Shown here piece after piece: positions 1-14,000 of a stretch of DNA of 14,000 bases; within the stretch, counting starts at the first letter, position 1; each line of letters opens with the position of its first letter. The position numbers and the translations under genes were made by a program. Origin of the DNA: Nitrospirota bacterium (GTDB lineage Bacteria; Nitrospirota; Thermodesulfovibrionia; Thermodesulfovibrionales; Dissulfurispiraceae); the NCBI GenBank assembly GCA_040758355.1, contig JBFLWF010000045.1, positions 1 through 14,000 of the forward strand. The letters run 5' to 3'. The notes beneath the pieces were generated by a model. That model saw only the letters and a list, made by a program, of their open reading frames with translations, had not been told where the DNA came from and made no database searches.

Positions 1-125
1 TTACAACCGACAGAGGAGACAGGCAAAGCTGGGGTATCTATCCCCTGTTGCTTATGAGAAAAAGTTTTATCAAACGAGGATTGCAGCATGAGTGAATTGG
101 TATCCACTATTGACATCCGACCTCA
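1..125 (+). mobile_element. Right end of an IS3-family insertion sequence (3' end of transposase plus right terminal inverted repeat)
   Basis: Frame 2..91 reads YNRQRRQAKLGYLSPVAYEKKFYQTRIAA*, matching the IS3-family OrfB C-terminal pattern YNxxRxHxxLGYxSP. It is followed by GGTATCCACTATTGACATCCGACCTCA (99-125), which ends in the CA typical of IS3 ends and carries an outward TTGACA (110-115). Confidence 0.85.
2..91 (+). CDS. IS3-family transposase, C-terminal fragment (5' part outside the window)
   Basis: Manual translation YNRQRRQAKLGYLSPVAYEKKFYQTRIAA, stop TGA at 89-91. Confidence 0.85.
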   Translation, partial: YNRQRRQAKLGYLSPVAYEKKFYQTRIAA

Positions 126-623
126 ATCTATACAAGTTTGAAGAAATGAGTAGCCAATTGCAGCCACAATTCCTATTGTAGCTATTCTTGGCAAACCCCA
201 TCTTCTCCTGTCTTCGTTAATTTTAAGCAAAACATATTTTTTAAGAGCTTCCATTTTATCGCTATCATATCCTTTTGAAATAAGTTTCTTATATAGGATA
301 TCATCCCTTAATTGGGTAAATTTATTGAATGCTTCTTTCATATTTTTACAGTCTATTCCATAGTCTTGTATATATGATCTTTTGCATTTAAGGCAATAAA
401 ACAGTGTAGCAATAAGTAGTATTATAAATACAGGGAATACAAGAATTTTATAAACAGAGCCTACGACGGCTAAAAGAGTAAGAATGAATAATATTACTGA
501 CTGCACTTTCTTCTTTCTATTAAGTTGCCTGAAAATATTTCCATTAATTTTGCCATAATCCTGAAAATTATTTATAACTTCCTCAAAATCTTCGATTATA
601 TTTTGGGTTGACTCTTTTGCCAT
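123..623 (-). pseudogene. AT-rich hypothetical membrane protein, probably 3'-truncated by the IS3 insertion
   Basis: 166-aa ORF with two hydrophobic helices and an AAGGAAGG RBS upstream. Its stop codon (TGA = reverse complement of TCA at 123-125) is the terminal trinucleotide of the IS, just after the start of a further hydrophobic segment. Confidence 0.6.
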
Positions 624-682
624 CTACCTTCCTTATATAATACTGTTCAAACTATTTTTGTTCTCGCTCAGAAACTGTCCCA

Positions 683-994
683 TTACCTTTTAGCAGAACA
701 AGCACTTCCTTTGCCCGGCGGATATTGCTTTTTCCATAGGTCTTCATCTTGCATTGTGGCAATTTCTTCTTCTATTTCCTTTTGGTGGTCATAATAGTAG
801 GAAAGGGCATCGTGTATCTGGGACGGGGTGAGATGAGGATACATATTTAGGATTTCGTGTATCTCTTTACCTGTCTTATACCAGAAAATAATCGTGCTCA
901 CAGGAATACGGGTTCTGGCGATAACAGGTCTTCCACCCTGAACACCTTTCTTTTTTGTAATGTACGGGTGTTTAATTTCTTTTACAGTCGGCAT
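683..994 (-). CDS. DUF433-domain protein (putative antitoxin)
   Basis: Motifs HPYITKKKGVQGGRPVIARTRIPV and YPHLTPSQIHDALSYY are typical of DUF433; AGGAGG RBS upstream. Confidence 0.85.
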   Translation of the reverse strand: MPTVKEIKHPYITKKKGVQGGRPVIARTRIPVSTIIFWYKTGKEIHEILNMYPHLTPSQIHDALSYYYDHQKEIEEEIATMQDEDLWKKQYPPGKGSACSAKR

Positions 995-1110
995 CTATAA
1001 TTCCTCCTAAAATCTCTTCTTACTTTAGATTATAACAAAAAGGAAACTTTCATAACGATAAAATAAATCTGCCATTTTAGGCCGTTCCTTCCAACCAAGT
1101 TTTATGTATG

Positions 1111-1707
1111 TTACTCTTCCAATACCATTTTAAGTCGTTTCTTAGGGTTATCAAAATAAACTTCTCTTATATCAAAGTGTTCTGGGTCAAATTCTCCACC
1201 AATCCATTCTAACATCTCCTCATATCTTTCATGTCGGGGGTCCATTAAGATTTTCAAGAAATTTTCATATCCCGAAGTTCCTCCGCAATCCTCGGGCGGG
1301 CATGCTCTCTTGCCATCAATACACAGGGGGTATTTGACACCCTTTTCTCGCGGAAGTATCTTTTCTAATTTTATCTCATGTCTCCAGTTATCGCCAAAAT
1401 CATATGTGTATTCTGCCGAGGGGTTTTCTATTGAAAAGTAATCAGCGATCTTTTGCTTCCATCCCGGAAGAACATCTCTGCCGAATTCCTCATCTGGAAA
1501 GCCTATCATTACTTTTCTACCGCTTGATGGCTTAATTACTTCAAACTCATGCAAATGATAATCCTGCCATCCCATTACATCCTGTATTGCAACATGTAAA
1601 TCCCAGAATGTATAGGCTTCTGGAACCTGTATCTTTCGCCAGATGGATGGCTTAATGCCTTTTAAGGTAACCTTGAATTGATAAATCTGTTTAAATCCTT
1701 TCTTCAT
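1111..1707 (-). CDS. Plasmid pRiA4b ORF-3 family protein
   Basis: Motifs IYQFKVTL..IWRKIQVP, LHVAIQDVMGWQDYHLHEF, YTYDFGDNWRHEI and GKRACPPEDCGG. Confidence 0.9.
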   Translation of the reverse strand: MKKGFKQIYQFKVTLKGIKPSIWRKIQVPEAYTFWDLHVAIQDVMGWQDYHLHEFEVIKPSSGRKVMIGFPDEEFGRDVLPGWKQKIADYFSIENPSAEYTYDFGDNWRHEIKLEKILPREKGVKYPLCIDGKRACPPEDCGGTSGYENFLKILMDPRHERYEEMLEWIGGEFDPEHFDIREVYFDNPKKRLKMVLEE

Positions 1708-1885
1708 TATGAACTCCCTTAAGTTTTCTCAAGAGGTGCTTTCTATGTTTCTCTCCAAGGTCATGGAGACCTGTTGAAACACTCCCGATAAGGTTTTTAA
1801 CCCTTTCATAGGGTTTGCCACTTAGAACTATCTTCTTCTTAATACTTTTCTTATCCATTTTTGCCATTTTATCAAACCTTGCCAT
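1691..1885 (-). CDS. Small basic hypothetical protein, possible antitoxin remnant
   Basis: 64-aa ORF. The segment NLIGSVSTGLHDLGEKHRKHL resembles C-termini of CopG/VapB-like antitoxins (recognition by eye only). It overlaps the next gene by 17 nt. Confidence 0.4.
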   Translation of the reverse strand: MARFDKMAKMDKKSIKKKIVLSGKPYERVKNLIGSVSTGLHDLGEKHRKHLLRKLKGVHNEERI

Positions 1886-1887
1886 AT

Positions 1888-1920
1888 AAAATAAAAAGCC
1901 CCGATCTTTGTCGGAGCTTT
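1888..1920 (-). terminator. Rho-independent terminator of the heptad-repeat gene
   Basis: The minus strand reads AAAGCTCCGA-CAAAGA-TCGGGGCTTT-TTATTTT (stem-loop plus T tract), 15 nt after the stop at 1935. Confidence 0.7.
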
Positions 1921-1934
1921 ATGAATAAATTTTT

Positions 1935-2348
1935 TTATTTCTTCTGCATTCTCTCGCCTTTACGTTCCATCCTTTCTCCCTGCTTCTGCATGCGCTCGCC
2001 TTTTTTCTCCATCGTCTCTCCCTGTTTCTGCATCACCTCGCCTTTACGCTCCATTTTCTCTCCTGTCTTTTCCATTTTTTCGGCGGCCTTTTCCTGCCCT
2101 GCCTCTCTCATCTTCTCAGCCCTTTCCTGCAACATTTCGCCTTTCTGTTCCAGCATCTCGCCTCTCTTTCCCCTTCGCTCACCCTTCTTCTCCACAATCT
2201 CGCCGCGGTGTTCCCTTACTTCGCCTTTCTTTTCAAGGCGCTTTCCTGCCTTTTGTTTTGGCGTTGGTTTTTCTTCTGCTGTGCCTTGCGGAGCCTGCAC
2301 AAACACTATTCCTACGACCAACAACAATACATAAACCAGTTTCTTCAT
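1935..2348 (-). CDS. Putative secreted, highly charged heptad-repeat (coiled-coil-like) protein
   Basis: N-terminal signal-peptide-like segment MKKLVYVLLLVVGIVFVQA, then more than ten 7-aa units such as GEKMERK/GERMQKQ. GGAGG RBS upstream and a terminator downstream. Confidence 0.75.
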   Translation of the reverse strand: MKKLVYVLLLVVGIVFVQAPQGTAEEKPTPKQKAGKRLEKKGEVREHRGEIVEKKGERRGKRGEMLEQKGEMLQERAEKMREAGQEKAAEKMEKTGEKMERKGEVMQKQGETMEKKGERMQKQGERMERKGERMQKK

Positions 2349-2438
2349 TTTGCTTGCCTCCGAAAGTTTATTTTTGTTTTTAGTATATCACTTATAGGTT
2401 GTTTGTCAATTTTCAGGGCAAAATTTATGAAACAATTT

Positions 2439-2454
2439 TGTAATAAATGAAACA
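2439..2454 (+). promoter_or_regulatory. NifA-type upstream activator site TGT-N10-ACA
   Basis: TGT-AATAAATGAA-ACA, about 75 nt upstream of the -24/-12 element. Confidence 0.6.
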
Positions 2455-2477
2455 TAAATGTATTCATTAAAGGATAA

Positions 2478-3428
<951 letters not shown>

Positions 3429-3437
3429 GGAGGATAA

Positions 3438-4865
3438 ATGAGCACAGCAATTAAAGAGACTCAAAAATTGATTGAGGAAGTCATGGACGCATATCCAGAG
3501 AAGGCTAAGAAGGACAGGGCAAAGCATCTCGCTGCGAATGATCCGACAGGGCAGTGCAGCACCTGCCAGGTCAAATCCAATATAAAATCGAGGCCTGGCG
3601 TCATGACTGTCAGGGGATGCGCATACGCAGGGGCAAAAGGCGTTGTATGGGGTCCGGTAAAAGACCAGATTACCATAAGCCACGGTCCCATCGGATGCGG
3701 CCAGTATAGCTGGTGGGCGAGGAGGAATTATTACAACGGCCAGACAGGTATCGATACATTCGGCACAATGCATATTACAACAGACTTTCAGGAAAAGGAC
3801 ATCGTTTACGGAGGGGACAAAAATCTCCATGCAGCATTGCACGAATTGAAGGAACTATTCCCGCTGGCAAAGAGCATGGGCATACTCTCGGAATGTCCGG
3901 TTGGCCTTATAGGAGACGACATCGAGGCTGTATCTAAAAAGGCAGCAAAAGAACTTGGCATTCCGATCGTTCCTGTGCGCTGCGAAGGGTTCAGGGGCGT
4001 GAGCCAGTCCCTCGGCCATCACATTGCCAACGACACCATAAGGGATTATATCCTCGGCAAGGGACAGCTTGATAAATCCACTCCTTATGATGTCGCCCTT
4101 ATCGGTGATTACAACATAGGGGGCGATGCATGGGCATCGAGAAAGATGCTCGAAGAGGTGGGACTGAGGGTCATTGCACAGTGGACAGGTGATGCATCGA
4201 TAAACGAGATGGGTATTGCGAACAAGGCAAAGGTGAACCTCATCCACTGCTACCGCTCCATGAACTATATATGCAGGCATATGGAAGAGGAATACGGCAT
4301 TCCGTGGGTTGAGTTCAATTTCTTCGGGCCTACAAAGATATACCAGAGCCTGAGGAAGATAACATCTTACTTTGACGACAGGATTAAAGAGAATGCCGAG
4401 AAGATGATAGAAAAGTACAAGCCCGTTATGGACAAGATAATCGAGACATATCGGCCAAGGCTCGAAGGCAAGAAGGTGATGCTCTATGTCGGCGGACTCA
4501 GGCCGAGACATACTATCGGCGCATATGAAGACCTCGGTATGGAGGTTGTGGCATCAGGATATGAGTTCGGGCATAACGATGATTACAAGAGGACATACCC
4601 TGAGATGAAGGAAGGATCTGTAATTATGGATGACGCCACACTCTACGAACTTGAGGAGTTCACAAGAAGGCTCAGGCCGGACATGGTCGGCTCAGGCATA
4701 AAGGAGAAATATTCATACCATAAAATGGGAGTGCCTTTCAGGCAGATGCATTCATGGGATTACTCAGGGCCTTATCACGGCTTTGACGGATTCCCTGTTT
4801 TCGCCCGCGACATGGATATGACGGTAAACAGCCCCACATGGGATTTGATACGGAGGAAGAGATGA
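3438..4865 (+). CDS. nifD: Nitrogenase MoFe protein alpha chain
   Basis: P-cluster cysteines in RGCAYAG, GCGQYS and [18 protein letters not shown]; FeMo-co ligands in HCYRSMNY and QMHSWDY. Confidence 0.98.
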
Positions 4866-6388
4866 TAAGGTTAAAAATAAAAGACCATAACGAACTTTTT
4901 CAGGAGCAGGACTATCTTGAGCAGTTCGAAAGAAAAAAGGAGTTTGAGAACTGCCCTTCCGAAGAGGAGGTTCGGAGAATAGCCGAATGGACAAAGACAG
5001 AGGAGTATAAAGAAAAGAACTTTGCCCGTCAGCATATAAAGATCAACCCTGCAAAGGCGTGCCAGCCTTTAGGCGCTATCTTCTGCGCATCGGGATTTGA
5101 AGGCACAATGCCCTTTGTTCAGGGTGCGCAGGGCTGCGTGGCCTATTTCAGGAGCCATCTGAACAGGCATTTCAAGGAGCCTTTTGCAGCCATATCCACA
5201 TCCATGACAGAAGACGCTGCAGTCTTTGGCGGGTTGAACAACATGCTCGAAGGACTGGAGAACGCCTATACCCTTTACCATCCAAAGATGCTTGCAGTCT
5301 CCACGACCTGTATGGCTGAAGTCATCGGCGATGACCTGAACGCATTCATAAAACAGGCGAAAGACAAGGGTATTATCCCTAATGATATGTTAGTGCCCTT
5401 TGCCCATACGCCGAGCTTTGTGGGCTCTTACATTACAGGCTATGACAACATGCTGAAGGGGATACTCTCGACTATCACTGCGGGCAAGAAGAGCGAGGCT
5501 CACCATAAGATTGGTGAAAAAATAAACATCATTCCGGGCTTCGATACATATACCGGCGACTACCGGGAGATAAAAAGGCTTTTAGATATTATGGGTGTCA
5601 AGCATACCATATTGGCGGATGTCAGCAACATATTTGATTCTCCGAATACAGGAGAGTACAAGCTTTATCCCGGCGGCACACCTCTTGTGGATGCGGCTGA
5701 TTCGATAAACGCCACTGCGACCATTGCGCTCCAGAAGTATTCGACTCTGAAGACTATGGATTACATCAAAAAAGAGTGGAATCAGCAGACCCTTGCGCTT
5801 CCGCCTATCGGGGTAAAGAACACCGATCTGTTTTTTGAGGAAGCAAGCAGAATCACCGGAAAACCTATACCAAAGGAGATTGAGGATGAGAGAGGCCGCG
5901 CAGTGGATGCAATGATAGACTCCCACCCCTATGTGCACGGAAAGAGATTTGCTTTGGTCGGAGATCCGGACTTGCTTCTTGGAATGATAAGTTTCTTAAT
6001 GGAGATGGGAGGAGTGCCGGCGCATATCGTATGCACTATGGGCGACAAGAAGTTTGAAGAGGATGCATACAATCTCCTGAGCGAAAGTCTATTCGGAGCC
6101 GAGGGAAAGGTTTATATCGGCAAAGACATGTGGCATTTGAGGTCGCTTATGTTCACCGAGCCTGTTGATTTTCTCATAGGAAATTCATATGCGAAATTCT
6201 TATGGCGTGATACAGGCACGCCGCTTATCAGAATCGGCTTCCCGCTCTTTGACAGGCATCACCTCCACAGGTATCCGATTATCGGCTATCAGGGAGTGAT
6301 AAACCTCGTGAACTGGGTAGTAAATACCGTGCTTGATGAGATGGACAGAAAGACGATCAATACAACAAGCTTTGATGTAATAAGGTAA
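4862..6388 (+). CDS. nifK: Nitrogenase MoFe protein beta chain (508 aa)
   Basis: [34 protein letters not shown] and [12 protein letters not shown]. The start is ATG 4862 (ATGA overlap with the nifD stop, GGAGG upstream). Confidence 0.97.
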
Positions 6389-6403
6389 GAGAGGATCATA
6401 ACA

Positions 6404-9064
6404 ATGCTGAGCGGCATAGATAAATTAATGCAGAGCGGCTGTGAACGGGAGAAGAAGGAGAAAATCTGCCGTTCTCGCGGCGGAGAGTCATGCGCCTTTG
6501 ACGGCGCCATGATAGTGCTCCAGCCAATAGCCGATGCTGCACATATTGTCCATGGTCCTATTGCATGCTGCGGAAATTCATGGGAAGGCAGAGGCACATT
6601 ATCTTCGAAAGGCGACCTCCACAGAATGGGTTTTACAACAGATATGAGCGAGATGGATATTGTGTATGGCTCTGAAGAGAAGCTCTATAATGCAATTATT
6701 CAAACATATAAATCTGTAGAACCTAATGCCATATTTGTCCATGCCACATGCGTAAGCGGACTCATTGGCGAAGACATTGAAGCCGTATGCAGAAAGGCTG
6801 AAGAGTTTTTGAATTCTAAGGTGGATTCCGCAAGGGGGATGAAATCCCCCTTGCAAGTCATTCCTGTCAATGCTCCGGGATTTGTTGGCCCCAAGAACCT
6901 CGGCAACAGGATAGCAGGAGAGGTATTGCTCGATTATGTAATAGGTACAGGCGAGCTGCCTGAAGGGGACAGTCCCGATTCGGAGCCTGTCCCGCACAAC
7001 GATGCGGGAGCTTCGCTTCACTTCGCCCGTAAATCCGGGACAGTCCCCTTAATCAACCTCATCGGCGAATACAACATAGCAGGCGACCTATGGCTTGTAG
7101 AGCCTATTTTAAAGGAAGCAGGGATAAGAGTTCTTTCGAGGATTACAGGCGATTCAACTTTTGAAGAGATAACCTATGCTCACAGGGCAAAATTAAATGT
7201 AGTTGTATGCAGCCGTGCTTTGATAAATGTTGCAAAAGAGATGGAAAGGAGATACGGAATTCCATATATAGAGGTCTCATTTTTTGGGGAGACGGAGATG
7301 TCAAAGGCGATGAGGCTAATCGCCTCAAATTTCAAATCTCAAATTTCAAATCTCAAATTGGCAGATAAAATTGAATCCATTATTGATAGAGAAGAAGAAA
7401 GGCTTGCTGAAAGGCTCAAGGAATACCAACATCTAAAAGGCAAAAAGGCTGTGCTCTATACAGGCGGTGTGAAGAGTTGGTCGTTTATTTCTGCACTCAT
7501 GGATTTAGGTATAGAGATTGTAGCCATCGGAACGAAAAAGAGCACCTTTGAGGATGAGGAAAAGATGAAGGGAATCCTCGGTGAGGATGCACTCCTTGTC
7601 GAGGATGTTACTCCCAAAAATCTTCTCAGACTTATGAGGGAAAGGAATGCAGATATCCTTGTTGCCGGTGGAAGGAACCAGTATCTTGCCGTAAAAGAGG
7701 GGTATCCATTTGTGGATGTCAATCAGGAACGGCATACCGCATATGCAGGATACGAGGGACTGATAAATTTGGCTGAGCAGATAAGCAACAGCATGAGATT
7801 TTATAGCAGTCAGCAGTCAGCAATCAGCAATCAGCAAAAGAAAAAAGCTGAAGGCTGTAAGCTGAAAGCTGAGAGCTGTCTTATTAATCCTTTGAAGCAT
7901 TCCCAGTCTATAGGCGCTGCGATTGCGTTTCAGGGAATAGACAGGGCATTGCCCATTATTCACGGAGCGCAGGGCTGCACTTTTTTGGGAAAGGTGCTTT
8001 TGACAAAACATTTCAGGGAGCCTATCGCTTTGGCAAGCACAAAACTATTCACCGAAAATGTGGTGATGGGAAGCGAAGAGAATATCGCCAATACTGCAAA
8101 TGGGTTTATAGAGAAGAACAGACCGGATGTGATTGGTATTCTCACATCAGGACTCTCTGAAGTGAAAGGAGATGATGTTTCTGGCATCGTAAAGCAGCTT
8201 CAGGCCGAACACCATCAGTGCAATATTCTTAATGTTTCTACTCCTGATTATGAGGGCGGGCTTGAAGCAGGATATGTAAAGGCAGTGGAAGCACTACTAC
8301 AGTTCACAGTTCACAGTTCACGGTTTACAGAGGGACAGATTAATGTTCTTGTCGGGTCTCATCTTACGCCTGCGGATTTTACAGAATTAAGGGAAATAAT
8401 CGAATCGTTCGGTTTAAAGCCCATAATGCTTCCCGATCTTTCTGCGCTGGACGGCAGCAGGCAGGGGTTTTCTGCCTTAGCAACAGGCGGTACAAAAATA
8501 GATGAAATAAGGAATATGGGGGCATCTGCATTCACTATTGCCATAGGCACATGCATGGAGCCTGCTGCAATGATTTTAAAAGAAAGGTTCGGCATCGAAT
8601 ACAGGGTATTTGAAAGCATATCAGGGCTTAAGGATGCAGATATGTTTATGGAGGCGCTTTCCATGTTGAGCGGGAAACAGGCGCCGGCTAAATACGAGAG
8701 GCAGAGAAGGATTCTCATTGATGGAATGAGAGATGCGCATTTTTATTACGGCAATAAAAAAATCTGCGTTGCCCTTGAGCCGGATCTTTCGATGCAGACA
8801 GCGCATTGGCTTGAAGAGATGGGGGCAGAGGTTTTTGAAGTCGATACAACTGGAAGCGATCTATTTTCAGTCGAGGGAGATTTTAATCTTCTCATCTCGA
8901 ACTCCCATGCAGAAGATACGGCAAAAAGGCTCGGAGTGCCGCTATATCAGATGGGGTTTCCTGTGTATAAGATTTTAGGGCACACGAACAGGGTTACCAT
9001 AGGATATAGAGGGACTCTCGGACTTATTAACGATATCGCGAATTTAATGATGAGGGCGCACTAA
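6404..9064 (+). CDS. nifEN: Fused NifE-NifN FeMo-cofactor scaffold (886 aa)
   Basis: NifE motifs CAFDGAMIVL, HGPIAC, NLIGEYNIAG, YTGGVKSWS and DVNQER, followed in the same frame by NifN motifs NPLKHSQ and HGAQGCT...HFREPI. Confidence 0.95.
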   Translation: MLSGIDKLMQSGCEREKKEKICRSRGGESCAFDGAMIVLQPIADAAHIVHGPIACCGNSWEGRGTLSSKGDLHRMGFTTDMSEMDIVYGSEEKLYNAIIQTYKSVEPNAIFVHATCVSGLIGEDIEAVCRKAEEFLNSKVDSARGMKSPLQVIPVNAPGFVGPKNLGNRIAGEVLLDYVIGTGELPEGDSPDSEPVPHNDAGASLHFARKSGTVPLINLIGEYNIAGDLWLVEPILKEAGIRVLSRITGDSTFEEITYAHRAKLNVVVCSRALINVAKEMERRYGIPYIEVSFFGETEMSKAMRLIASNFKSQISNLKLADKIESIIDREEERLAERLKEYQHLKGKKAVLYTGGVKSWSFISALMDLGIEIVAIGTKKSTFEDEEKMKGILGEDALLVEDVTPKNLLRLMRERNADILVAGGRNQYLAVKEGYPFVDVNQERHTAYAGYEGLINLAEQISNSMRFYSSQQSAISNQQKKKAEGCKLKAESCLINPLKHSQSIGAAIAFQGIDRALPIIHGAQGCTFLGKVLLTKHFREPIALASTKLFTENVVMGSEENIANTANGFIEKNRPDVIGILTSGLSEVKGDDVSGIVKQLQAEHHQCNILNVSTPDYEGGLEAGYVKAVEALLQFTVHSSRFTEGQINVLVGSHLTPADFTELREIIESFGLKPIMLPDLSALDGSRQGFSALATGGTKIDEIRNMGASAFTIAIGTCMEPAAMILKERFGIEYRVFESISGLKDADMFMEALSMLSGKQAPAKYERQRRILIDGMRDAHFYYGNKKICVALEPDLSMQTAHWLEEMGAEVFEVDTTGSDLFSVEGDFNLLISNSHAEDTAKRLGVPLYQMGFPVYKILGHTNRVTIGYRGTLGLINDIANLMMRAH
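6830..6854. repeat. Perfect 11-bp palindrome inside nifEN
   Basis: GCAAGGGGGAT-GAA-ATCCCCCTTGC. Confidence 0.9.
6963..7050. repeat. 88-nt REP/MITE-like palindromic element, in frame in nifEN
   Basis: Ends AAGGGGACAGTCCCGATT and AATCCGGGACAGTCCCCTT form an imperfect inverted repeat; internal hairpin TCCCGCA-CAACGA-TGCGGGA at 6990-7009. Confidence 0.85.
7324..7358. repeat. Heptamer tandem repeat (YTCAAAT)x5 inside nifEN
   Basis: CTCAAAT TTCAAAT CTCAAAT TTCAAAT CTCAAAT. Confidence 0.9.
7804..7878. repeat. Inverted heptamer array (YAGCNNN x5 / GCTGNNN x5) at the NifE-NifN junction
   Basis: TAGCAGT CAGCAGT CAGCAAT CAGCAAT CAGCAAA, an A-rich spacer, then GCTGAAG GCTGTAA GCTGAAA GCTGAGA GCTG. Confidence 0.9.
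8300..8327. repeat. Heptamer tandem repeat (CAGTTCA)x3 plus one degenerate copy inside nifEN
   Basis: CAGTTCA CAGTTCA CAGTTCA CGGTTTA. Confidence 0.85.
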
Positions 9065-9133
9065 TATGTTGATGTTGTTATTGGCAAGACATAATATTTT
9101 CGCTCATTCTATACCGGCAATTATTGTGACTAA

Positions 9134-9268
9134 TGAAGGAAGGGCATGGTATTGAAGCGACTTGGACAGCCCAGGCGGATCACGGACAGAGGAGCGGGCT
9201 GTCCCTGCTTCGGAGGAAGGCTTGGATGCCTTCCGAGAATGAAGCGGAAATATCATGTCCTTCCTTCA
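9134..9268 (+). other. Multi-stem structured element between nifEN and nifX (candidate structured RNA or MITE-like repeat)
   Basis: A 20-bp outer stem 9134-9153/9249-9268 with two G-U pairs encloses stems GGACAGCCC/GGGCTGTCC (9164-9172/9196-9204) and GGAAGGC/GCCTTCC (9215-9221/9228-9234). Confidence 0.75.
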
Positions 9269-9284
9269 GATAGGAGGTGCGTTT

Positions 9285-9713
9285 ATGAAAGTTGCATTTG
9301 CGACAACAGACGGGGTCAATGTTGACGAGCATTTCGGCAGGGCAGGGATGTTCGCCATATACGAACTTACAAAAGACGGCTACAGGTTTGTTGAAATGAG
9401 GAAGTTTGCTGACGGCAGGGACACGGAAATCGAGGATACAAAAGGAATGGGTGATGTGCATGACGACAGGGTTCAAAGGAAAGTTGATAAGCTTTCGGAC
9501 TGCAAGATCGTGTATCTAACCGAAATAGGAGGCCATTCTGCAGCAAGGCTCGTAAAGAAAGGGATGATGCCCATTAAGGTTCACCCCGTTAGAAATGAAT
9601 TTTCTAACGGGGTAAAGGAGATAGTCTCTATTGAGGAGTCATTACAGAAACTTATAGAGACCCTTAAGAAATCGCCGCCGCCTTGGCTTAAAAAGGCGAT
9701 GAATAGCGATTAG
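9285..9713 (+). CDS. nifX: NifX FeMo-cofactor precursor carrier (142 aa)
   Basis: MKVAFATTDGVNVDEHFGRA, DCKIVYLTEIGG and C-terminal PPPWLKKAM. The start is ATG 9285 behind AGGAGG (9272-9277). Confidence 0.93.
   Translation: MKVAFATTDGVNVDEHFGRAGMFAIYELTKDGYRFVEMRKFADGRDTEIEDTKGMGDVHDDRVQRKVDKLSDCKIVYLTEIGGHSAARLVKKGMMPIKVHPVRNEFSNGVKEIVSIEESLQKLIETLKKSPPPWLKKAMNSD
9581..9613. repeat. 33-nt palindromic in-frame insert in nifX
   Basis: ACCCCGTTAGAAA-TGAAT-TTTCTAACGGGGT (perfect 13-bp stem, 9583-9613). Confidence 0.9.
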
Positions 9714-9791
9714 CTGTCAGCGATCAGCGTTCAGCAAGAGACACTTCAAATCATATTTTACTGATAGCTATTAGCTGAATGCTGATAGCTA
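9704..9791. repeat. Inverted heptamer array spanning the nifX stop and the nifX-nifI1 spacer
   Basis: TAGCGAT TAGCTGT CAGCGAT CAGCGTT CAGCAAG, a spacer, then ACTGATA GCTATTA GCTGAAT GCTGATA GCTA. Confidence 0.85.
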
Positions 9792-9808
9792 AAAAGGAGG
9801 AAATTACC

Positions 9809-10126
9809 ATGAAGATGATCAGGGCATTTATCAGACCGGAAAAGGAGCAGGAGGTTGTTCTTGCACTTGAGGGAGCGGGCTTCCCGTCCCTTACAAAGAT
9901 GCCTGTATTCGGAAGGGGAAAGCAGAAGGGGCTTCAGGTAGGTCCTGTGCATTACGACGAACTCCCAAAGACACTTATAATGACAGTCGTTGGTACCGAG
10001 GATGTGGACAAGGTTGTCAAGATAATTCAGGACAAGGCAAGGACAGGCTTCATAGGCGATGGAAAGATATTCGTAAGTCCTGTTGAGGCTGTATATACTG
10101 TGAGAACAGGAGAGTCGGGATTATGA
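9809..10126 (+). CDS. nifI1: P-II family nitrogen fixation regulator NifI1 (105 aa)
   Basis: MKMIRAFIRPEK, VFGRGKQKG, YDELPK and GDGKIFVSPV; first of a tandem P-II pair in a nif operon. The start is ATG 9809 behind AGGAGG. Confidence 0.9.
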   Translation: MKMIRAFIRPEKEQEVVLALEGAGFPSLTKMPVFGRGKQKGLQVGPVHYDELPKTLIMTVVGTEDVDKVVKIIQDKARTGFIGDGKIFVSPVEAVYTVRTGESGL

Positions 10127-10539
10127 AAGAGATTACCGCAATTATCAGAAGGGACAAGCTTCCGGAGACAAAGCAGGTGCTTGAGGAACTGGGCTATCCA
10201 TCCCTCACAATCCAGAGTGTTGAGGGAAGGGGAAAACAGAAGGGCGCTATGTGTGCTGAGATGGATTCGGAGATGCCTGACAGTTTTTGCACCGCAGTTA
10301 AGCTGACTCCCACACCTTCAGCATACGCCCTTGAGCATACCTTGCCTAAGGTTGCCCTTTATGTGCCTAAAAGGATGCTCACGATAGTTGTGCCGGATGA
10401 TGTGGTGAGCAAGGTAGTGAAGTCAATAATAAAGGCGAATCAGACAGGAAAGCGTGGAGACGGAAAGATATTTGTTTCGCCGATTGAAGGCGCTGTGAGG
10501 GTGAGGACAGGGGAGAAGGACGGAGAGGCGATAGCGTAA
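10123..10539 (+). CDS. nifI2: P-II family nitrogen fixation regulator NifI2
   Basis: MKEITAIIR, GRGKQKG, an extended T-loop, PKRMLTIVV, NQTGKRGDGKIFV and RVRTGE; ATGA overlap with nifI1. Confidence 0.9.
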   Translation: MKEITAIIRRDKLPETKQVLEELGYPSLTIQSVEGRGKQKGAMCAEMDSEMPDSFCTAVKLTPTPSAYALEHTLPKVALYVPKRMLTIVVPDDVVSKVVKSIIKANQTGKRGDGKIFVSPIEGAVRVRTGEKDGEAIA

Positions 10540-10548
10540 GGAGGAGTT

Positions 10549-10824
10549 ATGCCAATTATAGGTTACACAAGGGGCGGGAAGGAATGGACGCCCAAATTTA
10601 TAGAATCCATCGATGTTGAGAAATGTATCGGTTGTGGACGCTGCTATAAGGTTTGCGGCATGGATGTGCTTGAGCTTATAGAGAAGCCTTTTGAGGGTGA
10701 GGATGAATACGGAGACGACATGGGCAATAAAGTAATGTCAATTGCAAATCCTGACAACTGCATCGGCTGTGAGGCATGTTCGAGGATATGCACAAAGCGT
10801 TGTCATGTGCATATAGAGGTGTAA
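10549..10824 (+). CDS. fdxB: nif-specific 2[4Fe-4S] ferredoxin (ferredoxin III type)
   Basis: TRGGKEWTPKF N-terminus; CIGCGRCYKVC and CIGCEACSRIC motifs. Confidence 0.85.
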   Translation: MPIIGYTRGGKEWTPKFIESIDVEKCIGCGRCYKVCGMDVLELIEKPFEGEDEYGDDMGNKVMSIANPDNCIGCEACSRICTKRCHVHIEV

Positions 10825-10825
10825 A

Positions 10826-11695
10826 ATGAAGAACATTATTAAAACTCATCCATGTTTTTCAAAGGAGGCGCATCACAAGTTCGGAAGGATACATCTTCCT
10901 GTTGCGCCTGCGTGCAATATACAGTGCAGATACTGCATAAGGAAATATGACTGCGCCAATGAATCGAGGCCTGGAATTACGAGTAAGGTTCTGACTCCGT
11001 CAGAGGTTCTGGAACGGGTAAGGGCGCTTGTTGAAAGAAATGACAGGCTTAGCGTTGTTGGAATTGCAGGGCCGGGAGATCCTCTTGCTAATGATGCAAC
11101 CTTTGAAACAATGAAGGCAATCCATAGAGAATTTCCTGAACTTGTCCTGTGCGTATCCACAAACGGCCTTTATCTCTCTGACCGGCTTGAAGATCTTGTG
11201 AAATCAGGAGTGAGAAGCCTTACCATTACTATTAATGCTGTGATGCCCGAAACAGCAGAAAAGATTTACTCATGGGTTTTATACAGGGGCAGGCGCTATA
11301 CAGGAAGGGATGCTGCTGAGTGTATTTTGTGCAATCAGTGGAGAGGACTCAGAAACGCCATTGATGCAGGGCTTATTGTGAAGGTAAACACTGTTTTAAT
11401 CCCAAATATTAATGATGCAGAGATTCCTTTAATAGCATGGCTTGCAGGAGGCAAGGGTGCGGATTTGATGAATATAATTCCCCTGATTCCACAGGCAGAG
11501 TTCGAATGCATGCGCAGGCCGTCACGTGAGGTGGTAAACAGACTGCGGGATGAATGCATAAGGCATATACCACAGATGACGCACTGCAGGCAGTGCAGGG
11601 CGGATGCATGCGGAATCCTTGGAGAAGACAAGGACATGGAGCTTGAGGTGTTAAATGCAAGGATAGGAGAGGAATACTGTGAGATGGTTAACTGA
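10826..11695 (+). CDS. nifB: NifB radical SAM FeMo-cofactor biosynthesis protein, stand-alone SAM-domain form
   Basis: NifB signature motifs HPC, CNIQCRYC, ESRPG, AGPGD, TITIN and CRQCRADACG; no C-terminal NifX-like domain. Confidence 0.9.
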   Translation: MKNIIKTHPCFSKEAHHKFGRIHLPVAPACNIQCRYCIRKYDCANESRPGITSKVLTPSEVLERVRALVERNDRLSVVGIAGPGDPLANDATFETMKAIHREFPELVLCVSTNGLYLSDRLEDLVKSGVRSLTITINAVMPETAEKIYSWVLYRGRRYTGRDAAECILCNQWRGLRNAIDAGLIVKVNTVLIPNINDAEIPLIAWLAGGKGADLMNIIPLIPQAEFECMRRPSREVVNRLRDECIRHIPQMTHCRQCRADACGILGEDKDMELEVLNARIGEEYCEMVN

Positions 11696-12470
11696 TATAG
11701 AACTTGAGCGCTACCGCAGGCAGTTGATGCTTGGTGGTTTTACAATTGAACATCAGCAGAGACTAAAGGCATCAACTGCACTTATTGCAGGAATAGGTGG
11801 GCTTGGCGGGACTGCTGCTATTTATCTTGCGGTTGCAGGAATAGGTAAAATGATCTTTGCCCATTACGGAAATCTGACGCTCTCAAACATGAACAGGCAG
11901 ATATTGATGAGACATGACTGGATTGGAAAAAGCAGGGCGATACAGGCAATGAAGAGCATTGAAGATATAAACCCTGATGTAGAGGTCGAGATATATGATG
12001 AAAGGACATCAGGGGATAATGTTGATGAACTCCTCGATGGAGTCCAGATAGCACTCTCTGCGCGGCCTAATTTTCATGAAAGACGGGTATTAAACAATGC
12101 ATGTGTAAGAAAGGGCATTCCAATGGTCGAGGCAGCTATGAACGGCATGGAGGGATATCTATTCAATGTCATCTCTGAAAAGACACCATGCCTGAATTGT
12201 CTGTATCCTGAGGATAATAATGAATGGGAGGAACTGGGCTTCCCGGTTCTTGGCGCTGTCTCGGGAATGCTCGGATGCCTGATGGCCATCGAGGCAATCA
12301 AGCTGCTCACAGGCTATGGGAAACCGATGCTTTCAAAGATGCTCGTGTTTAATACCATCGATATGGAGTTCAGGAAGCTCAATATCTATAGGGATGAAGA
12401 TTGCGGTGTATGCGGTAAAAAGGCTAAAATAGCGGAGACGATACAATGCGAGTTCTCTCGGGCAAAGTAA
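11679..12470 (+). CDS. hesA: HesA/MoeB/ThiF family E1-like protein
   Basis: RYRRQL, GIGGLG, SNMNRQIL and two CxxC motifs (CLNC, CGVC); GTG start overlapping nifB; nif-cluster context. Confidence 0.8.
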   Translation: MRWLTDIELERYRRQLMLGGFTIEHQQRLKASTALIAGIGGLGGTAAIYLAVAGIGKMIFAHYGNLTLSNMNRQILMRHDWIGKSRAIQAMKSIEDINPDVEVEIYDERTSGDNVDELLDGVQIALSARPNFHERRVLNNACVRKGIPMVEAAMNGMEGYLFNVISEKTPCLNCLYPEDNNEWEELGFPVLGAVSGMLGCLMAIEAIKLLTGYGKPMLSKMLVFNTIDMEFRKLNIYRDEDCGVCGKKAKIAETIQCEFSRAK

Positions 12471-13579
12471 AGCAATTCATGTGGGACCTATCAGGCGCCT
12501 TTGGCGATATAGGTGTTTTATTCCCTATTGCCATTGCGTTAATAGTAAAGAATGGTTTCAATCCTACGGCGCTGTTTTTAATGGCAGGACTCTTCTATGT
12601 GGCATCTGCCTATTACTTTAAAATCACAATGCCTGTTCAACCCCTTAAGGCAATGTCAGCCATTGCAATTGCCACAGGACTGAGCAGCAGCGTTATCAAC
12701 GCTGCCGGCATTGTTATGGGAATTATCCTGCTCATCATAGCATTTACAGGATTAAGTATAAGACTCGGAAATATTTTCCCTTTATCCGTAATAAGGGGAA
12801 TACAGCTCGGTTTGGGCATGATGCTTATAAAGGCATCATTGAATCTCATGAATGGCGATATTCCCATTGCCATAATTGTCGGAGCAATCCTGATGGCATG
12901 TGTTTTTATAATCAAAAATATGCCGCCTCTTATACCTGTTATGATAATCGGGATAGTTATTTCTTTAAGGGAAATTAAAATGGCTTCAATGGGTCCTGTG
13001 GCTTTAGCACCGGTCATTCCTGATCTGAATAACTTATGGATGGGCCTTACAATGCTCGTCCTGCCGCAGATAGCATTAACATTCGGCAATGCCATAGTTG
13101 CAACCGAGGCAACAGGCAGGATACTCTACGGTGAAAGGGCTGAGAAACTGAACCTCAGAAGCATTCCGCTGAGTATGGGTATTGCAAATATTGCATCGGG
13201 GATAGCAGGAGGGGCTCCAATGTGCCACGGCTGCGGCGGACTGACAGCGCATTGCAAATTTGGCGCAACCAGTGAGAAATCAGGTTATATCATAGGTTTT
13301 ACACTTATTGCATTGGCGATTCTTTTCGGACATTCTGCATTATCAATGGTATCAGCCTTTCCAAAGGGCATCCTGGGTGTCTTGCTCTTTTATGTGGGAG
13401 TGCAGCACTCACTTTTTATAAAGGACATCGTAAAGGACAAAACATCTGTTCTGATTGCCTCAATCACTGCTGCTTTAGGCTTTTGGCTGAATAATCTCAC
13501 TACAGGGTTTCTTGCAGGCATTGTGATACATCATGTCTTGACTGGTTTTGCGAAGACCTTAAATGTTTTGAAAGATTAA
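12446..13579 (+). CDS. MOT1-family putative molybdate/sulfate transporter
   Basis: Polytopic membrane protein with SGAFGDIG, PVQPLKAM, PQIALTFGNA and PMCHGCGGLTAH motifs. The start could alternatively be ATG 12479. Confidence 0.85.
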   Translation: MRVLSGKVKQFMWDLSGAFGDIGVLFPIAIALIVKNGFNPTALFLMAGLFYVASAYYFKITMPVQPLKAMSAIAIATGLSSSVINAAGIVMGIILLIIAFTGLSIRLGNIFPLSVIRGIQLGLGMMLIKASLNLMNGDIPIAIIVGAILMACVFIIKNMPPLIPVMIIGIVISLREIKMASMGPVALAPVIPDLNNLWMGLTMLVLPQIALTFGNAIVATEATGRILYGERAEKLNLRSIPLSMGIANIASGIAGGAPMCHGCGGLTAHCKFGATSEKSGYIIGFTLIALAILFGHSALSMVSAFPKGILGVLLFYVGVQHSLFIKDIVKDKTSVLIASITAALGFWLNNLTTGFLAGIVIHHVLTGFAKTLNVLKD

Positions 13580-13607
13580 AAATATTCATCTAAAATAATT
13601 ACTGCAC

Positions 13608-13889
13608 ATGGCTGACAAAAAACCTCATACCCTCCCGCCATCCATAATCTACTGCTTCTTTGCACTGGGCATTATCTCTGCAATTGCCTTCAGGGCAATT
13701 ATAGTCTTTCAGCGGCTTGAGCCTTCATGGGTGAGGCCTGTATGGTATGTGGGGGTCCTCGGCTACATGGTCTTTTTCCTTTACAGGTATTACATCTCTG
13801 AGAAGAGGAAAAAGGCCATTGAAAAATTCCAGTTGATCGAGAAGGTGAAGGCAAATGCATGTCTTACTGATGAAAAGGCTGTTCAATAA
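13608..13889 (+). CDS. Small membrane protein of unknown function, possibly 3'-truncated
   Basis: 93-aa ORF with two hydrophobic helices, 28 nt after the transporter and on the same strand. Confidence 0.65.
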   Translation: MADKKPHTLPPSIIYCFFALGIISAIAFRAIIVFQRLEPSWVRPVWYVGVLGYMVFFLYRYYISEKRKKAIEKFQLIEKVKANACLTDEKAVQ

Positions 13890-14000
13890 CAGCGAATAGT
13901 TTTTGACAAGGAGTTAACAAACTGGGCAAATCAGACAACAAGGCAATGCAAACCGCAACTACAGCACATAATAACCTCAAACAACGCGGCTTCAAGTCCG

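Follow-up and report, generated by a model that had tools for sequence, protein, structure and literature searches.

Genes and repeat elements of the nif locus

The window, as we call the whole 14,000-nt stretch analysed here, comes from a free-living groundwater Nitrospirota bacterium whose genome is a 93-contig MAG with contigs ending at repeats. It holds a nif cluster in which nifHDK is followed by a fused nifEN gene and nifX (Table 1). Eight small repeat elements lie in the nifEN-nifX region, six within open reading frames (A to F) and two intergenic (G and H). The count and the in-frame placement given in an earlier note on this DNA both hold, as the six elements lie at the positions claimed and all frames stay open.

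Table 1. Genes and repeat elements of the nif cluster, in positions of the window
Feature	Positions	Strand	Description
nifH	2586-3428		Pfam, ORF list
nifD	3438-4865		Pfam, ORF list
nifK	4862-6388		Pfam, ORF list
fused nifEN	6404-9064	+	886 aa, one open frame; carries A-E
nifX	9285-9713	+	142 aa counted from the ATG behind GGAGG; carries F
nifI1, nifI2, ferredoxin, nifB			After nifX in the gene map (Pfam, ORFs)
Element A	6830-6854	+	Perfect 11-bp-stem hairpin GCAAGGGGGAT/ATCCCCCTTGC, read within NSKVDSARGMKSPLQ
Element B	6963-7050	+	88-nt MITE-like palindrome, termini AAGGGGACAGTCCCG, read as GDSPDSEPVPHNDAGASLHFARKSGTVP
Element C	7324-7359	+	Heptamer array CAAATYT x5, read SNFKSQISNLK; TRF score 56-72, array 7325-7359
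Element D	7804-7878	+	Two inverted heptamer arrays, CAGCAGT/CAGCAAT ... AGCTGAA, forming the NifE-NifN linker
Element E	8299-8330	+	Heptamer array CAGTTCA x4.6, read QFTVHSSRF; TRF score 50
Element H	9093-9254		MITE-like, terminal inverted repeats, in the nifEN-nifX spacer
Element F	9580-9616	+	Hairpin ACCCCGTTAGAAA/TTTCTAACGGGGT, clean 33-nt insert, read (V)HPVRNEFSNG
Element G	9703-9791		Inverted heptamer-array pair TCAGCGN ... NTGCTGA across the nifX stop codon and nifX-nifI1 spacer

NifEN matches Pfam Oxidored_nitro in three stretches (E 3.7e-192), and NifX matches Nitro_FeMo-Co (E 1.9e-15). The best PDB match of NifEN is 9i0g_A, a solved fused NifEN of 919 aa, followed by A. vinelandii NifE/NifN (3pdi_A/B). 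Like the window's gene, 9i0g_A has one nifEN reading frame; aligned to the window's NifEN, it lacks both A, where it has a 12-residue gap, and B, where query 187-214 stays unaligned. The fusion is present in all 20 relatives' loci examined, and no insert-free NifEN paralogue was found in the genome with the query used. For cultured Thermodesulfovibrio, the accessible text of PMC12501866 describes a fused nifEN, an identical nifHDKENXIIB order and acetylene reduction. The strain TK110 (Thermodesulfovibrio sp.) shares with the window the order nifHDK-EN-X-I-I-B and the single nifEN frame, and its nitrogenase is active; that same text says nothing of repeat inserts in the TK110 fusion, whereas the window's nifEN has them.

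Abundance of the elements against shuffled and genomic sequence

Four heptamer arrays score at least 40, compared with none in each of 200 codon shuffles, and there are two perfect hairpins of at least 10 nt against a shuffle mean of 0.2. Calling the nifEN-nifX region a hotspot, as had been done, is justified to a moderate degree: with four arrays nifEN ties for the highest heptamer count per gene (4 of 2457 ORF proxies reach four), but by a general 16-mer repeat measure it has three segments, and 51 of the 2457 ORFs have at least three.

The reported lack of elements in nifHDK was borne out by four computational scans, all negative, with no period-7 array (TRF), no perfect hairpin and no repeated stretch (blastn-short, window against genome). 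A lone 16-mer flagged in nifK was rejected as a chance match. By itself, the absence of arrays across the 3.8 kb of nifHDK is unremarkable, since 3914 of 5096 3-kb windows of the genome contain none.

Palindromic elements A, B, F and H

The arms of A (6830-6840/6844-6854) are 11 nt long and match at 100% in the inverted-repeat scan, and its RNA fold reaches -20.8 kcal/mol. Relative to 18 of 19 relatives, A puts 45 nt in place of 9 nt, a net gain of 36 nt; the relative L018 has a similar hairpin at the site. A related strain, represented by a contig of metagenome X4, is missing A, with 17 nt replacing 53 nt (-36) in frame to give an orthologue-like sequence.

Element B has arms of 15 nt (6963-6977/7036-7050, 93%) and a fold of -43.0 kcal/mol. 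Its 88 nt amount to a net gain of 72 nt in nifEN, with the native loop replaced. The site is empty in L014, L012 and L011. L010 has the same element there, L002 and L019 have variants of other lengths, and L003-L006 have different inserts. In the genome we count 22 paired copies of B, with 15 in ORFs, five intergenic and two at gene edges. The copies in ORFs have lengths that leave a remainder of 0 (seven copies), 2 (seven) or 1 (one) on division by three, and intergenic copies are much alike. The termini contain no stop in any of the three frames in either orientation, and are translated across these frames as GDSP, GTVP, GQSP, GDCP or GLSP. The B terminus is also multi-copy per genome in MAGs labelled Nitrospirota/Nitrospirae, Thermodesulfobacteriota, Planctomycetota and Desulfuromonadales/Deltaproteobacteria.

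Element F (arms 9580-9595/9601-9616, 16 nt, 94%; fold -21.0 kcal/mol) is an 11-codon block found in the window alone among 20 NifX sequences and missing in 19 of 19 relatives, whose NifX proteins span 129-132 aa across the aligned stretch. GT borders the insert at each side, and the site is otherwise unchanged. In a contig of X4, 54 nt replace 87 nt (-33). The F family occupies about 13 loci, mostly intergenic, with conserved stems and variable loops. Element H, present in about 14 mostly intergenic copies, folds at -65.9 kcal/mol; contigs of metagenomes X2, X3 and X4 skip 87 nt of it (9153-9239) bounded by a 7-nt TGAAGCG repeat. The expectation that the motifs are multi-copy thus holds for B, F and H, but A as such occurs once in this genome.

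Copies of B or F fall within the Pfam envelopes of CofH/MqnC, QueC, IspD, PrmC, a YfiH-like protein, a cytidylyltransferase and TrpE, the last two envelopes holding the two such copies of F. Housekeeping enzymes are among these hosts, and linkers of CobB, histidine kinases and an AAA-SH3 protein contain further copies of B or F.

Heptamer arrays C, D, E and G

The C array also occurs in L002, L012 and L019 and, in degenerate form, in L003, while L004 and L011 have arrays of other heptamer families in this loop. An array orthologous to E is found in L002, L014 and L003, with a degenerate one in L011 and a different heptamer array in L012; its length is constant within the genus. On these alignments, C and E are read as rewriting their loops, neither being a net insertion, because the orthologous loops have about the same length. 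The earlier claim that the elements are indels therefore stands for A, B and F against orthologues but not for C and E.

The two arrays of D (TRF, 7805-7837 and 7844-7878) fold at -34.5 kcal/mol. The NifE-NifN linker they occupy is hypervariable, and at a TRF threshold of 24 heptamer arrays appear in 5 of 19 linkers (the window, L148, L150, L156 and L157). By eye, the linkers of L149, L153 and L163 carry dispersed elements, the one in L149 with 23 matches in its own genome, and those of L155 and L159 have a motif in common with L163; the remaining nine of 19 show no obvious repeat. For G, TRF scores 34-41 (array 9705-9735) and the fold is -29.6 kcal/mol.

Of the 296 heptamer arrays in the genome, 232 fall within ORFs of at least 100 aa; at least 17 array pairs are inverted, compared with two direct ones. 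The arrays look like microsatellite-type DNA rather than the transposed units that the earlier note took them for.

Scaffold and catalytic subunits across relatives

We mapped the nifEN elements on an AF2 model of NifEN (mean pLDDT 73.5), as had been proposed, and all five lie between secondary-structure elements or in the E-N linker. A (aa 143-151) is a coil between H125-139 and E151-156, and B (aa 187-216, pLDDT below 50 over 187-212) a coil between H164-179 and E216-220. C (aa 308-319) forms a loop between H296-311 and H318-344, D (aa 468-492) lies within a stretch of pLDDT below 50 (470-498), and E (aa 633-643) forms a loop between H620-634 and E645-650.

Over 20 genomes, indel blocks number 0 in NifH, 3 in NifD (at most 2 columns) and 5 in NifK (at most 4 columns), compared with 13 in NifEN, 9 of them of at least 5 columns, and 2 in NifX. 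The proposal that elements are tolerated in scaffold and carrier proteins but purged from catalytic subunits thus describes a real contrast over 20 genomes, although the sparing of nifHDK in one genome is not statistically notable. Three lineage-specific NifEN inserts of relatives were searched for in five genomes, and each proved to be dispersed as a repeat in the genome it came from (6 matches in G001, 5 in G029 and 23 in G036). The pattern fits ordinary differences in indel tolerance rather than a nif-specific process; hundreds of unrelated genes contain these same elements. In addition to selection, site preference could contribute to the recurrence of varied elements at five or six sites across genera.

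Mobilising enzyme and insertion marks

As anticipated, the mobilising enzyme lies outside the window, and in the genome we found no transposase tied to any element family. The genome has two Y1_Tnp (Y1/RAYT-like) genes, one flanked by inverted copies of TAGGGACAGCGAC, a motif with about 10 copies, all intergenic. We rejected TAGGGACAGCGAC as an A, B or F sequence, as the motif differs. There are no paired B termini 300-5000 nt apart in the genome, and no clear target-site duplication was seen at the elements, just the GT beside F and the 7-nt repeat at H. Frame-keeping is not accounted for by element length, given the mixed remainders of B and the loss of native sequence at A and B; it therefore needs either a further step or a mechanism of replacement.

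Origin of the elements and alternative explanations

Altogether, we consider it probable that nifEN and nifX carry, in frame, repeat DNA that is spread genome-wide, namely the palindromes A, B and F and the heptamer arrays C, D and E. To judge from the sequence, translation of the inserts likely yields surface loops that are either additional or rewritten. The earlier proposal that several transposase-less families of small repeats add peptide loops in this genome is supported, and the nifEN/nifX elements are not special to nitrogen fixation. The palindromes would be non-autonomous selfish elements moved or copied by an enzyme encoded elsewhere, and the arrays would grow and turn over through slippage-type processes. 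Both would land anywhere in the genome, and selection would retain only stop-free events that bring the length back to a multiple of three and fall in a permissive loop. We propose that elements would gather in NifEN, since this scaffold has a free linker and is tolerant in five or six of its loops, but not in the catalytic NifH, NifD and NifK, which are tightly packed.

It is unlikely that none of the eight elements was transposed, all being microsatellite or conversion tracts made by local slippage, hairpin-templated synthesis or gene conversion between dispersed copies. C and E do swap loops at constant length, with heptamer families exchanging at one site; native codons are lost at A and B, not just interrupted; neither a TSD nor a linked transposase is seen; and the H deletion is flanked by a 7-nt direct repeat. 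However, the 33-nt insertion of F is clean and leaves its site otherwise unaltered, B and F sit at about 22 and about 13 unrelated loci with conserved termini and variable cores, and B-type termini are multi-copy in MAGs of several phyla, for which movement between sites, and probably also between genomes, is required. It is more doubtful still that selection maintains the hairpins and inverted arrays as cis-elements of the nif operon, with the peptide loops as a by-product. In that case they would work as structures in mRNA or DNA that govern translational pausing, processing or the stability of mRNA segments between nifHDK and nifEN-X-I1I2. Eight strong structures (-20.8 to -65.9 kcal/mol) do cluster downstream of nifHDK, G and H occupy the spacers on both sides of nifX, and the C and E arrays are conserved in several genera. 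Against such a role, the same families occur in unrelated genes and spacers genome-wide, close strains or relatives have the same operon without A, F or H, and the elements at these sites differ from relative to relative. They match no Rfam family, and terminator-like sites, as numerous as in shuffled sequence, coincide with none of them.

Intervening sequences removed from RNA or protein, leaving mature NifEN and NifX insert-free, are very improbable. The elements, at 25-88 nt, are well under the size of inteins or group I/II introns, Rfam reports no intron or ribozyme, and the frames are open and stop-free, although removal would make this unnecessary; in relatives, shared elements change in frame. 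An assembly or binning artefact is hardly credible. The 93-contig MAG does break at repeats, but contigs from the independent metagenomes X2 and X3, X2 being from groundwater, carry A, B, D, E, F and G gap-free, and genomes of other species have B, C and E at orthologous sites.

Comparison with known systems

Comparisons here draw on the accessible parts of the papers cited. Genome-wide in-frame repeat DNA of this kind in a free-living host parallels the palindromic elements found within genes of Rickettsia. These RPEs (Ogata et al. 2000) are small, palindromic, transposase-less, peptide-encoding elements of about 150 bp, found in frame in unrelated metabolic genes where the fold tolerates them (PMC10969869), and A, B and F resemble them in all of these respects save length. 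The sequences are unrelated, and the window's elements are shorter (25-117 nt). RPE hosts are obligate intracellular bacteria, in contrast to the present host. RPEs encode one conserved peptide, whereas B termini occur in all three reading frames, and the window's palindromes, unlike RPEs, coexist with in-frame heptamer arrays.

Like REP/REPIN sequences, A and F are imperfect palindromes of 25-37 nt with conserved stems and variable loops, and one of the two Y1_Tnp genes is flanked by an inverted short motif, as in REP/REPIN systems with RAYT (Y1/HUH) transposases (PMC3733652). However, REP/REPIN sequences reach hundreds of copies, compared with one for A and about 13 for F, many copies of the window's elements are intragenic, and the Y1-flanking motif differs from A, B and F. 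Neither A nor F showed a GTAG or CGTC head on inspection by eye. Bacterial MITEs such as ERIC, BOX and those of Anabaena occur inside genes, with documented in-frame fusions to host ORFs (PMC10969869). B and H share with MITEs their terminal inverted repeats, length (35-160 nt), multiple copies, absence of transposase coding capacity and presence/absence polymorphism, but they have no definable TSD, and a search of the genome turned up no autonomous partner sharing their termini.

Cyanobacterial STRRs are heptanucleotide repeats. Among long simple-sequence repeats (LSSRs), those in coding regions are reported mainly to have units in multiples of three (Mrazek et al. 2007, as cited in PMC4679880), and the TAACTGA repeats of Beggiatoaceae are described as intergenic (PMC4679880). 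The arrays described here resemble STRR, LSSR and TAACTGA repeats in having tandem 7-nt units, several families, genome-wide abundance and 3-10 copies per array. They differ from the intergenic TAACTGA sets in lying mostly inside ORFs, from the multiples-of-three units in being 7-nt arrays within ORFs, and from the known heptanucleotide repeats in often forming inverted pairs that make long hairpins.

A complete nif cluster carries frame-preserving repeat elements

The window is the entire 14-kb contig C45 of a 2.77-Mb genome (G000; 43.6% GC, 93 contigs) and holds a complete nif cluster, in which nifE and nifN are fused (see the table). The top PDB match of the NifEN protein is 9i0g_A, a solved 919-aa fused NifEN (E = 1.4e-212), followed by Azotobacter vinelandii NifE (3pdi_A, E = 2.2e-121) and NifN (3pdi_B, E = 1.9e-81). 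Its NifE-like and NifN-like halves, its homology to solved NifEN and its nif operon context identify the host gene as one for the NifEN scaffold, and the naturally fused structure (PDB 9i0g/9i0h) is the best template for placing insert sites. Passages of PMC12501866 describe the gene order nifHDKENXIIB, nifE and nifN in one reading frame, and acetylene reduction for Thermodesulfovibrio strain TK110; the order and the single frame are common to TK110 and the window. A NifD-NifK fusion in some relatives, suspected from an open frame of ~1000 aa, was rejected, the two being separate ORFs of 475-536 and 507-594 aa.

All of the small repeat elements listed in the earlier note are in place, and A to G (labels as in the table) were recovered by TRF and an inverted-repeat scan. 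As that note had held, the nifEN and nifX ORFs stay open across all six in-ORF elements, and nifHDK is free of elements by TRF, by hairpin count and by blastn-short of the window against the genome; the one word flagged there by a 16-mer repeat scan, in nifK, is a chance match. Four heptamer arrays were observed against none in every one of 200 codon shuffles, and two perfect hairpins against a shuffle mean of 0.2. The elements fold as RNA at -20.8 to -65.9 kcal/mol. Rfam returned no family for the window at gathering score, and a promoter and terminator scan of positions 2300-10200 gave counts at shuffle level, with no site on any element. An assembly artefact can be ruled out, as contigs of an independent groundwater metagenome (X2) span A, B, D, E, F and G gap-free at 93-99% identity.

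Features of the window and, for the nifEN elements, their position in the AF2 model of the protein
Feature	Position	Description	NifEN residues	Context in AF2 model
nifH	2586-3428			
nifD	3438-4865			
nifK	4862-6388			
nifEN	6404-9064	fused, 886 aa		
nifX	9285-9713			
Remaining cluster genes		two PII-type nifI, ferredoxin, nifB		
Other genes on contig		ThiF/MoeB-like gene, MOT1-type molybdate transporter		
A	6830-6854	hairpin, perfect 11-bp stem (inverted-repeat scan)	143-151	coil, helix 125-139 to strand 151-156
B	6963-7050	palindrome, termini 15 nt, 93% (14/15 positions; inverted-repeat scan)	187-216	coil, helix 164-179 to strand 216-220; 187-212 pLDDT below 50
C	7325-7359	period-7 array (TRF)	308-319	turn, helix 296-311 to helix 318-344
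D	7805-7837, 7844-7878	period-7 arrays (TRF)	468-492	disordered linker 470-498
E	8299-8330	period-7 array (TRF)	633-643	loop, helix 620-634 to strand 645-650
H	9093-9254	element in nifEN-nifX spacer		
F	9580-9616	palindrome in nifX, arms 16 nt, 94% (inverted-repeat scan)		
G	9703-9791	intergenic; period-7 array at 9705-9735 (TRF)		

Positions 1-126 and 13874-14000, the two contig ends, are each 100% identical to the ends of ~15 other contigs. These ends are assembly breaks at two different high-copy repeats, so that multi-copy mobile DNA lies on both sides of the nif cluster; by eye, the 5' repeat resembles the 3'-terminal part of a transposase gene of IS3 type. Just upstream of nifH, a 137-aa ORF (1935-2348, - strand) overlaps TRF arrays at 1941-2231 and encodes a hydrophobic N-terminal segment followed by 42-nt (14-aa) Lys/Glu/Arg/Gly-rich tandem repeats; it has no match in Pfam.

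Palindromes are insertions, and heptamer arrays rewrite existing loops

We compared the elements with the fused NifEN of 19 relatives, ranging from the same genus to the same order (51-83% identity, blastp), by reading codon alignments. The cleanest insertion is F, a 33-nt insert into ...CCCATTAAG|GTGAAGGAG... with GT on either side, which is found in 1 of 20 NifX and is missing from a contig of another metagenome (X4), where 54 nt stand in place of 87. At A, the window has 45 nt where 18 of the 19 relatives have 9; an X4 contig there carries 17 nt in place of 53 (-36), reading A-E-R-E-I-E-I-R-V-I-P like the orthologues. The nineteenth relative, from another genus (L018), has a similar hairpin, GCGAGGGGGAC...GTCCCCTTGC, at the same site. 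The 88-nt element B is near-identical in one relative (L010), with a shorter form in L002 and a longer one in L019; L014, L012 and L011 lack it and have a short native loop, and L003-L006 carry other inserts at this point. At B, X4 contigs also show joints (6964->7052, 6908->7052; sides 22-30 nt), which we did not count as an empty site. Because A and B replace native nifEN codons, those of the loop at B being gone, their net changes are +36 and +72 nt. In the nifEN-nifX spacer, contigs of three metagenomes (X2, X3, X4) skip 87 nt of H between 7-nt repeats. Presence and absence vary between strains for A, F and H.

The proposal that each element is an indel therefore holds for A, B and F, which are in-frame insertions in conserved genes and missing from orthologues, but not for C and E, which are rewritten loops with no net insertion; same-length loops in orthologues, named in the earlier note as counter-evidence, were in part what we found. 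The C array is common to L002, L012 and L019 and degenerate in L003, and in L004 and L011 the loop is made of other heptamer families, at an about constant length. The E array is common to L002, L014 and L003, and L012 has another heptamer array there. Element D is the NifE-NifN linker, which is hypervariable among relatives: 5 of 19 linkers contain heptamer arrays, often as inverted pairs (TRF, low threshold), three further ones contain dispersed elements by eye, one of them a B-family copy in locus L163; another two have a motif in common with L163. In the remaining nine, those of more distant relatives, low-threshold TRF and reading by eye gave no obvious repeat. A glycosyltransferase gene of the window's genome has two copies (C23:34909, C23:35209) that belong to one subfamily with the L163 element (5713-5805 in that locus, genome G022), and all three have the common peptide GTV(P/Q)DLR(T/A)GSSMALGE.VESGLSP.

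NifEN accepts inserts at a few sites and the catalytic subunits accept none

The earlier note saw a hotspot in nifEN-nifX. The gene has four heptamer arrays, a number reached by 4 of 2457 ORFs, and three segments by the 16-mer measure, where 51 ORFs have at least three; therefore, nifEN is among the most loaded genes, though it is not unique in the genome. Taken by itself in this genome, the sparing of nifHDK is unremarkable: heptamer arrays are missing from 3914 of 5096 3-kb windows. The contrast becomes convincing across 20 genomes. There, NifH has no indel block, NifD three (the widest of 2 columns), NifK five (the widest of 4) and NifX two, whereas NifEN (19 genomes) has 13, nine of them of 5-53 columns, with 205 gap columns in total. 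The catalytic subunits NifH, NifD and NifK accept nothing.

We further searched three lineage-specific NifEN inserts of relatives in five genomes, and all three are dispersed repeats in their own genome: a 162-nt insert at the C site in G001 (6 matches in G001), a 96-nt insert at the E site in G029 (5 matches in G029, 10 in G036), and a 123-nt linker insert in G036 (23 matches in G036, and found in each of the five genomes). NifEN of this order thus has five or six permissive sites, which different lineages have filled with different repeat families. An AF2 model (mean pLDDT 73.5, pTM 0.50), for which the 19-sequence alignment was the input, assigns every nifEN insert to a coil or linker segment that joins helices and strands; a location on the protein surface is predicted. 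Relative to the window protein, 9i0g_A has a 12-residue gap at A and is unaligned at B, and A. vinelandii NifE carries, at the site of B, a longer loop of its own.

The result is a natural map of NifEN tolerance to insertions of 10-30 residues, in five loops and the linker, which is useful for nif gene engineering; it also shows that NifH, NifD and NifK tolerate no such insertion across an order.

The element families are spread through the genome

The nifEN case is a heavily colonised yet ordinary example of a genome-wide phenomenon. As the earlier note supposed, the genome hosts several families of such small elements: B, F, H and the heptamer families are multi-copy and genome-wide, and are not specific to nif. 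The B family has 22 paired copies of 35-117 nt with the structure GGGGACWGTCCC(G/A)AWTCTACG...core...CGTAAWTCTGGGACWGTCCCC, 15 of them within ORFs and 5 between genes; the other 2 are at gene edges. The F family has ~13 hairpin loci with conserved stems and variable loops, mostly intergenic, with 3-5 in ORF proxies, and H has ~14 copies, mostly intergenic. Element A is unique as such, though the genome has 42 AAGGGG...CCCCTT hairpins.

A Pfam search of 18 host ORFs with B or F copies confirmed that these are real genes. Copies lie within the domain envelopes of CofH/MqnC, QueC, IspD, PrmC, a YfiH-like protein, a cytidylyltransferase and TrpE, and in the linkers between domains of CobB, an AAA-SH3 protein and two histidine kinases. 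A further five or six placements, near N-termini or in unassigned regions, are ambiguous. The B termini are read as GDSP, GTVP, GQSP, GDCP or GLSP, in all three frames and both orientations. Such stop-free termini are a property required of elements that persist inside genes. Peptide motifs such as GDSP...GTVP and SNFKSQISNLK are repeat DNA rather than conserved protein features, a warning for the annotation of such MAGs.

We used a greedy ORF proxy (>=100 aa; 2457 genes, 89% coding) and 16-mers with at least 3 copies, a 13-mer scan being too noisy (16177 segments). The 16-mer scan marked 1390 repeat segments, of which 746 fall in ORFs of 513 genes, 488 between genes and 156 on gene edges; 472 in-ORF segments, in 343 genes, are short and non-tandem. 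Since the scan takes in chance and paralogue matches (e.g., nifK, nifB), these counts are an upper bound.

The heptamers are mainly intragenic. Among 296 arrays (TRF score >=40; 94 canonical units), 232 lie wholly within ORFs >=100 aa, 170 of these at least 30 codons from either ORF end, against 38 between genes and 26 that cross an ORF end. Arrays of period 8 (130 at the same score) show the opposite trend, an enrichment between genes, with 56 intergenic and 47 inside ORFs. No heptamer array arose in 200 shuffles of each of two 3.4-3.8-kb regions. Paired arrays are inverted in at least 17 cases and direct in 2; D and G are of the inverted type.

Two kinds of compound structure were seen besides. 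In a YfiH-like gene (C7:40859-40973), a copy of an 'HCE..SDEAIS' repeat is nested inside a B-type element; this repeat also forms the NifE-NifN linker in two relatives, G036 and G010, and has dispersed copies in each of the five genomes searched. F-type hairpins in the cytidylyltransferase gene (C15:~24100-24180) and in trpE (C24:~8680-8740) have inverted heptamer arrays (GACCCTT/AAGGGTC) on both sides, and such composites of hairpin and heptamers suggest a link between the two classes of repeat.

Relation to known systems and possible mechanism

In-frame colonisation of genes by palindromic repeats is mainly known from Rickettsia, where it is linked to a reduced, intracellular lifestyle. Here, a free-living diazotroph from groundwater shows the same outcome, and does so in a metallocluster scaffold that is well studied and has solved structures. 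The palindromes are RPE-like and the heptamers microsatellite-like. Passages of PMC10969869 describe Rickettsia palindromic elements as small palindromic repeats that sit in frame in unrelated metabolic genes at fold-compatible positions, and give intragenic ERIC, BOX and Anabaena MITEs as further precedents. The Rickettsia element is the closest analogue in behaviour, as the window's elements are palindromic, multi-copy (B, F), without coding capacity, in frame and missing in orthologues; this likeness, like that to ERIC, BOX and the Anabaena MITEs, is one of behaviour and claims no sequence membership. With MITEs in general, the elements have in common terminal inverted repeats, small size, lack of a transposase and multiple copies (B as well as H, of ~160 nt with TIRs), but not a consistent target site duplication nor, in this genome, a related autonomous IS with the same ends. 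The heptamers resemble LSSR/STRR-type arrays in their tandem 7-nt units, above-chance number and several unit families; cyanobacterial and Beggiatoaceae heptamers, however, are described as mainly intergenic. Mrazek et al. 2007, as summarised in PMC4679880, found that 7-nt units formed the largest class and that repeats in coding regions were for the most part multiples of three. A keyword search of open-access literature found no report of repeat inserts in nifEN or of these element families.

The earlier note placed the mobilising enzyme outside the window and named RAYT transposases among its analogues; overall, its observation stands and its interpretation is partly right. The elements do not fit the REP/REPIN-RAYT class in the features tested, which were where they lie, how many copies there are and which motif stands next to the RAYT gene: REP elements are extragenic and of high copy number, whereas 15 of 22 B copies and 3-5 of ~13 F copies are in ORF proxies and copies number in the tens. 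The genome has two Y1/IS200-RAYT-type genes (PF01797), C10:9216-9881, which is intact, and C21:12713-13216. The intact gene is flanked by inverted TAGGGACAGCGAC (also given as AAATAGGGACAGCGAC), a motif with ~10 copies, all intergenic, which differs from A, B and F and has only GGGACAG in common with B, and a RAYT link was rejected on these flanking palindromes. The C10 gene and its motif form a small REP/RAYT-like system separate from the nifEN elements. No pair of B termini 300-5000 nt apart, as expected of an autonomous partner, was found in the genome, and a consistent target site duplication was absent, F having just GT on either side and H a 7-nt repeat.

We propose that the palindromes are probably non-autonomous selfish elements, that the heptamer arrays probably turn over by slippage-type processes, and that selection would retain only in-frame, stop-free events in tolerant loops. 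A length divisible by three is no more frequent among B copies in ORFs than among those between genes. Frame could be repaired either by a second, selected deletion after insertion or through entry by a replacement (conversion-like) route. A wider reading, which we consider rather unlikely, is that stop-free hairpin elements (with ends GGGGACWGTCCC and others) are common to free-living anaerobes from several phyla and, with heptamer arrays, serve as recurrent 'loop writers' in housekeeping enzymes, on the scale of a hundred genes; a site or structure preference, and not a selection filter alone, would bring them to the same five or six NifEN loops in different genera, the NifE-NifN linker would be kept as a landing pad, and an RPE-like process would operate outside intracellular bacteria, with native loop codons replaced and frame restored. 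The interest of the system would grow if site preference or a loop-replacing mechanism were shown.

The B terminus recurs in other genomes

We searched a species-representative collection (596 Gb) with the B terminus, a 17-mer with one W, and obtained at least 127 stretches, of which 80 were listed. By our own estimate, on the order of 100 matches are expected by chance in 596 Gb; single matches (Streptomyces, Guyparkeria, archaeal MAGs) are at this level, so we ignored them and took into account only genomes with several loci. Among the matches listed, one MAG has at least 12 loci, a Nitrospira sp. and a Thermodesulfobacteriota MAG at least 6 each, a Nitrospirae and a Planctomycetota MAG at least 5 each, Nitrospiraceae, Desulfuromonadales and Deltaproteobacteria MAGs at least 3 each, and two Nitrospirae MAGs, a Poribacteria MAG and two further MAGs at least 2 each. 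The B family is thus common to anaerobic or groundwater lineages of several phyla.
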